Assembly (NCBI GenBank): GCA_001179505.1
Contig: CDMY01000447.1
Span: forward strand, 315,066-379,065
Length of the DNA stretch: 64,000 nt
Origin: Vitrella brassicaformis CCMP3155
Lineage: Eukaryota; Protista; Chromerida
Direction of reading: 5' to 3'
Of this stretch, positions 1-64,000 are shown one piece after another (positions within the stretch are counted from its first letter, which is position 1; each line of letters begins with the position of its first letter). The notes below the pieces were generated by a model that saw nothing but the letters and a program-made list of their open reading frames with translations, had not been told where the DNA came from and made no database searches. The position numbers were made by a program, and so were the translations under genes.

Positions 1-2
1 CC

Positions 3-1455
3 ATGAAGACGCCCAAGCTGACCCAGAAGGACAAGCGGGACCTCGCGCGCTCCAAACCGTGGGGCGACCCGAAGGAGTGGGCTGCTCGCCGCGGGGACAT
101 CTCCCCCGATTCATCCATGAGCTCACCCTCCTACCGTCAAGCCACATCAGCAGCAGAGTCCGAGGAGCCGCCGCTCTCATGCGATGCGGCCCGCAAGACT
201 GGCTCGTCTCTCTCGACGTCGAAGAGACCATCCGGGTGCCGCTGCCACAGCTGCAGGGTGCGTCAGAGGAAGACGCGTCGCAGCCCTCCGCCCCCCAGAA
301 CGATGGCAACAAAAACCAGCGGCAGCAGGACTTCCGCGAGTGGGAGAGGGAGATGGAGAGGGACATGGCGAGGTACCCCAGGCTCGATGAGGAGGCCAAG
401 ACGAGGGCCAATCAATAGGCAGCAGCACGGCCGCATGCGTCTCGTGTCCAGTGCGGCCCAGGCCACGCTCAGTCCAGCTCCAGCTCGTCATTGCTGATGG
501 ACGACCTTCAAGCAGTGCCTCCAGCAACGCCCCCATTCGCGCCTGTCGATGCGCGCGCAGCGGGTGGCGCGAGTGGTGCGGATGGAGGCGGGCAACGGGG
601 TGCTGATCATCAGCACCAATACCGGCAGCAGCAGCAGCAGCAGCAAGAGGAGCATGTGCGACGCCTTCCGCCCCACTTCGCGGGTCCGAGCGGCATCCGC
701 AACTACCTCGCAAAGAACAACAACCAACCACCAACACCAGTGCCCGGCCGCCGCCGGCCCAGCAGCAGGGAGGGAGCATGGTGGATCGGCCCTGGCAGCC
801 AACAGCGGACCGGATTTGGCGCCCGGTCGGGCAGCCACCCACTGGCCAACAGCAGCAGCAGCAGCAGGCACCCCAGCCGCTGCCAATCACACCCAAGGCA
901 GGAGGGCCTTCTCAGGCGCCATCGTCGGTGGCCATGCAGCAGCAGCCGCAACAGCAGCAGGTCCCCCCGCCAGTGCCGGCAAACAATGGCCAGCGCCCCC
1001 CACCAGGCGGCGTTGGACGTGGCCGAGGAAGGGGCAACGGCACTTGGGTGGCCAGGGAGGCCAACAACACCACCATGAGCGGCGCGGGCCGTGGGGCTGA
1101 CCAGAACAAACCCGCGTGGATGTCGGACCCGGTCGCAATGGAGCGTGCGAGGCAGTCCAAGGCGATGGAGCTGGCCAAGATGATGCACCAGACAGTCTTC
1201 CAGGGCAAACCGCAGCCACCGAGAGAGAAATCGGTGTGGGCAAAATGCCCCGAGCAGTTCGGGAGGATGATCGTGAGCATGTGCCTGTGCACGGGCGCAT
1301 TTGTCGACGTCGAGAGCGGAGCCAAGCTGTGCACTGAGGCATTGCTCAAGATCCTGTTTCCGACAGGGCAGGGGGAGGGAGAGGGGCAGGGGGAGGGGGG
1401 TGAGGGGGACATAGCGGGAGCAAGTCAGCCATCGAGTGCGGCTGATGATGAGTGA
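3..1455 (+). pseudogene. Frame-mosaic coding-like region (Q/P/G-rich hypothetical protein; decaying gene, unusual splicing or assembly errors)
   Basis: GC3-rich, protein-like codons run in frame 3 (3-~190, MKTPKLTQKDKRDLARSKPW), then frame 2 (~195-740, with TAG at 416-418 and a QQQQQQQEE run), then frame 1 (~740-1455, MVDRPWQP...SSAADDE*). No typical microsatellite introns separate the segments. Confidence 0.4.
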
Positions 1456-1690
1456 CGGACTCATCGACCGGTCGTGTGCCATCCTTCATGTGTGTGTGTG
1501 TGTGTGTGTTATGTGCATGAGGTGATGGCTGTGTGTGTGTTGTCCCTACTGACTGATTTAACGGCCGCGTGTCTAGTATGTATTTGTCAGCGGCGGACGG
1601 GACGGCATTTATGATACACTGCGGGGAGGTGAAATAGCGAAACACACCGGTGGCTGGCTGCCAGTGCTGTGTTGTGTTTGGTGTCGTGTT

Positions 1691-1803
1691 GTGTGGTTGC
1701 GGCTGTCCCGTTGGCGCATCAGTCGCGTCACTGGTGTTCGTTCAGAAAACAAGAGCGGATCTGTGATGTGCTGGATGCGCCAACGGTTCAGCCGCAACCA
1801 CAC
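1691..1803 (+). ncRNA. Long fold-back hairpin, pre-miRNA-like
   Basis: 1691-1720 pairs with 1774-1803 at 28/30 Watson-Crick positions (2x2 pyrimidine loop). Pairing continues inward with G-U pairs (1724-1731/1763-1770; 1737-1740/1753-1756) to a small terminal loop. Confidence 0.55.
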
Positions 1804-2647
1804 GACCGGCCGAACGAGCGGCGGAGAAGACACAAGACAGCGGACGACAGAGAGAGAGAGAGAGAGACGAGGGGGTGAAGAGAGGACTTACATACTTGCT
1901 CTTACTCGCTGGCTTACTGAGACGCACACATGTGCCCCACACTCTCTGCCTTCAATCGCACCGCACACGGGATGGACGATGCATCGATCCGTGTACATAT
2001 ATACCAGCTGTATTTGTGATGGGTCGACAGACAGACAGACCGACAGACCGACAGACAGACACCGACACAGCGGTGCAGTGCAAGAGCGGTAGGTACCCTG
2101 GAGTAGAAGGATGGATGGATGGTGGGTGTGTTAGTGAGCGGATGCCAGGCGTGGGCCAACTGGACGACATATGGGGCAAGCAAGGCAAGCTACTTGCTTG
2201 CTTGTGTGTCGTCCAGGGCGTCTACGTCACTCATCCGCTCACCCACTCCCCTCCCGACGCACATATACGTACAAAGTGCAGCCTACCTTTCTCCCTCGCT
2301 CTTGTATCCACCCATCCAGCCGGCCATGTGGTGGCGCGCCTGGCTTTGTAGCTATCAATCGATCGCGGGCTGGATTCGCACACACTCACTCACCCGTGCC
2401 TGCCTCTGCTGCCTTGCTCGAGCCCCCTTTTGGCTTGTGCCCTGTCATGCCTGTGTGCGGAACCGCTGCTGCTGCTGCTGCTGTTGGAATGTGATGTGCG
2501 GCGTTTTTGCGTGCATTAGGACGGCGGGAGAGAGGGAGGGAGGGATGGGTGGATGGGTGAGGTAGAGCAAGCCAATGATGGGTGAGAAATGACCACGTGG
2601 TGTGTGCAGAGAGGAGGCCTGAAGTGAAGCATGATGATGGTGGTGCG

Positions 2648-2806
2648 GTGTGGTGTTGTTTTGTGCTGCTGGTGGAGTATGTCTGCGTGATGTTCCGTCG
2701 CGCCTGGTCGCGCAGTGGAGATGTCAGAGTCTTCCACTTATGCAGCTGGGCGTGAGGGCGCGTGATATCAGATAGACCAGCAGCAGCAGAGACCAACACA
2801 CCCCAC
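2648..2806 (+). ncRNA. Long irregular fold-back hairpin
   Basis: Collinear helices: TGCTGCTGGT/ACCAGCAGCA (10 bp), TGATGTT/GATATCA, TCGCGCCTGGT/GCTGGGCGTGA, GTGGAGA/TCTTCCAC around an 8-nt loop. Many G-U pairs on the + strand. Confidence 0.35.
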
Positions 2807-3187
2807 GCGACTTGCTTGACCGATCCATTGGTGCTTTTGCCTGAGAGTACTGCATCCGTCCTGACCCATTAGAGACGATTTTGCGGATCGAGCGGATGTG
2901 GTGGACGTCAGTCAGATGAGTGTAGCATTCATTGCATTTGGGCGACTCAAAGGAGGCGTGTTGATGTACGTAGAGTGTCACTAAATGATCCGGTCCGTCC
3001 GTTCAGTCCACACAACGAACAAAGAGACCGACAAAACCGCCGACTGACACTGACATGCACCCCCCTTCCCGCCTACACACCCACACATGGCCGGCCGGCG
3101 TCAAAAGGCTTGCTCACTCCTTACCCCAGACAGATAAATCCCTCCCTCGCGGACACACGGACACGTACAGCATCGTCATCAATCATA

Positions 3188-4066
3188 TCAGATGGGTTTG
3201 GTCTTCCTCTGTCTGCCCACAATCTCCTTGAAGGTTCGGAACTGCTGCTTCTGCTGCTGGTGCGCCCTCTGGCTGCCGTGCACATCCTCATCGACCGGCT
3301 CCCCCACCTGCAGCAGGCACATGGCGACGAATCCCAGCACCACCACCATCACAATCACAGCCACAGCCACCACCACCGTGTGCGACGTCTCCTGATGAAG
3401 GCTCCTGTGCCGCTCAAGCCAGTCCTTGCAGTTGAGGTGGGAGCAGTACCGCCGCCTCACGTCCACGTGCAGCAGCCGGGCGGTCGACGAGAGGGGAAAG
3501 CACCGAGTGACCTCCCTGTCACACAACTCGTGTGCCGCCTCCAGCTTGTGCTCGTCACACACGCTCGTGGGCTTCCGCCGTCTGTGTGGTGGCCCATTGC
3601 AGACGTCAAACACCTCGCAGAGGTCGGCCAGGCAGTGGGTGGCGTTGTTGATGCTGTCTGGGTGCCGTGTGTCCATGTGGACGTCGATGTAGTACTCGGT
3701 GCGGAAGAGCTTCTTGCAGAGGCTGCACTGGTAGTGGCCGCTCTTGAGCTTCACCTTCTGCGACTCCTGGTAGTGGTAATAGTCGTGATCGGGGTCCATC
3801 CCGCACTTGGGCGGCCACTTGAAGCCGACCACCTTCTTGGCCTGAGGCACGATGTACTCGTGGAGCGCCGCGCGCACCCAACGCGACACCGCCCTCGAGC
3901 AGCCGACAGGGCTCTCCTCCTTTGTGTGGTACCGTGGCGCTGCCGGCCGCTGCTTGTCGGACTTCGAGTAAGAGTGGTGATGCTTCTTGCTGGCGGTGTT
4001 GGGGACGAAGAGATGAGGGAGCCAGGCGGCAAGGACGAGCAGGAAGCGCCGCCATCTCGTGCACAT
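3188..4066 (-). CDS. Signal-peptide + C2H2 zinc-finger + single TM protein (Cys-rich type I membrane protein), single exon, 292 aa
   Basis: N-terminal hydrophobic signal (FLLVLAAWLPHLF); C2H2 motif CSLCKKLFRTEYYIDVHMDTRH followed by CLADLCEVFDVC; TM TVVVAVAVIVMVVVLGFVAMCLL; intact ATG-TGA. Confidence 0.85.
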   Translation of the reverse strand: MCTRWRRFLLVLAAWLPHLFVPNTASKKHHHSYSKSDKQRPAAPRYHTKEESPVGCSRAVSRWVRAALHEYIVPQAKKVVGFKWPPKCGMDPDHDYYHYQESQKVKLKSGHYQCSLCKKLFRTEYYIDVHMDTRHPDSINNATHCLADLCEVFDVCNGPPHRRRKPTSVCDEHKLEAAHELCDREVTRCFPLSSTARLLHVDVRRRYCSHLNCKDWLERHRSLHQETSHTVVVAVAVIVMVVVLGFVAMCLLQVGEPVDEDVHGSQRAHQQQKQQFRTFKEIVGRQRKTKPI

Positions 4067-4078
4067 GCTGACGCACAG

Positions 4079-5280
4079 ATGATTTCAAACCATCGCCAAC
4101 GGCTCGCCGGTCACTGCCGCATCGATGACGGCTCCAACAAGCCCGAAAAAAGGAGGGGGAAGAGGCAACTCTTTGCGAGCTCAGATGAGGCGGAGAATGA
4201 GGAGCACCAAATAACTGGAGGTAGCGATGGGTTCGTGGATCCGCAACTGCCGCGTGTGTTCCCACACTCCGTTTGCGGCATTCTTCGGCTTCTAGGATGA
4301 CAGTAGTCGCGCCGAGGGACGGTCAGGCCAGGGCCCTTCTCGCACGCGGCAGCGGGGCAGCCAGCGCAGCGGGCAGCAGTCTGAGGCCACCGTCGACACT
4401 GATTTGAGTGCGGCCGATGAAGGGACGGGGCGCAAGAAGGGGCAGATCCGGTCGGTGGAGGAGATTCAGGTGCTCATCCGGGCCTGGGAGAACTACGTGC
4501 ACCCCAGGGCCAAGTCCTTCTGGCAGACCTCGGACGTGCTCTATCAGATACTTGGTATGCAATGCATGGATGTCAGCACAGACAGCACACAGACAGACAG
4601 ACAGGAATCGGTCACCGGTCAGGAGACAGACGGATGAATGCATGACATGTGCTTTGGTGTGTGTTCTGTGCGATGCGTTGTGCAGCTCAGATTGCTCGTG
4701 GCGTGGAGAAGACGGCAGACCCGGTGCTGGGGTAAGCGGAGAGCTGGCGAAGGCAAGGCAGGCCGTCAACTCACTGTGTGTGTGTGTGTGTGTGTCTGGT
4801 ATTGCCATCCATCGGTGCCTCCATCCATCCATCCATCCATCCATCCATCCATCCATCCATCTCTCTCCAGCGACGACCGTTGCGTGATATGGCAGGGGAT
4901 GTTGCACAGCGAGGACAAGCGGCCCGTCATCCGCATGACCAAACCCGGCGAGACGGTCGAGTCGCAGACATACGTCAACCGGGTGCTCGTGTTCCTCTTC
5001 GCTGGTGAGTGGGTGGCGAGGAGGACATGAGATGTGGTATGATAGAGGGGACTGTCGTCGACCCGACCGCTGTGTGTGTGTTTGGATGTGCAGATGACGA
5101 CTCATTCAACGAGCTGCAGGAGGTAAACCGAGGAAGGGGGAGCCACCGGATGGCGTCTTGTCACCTCACCCTGTGTGTGTTGCGGGTACTTCTGTTTTGC
5201 AGAAGCCGAAGAAGCCGTTTGCGATGGCGTGTGGCGACTCCAAGTGCGTCAACCTCACACACATCGCACTCGACGACTGA
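4079..5280 (+). CDS. His-Cys box (zinc-binding loop of homing endonuclease / His-Me finger)-derived protein, spliced; 5' end uncertain
   Basis: Phase-consistent exons ...-4554, 4686-~4731, 4871-5004, 5094-5122, 5203-5280 give ...[30 protein letters not shown]...[62 protein letters not shown]. Contains C-x4-C-x-N-x2-H. Confidence 0.75.
4805..4861. repeat. Representative intronic (CCAT)n microsatellite; (GT)n, (GA)n, (CAGA)n, (GGCA)n and (GAGG)n tracts occur in most introns window-wide
   Basis: Directly visible. Many acceptors read (GT)n-GCAG rather than having a polypyrimidine tract. Confidence 0.95.
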
Positions 5281-5559
5281 CCGACATATACACACACATA
5301 CATACACACACAATACATGTGCCGACGCGGCGGGGTGGACGGATGCTCTTGCCTTGTCTTGCCTTGCCTTGTCTTCCTCTGGTATGACGTATCGCGCTCT
5401 TGATTGACGGATCAAGCGGCTATTTGTGCTGTCTGGCTGTCTGAAATGGACGGATGGATGGATGCTGAGGTTTAAGTTTCCGGTTTGTCTCTCTGTCTTT
5501 GGAGGTCTCACTAGACGCTGCCTGTCTGTCTTGCCTGCACGCGTGTGTGCCCGCCCCCT

Positions 5560-6338
5560 GTTCGACCGGCTCCGTGTACCCGCCCTTGGTGACACTAATG
5601 CGGCGGGGCATGTTGCCTTGTTGTCTTGCTGCCTTAGCTCGCTAGGACCCTCCCTGCCTATGCCCTCTCACACACATCTATCTCTCTCTCCCAACCTTTT
5701 TTGTGTGCCCTTGCCCCGCCCACCCGTCCGTCTCTTCGCCATCGGTGTGGGGCGTGTGTGTGTGTGTGTGTGTGTGTGTCTGAGTCTGATGGAATGGCTT
5801 CGTGCTGACGATGGGTACGACTTTATTGAGTAGCCCATTCTTGATCTGCGTGACTGGGGGTATGGTGCTGCGGTGCTGTGCGTGGAGTCCTGCCTGCTTT
5901 GTCTGTGTGTGTGTCTCTCTCTCATTGCGGTGTGCTTACTGTATGAGCTCACGGTCGCTATGCCATCGTCCTCCGCAATGAACACTAAGACAACATACTC
6001 CTTTGAAGCCACACACACTTTTCTCCGTAGGACAGACAGACACACAAACACGCCGAGAGATGTGGCTGAATGGATGGATGGATGGATGGGCGGTGTGTGT
6101 TTATTGCTGGTGAGGGGGCGGGTGCCTGGGCGTCGGCCCTGTCTGTGCGCCGGTGGAGTGGGGGAGCGACCCGGGCGAAGGAGAGGCGCGCATGACCGTG
6201 TGCCTTCCCGATGCTTCCAAGCGCGCTTCCGCAAACCACGGGCGCACAGGCAGCCCGGCCCATGCACGCCGCGCCGCCGAGCACACAGCACAGCACAGCA
6301 GTGGCCAAGTAGCTAGCAATTATGCGAGACGAGGGCAT
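5560..6338 (-). CDS. Possible small spliced protein with signal/transit-like leader; 3' end unresolved
   Basis: MPSSRIIASYLATAVLCCVLGGAAC leader from ATG 6338. Exons 6000-5940 (EYVVLVFIAEDDGIATVSSY, GTAAGC donor) and from 5853 (TQIKNGLLNKV) join in phase. The first donor would have to be GC. Confidence 0.3.
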
Positions 6339-6584
6339 GGCCACGGTGACCCCATCCATCACAGTCAGTATACATACGATCGGTATTTGTACAGATGCGG
6401 TGTATCGATCGATCGATGTGTGGATGTGTGGACACCCCCTTACATGTGCTGCATCCATGGCTTATGTGGTGCATGATGGACCGAATCCGTGTCTCTCTGC
6501 ACGATGTCAACTGACTGCTTCACACTGGTCAACGGAGTAGCACACACCCGCCATATTTGAGCGGAGTTGTTGCGGGCGAGAGAC

Positions 6585-9500
6585 ATGGGCAACACACAGA
6601 ATCATCTTACATACAGATTGCCGCCCGATGAGATCTTTGATTTTGCGATTCTCTGGCGTCGTTCCACCTTGGATGGTGGTGCACGCCACCCCCGAGCACT
6701 GGCAAGTTCGTGGAAAAGGTGGGGGCGCTCCGCCCCTCCCTCTCCCCCAGTCTCGGAATGAATCTGCTGCCTGCAGTTGGAGGCTATGATGCATTCCAGG
6801 GACCGTCAGCAGGCAGACTTGCACAGCTGGAAGAAGAACGCCATCAAGAGGAAGACCGGCACGGGCCTCGGGCAGTCGAAGAAGATGAGAGGCTGATGGA
6901 AGCCTCTCCAGACTCTTACGACTCAGCCAGGGAGTCCCCACCCGAAGAGGCCACTGCAAGGCCCAAGGGGCGGCTCCCGATGCGGCCCTCGTCTGCAAGT
7001 CTAAGACCTGTGGACAGTGAGGTGCGAAGCGAGGCGGCCGCCCCTCCCCCTGATCTGGACGAGGAGAGGGGGCTTGAAGGCCTGCACATGCCGTCAGCAC
7101 CGCCGTCATGGGGGCGTGAGGGTCAGGAGGATCATCGAGCGCTGGTCAGGTAGGTAGCAGAGAGGTGATCTCACCGTAATGGACTGGACAGGGGCTGTGT
7201 GTGTGCCTCGGCAGGAGATGGCTCTCCAACTTGCAAGCACTGAGGAGTCGCCTGCTGCTGCGGCTTCAGAGGTCAGCCCCGTAAAAGCCGCCTTTCGACT
7301 CGTGGAGGTCGTTCGTTGCCCCTGTGTGGTTCTTTCCTCTGTATGTAGAGTGGAGATCCCGGCGGAATTGGATGTCGAGAGCTTCGATGAGACGAGGCAG
7401 CAGCTGGACGAGGAGAGGCAGCGCCTCGCCAAAACTGTCGACTCCATCGAGCGGCAAAACAAGAGGCTCTTCTCCGCCATGGTTCGTTTGGCTGTGTGTG
7501 TGTCGCCTACACTCGTCCTCTATGTTGTTGTCGACGTCAGATGGCGTCCCGTGATGACCTGGAGAGGACCGCGCTTGAAGAAGAGCGGCGGTCGAAGAGG
7601 CTGGTAGATCAGCTCATGCAGGTGCAGGCCTCCAAGGCACAACTTGCTAAACAGCTGAGGAGCCTGCAGGAGGCAAAACCTGACAAACAGGTAAGTGGCC
7701 ACCAGCGAATTGCAGGCACAAGGAGACAGCTCCTCATTGGACCTGCATTTCAGCTTCAGCGTGAGTTGGAGCTTGTGCGTGAGGCGAGCGAGCGGTTCGA
7801 GAGAGAGCGGCAGAAATGGCAGGCCATGAAGGAGGGTGACGGCGGCGGTCGTCTGCATACCCTCGAGAAGCGCCTCGTAGAGCTGCAGAACGAGAATGCA
7901 ACACTCAAGGTCAAGTGCGATAGCCTGCAATTTCTCGAGACACAACAGGACCGGCAAGTGAGAGGAGAAACACACATCCCCACAAACACTCACGGGGACA
8001 GAGCGGACCACAATACACGTTGTTGCTGTGTCCGTTTGCGCAGGCCCGACGCGAGACAGAGCGGCTGAAGGGTGAGCTCCGTGATGGAGAGAGGCAGCTC
8101 GATGCCGAGCAGCAGAAGCGGGAGCACCTACAAAAGCTATACAACGAGACACTGGAAGACCTCCACCGTACGCAAGAAGGCCGGTCGCTCGAGAAGCACA
8201 GCCTGCAGGAGCTGAGAGACTCGGAGCGCGCCCGACTCGTAAGCCATATCCACACATGCATTCACAGAGTGACTGATGGATGGATGCTGTGTTTCCATGA
8301 ATGGCAGATGGACACGGTGAAGAGGCAAGAGATGGATATCGAGGAGCAGAAGAGAAGGAACGCCGAGCTGGAGAGGCGGCTGTCGCGGATCGACGAGGAC
8401 ACAGCTCTGCAGCAGGAGTCCTCCCAGTTGGCCATTCAGCGACTCAACGCAAACTCGAGGAAACCCGGGCCCTCCGCGAGGCAGACAGGCGGCAGTTCGA
8501 CGACACAGTGGCGAGGCTGAGGGAAGATCTCTCAGAGAGGAAGGACACGGTGTTGAACCTCTCAAGCCTGAGAATCACTCTCGAGGCGGACAATGAGGAG
8601 CTGCGACGACGGCTGGGCCAGGCGTACGCGCAGGTCGACAGTGCTCGAGAGAGCGCCGTCAAGGAGCAGGAGGCATTGGCAAAAAACCATCAGGAGGCCA
8701 TCCGCATGACCGTCAGCCAGCAGCAGGTGCACCTCGCCGTCCTTGAGAGCAGCACCCACGGTCTGCACATGCTCATGGACGACCCAGCTGTGCCCGCCTG
8801 GCTGGCAGAGGATGGCCGCATGCGGACCTCGGCCATGACGATGAAGCTCCGGCATCTCAAAGAAGAGCTCAGCAGGATTGTTGATAAGGAACCGACAGGC
8901 GACACTGCCACCAAAGAGCTGCCCGAGGCAAGATCTATGCCCTCGTCTCTGCCATCTTCCTTGTCGTATGTCGTGTGTCCCATGTGAGCAGGTGTTGAAA
9001 GAGTCGCGTGAGATGTTCGACCGCCAGCTGATGGAACACGAAGACGTGGCGCAGAAGGCAATCAGGTCTTTTGCAAAGACGATCCTTGCTCTTGTCTAAT
9101 TGGCCATCTTGTCTATTTAGAATTCGTGACCAGCGGATTGCCGAGCTCGAGCGACAGCTTGGAGGCGCGGCGGGCGACCAACCTGCCCAAACGAGCAAGT
9201 GCCCTGAGACCACACATGAGCCGCAGATGTCTCTACGCCTGTATTGACTATCTGTGTGTCACATACACACCAACAGGGACTCTGTGCTGCTATATCCCAT
9301 GCGACTGTCTGACGGCGGTGCTGCGGATGCCTCCAAGGAGCGCGAGGCCCTCGAATACCTCAGATCCAAAGTCACCAACGTCATTGAGAGCTTCGAGGTG
9401 GGCGAGAAGGACAAAGCCCTTACCGGCCTCTACGAACTGCTGCAGGCAGTGGACGAGGTGCAGAAGGGCGGCCTGCGGAAGCTCTCCTTCCTCAAAGAAG

Positions 9501-12113
9501 CCTTCGACAAGACGCTCACGTCAGCGTGCACACTCACACATGGAGTCTGCTTGCTATGTGCAGCCGTGTGCGTGTGTGTCTTCTCTGGGTGGGCAGGCTG
9601 AAGCGGACGATGCTCAAACTTCGCAGCGATCTGAACCAAGAGGTGGCGCAGAGAGGACAGCTGGAGAGACAGACTGCCAAACAAGAAGAGGTCAGCAGAT
9701 GATGCATACATTGACGACTTGATGGCTGATTTGTCTTGATCCCCTTTGGCCAGGAGATTCGGCGGCTGAAGGCTGAGCTGGAGGCGTGCCTGCAAGACAA
9801 ACAAGACAGCCAGGCCAAGGCTATTGCCCGCATCAGAGAAGACTATGAGACGTGAGTGTCGCTTATCTGCCCTCCACAAGATGACAGACGGACCGGCCAA
9901 TCCATCAAAATGGTTATGGGCTGTCTGTGTGTGTATCTGTGTATTGACCGCGCAGCAAGATTACATCTCTGCAGCGGTCGTATGAGTTGCAGATGCAAGA
10001 CGCACGGGTGGGAAGCAGCACGAAATACAAAGGTACGCCACACACACACACACAGACAGACAGGCGGCAGGCGTCTCATCCAGACACCGTGTACGTGTCT
10101 GTCTGCCATTCAGATTGACGCAGCAGCTGAAGCGGAAGCACACGGACGAGATCGAGGAGGTGGGCGGCGCGGCCCGGAAGCAGATGCGGGAGCTGGAGGC
10201 CAAGCACCACGCAGCCCTCGAGGAGCTCAGAGAGCAGCACCAGAGGGACATGGCAGCACTCATCAAGAAACTCAAAGACGCAGAAGCCGCCGACAAGAGC
10301 TCTGCTGTCAACGCTGAGTGGGAGAGGTACGTCGATCAGTAAGTGGTGACAAGTTGCGAAGTAGTGCTCAGGAAGCTTGCATGATCAGGAAGCTGCGGAG
10401 CGTGGAGCGGGACTACGAGAAGGCGCTTGACGAGAAAGACGCCGCAACCAAGAGAGACCTGCAAGCCGTCAAGAGACAACAGGAAGAGCTGGAGGAGACC
10501 TACCGCAGGTCACAAAAGTCACGGCAGCCGACCTCCAGGCGAACAGTGCTCATCCTTCGTCTCGCATGCCTATCTGCAGCAAGCTGAACGAGGTCAAGAA
10601 GCAGCTTGCAGACTCAGGAACCCAGGACGTAATGAGGGCTGACTATGAGCGGTGCGCAAAGCACATGACACCGACTGTGAGAATGCACGTCTGAATCCGT
10701 CCATTCATTCAACAGGCGTCTTCGGGACATGGAATCGCAGCACGACATCGCAATGGACGAGCAGGAGCGCCAACACAGAAGGTGAGGTGGCCGGCTATCA
10801 TTGGTCCACCCGGTGACTGACATACATCTGTACCTCTGATGGATGGTATGCAGAGAGGTACAAGTGTTGAAGGACTCACACCTGGAGGAGCTCGACAAAG
10901 CCCAGTCGTCGCTTCGAAAGTCTGTGTCACATGCCAGGCGTTGATGTCGACAGCTAATTATGGATGTGTCCATGGCTTGTTCAGGCGTGTGGGCGAGTTT
11001 GAGAGAGAGCTCGAAACCAGGAAGTCAAAGGAGGCCTCGTAAGGACAGACGATTGCATATCGATCAAAATAGCGCAACACGTCATTCGGCATCCTGTCTG
11101 CCTTTATGCTGCACAGCGACCGGCGGAAGATTGCCGAGCTGAAAGAGGCCTTAAGAGACCTGCAAGAGGACTACGATCGGTCAGTCAGCTCGAAACAATC
11201 GCTTCCATATCGATCAGAACAGGGCTGCTGTTTGTTTGTCATGCAGGCGGCTTCGAACAATAGAGGAGGACCATCAGGCAGCGCTGCAAAGGATGAGCAC
11301 CAAGCAGGACAGGGAGACAGAGCGGCTGAAGGCCAAGCTTCTCCGTTTGCAGCCGAGAGCGTCAGAGACACCGCCAGACGAGACCAAACCTGCAGAGGAG
11401 CAGGAGGAGTCAGAAGAAGAAGGAACACCAAGGTCGGTCGCTTCAGTCCCAAAAGGACGTCCGTCTTGAGTTGTGTCGCGTGTCTTTTTCTGTGAATGGC
11501 AGACATCCCATGCCGCACGGGCGTGTCTCGCTCGGCCGCCTATGGTGAGTGATTAATTAAGGGAGGGAAGGACAGGATATATGCCGTGGTGTCTCGTTAA
11601 AATCATCAGGGAGAGCGAGGTGAGGCGGGAGTCCAGATACTCGAGATCATCCAGATCAGAGTCACCCAGGAGGTAGGCACCGAGAAACACTCCACACGCG
11701 ACACACCTATCACCCATGGTCAACGCATTGATGTGGTCATGCAGAGGGAGGCGTTCCCGTTCGCCGGAGGGACGCACCGAGGCGTAAGTGCAGTGCAGGC
11801 GAGAGACAAAGAGCCAACAGGCGGTCCTGGCGGATGCGCTGTCCCTCATCTCTGTGTCTGCAGAGGCACGGCGCGTCAGGCCCCTTCATCTTGGCGGAAG
11901 CGGTTGCACGCGAGTATCGATGAGTTGGAGCAGGCCCCTGCCACACTCACACCCACCGCACCCTCACCTCCCCCCGCAGGCGGGCCCTCACCAGCAGCGG
12001 CCTGGCTCACACCACCGACGCAGCCTCAGCCTCGTCGGGGAATCAGTGAGGAGGAGGCCATGACACGGCTGGAAGGACTGTCGCAGCAGCAGACCAGCCA
12101 GCATCGCAGATGA
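6585..12113 (+). CDS. Large multi-exon coiled-coil protein of unknown function
   Basis: More than 20 short E/K/R/Q/L-rich exons (e.g. LEELREQHQRDMAALIKKLKDAEAADK, ERERQKWQAMKE) bounded by GT/AG and microsatellite introns; last exon ends SQQQTSQHRR* at 12113. Start uncertain. Confidence 0.75.
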
Positions 12114-12332
12114 AGCTTAGCGTTCGACATGCGGAAATCGCAACAGTCCGTCTGTTTCGTCGTTTTGTCCATCTTCTGTCTCATCCATATTATCCATATA
12201 TCCACATCAGCCACGCACGCACTGGTCTGTCTGTCTGCACAGGCAACGTACCCACGCACACTCACACACACACACATATGCCATGCATCTCCCTCCTGCT
12301 CACGCCGCCCCCCTGTCTATCTTTTTTCGAAT

Positions 12333-15075
12333 TCACTCGTCCTGGTCTTCCTGCTCTCTCGGTGGGGCGTGCTGTATGCCCCTGTTCCACGTCGGAACGT
12401 ACCAGGGGAAGCGACTGTCCCCCTTGTCACCTTGCCTCAACAGCGCTGACACATATGGCAGCCACGGCTGCCAGGCTCGTCGGCGCTTCTTCCCCACTCT
12501 CTGCGGCTGGTCTCGGCCCGCACCCAGAGTGACGTGGGAGAGGTCGCATGCGGCCATGAACGCCCTGAATGAATGAAGTCAACAAACAGAGGGGAGGGAG
12601 GGAGAATGGGTCTGTGTGGTTGTTGTGGGTGGGGTGGCTGACGCTTTGGTTGGTACATACTTGATGCCCTCTGTGCCGTCGTAGGAATAAGATATGGGCT
12701 GCATGGGTGGCTGCTCATCTTGCTCGCTGCCCTTTTGCTCAGACCGCTGCTGCTGCTGCTGCTGCTTTTGGGGGTTGGGTGGCTGTGGCTGTGGCTGTGA
12801 GGGGAGGGGCACGGTGAAGGTAACCTTCCTGTGGGTGCGGTGCAGCAAAGACGGGCGGGCATGTGGAAGGAAGGTGAGTGTGGCCGTGGCTTGTGGTCGT
12901 CACGCGATCATGACTTACTTGGGCCTTATGAGCCTGACGAGCTCGCACAGCTCTGGATAGGACGAATGCAGCGAATAGGGAACTCTCTGATCGAACGAGA
13001 AACAAAAGTTACGTGCACAATATATGTAATGTGGAAGGCCCGTTAGTATCTATCGTCGTACCGTACCACGATCTCTGTGCCTTGGCGCTCCCACGGCACG
13101 TACGTGGCCGACCAGCCCGTCAACAGCACTCCCAGCACTGAAACCAACAAACACATGAATGACACTTCTATACAGGCGGGGCGTCGAGCAACAGAGTGTC
13201 CCTCCCTGCTATAAAACCTGGAAGGGCCGTCTTCCCCTGGTAGCGCCTGAACGATACGCACAACAGACACACAGCACAGGTTAGGTTACACGTTCGTGTC
13301 CATGCGTCGACAGACCAGACCGTTGCTCCCTCCGCCTACTCGACTGTCTTCTTGAGTGTCTGTCGCGACACGGCACGCACGAGCCCACAGGACGACGCAG
13401 CACCAATGTCGTTTGCTCCGTTGCTCGTTGTGGCGTCAGATACAGACGGCAGCACATCCGCATCAGCACCATTATTGCTGTCCGTATCAACTGCAGGCAC
13501 ACGACACCGCAGGAAAGTAGTTTTCAACATGTGGGCGCTCAATCAAGGACGTACCATCGTTGTCGGCCGCGTCGTACGCCTGGAAGTGCTGCGGAGGGAA
13601 GCCAGCGTCGGCTATCGTGTCAAGGCGGCTCTGCGACACCTCAACCTGAGGAGAAAGAGGCCGATACGGAGATTCCGCCGACACCCACCGAGTGAGTGCA
13701 CATGTGATGTGGATGACGTCGATTCAGTCACCTTTGTGTTGAGGGCTTCTGCAACTGCACAGAGAAGGTCCTCCTTGCCGAGGGTGTCTATCTGCAGACG
13801 GCAGACGAAGAACAAACAGAGGATGCTGTTGCTGCATGCCGACACTGTGTGTGTCCGGCTCCTTCCTCACCCCCAGAATGGCAATGCATGGCCAATAGGA
13901 CTTGAGCATGTTCACCACCTCCCTCGCCAACTCGGCCTGACCAACATCGGTCGACACGCACACACATCCAGCCACGAATGAATGAATGAATGAATGGAGC
14001 CGAGCGACCTCCGACCTCTCCCCCTCCCCCTGCCCCTCCCAGTTTTCTCACTCACTCGTGCAGGGAAGTCGAAGCCGGGGTGGCAGTATGTGTTGTCCAG
14101 AAACAGGTTGTCGATCACGCACCGCTCACGCCGCCGCCCCACACCACCATCTCCCTCTCCAGCTATCGGCAGCCCTCCCTCCCCCTCCCCCTCCTGCCAA
14201 TCGCTATCACCGAGACCAAGAGTGACCATCTCGCCCAGCCCGCGATCATCGTCACTCTTCTCCCCATCGACAGATATCACCGCCGGTGCCTTGGCTGCCT
14301 CCTCCCGCCGCCTCTCACGCACCGAGGGCTGGAAATCGGACGACAGCCGCAAGATGGTCTTAAGGTCGCGGGTCATGCGGCACCCGCCATCCGCCGGTGG
14401 CGGTGTCGTCAGGTCGATGGGGCGATGCACTCGCCCTTCCCCCCTCGCCGCCCGTGGCGGCTCGTAGCGGCAGTCGCCCGTGTGCAGGTAAGACCCGAAG
14501 GCCGGCGACTGGAGCCATATCATAGTGGCGCCCGGACAGTGGCTGGCATCGACCAGCATCACGTCCACGTCGGCATCCGTGCGGCAGTAAGGCCGGTTGT
14601 GCTTGGTGGGGCCACCTTTGTCTTTGTCGTGTGGTGGTGGTGGTGGTGGTGGCGCTGCGGCGGAGGGTGATGCGATGGGCACGCAGGAGGGCGGCTGGAA
14701 CGGGGGGAGCTTTGCTTCGTTGGTGCTGAGCCGATAGATCTGATTCAGCTCTAGTGGAACCTGAAAGACCACACACACGCAGATGGACGGACACAGACGC
14801 ACGAATGCAGTGCAGTGACAGCAGGGAGTGATTTGTTGACTCTGGTTCTCACCAGAAGTGTGTGTTCTCACCAGAAGAGGCTGCAGGTGTGGGAACTTCT
14901 GAAGCAGGAGTTTGCAGCAGACGGGAGAGCAGTAGATGAATCCGCCCCCCCATTGGTTGCTCAGCCCCGTCAGGTGGTCGGCATGGGTGTGAGTGAGGAA
15001 ATAGACGTGAGGCCCGCCCCTCACTGGACCGAAGTAGTCGACAACGATGTTGGTATCGGGCAGAGGCCGCTGCAT
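12333..15075 (-). CDS. SNM1: SNM1/PSO2-family (DCLRE1, Apollo/SNM1A-like) metallo-beta-lactamase/beta-CASP DNA repair nuclease
   Basis: MBL motifs VVDYF, FLTHTHADHLTGL, DASHCPGA, YLHTGDCRY, LFLDNTYC; beta-CASP/DRMBL motifs TGWS and VPYSLHSSYPELCELVRLIRPKKV assembled across phase-consistent introns. Confidence 0.92.
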
Positions 15076-15147
15076 CAAGGGCTACTGAGGCCAATGAAGG
15101 GTTGTGGCACACTCCTGCAATGAAAACGTGTGGATCAGCGCTTCAGA

Positions 15148-15167
15148 GGGTTTTAGGGTTCAGGGTT
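15148..15167. repeat. Interstitial telomere-like motif GGGTTTTAGGGTTCAGGGTT (telo-box-like on the - strand)
   Basis: Two TT(T/C)AGGG-type units ~75-90 nt upstream of the SNM1 ATG; can fold with AACCTGAAC at 15171-15179. Confidence 0.5.
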
Positions 15168-15568
15168 GAAAACCTGAACGACCTGACCCATCACCCCTTT
15201 TGAAAACCCCCTGGCCAGAAGCGACGTGGCACTAAAACCGTCTGTCCATCCATCCATCCATCCATGCATCACGTGCTACTTGATGCATTGTAGCTACTTG
15301 ATGCATTGTAAGCGTCCATCGATTGATTCATCAGCCAGCCGTCTTGACTCGACTGTGTCAGTCTCCCTCCCATGCATGGCATTGCAACCAGCAGCCCACC
15401 CAGGCAATTGGATAGCACATCGGGTATGCAGGAATTCCTCAGCCACGTCAAGAACCGCCCGCCACAAATACCAACCATACTACGCACCGAGACCGTCTCC
15501 TCCTGCGCCCGACTCTCGGTGCCCGACGAACGACACCACAGCCGCCTACGTGTCTGGCCTCCACTCAC

Positions 15569-18500
15569 TCACAGAGCGGTGGGGCCGCCCGTGTGAGTGG
15601 CCATCATCACCATGTGTGGCTGCAGCGCACCGAAGATGGGCTGGCCGATGGTCGCATAGGGAGGCCTGGGCGGGGGTGCGAAGGCATGCATGACATGGGG
15701 CGGCTGCGGGGCGGCTGTAGGAGGGAATCGCTGCTGCTGACGTTGGTGATGGTGTCGTGATTGCGATGAGAGTGTGGCTGGGAGGCGCAGGTCGGGAACG
15801 CGTCGCGGCATGGTGGCCGATGATGCACCATGGGCATCAAAAGGGGGCGGTGACAGTAACCGGTGGGACGACGAATGCCGGTGGCCGCTCATCAACACAC
15901 CAACAGCACCTGCCACACACAATGCACACACACAGAGAGACAGATGATTTCTATATTGCGACCTTATTCCTTTCCCTCTCTCGACATTGATTGCATCCTT
16001 ACGTTTGTCGGTATCCCATCCACTGGGTGTCTGCGCCTGCTGCAGCTTGAGCTTGAGTGCGTTGGCGGGCGTCAGGGGGCCGCACTTGGGGTGGTGCACA
16101 TGGTGCTCGGCAAAGGTGTGGTGGACGACCGGCGGGGTGCCTTTGCCGTTCCACAGCCGAGCCCCCACCCTGTCGGCCTCCAAATCAACATCTGCGCCCT
16201 CCCCAACCACCGGCAGGCGCGTCTTGGCCACGTCAAATGACGGCGGCTCGTTAGCGATGCGCGTCATGACAATCGACAGCCGCGGGCCGTAGGCTCTCTT
16301 GACCACTGGGGCGGTCTTCTGACGGTGGTCTTGTGTGAATGCGAGTGTCTTGGGCGCGTCCGATTCTGTTGGGGCGGTGAAGGGGCGGAGGGCTTCGGTG
16401 TCGGATGCCCTCATCATGCCGGCCACCGCAGCAAGACGGTCACCTCGACCACCTGCACGACACACACACATGCGCCAGTGACACACACGAATGTGTGTTC
16501 GCGTCTTCCCCCTCCCTCCTTCTCTCCCTCCCTCCCTCTCTCACCTCCTGTGCGGATGCCGACACCTGGTCCGATCATCGCGGCATTCTCACCGCCATGA
16601 CCCCTCTCAACACCAACAGCACCATCGGCTGTCTGTGGCGGGGAGGGCCGCTTTCTCCGACCAGCTGCACTAGCTGTGACCGATCGCTGCTTAGAGGTCT
16701 TCTTGGCCACAGTGGCGGCCGCCATGTTGCTGTCGTCAGTCGTGTCGGCCGCCCGCTGTTTCGTGGCGCGTGCCGTGACGTCTGTGTGAGCGTCTGTGGG
16801 GGGCGTGGCGATGCGACCGTCGACGCTGACGCCGTCTGCACGTGAAGCCACCCTGGCGCCAGGGCTAGTGGAGATGGCTGCAGCAGGGGAAGCCTTGTGC
16901 CCCAGAACCGCCCCAATGCTCGCACCGCGGCCACCACTAGTCGACGCCTGACATACACACACGGCACACAGACAGACAGACAGACAGATAGGGCGATGGG
17001 GGGCTGTCTTTGTTTGTGTATGTTTGTGAGGTCTGCCTGTACACCTGCTGCTGTCTCCTGCCGTTGGTGAAATGCGATCCGCCAGCGGATGGCCACCGGC
17101 CTTCGCCTCTGCTGGCGCCCCCACGCATGGCACGGCCCTGGTGGATGCAGGAACACCGAGGGCACGGCACCCACACACGCCCACATATGGGTGAGTGAGT
17201 GTCTCGTGTGTTTCCAATGTCTGTCTGCCCCACGTAACGTACCAGAATCTGCGATTTGTCGCTGACCACTCGGGCAGCCCCTGCCACCGGGACACCGCCA
17301 GCAGGGATCGTGGGGGGCACTGGGGGAGCCTTGCCCTACAGATGCGATGCGTGTGAACACACAGATGTATGTCTATCTGTTTGTGTGGGTGAGTGGTCAG
17401 CTTACAGGTCTTGTGGGTAGTCTGAACCCTTTGTGATCGTGCGAGAGGTATGCGGCAGCCTTGAGGTGCTGTTCGCATGCCCGAATCACACGTATCAGCT
17501 CCGCTCTGTCATCTGCATCCCCCCATTCGCGCGGTTGGCATCAGATACGCACATGTGATGTGGGCGAAATGCCATCCATCGATTGTCCATTGTGCACGCT
17601 TGCGTACGTTCGAGCCCTTCGTTCTCCCGCTGTAGACTGTCCCTCTCACTCTGCAGCGCTGCCATCTGCACACACATAGGCGAGGGAGGGGGAGAGTGAA
17701 AGTGATGACAGGGATCTTCTCGGCATATGACGGGATTCACCTGTTGCAGCCATGTGCTGCGCTCGTCGTCCTGGCTGCGGCGAGCGACCTCCTGCATGGC
17801 ATTGTTGCTGCACACCGACACACCACACCGGACAAAGGACGCGTGATGCGTGGCATGTTATGTGTGATCTGGCTTGCTGCGATGTCAGCTTACACGTTGA
17901 GCATGGCCGAGTAGTCCCCGGTATGGCTGAGCTGGTCCTCCTGCATCTTTGTCAGCTCCTGCCGCCCCGCCGTCTGTGTGTCGGCGGCGTGTGTGTATAC
18001 CTGCTGCTCGGCCATCTTGCGCAGGTTCGCGGCCTCCTCAGCCAGCCGGTCGGCACGCACCTGATCGACGGACGGAATGGCCAACACGGAGAGAACACAC
18101 ACCCCACAATGACCACAATGACCGTGTGACGACTGTGGGGTGATGTCTGTGCGTGGTGTCATGGGAGACACCCCCGCCCCATCTCACCTGTTCTCTGTCG
18201 AGCGTTTCGTCGACCCTGCGGACGACGGCCGTCACCTCGGGCGGCAAAGCGCAGTCGGACAGCAAATGCGCCAAATCATCATCTGCACAGATGCACACAC
18301 ACACAGACACACACACAGACACAGACACATAGAGGTGGAATGACTATCTGTCGGGGCGTTGAGTGTGCCGTCTGCCCCTCTCCTCACCCACCCACCTGTG
18401 GGTATGTCGTCCTGACCGCCATCCAGGTCCGCGTTGGCCGCAGCCGCCTTCTCGAGACTTTCCTGCGTGAGGCAGGGCACGTCGTGACACCAACCAACAT

Positions 18501-19273
18501 GACACACAATCGAATGCACAGACGGGTGGCTCACCTTTTCCTCCGTCAATTTGGCGTAGTTGTCTTGCAGTGCCTTCAGCCGGGCCTTCAGAGCCTCATA
18601 CTCCTCCTTGATTACCTGCCCTAAGCCGAGTGGCTCCTCCTCCTGCACGCACGCAACACAACACACAACACCAAACACACAGCCGACATCCATCAGATCC
18701 ATTGGGTGTGCTGTGCTGTGCTGTGTTGCGGTATGCTGTCTGACCGCGTCATTGAGTTTGTGCCTCTCCGCCTCCTGCAGCTTCCCCTTTGCGATGTCCT
18801 GCACACACCAGACAGACAGGACGGCGCCCATGCCATCCACTCCACGTCATGCATCCATCTCTCTGGTCGTCTCGCCCTAGCGTAGCGTAGCGTACCAGTT
18901 CCCGCTGCTGCTTGCCGATGGTGGTGCGGAGGACGTGCTCGAGTTTGAACCACTCATCCGCCGCCTTGGCAGCCGCCTCGTCCTTGGCGGCAAGCACCTT
19001 GGCCTACACAAAACATCACAACACAAGTTACACATTGGATGGCTGGATGGCTGTGCGATCACCTACCTTGTCGTCGTCAATGGCTTTAAGTTGCTCCCTG
19101 AGGCTGGTGATTGACTGCTCCTGCATGTGGTAGATGTCCTTGAGCGAGTCGTGCTGGCTCTTGATGAGGGCATACTTCCGCTTGTAGAAGCGCGCCGTGC
19201 CCCCGTTCACGCCGTCGCCGGCTGCGCCCACATGACCGTCATCGCCCTCCTGCCCAGCCCACAACATATCACA

Positions 19274-19308
<35 letters not shown>

Positions 19309-20882
19309 CGGTCCCAGCCAGCCTCTTTGCGTGGTGCTGTGTGTACCTGTCTGTCGGTGGTGTCCTGCCGTTTGTGTGTGCTGGGGGCTGCCAGAGCACC
19401 AACGTCGCCATCACCATTTTTGCCGTCACCCCCACTGCTGCCACTGCTGCTGCCTCCCTTGCCTGCAGCACCGCCAACACCGGCAGGCTGAGCCGCTCCG
19501 GCTGCTGCCGCCGCCACTTGGTCTCGTGGGTAGTTGCGATCACGCTCCTGAGGACAGACACCACACACAGACAGACCCCCACTCATGAGTGTGTTGGTGG
19601 CTATGTGGGTGGGGTGAGTGACGGACGGCCTGTTTGCGTACCTCGTGTACTTCCTTCAAGTTGAGCTTGGGGAGGCCTGGCGGGGGCAAAGAGGGGCTCC
19701 GCTGATGGCGACTGGGGTGGACCGGGTGTGGGAGGAAATGGACCTGAAGACACACACACACACACACGCACACACACGCACGGTTAGCGGTATGCTGCAC
19801 CGCGTCAATGTCTGGATGTCTGTCTGTGTGCAGTGAGTGCCCACATCCTCAAACTCTTCCTCGTCATCGGCTTCGTCTGCCGGGCGGTGTCGACTGTCTG
19901 GTTGACCAACACAACACCCATAGCCAATCACACACACACACACAGACAGACAGACAGACGGGCAGAGGTGAAATACGCGTCGATGATCCATCCGTCAGTG
20001 AGAGAGTTATGCGCACCACTGAGTGGCTCCAGACGATGTGGTGAGGCCATCAAGACTCCAGCTAGACGCCCTGGCCTCGTATCGTCGCTGCAGCCAGCAA
20101 ACACAACAGCCAGCCAGATGATTGACGTGCGTCTCCACGGGGGATGGGATGAGGGTGGGGGGGTGCCGTGTGTACCTTGTTCTCTTGCTAGTGCGTTTGC
20201 GTAGCTGGTCAATCTCAGTCGCCTTATCGAGGATGTCCTCAGCCTGGCGGCTGATCTTGCTCTTGAGATGCCGCTCGTGCAACCTGGTGACACACACACC
20301 ACACCGCACACAAACATTTAAATGAGGGCTATGTGTGTGTGTGTGGCTTAGCTGACCGTGCTGCTCTGAGCTGCTTCTCCGTGGCCTGCTGGCGGTCCTG
20401 CATCCTCGCCACCTCCTGCAAATGCCAGCCACGTACACAACACAACCACAGACAAGACACAAAGTGGACTCACCGACCCAACCTGGCTGTGTTATCTTCT
20501 CTCTGTCTGCCTGTCTGTGTGCCTCTCGAATGGCTGTAAGTCCACCTCCCTCCCTCATTTGTCTGGTCTGGTCTAACAGACCCACTCACTCACCTCCTGT
20601 GACGCCTTCTCGGCCTCCTGCCGCATGGCCGTCGCCCGATGCTCCTCCTCCATCCGATGCTGCCGCTGCTGCCGGGAGGGGACGGGCAGCCCGGGGGCTC
20701 TGGTGTGGTTGTGGTCCTCCTCACCGCTACCGTCCTCCTGCATGGGATGTGCGTCGGAACAAATGAGGACGGGGAAGCGAAACAATGAGTGAGTGATGCA
20801 GTGACTGCATGCCATCGCTTGCCTGGTGCCCTGGCGGGAATTCGCCCAATCCTATCGCCTCTAGCGATGTGTATCTCTTCAT
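15569..20882 (-). CDS. Large multi-exon protein: N-terminal coiled coil, low-complexity C-terminus; unknown function
   Basis: Exons from MKRYTSLEAIGLGEFPPGHQ (ATG 20882) through coiled-coil exons (EEYEALKARLKALQDNYAKL, MAALQSERDSLQRENEGLE) to ...MATHTGGPTAL*. Junctions checked between 17800 and 15569 are phase-consistent. First intron is GC-AG (20822-20738). Confidence 0.7.
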
Positions 20883-21149
20883 CCCTGTTTGTTCTGGGGG
20901 AACCGATGTGGGCCTCTGGGGGCTTGCGAGCTTTGCAGTCTCACTTTCCTGGTGAGGATGAACGTGTTGGGGCTTCAGAAGGATAAGGAGTGGCGTGCCG
21001 TACACGAAACTGTAACTGATCTTCGTTCGCATCAATGGATACGACTTGCGGCAGCAGCCTCTCGTGATGGACAAGCTGGGGCTGATGAAGGAATGGCCGA
21101 TGGGACCTGCAGACTCTGCTGCCGGCTGCGAGGGTGCCTGATCTGATCG

Positions 21150-22954
21150 ATGGTCGTGAGGACGGATGAACTGAACTCTTCGCTTATTGTCCTGGTGGTG
21201 GTTCTGTCTGTCGTCTTTTTGACCTCGTCGGCATCCGCATTCACCCTACTGACGAAACAGTCAGTGAAGAATCGACGCATTCAGCCATCGCGGCGCCTGC
21301 AATCGATGACTGATGAGTCCGCTGTCCCTGCTGCTGCTCCTGCGGTGCTGCTGACTGTTGCCTACGACGGCACGGACTTCAACGGGTGGACGGCAAGGGG
21401 CGGCCCTCACACCACCCCTCCTACGCCTCTGCCTACCCCCACCGACGCAGCAATCAACCAGGGCGATGTTTGCGATGGCAATGGCAGTGGCGGTCCCTCA
21501 CCATCACCATCACCATCACCGCCACCCACACCAGGGCAGGGGAAGAAGCAGAGGCGGCCCAAGATGATCCGCACTGTCGAGGGGGAGCTACGACGGTGTG
21601 TGTCGCAGCTGTGTGGAGGTCGCGTGCAGCCGTGGGAGCTGCTCATGTGGGGGGCGAGCAGGACGGATGCCGGTGTTCACGCCAGGGGGCAGATGGTGCA
21701 GCTAGGGTTTGGGGAGGGCTTCAGCCTGATGGATGGCGACCCTCAGCGGATTCGTCGCTCTCTGAATGCACTGCTGCCGGAGGATGTCAGGGTGGCGCGC
21801 GCCACGAGGGCGCCGCGGGCAGACGTACGTATGTGATGTGAGCATATGATTGGACCCAGCCATGGATGGATGGTTTCCTTCCTGTGCGTCTGTACTGTGT
21901 GCTGTGTGCTGTGTGTTTGTTCAGTTCCACGTGACGTCCTCTGCCGCAGGCAAGGAGTACCGATACACGGTGGGTCGGTCAGATAGCCCGCCAGACAAAC
22001 AGAGGGAAATCAGCCAGCGGACTGACTGCCATGTGTTGGCATGCATTGTATTGCATTGCTTGCCCACCTGCTCTGCTCACATGTCTGTCTGCCTGCCTGT
22101 GTGGCTGCCTGCAGTTGGATTTGGGTGTCCCGCCGGACCCCTTGTCGCGTCGGTATAGGTGGGCGATAAGCGAAGACCGGGCCCTCGGCAAGCAGTGCAG
22201 CATCAGCGACGACGGCACACGAGTGCTTGTCGATTGGGATGCCGTTGGCAAGGCGGCTGAGGCACTCACAGGCACACATGACTTCTCGGTAGGAGCAAGG
22301 GACGAAGGCAACTCAAGCACCTGATTGTTTTCATTTTTCCACTGCCGTCACTCATCCAGGCGTTTCGTTCGGCTTACAGCGGTGTTGAGAGGGACCGTGT
22401 GGTGGACCCCGTGTGCACAGTCTCGCAGATTGCCATCGTGCCCGACCCGTCGGGACACCACAGTGACCCCCCAAACAGGTCAGTCAGTCAGGATGACGCC
22501 AACCAGCGCACAGTCAGGCACGCCACACGAGTCAATATCTGTTTGTGTGTGTTTGTGTGTGAACAGTGTGCAGTTTGTGTTCCATGGCAACCGCTTTCTC
22601 TACAAAATGATCCGCCGACTTGTAGGTGCCCTTGTCGAGGTCAGTCAGCGGACTGGCAGCCAGCCGCCAACCAGTCAGCCAGCCAGCCAGCCGCCAACCA
22701 GTCAGCCAGCCACCCACCCACCCACTGTGTCTTCCTGTCTTCCTGTCTGTCTGTCTGTCTGTCTGCATAACGTCATTCAGGTGGGCATGCATCGGTGTAC
22801 AGTGGACGAGGTGCGTCATGCGCTGGAGAATGCCGTGTGGAAGCGGCAGGTGGCCAGGGGGGATGGTCGGGTGGCCACGAGTGCGAATCCCCCCGTGTGT
22901 GCACCGCCACACGGACTGGTACTAGAGCAAGTCTTTTATGACGATGCGATTTAG
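21150..22954 (+). CDS. truA: tRNA pseudouridine(38-40) synthase TruA family, predicted plastid-targeted
   Basis: LTVAYDGTDFNGW, catalytic GASRTDAGVHARGQ, GNRFLYKMIRRLVG, APPHGLVLEQVFY. N-terminal signal peptide ends in SASAF, followed by a basic transit-like stretch. Confidence 0.93.
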
Positions 22955-22984
22955 GCAGACAGACTGATGTAAATGGGACGAGAC

Positions 22985-23420
22985 ATGCTGCTGCAGCAGC
23001 AGCGACAGGTATGCACACGTGCATCATGCCAGGGGCCATGGTGGATGGATGGATGGACCGGCATTTGATTAGCTGGTGTGATTCATATGTCGTTTCTCTG
23101 GCTTCTTTGCCTGCCTGTGTGTGCCTCAGTCAGGATCAGCAGCAGCTCCCGCCTCTGGCCGAGGAGGGGGAAGGAGAGGATGGCGACGAGCAGCAGCAGC
23201 AGCAGCAGCAGCCAGACGACGGTCCGGGAGAGGAGGGGGGAAGAGTGGCTGGGGCCGCTGGGCAGCCGACGGAGGCTGTGGTGTCGGGGGTGGCGCCGGA
23301 GCAGCAGCTGGCACGGCGGCCGGGGGCTTCCCGATGCGACCTGGTGGGGTGTGCACGTGCCTCGGCAGGCAGGCAGGCAGGCAGGCTGATATGAATCTGG
23401 CTGACGCTTGCTTTTCGTAA
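22985..23420 (+). CDS. Orphan acidic/Gln-rich exon(s) just downstream of truA; gene model unresolved
   Basis: Strong acceptor before GATCAGCAG (DQQQLPPLAEEGEGEDGDEQQQQQQQPDDG), possible first exon MLLQQQRQ|gtatgc at 22985-23008. An alternative - strand model (23126-23496) is also phase-consistent. Confidence 0.3.
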
Positions 23421-24161
23421 ACGCGTATCCAGTCGACCGGATCGTGTGTGTGCTGGGCAGCTGCTGGTTGGGTGTGCGGTGCATGCCAAGCATCCCCTGC
23501 AGCACCGCACAGCACAGCACAGGACAGAACAGGACGGCCCGAATCGGGTGTGTGAGTGTGTTGGTGGTGTGCTCGTGGCAAGTCGGTGCAGTCCATGGAC
23601 GGATGGATGGATGGATGGATGGACACACACATTTTGCCGCACCAACAGATGGATGACAGACAGGTTCAGTCTCGCGTTCTGACAGATTCATGCGAATGCG
23701 AATGTGTGTGTGGTGGGGTGGGGTAACCGACTGGCTGACTCGGCATGCGTGACTTGACAAAATCACATGTAGTGAGTTGTTGACACTGCTGCATGCGCGC
23801 ACACCCGCCCCCCACTCCGTCCATCCGTCTATCCATCCCTTCATGACCTGCCTGAGCTTTCAGGCGGACACTAATGTGCTGCTGTCTCTCTGCGATGGCG
23901 AGGATGGCGGCCTACATCGAGTAGGGAGGAGGTAGGTTGGCTGGTACTCGTCTCGTGTGCCGTGCAATCCAAAATGATGGATGCGTCTGGCCGGTAGGTA
24001 CTTCACTTGGTGCGCACACTCATATATATGCTCCCCCCAACCGAAGTGAGAGTGTGCGAAGGGACCTCAATAAGTAAACGACCTAAGCATCCATCGCATA
24101 TATCAACGAAGACGCGTTGCGTTCGTTCATAGATAAAGTCGTTCACTGGTCATTGATCGTG

Positions 24162-24929
24162 TCACCGCCCGTCTCTCGTCCTTCTCCCGGTCCGCTCCCC
24201 CATGAAATCAAGGCCCACCCGACACACATAGAACAGCACGAAACACTCCCCAAACCCCAGAGTGTTCGCCAGCAGCAGACCAGGCAGCTCACCCGAGCCT
24301 CTCCCCCCCACCATACCGACAGCACCACCAATGAGCTTCCCCAGCGTGCCGTCGGCATCAACCATCGCCACAAAGCGCACCACAGCAAAGGCGCCAACCA
24401 CGCCATCCGAGATCTTCTGCGGATCCAGCATAAGGCCTTGGTCATCTTGACCTTGCCGTCCCTCCGCCCCCAGCTTGACGTACTTGTATACCACTGCAAA
24501 CAGAAACGCCGACACGCCAGCGCTAAGCACCTCAGCCGCAGTGTTAACAGCAAAGCCCGGCGACACACCTACGGAGCCCATGTGGTTGAGCACATAGAAC
24601 AGAAGCTGAGTAGCGCCGCCCAGAAGGCCGCCGAAGGTTGCGGCCGTGACAGTCTGCAGCCTCGCTCGTGCAGTGGGCGTCATGGTGTTCATCAGGCCGC
24701 TCAGATCCGTCACCCGCCTGCTGATCACCTCCCGCTCGTTGCCATCGGCATGTAGGCTTGTGAAATGCGGCAGATCTCTGCTGGGCCTCCTGTGAACGCC
24801 ATCAAGGACTCCAATCGCCTTGTGATGGTGCAGCGGCCACCGATGGGCGAAAGCCGCTTCATGTCGGGAGAAGGCGGGATGGATCGGCAGCAACACAGAG
24901 GAACTGACAAGCAGTGCACAAATCATCAT
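24162..24929 (-). CDS. Predicted plastid-targeted multi-pass membrane protein, single exon, 255 aa
   Basis: Signal peptide (MMICALLVSSSVLLPIHPAF) plus His/Arg-rich transit-like region; ~4 hydrophobic helices. AFLFAVVYKYV...GVVGAFAVVR recalls a cyanobacterial/plant plastid family of unknown function (LFGVTYRY...GAVxAFGLVR), from memory. Confidence 0.75.
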   Translation of the reverse strand: MMICALLVSSSVLLPIHPAFSRHEAAFAHRWPLHHHKAIGVLDGVHRRPSRDLPHFTSLHADGNEREVISRRVTDLSGLMNTMTPTARARLQTVTAATFGGLLGGATQLLFYVLNHMGSVGVSPGFAVNTAAEVLSAGVSAFLFAVVYKYVKLGAEGRQGQDDQGLMLDPQKISDGVVGAFAVVRFVAMVDADGTLGKLIGGAVGMVGGRGSGELPGLLLANTLGFGECFVLFYVCRVGLDFMGERTGRRTRDGR

Positions 24930-25210
24930 CTGAAAAGGGCAGTGGCGAGGGAGAGAGCGGTTTCACGGTATCCTAAGGCATATGCGAGCTAGGCGTGCAG
25001 AGGGCACAACAAACTGGTGCATACATGCGTCAATGTTTGGCAGATCCCCTGCGCTGCGAAGGCCATCCAGCTCGGTCGATGCCCTCGAGCTCATCGTCTG
25101 ACAGGTACATCGCCTCCGAAAGATCCGCCTGCACACCAAACTCCCGGCGTCGCAGCATCGCCACCCAGCAGCCACGCAGCTGCCGCAGTTATCATCGCAG
25201 CGTCGCACCC

Positions 25211-27597
25211 ATGCGACATTCTTTCGCCCTCTGCCTCGCTCTCCTGATGAGTGGTGAGGTGCGGTGTGACAAGCAGGTTAAGGGCGCAGTGGTTGTGCAT
25301 CGGCACGGCGGCCGGCTGCCGCTGTACAAGACGGATGTGGGCGAGGAGGGGCCGTCGGATCTGACGATGCTGGGAGAGGTGCAGCTCTACCAGCTCGGCG
25401 CTTTCCTGAGAAGGCGATACGTCGATGACTTCAAGATACTCGACACGGTAAGTACGGGGAATGCGATGCATAGATCAGATCAGCAGTGTGTGTGTGTGTG
25501 TGTGTGGTTCCTTTGTGCAGGATTACTATGCTCGTGAGTTGCGTGTCCGTTCGTCAGACTATGACCGCACTCTTCGCAGCGCCGACGCGCTCCTCAACGG
25601 CCTCTACCCGCAGGAGCTCTCGACCAGGAACATATCGCTCCTCAACGGCACTCAGCTGCAATACGTGTACGCCTCAGCATCAAAGCAATGGGGGAGCGAG
25701 CCAAGCCAAGCCAAGATGTGTTGGGTGTTGTGTGTTGTGTGTCGTGTGTTGTGTGTGTGCAGGCACACGCACGTACCGATTCACACGGTCCCCTCATCGC
25801 AGGATCCCCTTCTGCGCGGCTGGACCCTCTGCCCCACACACGTGGAGGCGCTCAGGAAATTCTACGGATCGCAGGAATTCCAGGACAAAGTAGGTTACGG
25901 CGGTTGTCTGCACATATGGGTCGACGGGCAGCAGGGCCATATGTGGCCGACCTGACCTTGTGCGGTTTGCCTTGGTGTGGTGTGTGAGCAGGAGTTTTTC
26001 ACGGGCGACCTGCGCAGGCGCGTGACGGAGAGGCAGGGTCTCCCGCAGGATGTGGCGGACCTCAGCAACTGGTACAACGTGTACGATGATGTCGTGTACA
26101 CACACACATACGCCGACGACCATCACCCGGCGCGCGTCGGCAGATTCGACCGACTCAACGGTGCGTACGCCAACACACAAATGCTCACAGAGACCACCCG
26201 AACGCATCCCTGTCTGTCTGTCTGTGTGTGTTGTGTGTGTGTGTGTTCATTCCAGCGACTGATTTGAAGCAGGTGTGGCGTCTGGCCAATTGGCTGGAGC
26301 TGCACAAGTACGACCGCGACCGTGTGGGGGCGTTCGGCGGGGGGCTGCTGGCCGAGGACCTCACACAGATCCTCATCGGCAACACACAAGGTAGGCAGGC
26401 CATGCAATCATGCCCCATCCATCCATCTCTCTGTCCATCTTTCTGTTGCGCCATTCGCGCGTGCAGGCGACGTTTCGGTGCCTCGTGTCCAGATCTACTC
26501 GGGTACACACGCACACACGTCGCTGCTTCTGACCCATGTGTGTGTGTGTGTGTGATTGGTGATCCATCGATCAGCCCACTACGGCACGATGCTGTCTTTG
26601 GCGTCTGCGTTGGGTTTGGAGGTGAGTGAGGTGCCGCCGTACGGCTCGGCCTTCCTATTCGAGATCGTCGAGATTACCAACGAGTGAGTGGGGCGGTCAC
26701 TGGGGGGTGAGGAAAATCCTCACACATCTGTCCATCCGTTCCCCTGTGTGTGTGTGTTCGTAGCGATGCGGTCGTGAGTGGGAGACGGTGGGAGGTCAAT
26801 ACCACCTACGTCAGAAGAAACTACGGTCAGCAAAGCGCGAAACACGATAACCATGACACCATCTATCTCATTGTCCCCTCTCTGACCAGACCCATCGTCA
26901 GGTTTCGGCACCCAGGAGGAAGTGCTGCCGCTGCCCTTCACCCCCGGCACCCCCTCCAGCCCACACCCTTGCTACACGGACGAGTCAGGCGCCTCGGTGT
27001 CAGCGAGCGTGTGTCCTCTTGCCGACTGGCAGAGGGCCGTGGACCTCTCGGCGCCGGTCAAGACAGAAGACGACTGGTGCAAGGCGTGTCGATCGCCGGA
27101 TGTGGAGGAGGCCGACGTCAGCGCCGTGTGCATGATGCGGGCCACCGGGGAGAGCAGTGTAGGTAAGTCAGCATCATATCCTGCCATGGACAGAGAGAGA
27201 GAGAGGGAAGGAGGGGCACACTCGTGTGTGTGTGTGTGTGTCTGTGTGTGTGCAGAGGCGCGAAGTGCTTTGTTGAATTGGGATGGTGATGGCGAGGCGC
27301 CTGGCGTCCAACAGTCCGATGACACCAGCGTCGATTTTGGCATGGACGACGGATGGGTCTTCGTACTTGGACGTAACCACACACACACACAGGGCAAGGC
27401 AACCACCCTTCCGTCATGTCCATCTGCTGGTGTGTGTGTGTGTGTGTCATTATCTTGCAGTGGCGTCAGGGTTGGTAGTGACAGCTTTGGTGTGCGTGTC
27501 GATGTGGCTGCTGTGCTACCGCAAGACGGCCCGGCGGTGGGGCTACTGCATACTCGGAGGCACCGACGCCCAGGAACTGACAGTCGGACAACCATGA
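25211..27597 (+). CDS. Histidine acid phosphatase (branch 2), signal peptide + C-terminal TM (lysosomal-type)
   Basis: VVVHRHGGRLP (RHGxRxP), LTMLGEVQLYQLG, VRSSDYDRTLRSA, PPYGSAFLFE; TM LASGLVVTALVCVSMWLLCY; second catalytic motif reads YSAHYGT. Confidence 0.9.
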
Positions 27598-28202
27598 CAC
27601 GACACGCAGGCAGTGCGCACCCATCCAGCCATCGTGGGGTGGGGTGTGGGGAGCGTGAGAGTTTATAGATCTGAGTGAGTGAGTGTACGGCAGTGAGCGG
27701 TAGTGAGTGTTGTTGGGGATTGCGGTCGACATGTGCTGCAAAGCATTTAGGAGCTGCGCGCGCGTGTGTGTGTGTGGGCATCTGTGCGTGTCTGTCTGAT
27801 TGTGTCACGAATCGTGTGGCTTCTTACATGAGGGGGTGCGCGTGAGTGGCTAGCGGCTCTGATGCGGTGTTTTTTCTCGCTGCAGAGGCCCGTCCGTCAG
27901 CCGGCCTGTTCGCATTTTCTCTCCACGCATTGTTTTGATGATTGTTTCGTCCGAAGTCCGTAAGCCTGTGCTGACTGAGCGCTGGAGGAGACTTTTTTTA
28001 ACAGGGGGATTCACACGGAACGCGTCAAGGGTACGGAAACCGGCCGCAAGCTGGCCGCGCGATCCTCTGGACTTCCTGCATTTTCTGACACTTTTCGCCG
28101 CATCTCACGTCGTGATGACTGCCGAGTGCATAGGCGGCCGCATCTCCCCCCTCCGTCGGCCATGAGCTCCGCTGCTGCAGGCTAGAGCGGCTCTGTTGAA
28201 GG

Positions 28203-31200
28203 ATGGGTATCCAGGGCCTGTTGAAGGCCTTGGAGGGCGTGCAGCGTGAGGTCCACATCACCGCATTCAAGGGGGAACGAGTTGCCATCGATGTGAGGCG
28301 ACACACGCACACGCGAAAGGACGTTCGTTTCGTGGATGCATATATCTGCCTCTGTGTGCTGGGCGTGTGTGTGATGTGATAGGCTTCGTCTTGGCTCCAT
28401 AAGGTGAGATGGATACACAGAGAGAACCATTGATGACGATTAACCGAGTCGATGGAGGCATGTGTGTGTGTGTGTGAGATGCAGGGTGCCTACAGCTGTG
28501 CCAAGGCGTTGGTATTGGGGGAGCCGACCACCCGACACATCGACTACTGCATCAGGCGAATCGACTCACTCATAGAACTCGGCCTCACACCGGTACACAC
28601 ACACACACACACACCCGGCGGATCTGTCTGGTCGGTCATCCCTTCATATATACTCATTCGCGCAGGTGGTTGTGTTCGACGGTGGTTCGCTGCCCGCCAA
28701 GGCCGAAGAGAATCAGCGGCGGGAACAGTGAGCTCACTCCCTGGGCTGGGGAGGTGTGTTTGTTTTGTGTACTGTCTGTGTTGTAATGGTTGTCTGTCGG
28801 TGTGGTGGTGTGGTGTGGTGTGCGGTGTTCAGGTCCCGTCGTGAGGCCCGTGACAAGGCTAAGGGTCTCATGAAGATGCAAAAGATGGAGGAGGCTCACA
28901 AGGTCAGTCAGTCAGTCAGTCAACCAATGCATTCGCCACACACACGTACTATACACCGACCGAGGCGTTGTGGTTGTGCTGTGTATGTGAATGTGTGTAT
29001 GTGTGTGTGTGTGTGTGTGTTGTGCAGTTCTTCGCCCAGGCCGTGACGATCACTGCCGAGCACGCCCATGAGCTGCTGCTGGTGAGATAGCGATGGGGGA
29101 GGGGAGGTGCATTGCACCATGCATATGGGGTGTGGTGTGTTGGTAGCGTCTGCGTGCCAAGAATATCGAGTTCATTGTAGCACCTTACGAAGCGGACGCA
29201 CAGATGACCTTCTTAGCGGTGAGCCAACCGAACCAAACCCACACAGACAGACAGTGACAGCCGCGCTGCTGCCCGTGGTGGATGGATGTCTTCTGTCTGT
29301 CTGACTGTCTGTCTGTCTGTCTGTCTGTGTGCAGTTGATAGGATGGGTGTCGCTGGTGATCTCTGAGGACTCTGACCTGCTCGTTTACGGATGCCCAAAG
29401 GTACCTACCTACCTGGACGCACGCACGCCGACACACAAAGTGTGTGTGCTCCTGCCTCTGTTGGTTTGGCTCCTTGATGAATATATGAATGCCTTCAGGT
29501 GTTGTACAAGTACGATGAGAGCGGCCGCGGCCGTCTGATCGACCTCAAGGAAATCCCGCAGGCCAGAGACTTCAAGGCACTCGGCAGATACTCACACGGT
29601 CGGTGCTCACACGCACGCGCACACGCATACACACGTGTGCCCGTGGCTGGAGCGTTCTCTGTGTGTCATTGTTCCTTCCCCTCCCTCCCTCCCTCCCTCC
29701 CTCCNNNNNNNNNNNNNNNNNNNNNNNNNNNNNNNNNNNNNNNNNNNNNNNNNNNNNNNNNNNNNNNNNNNNNNNNNNNNNNNNNNNNNNNNNNNNNNNN
29801 NNNNNNNNNNNNNNNNNNNNNNNNNNNNNNNNNNNNNNNNNNNNNNNNNNNNNNNNNNNNNNNNNNNNNNNNNNNNNNNNNNNNNNNNNNNNNNNNNNNN
29901 NNNNNNNNNNNNNNNNNNNNNNNNNNNNNNNNNNNNNNNNNNNNNNNNNNNNNNNNNNNNNNNNNNNNNNNNNNNNNNNNNNNNNNNNNNNNNNNNNNNN
30001 NNNNTTCGTTGATCAGATCTGTTTCAGCAGGTGTGCATCATGGCTGGGTGCGACTACCTCTGCAGCGTCGACAAGGTCGGCATCAAGACCGCTGGCAAAC
30101 TCGCGGGACAGTTCAGGGCAGACGTCGCAAAGGTCAGGGAGGGAGGGAGTGAGGGAATGAGTGTCTGTCTGGGTGACCGATCCGCCCGCCTCCCGCGCAT
30201 CCCTCCTGTGCCCTCTTGTGTGTGTGTGCAGATCATGAAAGCGATGCGTCTTCAGGGTCTGAGTGTGCCACATGACTACGACGTCGGCTACGCGCAGGCC
30301 AAGATGACCTTCGCACACCAAACCGTATACGACCCTAGACACGTACGCGCGTATCCCAAAACCACCACACCATCACCAGGGAGACACCCCTCTCACCCAA
30401 CCCTGCTGCGTCTCGTCTGTGTCCATCAGCAATGCCTGGCTCGCGTGCACCCCATCCCCGACACCCCCTCTCACGGCTTCGACGACATCGACTTCCTCGG
30501 CCCCTGGCTGGCCGACCACATCGCACACGGCATCGCCACTGGAGACCTACACCCACACACACACCAGCCCTTCCCTGCCAACGCCGCACAGCCGCCGCCC
30601 CCAGCCCAGGCAGCCAAGAAGCAGACCAAGCTGCCCTTTCTCCCCATCGGCGACGCACCTGCACCTGCACCTGCACCTGCACCTGCGCCAGCAGCAGCAG
30701 CAGCAGCTGGTGCTGGTGCAGGGGGTCAGGCGAAGGGCAAGAATGACCATCGTCAGAGGCCCAAGGGAGGTGTCAGGAATGGTGTCAAGGGCAGCAGCAA
30801 GGGTGGGGCGTCAGGGAAGCAGCCGAGCATTCTGCAGTGGGCGAGGAAGGAGGACAAGAAGGGTGGTGGAGGTGGCAGGGACGGGGAGGGGGACGACTGC
30901 GAGATCACCGGAGGTAGGCGAGATGGGTCGGATGTGTGTGCCCCGTGCATCGGTGTCTCTGTGCGTCTATCGTTTCAGAGTCTGAGGCTCCGTTAGCTGA
31001 TCTGGGTCGCCGTCTCGGGTTTGACAAGGTGACCTGGGAGAAGGGCATGGGCATCAAGAACACAGCCGCAGTCCGCAACAACAGCAAACCACCAGCACAA
31101 CCACACAAGGACAAGGACAAGGACAGCAACAACCACTACAGCGGCGCCAATCCCCCACCACTGGGAGTTCTCGCCGGGCTCAAGCACAAAGCCAGGATGG

Positions 31201-33641
31201 TCAAGAACAGGAACAACCACACCACAGCCGCAGCAGCGCCCAAGTCACCTCCGCTGCCCCCCTTCAAGCCCGTCTTCATTCACGGCCCTTCCCCTCCCCC
31301 CGACAGCCCGATTGACATCGACGGCCCATCAGCCCGCGAAGGCGTCGCTCTCGCACCCCCACCAGCACGCCCGCTCCTCGCGGCGAAGCACGACCAAGAC
31401 CAGAAGGAGGACAAGGACAAAGACATCGATGCCAGCGGTGAGGGCGGGCGAGTGCGGCGTCCGCTGTTCGGCGGCAAGAAGCCGATGAACGGTCTGAAGC
31501 TGTCAGGGACCAAGGTCAACGCGGACGCCGTGTACTGCTTGTACAACGTGACGATGGATGCGGAGGAGGACGGGCAGGGCGTGGTGGCCAAGATGAAGGC
31601 ATACGCACAGGGCAAATTGCCCACGGCTTTGGGAAAAGGGTGGGAGGGAGGCGGCACACCGAGGGACATGGACGCGACTGAGGAGAAGAAACAGGCCGCC
31701 CACCACCACCAGCAGCAGCAGCAGCAGCAGAAGCGTCCACATGTCGACACGCCACGTGTCCCCCCGGCTGCCCCGCCCCCTCCCGCCAAGAAGCCCTGCC
31801 CTGCCGACTTTAGCGCCTTCATCTATCGCACCCATGACGGCCACAACCTCCACCAGCAGCACCAGCAGCACCAGCCGTCTCGCTTCGGGCCGGCCAGGCA
31901 GCAGCAGCAGCAGCAGCACGAGGGCACGGTGTCACCTGACCATCCCATGCATCAGCATGACGACGATGCATGCGAGCCGATGCCCCAGGAGTGTGATGAT
32001 GGCTGCCAGGTGGAGGACGAGGAGGCCATGATGATGCGAGAGGAGGCGGAGGACGAGGCCATGGAGATGGAGCATGCAGCCGAGATGATGGAGGAGGATG
32101 CCGACATGATGAGGCAGCAGGCCATGATGGTCACAGAGGGGATCATGAGAGACGGAGCCATCGACGAGGAGGCCGTGGTGATGCAGTACAATCGGCCGCT
32201 AGCAGCCAGCGAGCGCGTGGAGGTTCTGGGCAGCTGTCTTGTGGTAGTGAACGACCTGCGGGATCGGCCATTCGGCGACGACGACCCGCCTGAATGGCGG
32301 CAAATCAACTACCGACCCACAAAAGTCGTGGAGACTCTCAAGGTGTACCCAAGCAGCTTGTACCCAAGTCCACCCCCCCGCAGGGCCCGGCCCGAGGAGA
32401 GCCCCTCATCACGCCCTGACGGCCTGCCATGCTCCCCGGCCAAACTCGTCTCCCATTACACCGGCAAGGCACTGGCCGCCCTTCAGGCCAAGGACATCGC
32501 CCCCCGCGCCCGCCCCCACAACCTCTTCCAGCAGGCACTGAGGGAACGCCGCGCAGAGGAGCTGGGCGAACAGCAAGACACTGACACCTTCGCCGTGCCC
32601 CACAGCGACCGTATCGACCTTCTCGACAGCTTCGGCTACCGCCCCCCCATCGGAGGCAGTCGGAGCGGGCGCGGTCTGTTCGCTGGCGCACTTGTGGCGC
32701 GCAGGCGTGAGGTAGAGGAGGAGAGCATGAGTGGGGACCGGCTGTGGTACGGCCCGGCGGAGAACATGCGCCAGGGGGACAGGCAGCTGGAGAGGGCCGC
32801 CCAGCTCGACATGGCATCCGGTGTAGAGGGTGAGACGCCTGACGATGCCACCGCAGCCACGCCACACTATGATGGGCATCAGCAGCAGCAGATGATGATG
32901 GAGGGCGGCGAAGAGCCCATGGCAGAAGAGGCGGGTCAGGAGGAGGCCGGCGGAGGACAGGACATCGCAGTGGACGGGCAGGAGCAGCCACGGCTGGCAG
33001 CGGCGGACCGTCCAGGTGGCGAGTCGGAGGCCGTGCTTGACATCGACGTGTCGATAGACCATGACAAGGGGGTGGATGCCAATGGCGGTGGTGCTGATGG
33101 TGCTGTGCTGGAGGAGTACGATGCCGTCCGCTGCCACAGCGGCCAGCGCAACGGCACTGACGACACCCACCCTCTACAGCCCGCCCCTCCCGTAGCAGAT
33201 GAAGGCAAGAAGGACGATCGGCCTGCATCCGGCCCTCCCATTGACGACAACAACCCCCCTGCAGCAGCACCAGCAGCAGCATCAGCAGCAGCCACCTCTG
33301 CAGCCCCCAAGGAGGCCCGTGCAGCCAAGGACAAGAAGGCCCCACCACCAGCAGCATCGGCCAAGGTCGAGAAAGAGCAGCCGGTTATTGGTGGCGGTGG
33401 CGAGAGGGGTGGCGGCACGAAGGGCGCTGCGAGGGAGGGGCGTGGGCGTAAGGAGAGGGTGGTGGACAAGCAGGCCGATCATCAAGACGATGAACAAGGT
33501 CAGGTCACTCAGGCGGCCAAGTGGCCCCACGTGCGCTCATTGTAATAATGTTGGTGCATGTGTGTGTCAGGTATGGTTGTGTCGTCTGCGGCATTCCTGG
33601 ACAAGCTGCAGTCGTTTGTGTACAAGGCCAAGGCCAAGTGA
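28203..33641 (+). CDS. EXO1: Exonuclease 1 (XPG/RAD2 family) with a ~900-aa low-complexity C-terminal region
   Basis: MGIQGLL, AID|ASSWLHK|GAYSC (21-nt micro-exon), VVFDG, APYEADAQ, SEDSDLLVYG, CIMAGCDYL, GIKTA, FAHQTVYDP. Terminal exon ends FLDKLQSFVYKAKAK*. Spans the N gap. Confidence 0.93.
29705..30004. other. Assembly gap (300 N) inside EXO1
   Basis: Run of N following a (CCCT)n microsatellite. Confidence 1.
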
Positions 33642-33963
33642 CGCGCTGCCTTGGTTGCTCCAAACGAACGTAGACAGCTAGTACTGACATGACTGACATG
33701 CACTTTGCGGCGACGTCTACTGTGCATGAGACCATTCGTTGCGGCCAGCGAGTGAGAGAGAGAGAGAGAGAGAGAGAATGGGGGGACCAACTGTGTGTTT
33801 AGAAACAGACGATCGCTGCCTGCCTGCCTGCCTGCCTGGCCTGACCCGCCCTCTTCTCTGTTGTCCATACCTCTGTCCATATTATTATCTGTCTGTACGC
33901 AGACATCCGTGTGTGTGTGTGTGCTTTGATGGGTGGATGCATGGATGGATGGATTGACGCGTC

Positions 33964-34091
33964 GCTGTGTTTTGTGTGCCATTGCGGGTCCGGCGCGAGA
34001 TGCCTTCTAAGCTGCAGGCGATGCAGGCGATAGAAGGCTGCAGCTTAGAATGCCGCTCATGCAGGACCGACTGCGGGGCACAAGACACGGC
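33964..34091 (+). ncRNA. Long in-register fold-back hairpin between convergent EXO1 and AP1S 3' ends
   Basis: Perfect 13-bp core TTCTAAGCTGCAG (34005-34017) / CTGCAGCTTAGAA (34038-34050), extended outward about 40 more positions with symmetric mismatches and G-U pairs. Confidence 0.45.
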
Positions 34092-34354
34092 ACGTGGCGG
34101 TAGAGCCGATGGATGGATGGATGGACGGAGTCGCGTGACTGAGGCAATGAGACGCCTGTGCCCGCTATGATGAATGAATGAGCGGATGAATGAGTTAAAT
34201 CGACCAAAACAAAATCGTCTGGATGGCGTGGCGTAGACCGTATACACAGCACGTCAGTCAGTCAACCGGCAGGGCAGCACCTCTGCCTGCCTCTACCTAC
34301 GTTGCCCATTCTTGTCAGTCAGGCGGTTGTTCAGTCAGTCAGTCAGTCAGTCAG

Positions 34355-35054
34355 TCAGAAGACTGTGGTTTTCTTGGCAGCTGCGGCGTCTTTGCCCTCC
34401 TCCATCATTTGGTCCTGGGCCGCCACCACCCGCAGCACCGTCTTCTTGCTGCTCTCCTGCAGCTCACCAGATATCAACAACTCGTCCAGTATGTAATACG
34501 CCTGTTTGCAAAGACACCACACCAACACACATCCTGTGTGTGTAATACTGCCAATGGCCTGCCCTGCCCTGCTGTGGGCGTGTGTAGCGTGCCTTGCCTT
34601 GTGGAAGTTGAATATGAGGTCGAGTTCGCAGACGTTGCCGAAGTACCTGTCGAGTATCTCGACAAAGTGGTGGATCACCTCCAGTGTGATCAGCTCGTTG
34701 TCGTCCTTGTCGACGCACGCCACAAAGTACAAACTCGCATACCTACACACAGATAGACACTCACACAGTCAGACAGACAGACAGACGGACAGAAAGCCGC
34801 TGTGTGTCAATATAATGTGCTGGGCGTCTCCTGGAATGAGTGGAACGCTCAGCTGGCCTGCGCACGCACCGTTTGAAGACGAGTTTGTAGTCCCTCCACT
34901 CGAGGAAGTTGCATAGCTTGGGCGGCCTGTTGAGCACCAGCTGCGCTATCTCCCGGATGGTCTTCTGCCGCTCCTTCTGCGGCTGAGGAACAAACCACTT
35001 GGCCAGACGCGTCTTGCCCTGCCGAGATATCAGCAGAATGAACTGAATCGTCAT
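34355..35054 (-). CDS. AP1S: AP-1 adaptor complex sigma subunit
   Basis: [63 protein letters not shown]|AYYILDE; 3 exons, second intron GC-AG (34597-34502). Confidence 0.97.
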
Positions 35055-35372
35055 CTCTCTCCACGGCCGCGCTGCGCTGCGCTGCGATGCTGATCTTCAA
35101 CTGATCTTCAACTCAATGTCATGCGGATCAGATCTATCTGACCACAAAGGCAGCAGTGTGGCACACAAGGTGTCGGATCTGCTGCATCTGGCTGAGGGCG
35201 ATCTTCACGCGAGCTTTTTGCAAGCTTGAAGTTTCTGGGCGAGAAAGGCACGATGGATGGGTGCCGTGTGCTGTGCATGCTCGAGCACTGATTGAATCTG
35301 GTGTCGGATCCTTCCGCCAGGCGCGGCTTTGATCAAATAGGCTTTGATCTGCAATTGTCTGCCATACCGCCG

Positions 35373-38276
35373 ATGAACGTGCTCAGCTACCTCTGGCGCG
35401 GCAAGGACGGTGGTAAGGCGTCGCCGTCTGGCCGGGCTGCAGACGCCGCCCCTTTGCGAACAGAGTCCGCTGGCGCTGATGTCATCGCATCCGGTGAGGA
35501 TGTGGCGCCCGACACCTTCCTGATCAAGTCGATAAGCGAGCCGGGATACACCGGCAAGCTGGACCGGGCGGCGCTCGACAGAGGGGAGGCAGGGGAGCCG
35601 GCCAAGGGAGATGCAGAGGTCAGGGAGGGAGGGAGGCAATGGGTTGGGCTGCTCGATGGGGTGGGTGTGACGTGTGTTGTGTTTGCTCGACAGGTTCCTT
35701 CGTCTCCCGGTGCGCCAGGGCCGTCGTCGGCGAGTGCGGCGGCCGCTGCTGCTGGTGCGGTGCCCAGCACGCCCTCCCCTGTGCGTGATGCTCATTGCCA
35801 CCCTGACATAGCTGTATTGGAGCCGCAGCCTGCCCTGCCGGCATACCCTGCCGCACAGGGGGCGGCCGCTGCTGCTGCTGCTGCCGCCGCTGGACCGCCG
35901 GTACACACCCACTCACTCACTCACTCAGGCATGCAGTTAGCTCAGCGCACGGCATTGGAATGGATGTGTGTGATTGGTTGGTTTTTGTTCAGGGTGTGGG
36001 TCGGAATGGCGGCATAGACGACTTCAGCAGCATATCGACCATCATATCTGAGTTGCAGGAGGTCGACGACTGCAGAAACCCCCTAGAGAGGCAGGTCGGT
36101 CGATATGGCGCCAGCACATTCCTGGCAGTGCACATACAGACAGACAGACACAGACGGATGGGGTGTGCATGTCTATGTCTGTCTGTGTGGTGTGGTATGC
36201 GTGTGTGCAGGTGCAGCAGAAGCTGGAGAAGCAGAACAAGCGCCGGTTTCTGCAGAAGGGCATCCGCTTCAACATCCTCATCGTCGGCGAGAGCAGATCC
36301 GGCAAAACCACACTCCGCAAAAAGATGTTCGACTCGGTACGTACCCAAATGAATGACTGACTCCTGTGTGCAGTGCATCGATCCATCCATCCATTGGCAA
36401 CATGTGTGTGTGTGTGTGTGTGTGTGCAGTGGCATTTGATGGAGGAGCGCGACTCGACGTGCGGCCGCGAGTACATCTACCAGATCAGCGAGCAGCGCTC
36501 CGTCATACAAGGTAGGTGACAGAAGAGAATATGAGAGAGACAGCTGGATCAGACCAACACACACACACTTGTATGTGTGTGTGGCTGTCGTGTGGGTGTG
36601 GTGTGTGCAGTGTCAGTGGTGGAGGGTGGGTGTTGCGACTTCCTGGTCACCCACTGTCAGCTCAAGCTGGTCGAGTACATCAACAGGAAGAAACACAGAC
36701 ACGGCGGACCTGACGAACGGGTCAATCAGGGAGGGATGCAATGCCCGTCGGCGGCGAGGCATACAGACAGACCCGCACCCATCTCATCTCACCTCTCTCT
36801 CTCTTTGCGTGTGTGCGTGTGTTGGTTCTGTTGCTGTTGTCGCTGTGTGTCCATCAGGTGCACGTGTGTGTGTATGTGTTGGACCCGACGCAGGACCGTA
36901 TCCCCGGCCAGCAGGCCGCCCTCATGCAGAAGCTGTCCACTGTCGTCAACCTCGTACCCGTCATCGGGAAGGTCAGCGAACCGAGACCCATTGATTGACT
37001 GACACAGCGAGCGGATCGACGTATTCTCACGCTGATACGTACGGGGGTGTGTGTGTGCGTGTGTTTAGTGCGACACTGTGGACCCTGATGTGCTGCGGCA
37101 GCGGCGCGACCGATTACAGAAGGAATTTGAAGCATACAAGATCAAAGTAAGCGGACACTTTGACCTCCCCTCGACATAATTCTGATCCTCCCCCTCCCTC
37201 TCCCCTCCCGTCCGCAATCACTCTGTCTGTCTACTCATCCCATCACATCAGCTGTTCGACGACTGGGCGTCTCCCCTGGTGGCGGCAGCGCTCAACACCC
37301 CCTCCCCCACCCCATCACACCCCTCCCCCGCCCCATCGCCCACACACCCCGCACCCACCACACCACACGGGCCCCACATACCCACGGCAGCACAGCCGGC
37401 ACTCACGGCACCGGTGGCACCCGTGCCCGAGGTGCCCCACCCACAGTGCTCAGCCGACGAGAGTGCGAGTGCTGCCGGCGACCAGGCGGCCGGTGGCGGT
37501 GCTGGGGCCAAGAATGGGGGAGCGGGTGGGAACGGCGAGGAGCAGAGGCCCTCCTCGGCGTCGTGGGGGCAGAGGTGAGAATGAATGAATCTCTTGGTTA
37601 GGTGTGGGCTGGTTACGTGTCATCAATGTGTGTGTTGGTGCAGGATGCGTCAGTCGATTGTGCAGAGCCCGCTGCTGGTGGACTGTCACCTGTCGACGGA
37701 GGAGCAAGACGAGAGGTACAGCACAAACGAACGACCCACGCGATCACGGCTGGCTCGATCGGGCGTGTGACACGGAGGGGAGCTTGTTCTGTGCGGTGCG
37801 CGCACCAGGTATCAGTTGCCGCGTTTTGACAACGTGCCGCCCACGTCGCCCGACTTCCTGCGGATGCTCCTCATCGAGGCCGCCGCACTCCTGCTCATTG
37901 ATCGTAAGCGCACGACGCAGAGACCACCACGAAGAGGGGTTGAGGTGTTCGGCGCCGCATTGGTGTAATGATGTGTATAGGCACCAAGTCACTATTCTAC
38001 ACGCCATTCTACGACGATTGGGAGGTCAGCAGCAGAGCACCACACACGCAAGGCAACACATAACACAGACAGACAGACAGACGTCCAATGTGCGTCGCAG
38101 CCGTCCTTGCAATCGTTTGTCGGCCTGTCTATCTGTCTATCTGTCTGTCTGTGTGTCTGTATTGTCAGCGTCGCAACGGTCGTCGCGCGCTGGTGGGTCA
38201 GTTGCGGCAGATGGGCCTGGTGTCGGCCGTGGCCGTGGGGGTCGGCGCACTGCTGCTAAGAGTCTCATCCAGGTAG
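35373..38276 (+). CDS. Divergent septin-like P-loop GTPase with C-terminal transmembrane tail
   Basis: KGIRFNILIVGESRSGKTT (G1), DERVHVCVYVLDP, LSTVVNLVPVIGKCDT (G4), DFLRMLLIE, RTKSLFYTPFYDDW occur in septin order. G3 position reads VSVVEGGCCD. Terminal hydrophobic MGLVSAVAVGVGALLL followed by RVSSR*. Confidence 0.78.
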
Positions 38277-39319
38277 ACAGACAGGGAGGTAGGGAGGTAG
38301 CTGGCGAGATAGTGAATTCATGCGTTCGTTCGTTCGTTGGTTGGTTGGTTCATTCGTTGACGCACTCATGCCATGCCCTTTTGAGGAGGACAGAAAGGAC
38401 TGACTGACCGGAGGAGAAGTAATCTGAGCACTTTTTGCGCCGGTCCATGTCTGTGTTTGTGCGTGTGTGGTCCACATTTTTTCCCTGTGTGTTTTTGTCA
38501 GCCAAAGGAGGGGACAGGGATTGTCGTCTCGTGTCGCGCTGTGTACCATACCCAGCCAGATACACACGCACATCGGGGGGCCGAACCCCCCGAATGCCAT
38601 CCATTGATATCCATCCATGGGGGCAGTGCAGTGAGGCGTTGCTTAGCTGTCGTTTCTCTGTCGTGTTGGATGTCAGCCGCGTACGGGAGTGCTGGTCTGT
38701 CTGTCTGCCTGTCTGTCTGTCTGTGCGTCTGTCGGGCTGTCTGTCCGTCGGAGGGATCGGTCACTGGAGTGTGGTGTGGCCACGTGGCGTGGCGTGGCGT
38801 GGCGTGGCGTGTCGGTCAAGTCAGGACAGATCAGGTGAGGTGAGCTTAGCGCGAAAGCGTGTGACGTTTTTTGTTTGTAGACGTAGGCCGGCTGTCGATC
38901 GACTGTATGTATGTGTGTGTCAGTACACGGCATGTCTCTGCATCTGTGTAGAATAAGTCACCCCCCGCCTGGCCTGCACTCTCTCTCCATCACGCAGTCT
39001 GCTACCTGTCTGTCCGTCTGACTGACCATTGGACACTCATCTCTCCCCACCTACACTCAGCACGCTGGGATGCATGGCGTGTGGCCATCGATGGATGGAT
39101 GTCTGCTTGCAGTGAGTGCACTGACTGGGTTGAGACTGACTGCAGTTAGCTAATCCGCCCATCGACACACCACACCACACAATACAGACAGACGTACACA
39201 CAACAAAAGATGACGTGCATCAAATCACTCACTCGTGAGACACGAGGTCAAATGTCCACTCACGCAGCCCCAGTCACGCAGCTGATTTCTGTCGTCATAC
39301 GTGTGTGTGTCGACGATGC

Positions 39320-39431
39320 GGTGTAGTGCAGCGGGCGTGTGGGTGTGTTTATGTGATCGTGTATCTGCCTGTGGTGGTTCATTCCATCCGCCAGACACGA
39401 TCTTCATTCACACGTCACGCCATGCATCACC
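39320..39431 (+). ncRNA. Irregular fold-back candidate in a long intergenic region
   Basis: GATCGTGT(AT)CTG 39355-39367 pairs with CAGACACGATC 39392-39402; GGCGTG/CACGCC and GTGTG/CACAC outer helices. Partly GT/CA-repeat-derived. Confidence 0.25.
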
Positions 39432-39666
39432 AGACAGACATGTCGAGGAAAGGCACACATCGCAAAGACAGACACCACGCCAGCAGACGGGCAGAGGGGA
39501 GTAGCTACGCTCCTGCGTTAAAACGACGATTGATACTCTACGCCGTCGGCTGAGACCCCCAAGCACCCTGTGCCGCAGGTGCTGCCCCAGCAGTCTCCTC
39601 ACGACGGTGCACGTCTGGTCGTGGGGAGCCGACTCGGTCGTGTAGATGTCAACGCGTCCGAGCCCC

Positions 39667-39756
39667 CTATCCTATCTTCCAGCCGAGTGAATGCCATGTC
39701 CCCTTCTTCCTTGAGGACGCCTCCTCTCTTTGCTGTGTGAAGGCAATCTGCACACA

Positions 39757-39789
<33 letters not shown>

Positions 39790-40008
39790 GGAGAAAGGGG
39801 AGGGGCTGGTGTGGTGCCGTGTCGCTGCTGGATCCTCTTCTCTCGCTCCTCGTGGTTGGATGGACCTATCGAAGTGGTACTTGCAGTAGAGCAGCGACGC
39901 GATGACCATGACCGCGCAGAAGACGATGAGCACAACGATGCCGACGGCCGCGTTGCCGCCAAAGAGGTCCCTCAGGAAGACGAAAAAGCCCGGTGTTTTC
40001 GTCGACAT
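39667..40008 (-). CDS. Small single-TM membrane protein; 3' exon frame uncertain
   Basis: MSTKTPGFFVFLRDLFGGNAAVGIVVLIVFCAVMVIASLLYCKYHFDR with GC3-rich codons, followed by a microsatellite intron and a second exon. Confidence 0.5.
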
Positions 40009-40170
40009 GGCATGTAGCCCTCCTCCGTCCATGTACGCGGTGTAAATTCGGAGCTAACGGCCATCAGCCTGCAAACGTCCGGCGAAGTGACTGAGAACCT
40101 GTCAGACGCAAGGATCGCACGCACATCGCAGCCGCACAGGGGGCCCCTTGTCAAATCAGAATCACACAGG

Positions 40171-42588
40171 ATGGTCCTCAGGAAGCCGCTGGCGATTTTT
40201 GTCTGCCTTGCGTACGTCGCCAGCACATTGGCTCAAATCAGGATCCTCCATCCAAAGAGCCTCTCCAGAAGTTCCACAGGGCCAAGATCGACGGCTCGAC
40301 TGCCGCCTTTGGCACACCGGTACAGACACACACCAAACAACACAGACACATACAGAGGCAAGGCGCCGCGGGAGGGAAGGCCTAAGGGACGGCTGGGGTG
40401 AGTATGATGGCTGCTGGTCGTGTGTGTGTGGCAGTATCATGGCCAGCGGATAACTGGCCGCTTGGTGTACGGCGAGACCAAGGGCGACTATTGGTGCCGC
40501 GAGGACGACTATGACATCCCGTTGCCCCTCGGCGAGAGGGAAAGAACGCTGCCCAACATCGTCGTCGTCAGGAGAGGTACAAATCACACACAATATGGCA
40601 CCCCAACCGCAGCCACAAGCAGACAGGCGGGGAACAGCGACAGAGAGAAGAAGGGCAGACAGCGTCACAGTCATTCTAACCGTTTGTTCGTTCCTTCATC
40701 AAGGGAATTGCAACTTCGTGACGAAGGTTCGCATCGCTCAGGAGAAGAAGGAGGCCATGGCGGTGATAGTGGTGGACACCTTGGGGTCCAGCAGGACACC
40801 GTCAGAGATCCAGCGAGTCATCATGGGTGATGACGGCTGGGGCTTCAAAGTCAAGGTGCCGTCCATCTTTGTCAGTGACAAGGAGGGGTCCCTGCTGATC
40901 GAGGAGCTCCGGAAGAACACCACTGACGTCATCGTCGAGCTGGCCTGGGACGTGCCAAAGGTGGGTCAGACCCACATCAAGGACGTCTTGACGGAGACCA
41001 GGCGAGCGGATTGGCTTCTCGTCTGTGTCTTCCTTCTGTGGGTGCTGCGCTGCAGGAGACGACGGTGTCGATGGACTTCTGGATCGACCTATCGGTGGGG
41101 AAAAGCATCAACTTTCTCCAGGAGTACTCCCACTACGCCAAGACGCTCAAGCACAAGGTCAGGACAAAGGCGACTCCTTCTCCCCTTCCCCGTCTCATTC
41201 TCCATCCTCTCCTCTCCTGCCTGTGTGGTGTGTATGGTGTTCTGTGGTTGCTGCTCACCTTACCTACCTTGCAGCTTGATTTCCGCCCGCACTACTGGAT
41301 CTTCAGCCTCCCGGTCGACCTCAATGACTTGTGCATAGACGACGATGCCACCTACTGCGCCGTGGACCCCGACATGGCGGGCTCGACCACCGGCCGGGAC
41401 GTGGTTGAGGAGACCGCCCGGTGAGTGAGCAGAGGGGGATGGATGGATGGATGGATGCGTGGGCACGGTACACTTACGACTGACTGGTGGTGGTGTGTGT
41501 GTGCAGTCAATTGTGTCTGTGGCGGGAAACTGCGATTGTTGACCACAATGTGGAGCAGAGCGGCGACTACTCGGCGATCTGGTGGAACTACGTCGACTTG
41601 CTACCCAACGTGTATGACACCACACGCACAACACGGGCATCGAGGGAGGGAGGGAGGGAGGGAGGAGCTGAGGGCAGGGAATACTGTCAATCGTGTGTGC
41701 GGTGCGCAGGTGCCCGATGGACGGCAAGGGCAACAAGGCCTTCGGCCAGGAGTGCTCCTTCGGCCTCATGAAGAATCTTGGCGCAGACATGACCAAAATC
41801 AACAAATGCCTCACCGTACGTCAGATCCTCGCGAGGACACATCACACAACACGCACCCAACTGCCTACCTCTTCTTGGTTGTGCAGAAGGACAAGGAGGC
41901 GATATTGAGCAGGGAGCGCCTCAACCACGCGTGGAGCCCCCTGGCGATGCGCATCAACGACTGGAAGTACAGTGGTCCCCTCGACCCGGAGGTCATCACA
42001 CAAGCCGTCTGCTCAGGGTTCGAGGAACGACCACAGGTACACACGTCCACGCATCAAGCAATGAGACGAGACACCAGCCAGCGCACCAACTGCCGCCCTC
42101 TCCCTGCGTGTGTACGTGTCGATATCTGTCAGGAGTGCGACACGTTGCTCCATCCGACCAAGATCGGCTTCGAGGAGAAGGTGGACAAAGTTGAGGAGGA
42201 GCAGGGCGTCCCCTGGTGGATCTTCGTCGTCTCCATCATCGGCGCTTCCATCGTCGTCGTGTCACTCTTCTTCATCTACAGGTACACACCTGCCTCCTCA
42301 AATAAACTGTCCGCGGCTCGACCGTCCGTCACCTTTGTCGTCTGGGGTAGGGTTTGGATTGCGCGTCACTTGCGGAAGGCTCTGCGCTGCGAGCTCATGG
42401 CGGAGATGAAGCAGCAGATGTCGACCGATGACGACCCCGCCAACGCCGCCCCCCAGACCGACCCCAAATGTCCATCGGCAGGACACTATCAACCAACTGC
42501 ACCAAATGAAGAGAGAGAGGGAGATGAGATGAATCCCCATCCTCATGTGATTGTCGGCAGTGGAGCCTTCCATGAAGCTGCGAACTGA
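40171..42588 (+). CDS. Vacuolar-sorting-receptor-like PA-domain type I membrane protein; reading frame interrupted by a 1-nt shift in exon 1
   Basis: Signal peptide; KIDGSTAAFGTP|YHGQRITGRL; PA domain IVVVRRG|NCNFVTKVRIAQEK...IMGDDGWG...VPSIFV; FRPHYW, YCAVDPD, GRDVVEE, WWNYV, NDWKYSGPLDPEVITQAVCSGF; TM WWIFVVSIIGASIVVVSLFFIY. Confidence 0.85.
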
Positions 42589-43777
42589 CATCGTCAAAAG
42601 GCCCCGAGCCAACCCTGCCGCCAGCCATCTGACAAGATGTGACATCCATCTATGTATCATGTGTGTTTGGCTGCCTGAGTGTGAGCTCTCTGGGCCCTAT
42701 GCCGGTGTGTGTGCCAGGGTACCTCTGGCCCGACGCCATAGTCGAATCTGGACTCCCTAGAATCACTCAGATTGACTGACCTGCCTACGCCACCCCTGAT
42801 TTGTGTGCGTGTGCTTCATGGCGTGCCTCCGCGATCTTTCCATAAGTCCGCTTCCATGTAGCAGTCTTACGGATGAGGAGCGTCGGTGAGAGGGCGTTAT
42901 CGTCTTTCAACACGTTCTCACGTGAATTGGACTTGTGTGTCATTTTGCTTTCAGCCAATCAGACTTTTCATGTTTGCACAATGGACACGCCAATTGATCA
43001 ATCGATTGCTTGAATGCACGGTGTGTGTCTCTGTCGATCTATCCATCTTATCAATCCCCCGTCTCCCTTATATATAACACATACACATACACACACACAC
43101 ACATACAGGCACACGTGGACGTACAGACGATTATGCATAGGCGAGTCGAGACATATACACATACACACCATGTATCCACTGGCGGTCCATCTTTTCTTGT
43201 CTCTCTCTTCCTCTCCCTCTCCCTCTCCCTCTCTTTGTCTCTGTGTCTCTCTCACTCTTCATCTCCCTCTCCGAGGCTCTCCCTCTGCGATGTACATTTT
43301 CGCGGTACAGAAGTTCTTCCAAGAGCTGCCGTAGAGCGCCAACAGACGTCCGAGAGCCTTCACAGTGCTTCTGTTCATCTCTGAAGGTACTCAGGACTCA
43401 TTTCCGCCTCCATCCGCTCTCATTAACATCTCCTAACTGTGACTCCACAGACCCCACAGTTGGGGTGGGTGGGTGGGTGAGTGTTTTTAATTACTCATCT
43501 ATGCCATGTGCAATCAGACGGCACGTCTCATTAACTGAGAACGTGTTCTTCCACATGTGCCGACGAAGCTTCCGCCGTTGGCAATCTGTCTGTCCAAGCC
43601 AGGACAGGACAGGACGTGTGTGCTGTAGATAGATACATGAATGGAAACATCCATCCGTAATTGATGAATGCATTCGTGTGGCGTCAACACAATCATCAAT
43701 CGCGGAGAAAGACGATACGATAACTGACGCACATGAACCGTCCGCTCACACGCACACGTCACAGGCAGCCCAGCCCG

Positions 43778-45304
43778 TCACGCCAGCCCGCACAACATCC
43801 TTCCATTGATGGGTGCCGTCATCGGCCGCTCCTGCTTCCTCTCTTCGTCAAACACATTCGATGCAATCGGCAGCTTACTCAGAAACCGCCTCTGCGATAA
43901 GTACTCCGGCTTCTGCTCAATCAGGGCGACGCGCAGATTCCCCTGCCTGCCGTACCCCGGCAGGCTCTTCTTTTCACTCATCTGCCGTTGCAAAATGGCG
44001 ATCATCTTGGAGGCACTCTTGTCGAGCCTCTCGAAGGCCACCCTCTTGGCCTTGATGTCTGGCTCCTCGTCGTCGTCAGCCATGTCCAGTGTTGGCGACT
44101 CCTCACGTCGCGCAGGGTGGGGAGAGGCGGTCTCGTCGCGCATGAGGGCAAGACGCCCCTCCAGCACAACCAGCTCGTCTCCAGTGGCTGACGAAGCTGA
44201 AGACTCCGATCTCGATGTCACTGCGGGCTGCGTCTCTCGGGTCCTCTGGCGCACCGGCGTCCCTCGGCCAGCTTTCGTCTCAGCGGCCTTCCGCTCCTTC
44301 CTGAGGGCTTTTTGCTTCGCCGCGTATCTCTTCGCGGTTATCGCCGCCCGCAGAGAGGCCGCCCCATTCGCCGAAGCCGTCGTCTCCGAAACTACTTGGG
44401 TGGGAGCAGCGGCTTTCTGCGGTCGTGGCTCAATCTCCCCCGAAATGGGGTTGAAGTAATGCCTCTCCTGGTAGATGCTTTGGAGATAGCGGGCGTGCTG
44501 CTGCCTCGCCCTCTCATACACGGGCAGCAGGTCTCTCGACACTCTCTCATACTCGACGGCCAGCTCGGCCAGCTGTTGAAGCTCCTTGGTCGCCGAGCCC
44601 CTGATCCGGGAGCTCTTCTTGTCAAGCCCCTGACGAGACCGTATCGCAGCCTTCCTCGATGAGGGGCTGCTGATCGTAGCCCTTCTCGATGTGGGGCTGC
44701 TGCTGGCGCCGGTGGGGGACCTGCTGATACTCGCCCTTCGTGAGATGGCTCGCGAGAGGCCGGCGATGGGCTCGGGGGCCGGCGACGCATCTTGAAATCG
44801 GGTGCTGATGGGATGGGATGGCTTGGCGTCCTTGTCTGTCACCTGCAAACAAGAGAATCACTTAGCATAGGTATCGATATATTGAGGAGGGGGGAAGTGC
44901 ATGCACCTCGCTGACCTCCACAACTCCTGGGGCGCTCACCTCACCTGTGAGGGAATGGCAGTTTGAAGAGCAGCTTCATCCTTCACAGCAAGCAGCGGTG
45001 GCTTATCCGGCAACGCCAGTGGCTCCGCCTCTCTGCTTGACCGCTGCTCCCTCTTCAGCACCGCTGGGGCCGGCAGGTCAAGGCGCTCTCTGCATCGGCT
45101 GACGGGCCGTGACGATGAGAGGGCGAGATGGCTCATTCGCACCTGGTTGGACTCATCCAGGAGGTTGCCGCGCAGCTCCGTGAGCACCTGTAAGTATGCC
45201 TCTGTTTCATGATGGAGCTTGTTGACTATGTGTTCGCACGCGGCGAGCTGCTTGAGGCTCCTGGTGGAGGGCAGACGGCTGGGCACTCCCAAATAGGTCC
45301 TCAT
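43778..45304 (-). CDS. Hypothetical basic, Ser/Arg-rich protein with coiled-coil segments, 2 exons
   Basis: Exon 1 MRTYLGVPSRLPSTRSLKQL...QTAIPSQ|gtgagg joins in phase 0 to the 356-aa ORF VTDKDAKPSH...RMLCGLA*. Confidence 0.72.
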
Positions 45305-45502
45305 CTTTCGCGTGTGTGTGGGGAGCGAACCGAAGGGAGAAGGAGGGCTCGCACCTCCTCGCCCATTTACAAGCAGGGGGGCTCCCACGTGGATGCCGCG
45401 CGGCCTGCGGAGAGGCCCATGCACGCGTGAGGGATGCGCTGTTGCAACGGCATGCGCATGCACGTACCTTCATGGATAGCCCTCAGGGCCTCTACGTACC
45501 AG

Positions 45503-47437
45503 TTAGTGCCGTTCCAACACTGCTGATCCCGACCACACACCATTGCCCCCCTCCCGGCTCAGGTACCCTTTCACGTCAAAACCGACAAAGGCCTCACGGA
45601 ACCCATCAGCAGTCGGCCTGCCTCCCGCTCCCGCCCCGCCCCCCCTACCAGACCACGACAGAGACACCTTCTGTGCACCCCTCACATGGGCCACCTCGCC
45701 AACGTAGGCGTGCAGCGGGCTTGGCAGGGCCTGAGCATCGTGCATACTGATGGAGATCTCGCTGATGGAAGGCATCCGTGGGTCGTCGAAGAGCCCCAGC
45801 TGCTGATTCCCGCACATGCCGAGCCGAAGGTGGTCGATGGTGACTTTCTCGAGGCGGCTCACTGGCAAGGCGACGAGGCATCTCTGGACCAGCGCGCAAT
45901 TGGACCTGTCAAACAGCACACGCTCCACTCGTGGGGCCTGGAATCGACACACATACATCAGCTCGACAGTATCGTCATGTGTATCTATCGGCCGCCGTAC
46001 CGAAGCAAAGAAGCGGCTGACGATATCAGCGTTGTCGGGATCGACCAGCCGGAAGACCTTCATTGACGTCGCTGTGGGGAAGCTGGGTGGGGCGTCAGGG
46101 CGGGTGACGCATGGAGGGAAGACACCGTCATTCTGCTGGTCGCATTCCACCGTCACCTCGTCAGCAGAGGCGAAACGGAACCCACGAAAGGCGCGACCAA
46201 GACTCTCAAAGTCGTCCTCCTGCTCTTCGATAGAGGCGTCGAAATCCTGTTGATTGAAATGATCAGTCACATGAAAGAAAAAGTAAAGAGGGAGGGAAGT
46301 ATATGAATGAAACACGAGACAGCTGTGACGAACGAACTGACCTGCTCGATAGCGACGCTCTTGGCCGCTGCAGCCGAGCGCCGTATGAACGCGTTCAGGG
46401 CCTGATCGGCCGGGGTCGATGTTAGCGGATAGAGGAAGAAGTCACTGCTGAAATGCGTGACCTGCATTTAATCGCATGGCATGTACAAGAAGACAGGCAC
46501 AACAAGACGTTTAAAGCATTCGAACGAAGACTGCAGCTCAGCTCCAAACATACGGGTGATGATTTGATTCCTCCATGGCCGTGTGTGCACATATGATTGA
46601 TCTGCGTACCTCAAGTGCGAAGCCGGCAGCACAGGAATCCATCACGAGTGCGTGGAGCTCGCGAACGTTCTGCATGCTGCTCAGCGCCTCCACCCACTCC
46701 CCTTGGAAATGCACCCGCAGTTTCTTCAGCCGCACACGACTGGCCCGGAGCAGCGTCTTCAGCCCGTTCAGGTCAGCTGCCGTGCACGCAAACAGATACA
46801 GCTCCCCGAGGCTCTCGAGAACGACGAGGTTGGGCACTTGCTTGAGCGAGCCGATCAGCTCGTCGACGACCAGACCGTCTTGGATGAAATGTCGGAGGTT
46901 TCTCGTCTCGCTCACCCACTTGGCGGGCGATGCGTCGCTCGGCGGCACGATGGAGGCAAACTCAAACAATTGCAGGACAGGGAGCACCCATCGTCGCTCC
47001 TCCGCCATCGCCAGCCAGACGTTAGTGTCCCCATCGATGCGCACCCTCTCCAGCCGTGGGAAGATCTGCCTCCTCCTCGTCGTCGACACTCCAGTCGAGG
47101 TCACTCGGTGCCGCGCACTTGTGATCTCGAGGGACCGCAGTGCAGCAGCAGTGCCTTCCAGCAGCACAATGAGGCCGGCCACATTCCCCTCAGAAACGCT
47201 GATGGACGCCCTCGCTGAATGGCACATTCGGCTGGCCAGAAGGGAGGCGCCAGCGGGAGTAAGCCGGCTCCATGCTGACGTTTCTGCAGGGACGACGGTG
47301 AGATGTTGATATGCAGAGGGAGAGCCCGCAGCCGCACGAAACAGGCGACAGACGAGGGAGAGCCGGAATGACTCGAGGGTCGTCAGGTGGCCGAAGATAC
47401 CTCGGACACATTCAACGGGCAGGTCAGCGAACACCAT
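45503..47437 (-). CDS. F-box-like protein with LRR-like body, 3 exons
   Basis: N-terminal MVFADLPVECVRGIFGHLTTLESFRLSLVCRLFR fits the F-box consensus (LP.E....IF..L......L..VCR.F); LRxLxI-type repeats downstream. Confidence 0.75.
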
Positions 47438-47803
47438 AATGATTGGTAACGACCGAGGGAGAGGTCGCGGGAATGTACACAGCGCTGGCCACTTGAGACT
47501 TGCGCGGGCGTCGGACACACCAGGCCGGGCCCTCTCGCGAACGCGAAAGCAAAACCCTGGGAGCAAGGCAGAGGCTGCGTGTGAGTTGGGGTAGATCCCG
47601 TGAAATGCAACTGCATGCTGAGAACCCTGAGCACTCCGAACTGTCCCTCCTTCTCGTCAACCGTCCCTCTGGCTCATCTGTTGCCTTAACGGGCAACGAC
47701 AGCGATCCTCTACAGCCACTCTAATCTACCGACATGGGCACAGCAAGTCGTTCTGGCTGTCGCTGCTGAGCCAAGATCTGCCCAGATCTTCGACAAAACC
47801 CAA

Positions 47804-50140
47804 ATGGCGCTGTTTCGTTACTGTCCTTACGACGGCAGAAAGTTCTTCCAGGAGGAGGTCGTTTGTCCTCTCTGCAAAGAGCCGCGCTTCCCGGTGAGCA
47901 AAGCATGCACCGACCTGTGTGGCAGCAGACAGAGATTCGTCCTCGTTGCTCACTCATGCATGAGCCGACATGGCATGCAGTGAGCGAGTCCTTTTTTCTC
48001 TCTGTTTGGGTTGCTTGCTACAGCTGTCGCACACGTGGCGTTTTCAGAGGGAGAGGAGTCAGGACGGCCAGCGAGTGCCGTGGCGCAAGATCCTCTACGA
48101 GCGGCAGCCCTATGATGACACACACGTCGACATCACATTCCTCGACTCACTCATTACCAATGGTGCGCATGGGACACCTGCCTGACCAGACAGACGGCTG
48201 CCATGGGATGGATGTTTGATGCGACTGTGTGCGTGTGTGTATGCGTGTGTATGTGTGTGTGTGTGCAGCAACGGTTGGCGAGTATCGGTACTGGACGTTG
48301 TGTTGCTGGTCTGTCGACCTCACGCAGCCGCTGAGCTGTCTGACGCTCTTCCTGGCTTTGTATGTGTTGCTGCGCAAGGGGATGGTTGACGTGCGGTGGC
48401 TCGTCGGCCTCGACATGGGCTTGCTCGCTGGCGGGTAGGTGGATGGGTGGGGTGAATGGAATGGGTGAGCCAGGCGGGCGGGTAGCTTGACTACCCAGAC
48501 GATTGCAACACTAACCACTGCGTGTGTTCGTGTGTCAGGTATGTTGTCTGCGTGCTGCTTCGCCGCAACAAAGAGCCGCAAGGTATCTATCCACCGTGGA
48601 TGGGAGAGGAGAGGGGCTGGAGGGATGTGTCTGTCTGATGGTGCATTGCATTGGTCTGGGTGCTGTAATTACGTGCAGGCGGCACATGGAGAGCCCTCAG
48701 GAGTGCCGTGAATATCGTGGGATTCCTCTGGGTCAGTCAGTCGAACAAGCTAGGGCCACCGATGATGATTCAAGCCTTGATGATTCCTTGCTTGTTCTGC
48801 TCGGTCGGCCACAGATGCTGTCACCGGTGCTGCAGACGCTCACTCAGACCTACAGCAGCGACACCCTCTACACACTCACCACCAGTAAGTAGACCAGCCA
48901 ACATCGATTGCGCCGGACGGACCACATAAGCGTCGATTGATTGCCTCTGGTGTGCTACGCTACGCTACCTGTTGACTGTCTTCAGTGTTTCTGTTGCTCC
49001 ATTTGGCTTTCTACGACTACCACTTCGTGTACGGAAGCAACAAGCCCAACAGGCGACCAGCCGTGAGAGAGGATGGGAGCACTCACTTGTGTGCAGTGCA
49101 GGGCAGTGCAGTGGAGTCTGCAGATATCTGTTGGTTGTATGGGTGTGTGTTTTGTGGCTGGGTCTGGTCTGCAGGTGCCAGGGGTGCGCCCGTCGCCCAG
49201 ACCGCCCAGCCCGTTTGGCTTAAATGCAGCCATGTTCGCTGCGGTAGGTACGATGATGTTAGTAAGACAGGCAGGCAGGCAGGCCACGATATGCCCCTCA
49301 TGGTCTGTGTCTATCCTGCCTATGGTCCCATACGGACGGACGGCGCAGGTGTTGCTCGCCTCTCGACTGAACACGTCCGCAGAGGTCAGTCAATTACGTG
49401 TCAGTCAGTGCAAACGCTGAAAGGTGCTGCACCCACCATTTATCCCTATGTGGCTTCCCTTCCTCCCCCACAGGTGTTTTCGGTTGTCTTGTTCGCAATA
49501 GAGTGAGTGAGTGAGTGAGTGAATGGGCGGCTGGGCTGGGTGTGTGGGCGGGCGAGTCGGTAACACTCACTGCAATGCGCACATGTGTGATGCGCAGGAT
49601 GTTCGGCCTTAGTCTCATTCTCCGCAGAGATATCAGGGTGTGTGGGTCACTACAGTACACCACACCACACACAGACGTCCCGTTGCTGGCAGGGCAGGCA
49701 GCAGCCCTCTTCCTCCGATGTCCCCTGTCTGTCTGTTTGTTGTGCTGTGTGTCCTGTCCAGGATTCGTGTGAGTGGGCGTACACGTTCGTGCTGACTCCC
49801 CTGCTGGTGGCCACGGCCTACTGGCTGCTGAAGCTCGTGTCCATACACATGGCATTCTTCTACCTAACCTGGTTGGTGGGTAATGTATGTACCAGCAGAC
49901 AGACACCTAAGCGGTCCCTTGTTCTGCCACTGGCTGCAGCATATTGCTGATAACATTTGTCGGTCCCTACTGCTTCATCCACTCGCAGCGATACAAAAGG
50001 TACGCTGGCACACGAAAAGGGCGGGCACCTCCCTCCACAGCCCAATAAGTCGGGTCACTGTGTGGCTGCGTGTGTGGTGTGCGCACTGTAGTGAGATCAA
50101 GGGTCCGTGGGACATCGCTGAGGTTCCTTCCTACAGCTAA
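47804..50140 (+). CDS. PIGC: GPI-GlcNAc transferase subunit PIG-C/GPI2 with N-terminal zinc-ribbon-like exon
   Basis: PWRKILYERQPYDDTHVD..FL, MLSPVLQTLTQTYSSDT, LNAAMFAAVG, multiple TM exons, YKSEIKGPWD at the C-terminus. Exon 1 MALFRYCPYDGRKFFQEEVVCPLCKEPRFP joins in phase 0. Confidence 0.9.
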
Positions 50141-51068
50141 TTAAGCAGATGGCGCTTTGTAGCAGTGCAGGCAGTGTTGAGTGTTCGCAAGGACCGACCA
50201 ATCCCCATGGCCCCACTTGGGACCTGCGCGATCGCCATCCCTTGAGGCTCCTTCCTCCCCCCTTTTCCTCTCCCTTTTGCACGCGGAAAGCGACACGAAC
50301 GAAGCATGTGGCGAGATTTTCGCGCGACGAGACGCAGACAACCCTGTCACTGACATCGGAGTGTGTCGACGACCGACTGTAAGTGAGTGGCCGACCGACC
50401 CGTGTGTGTGGACAGAGTGTGTATCCATCCATCCATCCAGTTATCGATTCGACTTGATGCTGCAGGCTGTGTGTGCATATATAGTAGAGAGAAGAAGGAC
50501 ACGAGTGGAGGCCGGCAGGCAATCCCGACTCTGACTGACTTGATGACATGTGCCATAGCTATGCCTATCTATGATCGATCGGGTGAATGAATGGTGCCCG
50601 TCTGTCTGTCTGTCTGTGTATCTATCTCCCTCCCTGTCTGGTTTTGTTGTGAGATCTGCCCTGCCAGTGCGGATGGCTTCCATCCAGCTGGCCCGATTGA
50701 TGCATGCATGCATTCATTCATTCATTCTAGTGGGTGGGCTGGGCAGGCTCTGCTCTTGACTTCCTTGAAACCATCAATCAATTCAGAAACCACATGCACA
50801 CAACACACGCACCGCACCGCACGCAGCAAACACTCACGTCACGGACCATGACATGTCTGAAGGTATCCATTCCTGGACGTCATGAACGAACGGGTGCGTC
50901 CCCATCGCACGCCACGCACATCACAGGCACACGGAAGGAAACCGTCCACCAATCCCACCTCACGCACACACACGCGCACGCGCATGAGCCAGCCGGTCGC
51001 GTCACTCACTCACACGCACGCAGGTGTCCGTCCGTCCCCCTGAGCTCTCGTCAGGTCGTTCACTTCAT

Positions 51069-52758
51069 TCAGTAGGCGGGTTGTTCCTTTGGCAGGACGA
51101 CGTCTTTGCCGGAGGTCATGACGAGGAAGTCGGACCATTCCTGGTAGGGCGACTTGGCGTACGGGTGATCCTTCCACAGGTCCGGCGTCAAGTACCCGCT
51201 GGTCTTGCTCAACGCGTCGAAACACGCCTGAACGAACAACAAACAAACAAACGAAGGGTAACAAACATCCATCGCCCCCCACAGTAACCCATTTTCACAT
51301 CCGTCCACTCCACCGACGGATCGGATCAACCAACATGTGGATATCTAAGATGTGTGATATCTATCTCCCTTACCTTCATGAAGTTGCCTCGTGTCTTGGA
51401 GTGGCCGGATGTGCACGAGAAGCAGTCCTCGACACCCGCATACTGCATACCATCGCATCGCATCCAGGTACACACAGATGTGGGTGAGGGAGACACACAC
51501 ACGCATCCACACACGCTCTCGTAAGACAAAGAAAGCCCCCTCCCTAGCTTGCTTGACTCTCTGTGCGGCGCAGCGCACCTGTAGGAGTTTCTTGGTGGTG
51601 GGTGCCCCGACGATGGCGGTGCCGCGGGGTGCGGGGATCAGCCGCACGCGCACCGAACCGCACTTGCCGTGCACCTTCATCGGCACCGTGTGGGGCTGAC
51701 CGATGCGATTGCCCCAGTACCCACGGCTGAATGAACCGAACCAGACAGATAGACCACAAACAAAGGACGGGACCAAGAGACGTTCATTGATTTGATTTGA
51801 TTTGATGCGGTGTGTGGGTTGTGGGTGGGTACCTACCGGACAGGGATGAGGTTGAGCTTGGCGGCGACGATGGCCCCACGGATGGCCGTGGCAACCTCCT
51901 TGGCGCACTTGACACCCAAACCCACATGACCGTTGTTGTCACCTTCACACATACAGACAGCACAGGCACGATTGCAATCGTGTGGCCGTTCGTCCATTCC
52001 ATGACACGTCAGCTCACGTCACCGAACATTCGTTGGTGTGTGCTGTTGTGTGCGTGCGGTGCGTACCGACAGCAACGAATGCCTTGAAGCGGGTGCGCTG
52101 TCCGGCTCGGGTCTGCTTCTGCACGGGCATGATCTTCATCACGTCATCCTTCAACGTACCAGGCGCGAAAAAACGGTCGATGATCTGACACACACACGGA
52201 CACACAGAACAGACAGAGTGTATTCCGACCGACCCAGCAGATGACTGACTCGTGAGGGCGTGTGTGACTTGACTTGACTGACCTGGTATTCCTTGATGGG
52301 CAGTGAGTGAAGGTAGATCTCCTCGATGGACTGGATCTTGTTGTCCCGTACCAGCCGGCCCAGCTTGGTTACGGGCGTCCAGATCTCCTTGTCCTCACCG
52401 CCGCGACCACGACCACGACCCCTGAGAATGAACCAACCCACGAAGCAGCGGCACACACACAGACACACAACACACAACACACAACACAACCACAGTCCTT
52501 CCCTCCAAGTCCCCCACCCCACCCCTGCTAATCCCCCTATGGCTGTCAGCTGACTAACCTGCCTCGCCCGCGTCCACGCCCGCGGTCTCCACCCCGGCCG
52601 AAGCCACGGCCAAAGCCGCCACGTTCTGACGCCACAACACAACAACCGGGAGAGAACCAACCAGTCAGACGCGGCGCTTCCCTCTGGGTGGTGTGGTTTG
52701 TCGCGGATCTTTCTTTCCCTCTGTCTGTAAGTGCCTGTGTGGCCCTCTCACCTGCCAT
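51069..52758 (-). CDS. RPS2: 40S ribosomal protein S2 (uS5)
   Basis: RGG-rich N-terminus, [67 protein letters not shown]; first coding exon is 7 nt (ATGGCAG). Confidence 0.98.
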
Positions 52759-52946
52759 GCTTGCCAAAGGCGCGTTAGAGACCCTCGGGAGCCAATGCGA
52801 GCTGAAACTGGCGATCCCTTCAACTGCGAGCTTAGCTGCTGAGGCCGCCACATATATGGCGACAACGAGGCAGGAAGAATGACCAATGATGAGTTCGCAA
52901 GATGGAGCTCTACCAGCTTGATGATGGAGCTTGATGCAGCAGCCTG

Positions 52947-55828
52947 ATGCCCGCTTCACGGCAGTGCCGCACGGAAGATCCGCCTTGTAGATCATTTTCA
53001 ACGCAGGCTCATTCCCTCTCTTTCCGGCTTCTGTTGACAGCCTTATCCTCTCTTGCGGCGGCCCTTCTGTCCACCTGCATCATACCTGCCGCTGCTGAGT
53101 CGTCCGCCGAGCTGCCGCTGTCCATGTTTGGCGGACGAGGTGATCTTCTTGAGAGGCGAGCGCATCAGCAATGGTCAGCCAATGAGGATGACGAGTGTTA
53201 CTCGTGGAGGAGGAGACCGCGGCGGCGAGGGCGAGTGCAGCGTCCTCCCTACCCCTCTGCCCTTCCTGCGTTCCTCTCCTCCCCCCGTGCATTCAGCCTT
53301 GTCCGCCCAGCACGGCCACGACAGCGACCACGGCCACTCATCCGAATCAAATGGCAACAGGTCGGCCCCTTCACCCTTCTCGTCCTCCCTCCTGATGACC
53401 AACAACAGGCGACAATCGTGGGTGCGAATGCCGACGACCCGGCCGTTCCTGCCGACTTTGTCCGTCCGGAGAACTGGACCCGCTACCAGCGATACAAGAG
53501 CAAGCGGACCAACATGTCACCAGAGGGGCGGGCGAGGTGTGCGGAGGGCGCGCGGAAGGCCCACGCGATAATGCGTCAACGGGGTCATCCGCACAAGGGC
53601 AGGAGGCACTCGGAGGAGACCAAGCGGAAGATGAGCATATCCTCCAAGGGGGCTGTGCCGTGGAACAAGGGCATCTCCTACAAGGAGAGGGACGCACACA
53701 AACCGCCGGAGAACAGAACCAACGAGCGCATACGAGCTAAGTGAGTCAGTGAGTGGGCGTCAATCGTCACACACACACCTGACTGAAAACATGAGCGCAC
53801 ACCACACTACACCCACTGTGCAGTGCAGAAGGAGCTGTGTCTGTCTGTCCGTCCGTCCGTCCGTCAGGTTGCTAGCGAGCCACCGTGCCAGGGACGAGGC
53901 CAAGGCCGCGTCGCTCAACATGACCTACGACGAGTACAAGCAGCACAAGGTGGACAAGCAGCGGGAGTACAAGCGCATCAGGGGCAGGCTGCACAGGGCC
54001 CGCAAGCTGTTGGCGGAGCGGGACAAGCTGGGCCTGCCCCCGGTGGATGAGGGGGAGCTGGACGAGCTGCTCACCAACATGGGCCTGATGGACCTCAAAG
54101 CTGAGGTGCTACAGTACCAACGCACTCAGACGACCGCCACGGTCAGCCAGCGGTGGGACAGTACAGTGGACCACACACACACACACGTCTGTGTGTGTGT
54201 GTGTGCGTGTGTGTGTGTGGCGTGTTGTGTTTATTTATCAGCGTAAGGGCTACTCTGATGAGGCCCGTGTGCGTATGAGTGCCAAGATGAAGGCGCGGTG
54301 GGCGGACCCAGAGTACAAGGAAACCGTATCGCAGAGAATCCTACAGGCAAGTCAAGTCAGTCGCCACACCAAACTCACATACACCACAACCAGAACAAGG
54401 GGAGTCGATTCGATGTGATGTGTGTGTATGCTGGCTGTGTGTGTACCTGGCCTGCCCGGGTCGGTATGTGGGTGCAGGGTGCGCAGCGGACAGCCAACAG
54501 GGAGCTCTGCAGTGTCAAGAAGAAAGAACTGGTGAGTGAGTAAGTGGAGAGACAGGCTGGCTGGCATACGCACCCACACCAACCAACCAACCAACGAACG
54601 AACCAAGAACACCCACCCTTATGTCACTTCCCGTCTGTCTGTCTGTCTGTTCCTTCTCAGTGGGCAGACGAGCAGTACAGGTGCGTTGCGTTGCGTGCGG
54701 CCGCCAATGCATTGCCTCCACCCATCACATCCCCTCCCCTCCCTCCCTCCACTCACTCACCCAATGGGTGCCTGGCATGGCCTGGCATGCTGCTGTGTCT
54801 GCTAATTCACCTCACAGGTCCCAGATGAATCAGCAGCGAGCGGAGCGTTTCGCCGACCCCGCCTACCGTGAGTGGTGGAGCCGCCGGGTGCGGGCCACCT
54901 GGAGCGACCCCGTCAAGCGCGCAAACATCCTGGCGAGGCAGCGGGCCCGCATGGACCAGTGGTACGCCGACCACGGCATGGACGCCGACGTCATGAAGGG
55001 CATCCCCTACAACATCAGGAGACAGATCTACAAACAGGTCGGGGCGGTGCGGTGCAGCAGAGCAGAGGTGGTCACACACGTCAGACGGGATGGATGGATG
55101 GACAACTGTGTGTGTGTGTGTGTGTGTGTTTAGTTGGGAGTGAACAGCGGCTTTGTGAGTCGGTCTGCGGACGAGAGGGAGGCCATGGTTCGCAAGATCA
55201 AGGCCCTCTTCGCAAATCCGCACTTCCTCGCAAAGGTCTGCTCTTCTTGGACACAAACTTGACAGTGGCCGTGATGCGATGTGTCAACACGCCTTTCTCT
55301 CTCGCTGTCTGTCTGTCTCTCTGTCTCTCTGTGTGTGTCCTGCATGTATGTCTAGGCTAAGGTGAGGCGTCGTTCGCCGTCGGCCGGGACGCGCCGGAAG
55401 AAGGAGGACGAGGAGAAGGAGGTGAGTTGTCGACAGACACCACGACCCGCACACAAAAGGGCCTGCCTTTTATCGTGTGTGGCTGTATGTGTTTGTCTGG
55501 TGCCGTCGGTGCAGCGCCAAGAGGCCTACTGGTCACGGGTGTACGGGGCCATCATTTACGAGGCACAGCAGGTGCGCCACCTGACCTGCATGAGATCGAT
55601 CAACACAACACCGCCATACAGTACACACATGCATGCTGTCCTGTCTGTCTGCCTGCCCCACTCCCACAGAAGGAGGCCAACGGCCATGGCGTCGGTGTAG
55701 TCTACGCGGATCTGCTCTCTGTCAATGAGGCCGGTGCTGGTGCCAGAGACAGCGCTCGCGGTGGGGCTGCGGGTGAGGGGAAGGGCGAGCCTCTCGTGGT
55801 CCGATATCAGCCAAAGCCGAGACGGTGA
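52947..55828 (+). CDS. NUMOD3 (nuclease-associated modular DNA-binding domain 3) protein, predicted plastid-targeted
   Basis: HKGRRHSEETKRKMSISSKGAVPWNKG (53592-53672); second motif RKGYSDEARVRMSAKMKARWADPEY; further FADPAYREWW/WSDP repeats; hydrophobic leader LLLTALSSLAAALLSTCIIPAAA. No nuclease domain seen. Confidence 0.78.
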
Positions 55829-56761
55829 ATGACTGAATGAATGAATGAGTCAGGCAGGCAAGGGTCTGTCTGGGGAGGGAGGGAGGGAGGGTGGTTGGGG
55901 AGGTCGGTTGATGGATGGACTAACGTGTGTGTTTGGTTGGTAAATACAGTAGGGAGGGAGGGAGGGAGGGAGGGAGAGGGAAGGTGTGCAGTGCAATGCA
56001 ATGCAGTCAACGATCCGATCCACACACGTGGGTGGACTGCAGTGACTGCAGTGAGGGAGTGCATTGGAGAGGTGTTCGCAATGCACGGTGCTTCCTCACA
56101 GAGCACTCTTGTGTCATGGCATGGGCCGGGGGAGTGATTGACTGATCTGCAGGTGTCATCAGAATCGTCACGTCAGTCGGTCACAGCCGTCGGTATCCAC
56201 ACCACACCACACCACACCCACCACACATGGAACAAACAAGGGTCTTGTTTGTAGGCCGCCCAAAACTGACTGACTGACAGGCACATCGATGCTCACACGC
56301 ACACACACACACACAGCAGCTGACTGTTGTCATGCTCACGCTACGGTCACGCTCACGCCCATGCACACCACACACGAAGCAATCAACAAACTCATGCAGA
56401 CAGACAGACAGACAGACATGGCACAGCGGGGAGCCTTGCCTTGCCTTTCCTTGCCTGCCAGTCGGCCAGGCAGACACACGCTGGACGCCCGACTGCCTGG
56501 CCCACTGGCTGCAGCACGCATCACTCGATCCTCAATAGACACGTCAGTCACGTGTGCCTCGATGGGCGGATGGATGGTCTCACTCACAGGCGGACACATC
56601 GATATCTATCAGACACACCCAGACAGTGGCAGACAGACAGACAGGCTGCCAGCCAGCAATCTTCCAGTCAGCTCCATGATCCGCCTTCAGGCTTAAAGCG
56701 AGCCGCGCACACAACCAAACGAAGAACCAGGGTGGCCGGGCGGGTCGGCCAGCAGCCAGTG

Positions 56762-59312
56762 TCATGATGCTGCGCCCTTGCTGATGCGCTGTTAGCCACA
56801 TTCACGCACACACACACGCACACACACACACACACACATGGAGAGAGAAGGAAAAGTGTGAGGATCCTCTGTTGTCAGAGTGAGTGAGTGGGTGTGTGTG
56901 CATACCTCTTGCCACCAGGGCTGCTCCTTGGCACCTCCCCGCCGACCCTTCTCGTTCTCCTGCTCCAAACTGAGAGACAGAGGAGAGGGAGGGACGGCAA
57001 AGACACACAACCGGTTGCTGGGCCTCCCCCCCTCTCTCTCTCTGTGTCTGTGTGTGTGTGTGTGTGTGTGGGTATGGCGCTTTACGTGTCGAATTGCTGG
57101 ATAAGTTCTCTCTGTGTGGTGTTGAGTTTGCCGGGCATCTGGAGGTAGAAGTGGAGAATCAAGTGACCGTAACCGCGACCATCAGTGCGACGGGGGCCCT
57201 GCCACAAACACACACACACACACAGACACACACAGACACACACACAGACACAGCGAGAGAAATGAAGGTGATGTCTTCGGTTGGTGATCTGCCCACCTTA
57301 CCTTTCCCTTGAGGATTTTGACGGTATCGGGTGAGGTGCCTGGTGGCACGGTGAGTTTGATGGGCTCCTGCAGGGTGGGCACCTCCACCTCACCACCGAG
57401 GAACGACTAACACACACACCGACCGACCGACCGACCGACCGACAGACAGAGAGGGAGAGAATCCGGCAGATGCATCCGTCGTGCAGGCACAGAAGCACAG
57501 CCACCCCATCCGCACTAACTAACCTGTTTGAGTGAGATGGGCACGTTGACGTGAATGTCATCGTCGAGCCACCGGAACAGGGGATGTGCCCGCACCTTGA
57601 TCGTCACAAACAAGTGGCCGGGCTTGCCGCCGTGCTCACCCGCATGACCCTGGTCATGCCACACAGGCACACAGGCAGGCAGGCAGGCAGGCAGGAGGAC
57701 ACAAGAAACACACACACACACATATGGACACTGACTGAACAGTGATTCACATCACTCCTTCCTACGGCGTTGGGTATCCGCATTTCCATGCCGGATTTGA
57801 CCCCTGCGGGGATGTCAAGGGTGAAGGTCTTGCTCTCCAAGACCGTCCCGCTGCCCTTGCAAGTCCTGCAAACACACACATTGAGACAGACACAGATTCG
57901 ATCCACTCTGGTCTGGCTGGCTGGGTGTGGTGTGTGGTGGTCTCAGTCCGTCCGTGGCTGACTGACTGACTTGCAGGGGTGTTTGATGACCCTGCCGGTG
58001 CCGTTGCAGGTCTGGCATGGGATGCCGATGGTGAGCGGCCCCCTCTCCAGCCGTCGCACCCCCTGCCCGTTGCACGCGCGGCACGTCTCCAGACCCGTAC
58101 CTGGCGCACATCCGGTGCCATTGCACGTGCCGCACTGAGCCTTGGCCTGATATCGGAGCGTCTGATGGACGGACGGACCAAGGGAGAGACAGGGAGGGAA
58201 GGATCACGAGAATGAATGGTTCGGGTGGTGGTTGTCTGTCTGTCTGTCTGTCTGTGACGTCCGCACCTTGTCGCATCCGTTGATGCCCTCCATGAAGTCG
58301 ATGGTCACCTCAGTCTGGATGTCCTCTCCCCTCGACGCTTGAGCGAACCCAGAGAAAGCGCTGCCCATCCTCCCTGACACACACACAGACAGACAGACAG
58401 ACAGACAGACATGTCAGCCCAGCCGAGCCCACACCGCACAAGCAGGTCAGTGCACACCACACGCGTCATGTCATGCTGGCTGTGTGCACACCAAAGATCC
58501 ACACCGACCGACCGAATATGTTGGCGAAGTCAGAGAACATCCAGGAGGGGTCGCCGTGAAAGCCCTCAAAACCCCCCGCACCCGGCGCACCATGACCCGC
58601 CTCGTCAGCCGACATGCCTGGACGCACGGCACGGATCACATGGATGGATCAATCCAATCGCCACACACTCAGCCCTGCCATGCCGTGGTTGTGGTTGTGC
58701 AGGCCTGTTGCAGGCCGTGCTGCCCGCCCGCCCACCTGTCTTGTCGTAGAAATCTCTCTTCTTGGGATCTGACAACATCTCGTAGGCACTGCACACACAC
58801 ACACAGACAGACATACAGGCATCCACTGCGGCAGACACCCGCCCGCCCCTCGTGTACCCCCACCTGGTGATTTCTGCCATTTTCTGCTGAGAGCCCTCGT
58901 CTTTGTTGATGTCGGGGTGGTACTTCTTGGCCAGATGCCTGAATGCCTTCTTGATCTCGTCCGTGCTGGCCCCCCTGCCCACGCCCAGCGTCGCATAGGG
59001 GTCCTTGGCGGTCCCCTGACACACAACACGGCTCATGTGCAGCGCCCTTCCCCTGATGGAAGGATCCATCTGCCGCGGCGACGGCACGGGGATCTGCCGC
59101 CGGCTGGGTGGGATGCCGGGTGGGGATGTGTCGGTGTGGCGCCTGCTGATGCTGGTTGCCCGATGTGGGCTGACGAGGCTGCACAGAGGCCGGTGGTGCT
59201 GCGAGGAGGGGGATGGTGGAAGGCATGAGCATGACTGGGTGAGGAAGTCTGCTGCCTTCTCGTGCTGCCGCGCTGCAAGCCTCGTTAGAGCCGTCGCTGG
59301 CCGGGTGATCAT
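56762..59312 (-). CDS. dnaJ: Type I DnaJ/Hsp40 co-chaperone, predicted mitochondrial (Mdj1/Tid1-like)
   Basis: Basic/hydroxylated presequence [16 protein letters not shown]; J domain KDPYATLGV...KKYHPD; four CxxCxGxG repeats; C-terminal EVPTL...VPPGT...GHLILHF; ends RISKGAAS*. Confidence 0.93.
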
Positions 59313-59615
59313 CGCCTTGGACACCCACACGACTTGGTATCACAAAGCAGTGGCTGAACTCATCTTTGCTGAACTCGTCTAAGCTCGCAATTTGTTAGGG
59401 TGCTCCATGAAACCCTGCGACACATACACCGCTTACACAGAAAAGCCTGCTGACAAACACTCACGACTCCCTGACTTGGCCTCTGACACGATGATATGCG
59501 AGTTGCTGTACAGCTGACGGCTGACTGGCGTCGAAACCGATCACATTGCCTCTAGTCCGAGCTCCGCCTCGAGTCGGTCGAGTGGAGCGCCCTCTCTCGC
59601 CTCGTCTGAGTGAGC

Positions 59616-61673
59616 ATGAGGAACTCAACCGCGTTACCAGCTAAGGTAAGTGAGGACGCACAGGAAGAGAAGAGGGGATCGATATGGGCAATTGAAGCCG
59701 CAGTGAGAGGCGGAGAGAGGCAGACAGACAGGGGCACATTGGTGGCCACAGAAGGGGGCCGGTGGGTCACGAGGGAAGCCAGACAGACAGACAGTCGACC
59801 GACAGACCATCGGTGCGGTGCTCATTATTCGCCCTGTTCCTGCCTGCCTGCCTGTCTGGTGTGCCTGTCTGTGTGAATGTTGCAGGAGCAGCGAGCTCTT
59901 CCAGTGTGTATCCACAGCCCCATCCCGCCCACAGAGTACCCCAGATTCGCCCTGTCAGTATTCACCACAATCGGTACGGACGCCTTTTGACGGATTATAT
60001 CATCAGTCACTTCCAGGCAGTTCTGCTCTCAGTTTCCCATCTGTGTGTGTGTCTGTGTGTTGGTTGGTGGTGCAGGTGGGAGGAAGTATCAGGAAGACCG
60101 CTTTACTATCTGCCCGAATCTTATCGAGGGAAGGTCAGGCAATGATATGACCGACTATCATGATTTGATTGATGCGATGCCCCTGTGTGTCATTCATTTC
60201 ATTCGCTGATTGGTTCCATCCATTCTGTGCACAGGGACAATAGTGCTTTCTTTGGTGTGTTTGACGGCACCGTGGGGGACTTCGCCTCCGAAAACGTCAA
60301 AGACCTTGTCATACCCCATTTGATCGCCTCACCCGCATGGTCTGTCAGCCAGCCAGCGCCCTCACCCCAATCAACCACCCCAAGCATACCATACTCCTCC
60401 TTCTGTCTGTCTGTGTCTGTCTGTCTGTCTGTCTGTCTGTGTGTGTGTGTGTGTGGGTGTGTGTGTTTCCAGGGCGTCATTGGAGCAGCGGTATCGGTCT
60501 TCATCGTCAGCCCACCAGGCCCACCACCCGCCGCTGAGTGACCACCAGCTGGGCGAGCTGCTGCAGCGGGCCATGCGCGACATGTACACACACGCCGACC
60601 GCGAGCTCATCACCATGTGTGCCACGCACCAGAAGCACTACGCCTCCACCACCTCTGTCACCGTACTCATCTTTGGTGGACTATGCTGCGTCGCCCACCT
60701 CGTCAGTCACACCTCTATCCATTGCACTCACTGCACACACCACGCACATGCCGTGCCGACGGGCTGGGCTGCATTCATTGCATTAATCAATGTGGTTTGT
60801 GTGTGCAGGGTGACAGTCGTGCGGCGATCGGTATAGAGAAGGGCAGCGGGTATCATGCGCAGTTCCTCACACACGACCACAAGCCCGACCAGCCAAACGA
60901 GAGGAAACGAATCGAGGTAGGTGCACGGCACGGCACGGCTCAGCATTGCTCTGCTCACTCTGTGTGTGTGATTTCTGATGTGATGTGATGTGTGTCCAAA
61001 TGATAGAGTTCTGGTGGTAGTGTCGAGTATCTCCACAACCACAACAACAAACCTTTCATCAGAGGTGAGTGGGTGAGTGACCCAATGGAATCAATGAGTG
61101 GGCAGGGCATTGCCTGCACTGCCTGAAGGCCTTGGATGGATGGATGGATGGATGTGTGTGTCTGTCCATGGAGTAGGTGGCGACTTTACGGTTCGGAAGC
61201 AGAAGGGCGAGCAGCCAATGCAGCTGCAGTACTCGCGGGCCTTCGGGGTACGCAACTGAACACACCACACCACACCACAATCAGGATTGAGACATGGATA
61301 CGTACGTCTCACGTGCCGCGCCCCTCCCATATATCCCTCAGGGCAAGGACTTGAAGAACTACGGCCTGAGTTCCGAGCCCGACATCTCGCTGTTCAAAAT
61401 GGAGAAGACTCACAAATTCATCATACTGGTTGGTATCCAAACCTGATGCATGCCACCCCCTCGGCCACACGCCCCCTGTGTCTGTCTGTCTGTCAGGCGT
61501 CGGATGGCCTGTGGGACGTGTTCACCGCCGAGCAGGCCGTGTCGACGGCTGCGTCGGCGGTTCGTCAGGGTCACAGTGCGGCTGAGGCGTTGGTCAACGC
61601 GGCTCTGAGCGAGCAGCAGTCGCGGCAGGCCAACGCCGACAACATCACAGCCATCGTCGTCTGCATGAAATGA
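59616..61673 (+). CDS. PP2C/PPM protein phosphatase, Toxoplasma TgPP2C-like
   Basis: GGRKYQEDRF, FFGVFDGTVGDFASENVKDLV, HLGDSR, DHKPD, GGSVEYLHNHNNKPFIRGGDF, QLQYSRAFGGKDLK, ASDGLWDV, ADNITA. These strings match my recollection of the T. gondii PP2C sequence. Confidence 0.95.
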
Positions 61674-63029
61674 AGACCATACCTCCCTGGATGACAACAT
61701 TAGATGATGTATAGGTACGTAGGGAGGGAGGGAGGGAGGGACGCACCGCACCGCACGCGACCCGACAAGCAAACATGCCTAACTCTCTCTCCTCTCTGTG
61801 TCTGTGTGTGTGTGTGTTGGTTGCAGGCAGCGTGTGTGTGTGCGTGCGTGTGTGTACGTTTGCTTCATCGTTCCACCTACATTGCTTGCTTGCTTGCTTG
61901 CTGGGTGCTCGTCTCGTTGCCTGCCTGTGGTCTGATTGGATGGATGTGTGTGTTTGTGTTTTCTTTTGGCTGGCCTGGCCTGGCTGGGTGTGTTTGGCAC
62001 AGCTTCCCTACCAGTTTAGCTGCCTGCCTGCCTGCAGTGATTGATATTATTATGATGTGAGTGAGTGCTGTATATGCCGGGCTCTCTGCCTGTCTGTCTG
62101 TCCGCCTGTCTGCCTGCCTGCCTGCCTGTGTCCATGCATCCCTCCCGCCTTCGCCCCTCCCTCCCTCCCACCCTCCCTCCCCCCTCCCATTGATGCGGCC
62201 AGCCACCACACACAAAGAGAAGGAAGCCCCCCTTCTCTGCCTGCCTCTCTCTCCCTATTAGCTGTAGAGTTGTTTCTCTCCCTGTCTGTCTGCCTGGCTG
62301 GCTGGCCGTGTGTGTGTAGATGGTGTAGAGAAGAGTACAACGTACGGGCGTACAGAGTGCACAGAGGGTCGGGCAGGGTGGCGTAGTAGATGCCAGCAAC
62401 AAGGCAAGCAAGAGACGTAGCTATCTGCCTGCCTGGCTGGCTGGCTGGCTGGCTGTGGCTGACTGGTTGCGGGGGCGTGGTGTGCATCGGATGGATGGAT
62501 GGATGGCTGTGGATGGCTGTGGGGGGGTGGATGTTTGTTTTCCTCAGTGCTTTTAACGTGACGTGGCCTGTCTGCCTGTCTGCCTGCCTTGCCTGCCTTG
62601 CCTGCCTTGTCTGCCTTGTCTGTCTGACTGCATAGCGTGCCGGCGTGGCCGTCCGTCCATACTCATTGATTGTGTACAGCTCGCTTAGCTTAGCTTGCCG
62701 ACACATACCACTCTCACACACATGCGTTGCGTTGCGTTGCGTTGCGTTCATCCCGTCATTGGCCCTTTATTCATTCAGCCATCCATCCGTCCGTCCACAC
62801 ACCGTACCTACCTACCTACCGCACACGACACGCGACCCACCGATTTGTATGATAATCATCATATCCTTATTGTAGAGCCCTAATTCAATCCATCCATGCC
62901 ATCTATCTATGGTAGCTGCCGTCTTCTAGTCGCATCTTTCTCTCTATCTTATCTTTAACTAAACAACATGCTGTCTGTGTAGCTAGCTACATGTGTGGTG
63001 CGTGTGGCGTGCGTGCACTGCATCAAGTC

Positions 63030-63128
63030 GGTACCATTACGGGTGTGGTGTGGCGGGAGAAGCGTGAGGTACCATTATAGGGGGGCTGGTATCACTACTG
63101 ATGGATGGATGGTTGGATGGTACCACTA
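63030..63128. repeat. Four dispersed copies of GGTAYCAYTA
   Basis: Copies at 63030, 63068, 63088 and 63119, in non-microsatellite sequence of the terminal intergenic region. Confidence 0.5.
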
Positions 63129-64000
63129 TTACCCGTACGCCGCATGTCGTGCGGTGCGGCCCACTATCTCACTCACTCTGACTGACTATCTCACTGTCTG
63201 TCTCACTATCTGGGTGCTTTCTTTCCTTGGTCGCCGCCGCTAGTGCTGCCGTTGGTCGATGAGTGGGTGGATCGGCCCATCGATGGATGGATGGATGGAT
63301 GCTATGACGTACCTTTGCATACCTACAACCACACGTCACATGGCGCTGAGGAGAGAGAGGGGGAGAGAAGGAAGGCAGACAGGCAGGCAGGCGGAGAAGA
63401 GGAGAAAGACACAGGATTTTCGATGGATGGATGGATGGACGAGGCGGAGGGATGGCTGGCGTGGCGTGGCGTGCAAGTTGCAAGCGTGGGTGCGGTGCCT
63501 GGCCTGCATGGCGTGGCCGCTTTCATGTGTGTAAGACTAGGCCTCAGCGAGTAGACATTAAAGAGAGAAGAGCTCTCTTGACAGACAGACAGACAGACAG
63601 ACAGACACAGAGATAGACAGACGGACCATGCAGCGAGCCAATGAATCGATTGATTGATGGCATTGAACTCGAAAAAAAAATCTCGCTTCAGCCAGGCCGC
63701 AAGAAAGCGCGTGAAAGCCAATACGGAAAAAGCTAAGAGAAGCTGTAAAACAGGTCGTGAAAGCGCCGAGCTTCTCACACCTCTGTAGACGATCATGCAT
63801 TTCATACACCGCACCGATGCCTCTCATGGGCTATCATACCCGTTATGGTGCCTCCATCTTTGACTAGCCTTCGTAGCCGGGTGCAGGCAGCCGCGCCAAG
63901 GCAGGGTAGGGTGAGATACGTGTGGGGTGCGCAAGCTGTCGATGCTATTCGTGCATCATTGGCGACTGACCCTGCTCACATTCATCTGCGCTCAGCACAT

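What the first reader, a model, noticed from the sequence alone, without database searches (positions are those of the whole stretch)
35373..38276. Divergent tail-anchored septin-like GTPase in a probable chromerid
Seen: the spliced product carries septin hallmarks in the right order: FNILIVGESRSGKTT, RVHVCVYVL, VNLVPVIGKCDT, DFLRMLLI, TKSLFY..Y. The G3 DxPG motif appears replaced by VEGGC. A Pro/Ala-rich insert (37280-37575) precedes the septin-unique element, there is no C-terminal coiled coil, and the protein ends in a ~16-aa hydrophobic helix plus a short basic tail. Known: apicomplexan parasites are generally described as lacking septins, while ciliates and some algae have them, some with TM segments. 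Inference: a single membrane-anchored, possibly hydrolysis-impaired septin retained in a photosynthetic sister lineage could be an undescribed organelle-surface scaffold.
Basis: partly seen in the sequence, partly recalled or inferred. Interest (0 to 1): 0.75.

Follow-up and report, generated by a model that had tools for sequence, protein, structure and literature searches.

The report
Tail-anchored divergent septin in Vitrella
This is a real, strongly conserved gene of the alga Vitrella brassicaformis for a membrane-anchored septin relative that has lost its GTP-hydrolysis switch, and the same protein also exists in Toxoplasma, Perkinsus and a parasitic dinoflagellate, groups usually said to lack septins.

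Summary
The window is Vitrella brassicaformis CCMP3155 (100% identical to GCA_001179505.1 CDMY01000447.1), and the public annotation already calls a 568-residue product there with a Pfam Septin hit.

A syntenic relative in a metagenome confirms every splice site and gives dN/dS of 0.013-0.026. Septin membership is solid: Pfam Septin scores 77 bits against a cut-off of 26, a family profile hits 44 PDB septins before any other GTPase, and a confident AlphaFold model has septins as its top 50 Foldseek hits. G1 and G4 are intact. DxxG and about 10 residues of switch II are missing. The protein ends in a 16-aa transmembrane helix followed by RVSSR.

The evolutionary framing is wrong. Clear orthologues exist in Toxoplasma (TGME49_309770, named "septin" in some records), Neospora, Besnoitia, Cystoisospora, Perkinsus and Hematodinium. 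They form a clade with 200/200 bootstrap support, and all lack G3.

My best reading is a nucleotide-binding but non-switching scaffold anchored on the cytosolic face of an organelle, possibly the mitochondrial outer membrane. That part is inferred, not shown. I class it as a new variant of a known kind, of moderate interest.

The parts
35373..38276 (+). Whole gene: 13 exons, 568-aa tail-anchored divergent septin
   Evidence: The spliced ORF is open and all introns are GT-AG. The public annotation calls a 568-residue product with a Septin hit that ends at 38276. Comparison with L002 validates the exons.
35373..35618 (+). Exon 1: N-terminal aromatic motif MNVLSYLWRG, followed by a low-complexity linker
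   Evidence: Similar N-termini occur in the orthologues: MFPVFWRTRR in coccidia and MFSYFFG in Perkinsus. The exon is 77% identical to L002, with indels in multiples of 3.
35694..35900 (+). Exon 2: Ala/Pro-rich linker, probably disordered
   Evidence: The exon is 75% identical to L002 with in-frame indels. A GCT/GCC triplet repeat lies at 35865-35892.
35993..36094 (+). Exon 3: family-specific motif DDFSSISTIIS (36017-36049)
   Evidence: The motif is conserved as D[DE][FL]SS.S in coccidia, Perkinsus, the Hematodinium-type proteins and environmental members.
36211..36336 (+). Exon 4: polybasic KLEKQNKRRF (36220-36249) and G1 P-loop GESRSGKT (36286-36309)
   Evidence: This aligns to the septin polybasic region and G1, consensus GE.G.GKSTL. 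The exon is 94% identical to L002.
36430..36511 (+). Exon 5: switch I region up to strand beta3
   Evidence: Shown by the alignment. The exon is 94% identical to L002.
36611..36720 (+). Exon 6: degenerate G3, VSVVEGGCC in place of the septin DTPGFGD, then helix alpha2. Switch II is about 10 residues shorter than in canonical septins.
   Evidence: The HMMER alignment to Cdc10 places VVE-GG under VIDTPG. The 58-sequence alignment shows the deletion in every family member. In the AlphaFold model strand 103-109 joins helix 114-131 through 4 residues.
36858..36971 (+). Exon 7: septin S2-type motif (DER)VHVCVYVLDP and the first half of G4, NLVPVIGK
   Evidence: The canonical consensus is D.RVH.CLYFI.P, and D, H and P are near-invariant across all 58 aligned sequences.
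37069..37146 (+). Exon 8: end of G4 (K)CDT, then helix alpha4
   Evidence: GKCD corresponds to the septin AKAD, the xKxD form of G4.
37252..37574 (+). Exon 9: end of the G-domain helix (LFDDW) and a roughly 90-aa Pro/Ala/Gly-rich insert
   Evidence: Every family member has a non-homologous insert at this position. The first 54 codons show 0 amino-acid changes against 15 synonymous differences relative to L002.
37644..37715 (+). Exon 10: strand SPLLVDC, equivalent to the septin PFAVVGS
   Evidence: Shown by the alignment. Model confidence (pLDDT) here is 88-98.
37809..37903 (+). Exon 11: modified septin-unique element, RYQLPRFDNVPPTSPDFLRMLLIEAAALLLID
   Evidence: This is the most conserved block of the family. 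It aligns to the septin R.YPWG.VEVEN..H.DF..LR..L, with WG replaced by RF and a roughly 6-aa deletion.
37981..38024 (+). Exon 12: RTKSLFYTPFYDDWE, equivalent to the septin alpha6 T....YE.YR
   Evidence: Shown.
38169..38276 (+). Exon 13: basic juxtamembrane RRNGRR, transmembrane helix MGLVSAVAVGVGALLL (38211-38258), tail RVSSR and the stop codon
   Evidence: It is the top hydropathy peak of the protein. It is 15/20 identical to the Toxoplasma helix. It is modelled as part of one long helix, residues 283-323 of the 324-aa construct.

Best explanation
The gene encodes the Vitrella brassicaformis member of a distinct septin clade. The clade is found across Myzozoa: chromerids, coccidian apicomplexans, perkinsids and syndinean dinoflagellates.

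Shown here:
- It is a real gene under very strong purifying selection.
- Its G domain is a septin by sequence and by predicted fold.
- It keeps the polybasic region, the P-loop (G1) and the guanine-specificity motif (G4).
- DxxG (G3) and most of switch II are deleted.
- The septin-unique element is remodelled but highly conserved within the clade.
- There is no coiled coil.
- The protein ends in one C-terminal transmembrane helix with a 5-residue basic tail.

Inferred:
- The protein is inserted after translation as a tail-anchored protein, with the whole septin domain facing the cytosol.
- It binds guanine nucleotide but cannot perform the gamma-phosphate-dependent switch or efficient hydrolysis. 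It would therefore act as a static, membrane-fixed scaffold or docking subunit rather than a cycling GTPase.
- Its conserved surfaces (the remodelled G-interface/septin-unique block, and a Gly/Ala/Ser-rich small-residue face of the transmembrane helix) mediate self-association or binding of a conserved partner.
- The moderately hydrophobic helix, flanked by basic residues on both sides, points most to the mitochondrial outer membrane. This is the weakest step.
For: Real gene:
- All 12 introns and their GT/AG sites are conserved in the syntenic relative L002. Exons are 75-96% identical and introns 33-52%.
- dN/dS is 0.013 for exons 3-8 and 0.026 for exons 10-13, at dS of about 0.5.
- The public annotation gives a product of the same length.

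Septin:
- Pfam Septin scores 77.4 bits against a cut-off of 26.2, and the next family (GTP_EFTU) scores 18 bits.
- A phmmer search of PDB returns 44 septin sequences among 46 matches at E<=1; the only other match, a Rab-type small GTPase, appears at E about 0.3.
- The family profile hits 44 septins at E from 7e-21 to 7e-8. The first non-septin is Der at 0.019, and no Toc34 or GIMAP appears.
- The AlphaFold model has pLDDT 85.9 and pTM 0.81, and its top 50 Foldseek PDB hits are all septins.

Motif states:
- G1 and G4 are intact. G3 and switch II are deleted in all 12 family rows of the alignment.
- In the model, beta3 is joined to alpha2 by only 4 residues.

Clade:
- The best hits (E from 1e-60 to 1e-35) are Besnoitia, Hammondia/Toxoplasma, Perkinsus and environmental proteins. 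The best clearly canonical septins score about 1e-13.
- NJ bootstrap support for the clade is 200/200 against 42 canonical septins.
- Hematodinium membership rests.

Scaffold rather than enzyme:
- The Hematodinium-type subclade has lost both the P-loop and G4. Coccidia have AMSD in place of xKxD.
- Both groups still keep the septin-unique block and the transmembrane helix.

Tail anchor:
- The only strong hydropathy peak lies in the last 21 residues.
- All but two of the orthologue models that reach the C-terminus end the same way. The exceptions are the Cystoisospora-type models P0016 and P0095.
- The helix is 15/20 identical between Vitrella and Toxoplasma, against about 43% identity overall. 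This implies sequence-specific contacts within the membrane.

Precedent for septins on organelle surfaces comes from two papers. PMC11238149 reports TM domains in septin Groups 6A and 7. Preprint 10.64898/2026.03.28.715002 describes a septin on the chloroplast envelope and cites mitochondrial septins in ciliates and animals.
Against: - There is no localisation, expression or biochemical data for any member. No paper on TGME49_309770 was found in the library, and it is absent from the held hyperLOPIT supplements.
- The choice of membrane rests only on general rules for tail-anchor targeting, recalled from my own knowledge.
- In Vitrella, G1 and G4 are under very strong constraint. Glu259-Gly-Gly might partly replace DxxG, so some hydrolysis cannot be excluded.
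- The AlphaFold alignment included canonical septins, which pulls the model towards their fold.
- The tree is neighbour-joining on 265 columns and is not rooted with outgroup GTPases.
- Only the best 150 of 566 hits were listed, so the apparent absence from Plasmodium, Cryptosporidium or Chromera is not established.
Confidence: 0.55

Rival explanations
1. The same protein and the same tail anchor, but on a different membrane: the ER or nuclear envelope, the Golgi, the pellicle/inner membrane complex, or the outermost (ER-like) plastid membrane. There it would act as a tether or docking factor rather than a mitochondrial scaffold.
For: The coccidian orthologues carry a roughly 200-aa insertion directly before the transmembrane helix. 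Its heptad-like, charged sequence (IRQIEMQIRRIQQQIELVQRDQREKQAKVLQRQLERQ) resembles that of tail-anchored tethers. Hydropathy of 1.9-2.1 is also compatible with ER insertion. A green-algal septin sits on the chloroplast envelope (preprint 10.64898/2026.03.28.715002).
Against: The family is kept in Hematodinium, a dinoflagellate reported to have lost its plastid entirely (Gornik et al. 2015, from my own knowledge, not checked here). That argues against a plastid-specific role. Basic residues on both sides of a short Gly/Ala-rich helix are more typical of mitochondrial outer-membrane anchors (general knowledge).
Confidence: 0.35
2. It is still an active, cycling GTPase. Glu259 takes over the Mg2+/water role of the G3 aspartate, one of the two following glycines contacts the gamma-phosphate, and dimerisation supplies catalysis.
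For: G1 (GESRSGKT) and G4 (GKCD) are intact and almost invariant against the relative L002, with dN/dS of 0.013. A Glu occupies the G3 Asp column in most family members.
Against: The Gly-Gly is specific to Vitrella. Coccidia have TEASH and Perkinsus TESMD/TESSD, with no glycine. Switch II is about 10 residues shorter in all members. Whole subclades have lost G1 and/or G4 while keeping the rest of the protein. The conserved function therefore does not need a GTPase cycle.
Confidence: 0.2
3. It is not a septin but another tail-anchored member of the wider septin-like GTPase superclass (TOC34/TOC159, AIG1/GIMAP) that merely resembles septins.
For: TOC34 is also a tail-anchored GTPase on an organelle surface. 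A recent preprint places TOC GTPases inside the septin radiation.
Against: No AIG1/TOC family appears in the Pfam scan even at E<=1. No TOC or GIMAP chain appears among the PDB sequence hits at E<=10. All top 50 structural hits are septins. Septin-specific features are present: the pre-G1 polybasic region, the S2 motif D.RVH.C.Y...P, NxxPVIxKxD, and the septin-unique DF..LR..L / T....Y..Y elements.
Confidence: 0.03
4. The reading frame is an artefact: a decaying pseudogene or a chance splice model.
Against: dN/dS is 0.013-0.026 at dS 0.5, splice sites are conserved, and indels are in-frame only. The Hematodinium orthologue comes from a transcriptome. The public annotation gives an identical product length.
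Confidence: 0.01

Closest known systems
Database orthologues: Toxoplasma gondii TGME49_309770 (named 'septin' in several strain records and in UniProt), Hammondia HHA_309770, Neospora, Besnoitia BESB_070330, Cystoisospora suis 'septin', Perkinsus marinus PMAR023062, P. olseni KAF4749270, Hematodinium GEMP01016243
   Same: They share the architecture in the same order: the D[DE][FL]SS.S motif, polybasic KLE[KR]Q.K, the G domain without DxxG, a variable insert, the PRF[DE]-FLR block and a C-terminal transmembrane helix. With the window protein they form one clade with 200/200 support.
   Different: The coccidian proteins are about 1,700 aa, with an N-terminal extension of about 870 aa, a charged heptad-like insertion before the helix, and G4 changed to AMSD. 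The Hematodinium-type proteins (about 410 aa) have lost both the P-loop and G4. Vitrella and Perkinsus olseni keep both G1 and G4. None has been studied experimentally in the papers I could search.
Canonical septins (Pfam PF00735; for example human SEPT2/3/7 and yeast Cdc10)
   Same: They share the fold, the polybasic region before G1, the P-loop, the S2 motif, the NxxPVIxKxD form of G4, and the alpha6 elements of the septin-unique region.
   Different: Here DxxG and about 10 residues of switch II are missing. WG of the septin-unique element is replaced by RF, with a roughly 6-aa deletion. Pfam aligns only profile positions 1-179 of 280. There is no coiled coil. The membrane anchor is covalent, in place of the amphipathic-helix and polybasic peripheral binding of canonical septins.
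Non-opisthokont septins with predicted transmembrane domains (Groups 6A and 7 of Delic et al. 2024, PMC11238149; ciliate septins)
   Same: They are septins with a hydrophobic C-terminal segment and no coiled coil, often the single septin of the organism.
   Different: That study required intact G1, G3 and G4 motifs for inclusion. It searched the Vitrella, Chromera, Toxoplasma and Plasmodium proteomes, but no Vitrella, Chromera or Perkinsus entry appears in its sequence tables. Its only myzozoan entry is an orphan 4484-aa Symbiodinium protein. The present clade lacks G3, so it is not one of those groups.
Chlamydomonas SEP1 on the chloroplast envelope, and mitochondrial septins of ciliates and animals
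   Same: They are septins that work on the cytosolic face of a bacterium-derived organelle (preprint 10.64898/2026.03.28.715002).
   Different: SEP1 is a very active GTPase with an arginine finger and forms filaments and rings. The present clade has no switch II, and its localisation is unknown.
Catalytically inactive or nucleotide-free septin subunits (the SEPT6 group; yeast Cdc3, Cdc11, Shs1)
   Same: They set a precedent for septin subunits that bind nucleotide without hydrolysing it and serve structurally. This is from my own knowledge, and PMC11238149 discusses the loss of the catalytic Thr and arginine finger.
   Different: Those subunits keep DxxG and switch II and work inside hetero-oligomers with active partners. 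Here the whole G3/switch II element is gone, and no canonical septin partner has been reported in these lineages.
TOC34/TOC33 tail-anchored plastid import GTPases
   Same: They are tail-anchored GTPases related to septins, exposed on an organelle surface.
   Different: No sequence or structural match to TOC/AIG1 families was detected. TOC34 keeps a working GTPase cycle.

Membership tests
Septin (Pfam PF00735) | Score above the curated Pfam gathering threshold | tested here: met
   77.4 bits against a cut-off of 26.2, E = 1.4e-21. Only profile positions 1-179 of 280 are aligned. 5 of 9 family sequences in A1 match Septin.
Septin (Pfam PF00735) | Septin G-domain fold | tested here: met
   The AlphaFold model has pLDDT 85.9 and pTM 0.81. 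All top 50 Foldseek PDB hits are septins, with E from 6e-12 to 2e-10 and TM-score 0.50-0.72 normalised by target length. Caveat: the input alignment contained canonical septins.
Septin (Pfam PF00735) | G1 P-loop GxxxxGK[ST] | tested here: met
   GESRSGKT at residues 211-218.
Septin (Pfam PF00735) | G3 DxxG (DTPG) and switch II | tested here: not met
   VVEGGCC stands in place of DTPGFGD, and about 10 residues are deleted. This holds for all 12 family rows. In the model a 4-residue link joins beta3 to alpha2.
Septin (Pfam PF00735) | G4 xKxD (AKAD type) within NxxPVIxKxD | tested here: met
   NLVPVIGKCDT at residues 322-332.
Septin (Pfam PF00735) | Septin motif S2, DxR[VI]Hxxx[YF][FIL]xxP | tested here: met
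   DERVHVCVYVLDP. D, H and P are at least 90% conserved across all 58 aligned sequences.
Septin (Pfam PF00735) | Septin-unique element with the YPWG (S4) and H.DF..LR motifs | tested here: inconclusive
   RYQLPRFDNVPPTSPDFLRMLL aligns to R.YPWG.VEVEN..H.DF..LR..L. However, WG is replaced by RF, the conserved His by Pro, and about 6 residues are missing. Pfam does not align this part.
Septin (Pfam PF00735) | Polybasic region immediately before the G domain | tested here: met
   KLEKQNKRRFLQKGIRFN, conserved across the family.
Septin (Pfam PF00735) | Assembly into oligomers or filaments through G and NC interfaces | not testable with these tools
   This needs purified protein or imaging. Only a monomer could be modelled.
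Tail-anchored membrane protein | A single transmembrane helix within about 30 residues of the C-terminus, and no N-terminal signal peptide or other transmembrane segment | tested here: met
   The top hydropathy peak is at residues 549-565 of 568 (KD 2.06). The next peaks (1.69, 1.43, 1.42) lie in buried elements of the G domain. The N-terminus, MNVLSYLWRGKDGGKASPSG, is not hydrophobic. No dedicated TM or signal-peptide predictor was available.
Tail-anchored membrane protein | Post-translational insertion with the N-terminal domain in the cytosol | not testable with these tools
   This requires a protease-protection or reporter experiment.
TOC34 / AIG1 / GIMAP GTPases | Match to AIG1/TOC family profiles or structures | tested here: not met
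   No such family appears in the Pfam scan at E<=1. None appears among the PDB sequence hits at E<=10 or the top 50 structural hits.
Myzozoan tail-anchored septin clade (defined here) | The D[DE][FL]SS.S motif, G3/switch II deletion, the P.PRF[DE]..P..S..FLR block and a C-terminal helix with a small-residue face | tested here: met
   All four features are present in the window protein and in the coccidian, Perkinsus, Hematodinium-type and environmental members. Clade support is 200/200.

The most novel reading that the evidence does not exclude
This clade is an undescribed major septin group, ancestral to Myzozoa, in which the GTPase switch was deleted and the protein was fixed to a membrane by a tail anchor. 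It would work as a septin scaffold independent of a nucleotide cycle, on mitochondria or another organelle. Its presence in Toxoplasma would overturn the textbook statement that apicomplexans have no septins. It would also offer a genetically tractable system for asking what septins do on organelle membranes.
Probability: 0.4. Interest if true: 0.7.

Novelty: new variant of a known kind. Interest (0 to 1): 0.55.

Why it matters
Reviews of apicomplexan cell division list septins as absent from Toxoplasma and Plasmodium (PMC8089483). The most recent septin phylogeny surveyed chromerid and apicomplexan proteomes and reported none from them (PMC11238149).

The evidence here shows a well-supported septin clade shared by chromerids, coccidia, perkinsids and a syndinean dinoflagellate. 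It has been noticed only by automatic annotation. The clade combines two rare features: a covalent membrane anchor, and complete loss of G3/switch II. Nucleotide-binding motifs then decay stepwise in some lineages. This makes it a natural experiment on which septin functions need a GTPase cycle.

Because an orthologue exists in Toxoplasma, where tagging and conditional depletion are routine, the proposed ancestral link between septins and organelle surfaces becomes directly testable in alveolates.

Tried and rejected
- **Missed G3 exon.** I looked for an intact DxxG exon hidden in introns 4-6. The septin alignment runs through the exon 5/6 junction without a gap on the query side. The relative L002 has the same exon borders. 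The alternative acceptor 6 nt downstream at exon 6 only removes Val-Ser. Rejected.
- **Missing G4 in Perkinsus marinus.** No G4 was found in locus L001 by tblastn or regex. This proved to be an annotation gap, because the P. olseni protein has VSIITKVD.
- **Word-index searches.** The word-index homology search found only one hit with the single sequence. Absence in that tool therefore means little. The exhaustive phmmer search was the informative one.
- **'Gene not annotated in Vitrella'.** I held this idea because no Vitrella protein came back from any protein search. One search refuted it: a 568-residue Septin-hit product is called at the locus.
- **First tree attempts.** One timed out and one gave invalid distances. 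Only one search is used.
- **Literature on TGME49_309770.** Nothing was found in main texts or in the held supplements of two Toxoplasma proteome/CRISPR papers. Wloga 2008 and Sidik 2016 are not held. The animal-septin transmembrane preprint does not mention alveolates.
- **Rfam.** The scan of the window found nothing.


Full report

Yes. Reading 35000-38700 in three frames and joining 13 exons gives an open 1707-nt CDS of 568 aa. The exons are 35373-35618, 35694-35900, 35993-36094, 36211-36336, 36430-36511, 36611-36720, 36858-36971, 37069-37146, 37252-37574, 37644-37715, 37809-37903, 37981-38024 and 38169-38276, and all introns are GT-AG.

It contains every quoted string: FNILIVGESRSGKTT, RVHVCVYVL, VNLVPVIGKCDT, DFLRMLLI, TKSLFYTPFY and VEGGC. 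The Pro/Ala/Gly-rich insert is the body of exon 9. The protein ends in MGLVSAVAVGVGALLL followed by RVSSR, which is the strongest hydropathy peak of the protein (KD 2.06 over 17 residues).

**2. Is the gene model right, given that no RNA-seq was available?**

A 119-aa ORF fragment with 86% identity to the query, from an ENA metagenome assembly (P0007), led to contig L002 (ERZ893784 k147_4266832). L002 is syntenic with window 30.2-38.9 kb at 66-88% nucleotide identity.

Aligned to the gene, the 13 exons are 75-96% identical, with gaps only in multiples of three. The 12 introns are 33-52% identical and full of indels. Every GT and AG is conserved at the homologous position. The orthologous protein is almost identical, for example VVEGGRC against VVEGGCC.

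Nei-Gojobori dN/dS is 0.013 for exons 3-8 and 0.026 for exons 10-13, at dS of about 0.5. Even the low-complexity insert shows no amino-acid change across its first 54 codons, against 15 synonymous differences. This is a functional gene, and no alternative exon carries an intact DxxG.

**3. Which organism?**

A concatenated probe of three neighbouring ORFs hit a protein of Vitrella brassicaformis CCMP3155 (P0170). Its exons are identical to the window. The genomic locus fetched for it, L003 (NCBI GCA_001179505.1, CDMY01000447.1), is 100% identical over 21,725 bases to window 35503-57227 on the reverse strand.

The 'probable chromerid' is therefore Vitrella itself. The same look-up shows that the public annotation already calls a gene ending at window 38276, with a 568-residue product and a precomputed Pfam Septin hit. 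My model has the same length and the same end.

**4. What family?**

- Pfam Septin scores 77.4 bits against a cut-off of 26.2. The next best family, GTP_EFTU, scores 18 bits, and no AIG1/TOC family appears.
- A phmmer search of PDB returns 44 septin sequences among 46 matches at E<=1, led by Cdc10 at 2e-16; the only other match, a Rab-type small GTPase, appears at E about 0.3.
- A profile of the family (A1) hits 44 septin sequences at E from 7e-21 to 7e-8. The first non-septin, Der, comes at 0.019.
- An AlphaFold model of the core (N-terminal 151 residues and the insert removed, 58-sequence alignment) has mean pLDDT 85.9 and pTM 0.81. Its top 50 Foldseek PDB matches are all septins.

**5. State of the catalytic motifs (alignment A2)**

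- The pre-G1 polybasic stretch (KLEKQNKRRF), G1 (GESRSGKT), the S2 motif (DERVHVCVYVLDP) and G4 (NLVPVIGKCDT) match the septin consensus.
- At G3 the consensus DT.GFGD is replaced by EGGCCD, and the following roughly 10 residues of switch II are absent.
- In the model, strand 103-109 is joined to helix 114-131 by four residues.
- The strand PFAVVGS is SPLLVDC.
- The septin-unique R.YPWG.VEVEN..H.DF..LR..L is RYQLPRFDNVPPTSPDFLRMLL. WG has become RF, the conserved His has become Pro, and about 6 residues are missing.
- There is no coiled coil. The last helix runs straight into the transmembrane segment.

**6. It is not a chromerid oddity but a myzozoan clade.**

The exhaustive phmmer search of 1.84 billion representatives gave 566 hits. 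The eight hits at E<=1e-30 are all members of this group (seven orthologues and one ORF fragment of the relative), while the best clearly canonical septins score about 1e-13. The top hits have the same architecture:

- Besnoitia BESB_070330.
- Hammondia HHA_309770, in the same 90% cluster as Toxoplasma TGME49_309770. The latter is named 'septin' in several strain records and in UniProt.
- Neospora.
- Cystoisospora suis 'septin'.
- Perkinsus olseni and P. marinus.
- Several environmental proteins.

A profile search added a compact subclade of about 410 aa. It includes EukProt GEMP01016243 (P0166, sequence), and GEMP01 is the Hematodinium transcriptome according to PMC6642578.

In a neighbour-joining analysis of 265 columns, the 11 full-length members form a clade in 200 of 200 bootstraps against 42 canonical septins. 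Coccidia, Perkinsus and the Hematodinium-type group each receive 200/200. The position of Vitrella inside the clade is unresolved.

All members lack DxxG and share the switch II deletion. G1 is kept everywhere except in the Hematodinium-type group. G4 is kept in Vitrella, P. olseni and environmental P0004. It is AMSD in coccidia and is lost in the Hematodinium-type group.

The best-conserved parts are the block PL.VD....QD.RY..PRF[DE]G.PP.SP.FLR..L.E...LL and the transmembrane helix. The helix is 15/20 identical between Vitrella and Toxoplasma, although the proteins are only about 43% identical overall.

**7. What is known in the literature?**

- A 2021 review lists septins as 'NA' for both Plasmodium and Toxoplasma (PMC8089483).
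- Delic et al. 2024 (PMC11238149) searched the Vitrella, Chromera, Toxoplasma and Plasmodium proteomes, among others. They required G1, G3 and G4 motifs.
- Their sequence tables hold no Vitrella, Chromera or Perkinsus entry. They report only an orphan 4484-aa Symbiodinium protein from Myzozoa.
- They do describe transmembrane domains in septin Groups 6A and 7.
- I found no paper on TGME49_309770. It does not appear in the held supplements of the hyperLOPIT atlas or of a follow-up CRISPR screen.

The clade therefore seems known only to automatic annotation.

**8. Mechanism**

Shown: a septin G domain with nucleotide-binding motifs but without the gamma-phosphate sensor and switch II; a strongly constrained, remodelled septin-unique/G-interface region; a C-terminal helix that is conserved in sequence.

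Inferred:
- (a) Tail-anchored insertion, with the septin domain in the cytosol.
- (b) Nucleotide binding without switching or efficient hydrolysis in Vitrella.
- (c) A scaffold or docking role that does not depend on a GTPase cycle. The basis is that lineages which lost G1 and/or G4 keep everything else.
- (d) Helix-helix contacts through the small-residue face (SAVAVGVGA).
- (e) The mitochondrial outer membrane as the most likely site. The helix is short, moderately hydrophobic and flanked by basic residues. Ciliate and animal septins act on mitochondria (cited in preprint 10.64898/2026.03.28.715002). The family also persists in Hematodinium, which is reported to lack a plastid (my own knowledge, not checked here).

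Step (e) is the weakest. ER, Golgi, pellicle or plastid-periphery localisation remains quite possible. The charged heptad-like insertion before the helix in coccidia would also suit a tether.

**9. Limits**

- There is no transcript, localisation or biochemical evidence.
- The structure alignment included canonical septins.
- The tree is distance-based and has no outgroup.
- Only the best 150 hits of the exhaustive search were visible. Absence from Chromera, Plasmodium, Cryptosporidium and others is therefore not established, and neither is 'single septin'.

**10. Verdict**

The molecular reading (divergent, tail-anchored, G3-less septin in a chromerid) is supported. The evolutionary framing (a septin retained only outside Apicomplexa, and undescribed) is not supported, because coccidian, perkinsid and dinoflagellate orthologues exist and the genes already carry automatic septin labels.

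I class it as a new variant of a known kind. Interest is moderate, mainly because the Toxoplasma orthologue makes the function testable.

Noticed in passing
L002 1-9400 (ENA ERZ893784, contig k147_4266832), compared with window 30212-38920: A metagenome contig from an unsampled close relative of Vitrella brassicaformis. It is syntenic across three genes (an XPG/EXO1-like ORF, a clathrin-adaptor sigma subunit and the septin), with coding dS of about 0.5. It suggests a second Vitrella-like species in the environment.
   Followed up: partly
L001 6001-12861 (Perkinsus marinus GG681874.1): The annotated model PMAR023062 (P0001) lacks the G4 exon that P. olseni has (VSIITKVD) and reads unrelated sequence instead. 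The locus also contains 100-N gaps. The P. olseni model KAF4749270 (P0005) is fused to an upstream ubiquitin-conjugating E2 gene; the septin part starts at its internal MFSYFFG, residue 133.
   Followed up: partly
P0008 compared with P0163 (Neospora), and P0016 / P0095 (Cystoisospora-type): The Neospora model P0008 skips the switch I to G3 region that is present in P0163. The Cystoisospora-type models lack the same region and also the C-terminal transmembrane helix. These are probably gene-model errors rather than biology.
   Followed up: no
window 35373-35402, and the orthologue N-termini: A short aromatic N-terminal motif is shared by distant members: MNVLSYLWRG in Vitrella, MFPVFWRTRR in coccidia and MFSYFFG in Perkinsus. 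It is absent from the Hematodinium-type proteins. Its function is unknown.
   Followed up: no
window 36017-36049: The conserved acidic/serine motif DDFSSISTIIS resembles an LC3/ATG8-interacting core ([FWY]xx[ILV] preceded by acidic residues). However, Perkinsus and the Hematodinium-type members have Leu in place of Phe, so this is only a speculative lead.
   Followed up: no
window 36608-36616: Exon 6 has tandem acceptors 6 nt apart (CAG at 36608-36610 and CAG at 36614-36616). Using the downstream one would remove Val-Ser in frame without touching the VVEGG segment.
   Followed up: no
window 29705-30004: A 300-N assembly gap lies just upstream of (5' to) an XPG/EXO1-like exon (IMAGCDYL...).
   Followed up: no
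window 35000-38700 (for example 36403-36426, 36132-36150, 38065-38082, 38125-38160, 38323-38358): The introns and flanks are packed with short (TG)n, (ACAG)n, (CTGT)n and (CGTT)n arrays. Four acceptors share the form GTGTGTGCAG. This looks like a genome-wide intron signature of Vitrella rather than something specific to this gene.
   Followed up: partly
window 45503-47227 (minus strand): P0170, an uncharacterised Vitrella protein with no Pfam hit and no homologue outside Vitrella in the search, occupies a block of slightly lower G+C (0.54 at 42-44 kb). Long, nearly intron-free ORFs surround it.
   Followed up: no
window 35503-57227 (gene list of L003): The annotated neighbours of the septin are a PA-domain vacuolar sorting receptor, two proteins without domains, a GPI2 homologue, a NUMOD3-hit protein and a DnaJ. 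Nothing in the neighbourhood hints at the septin's function.
   Followed up: partly
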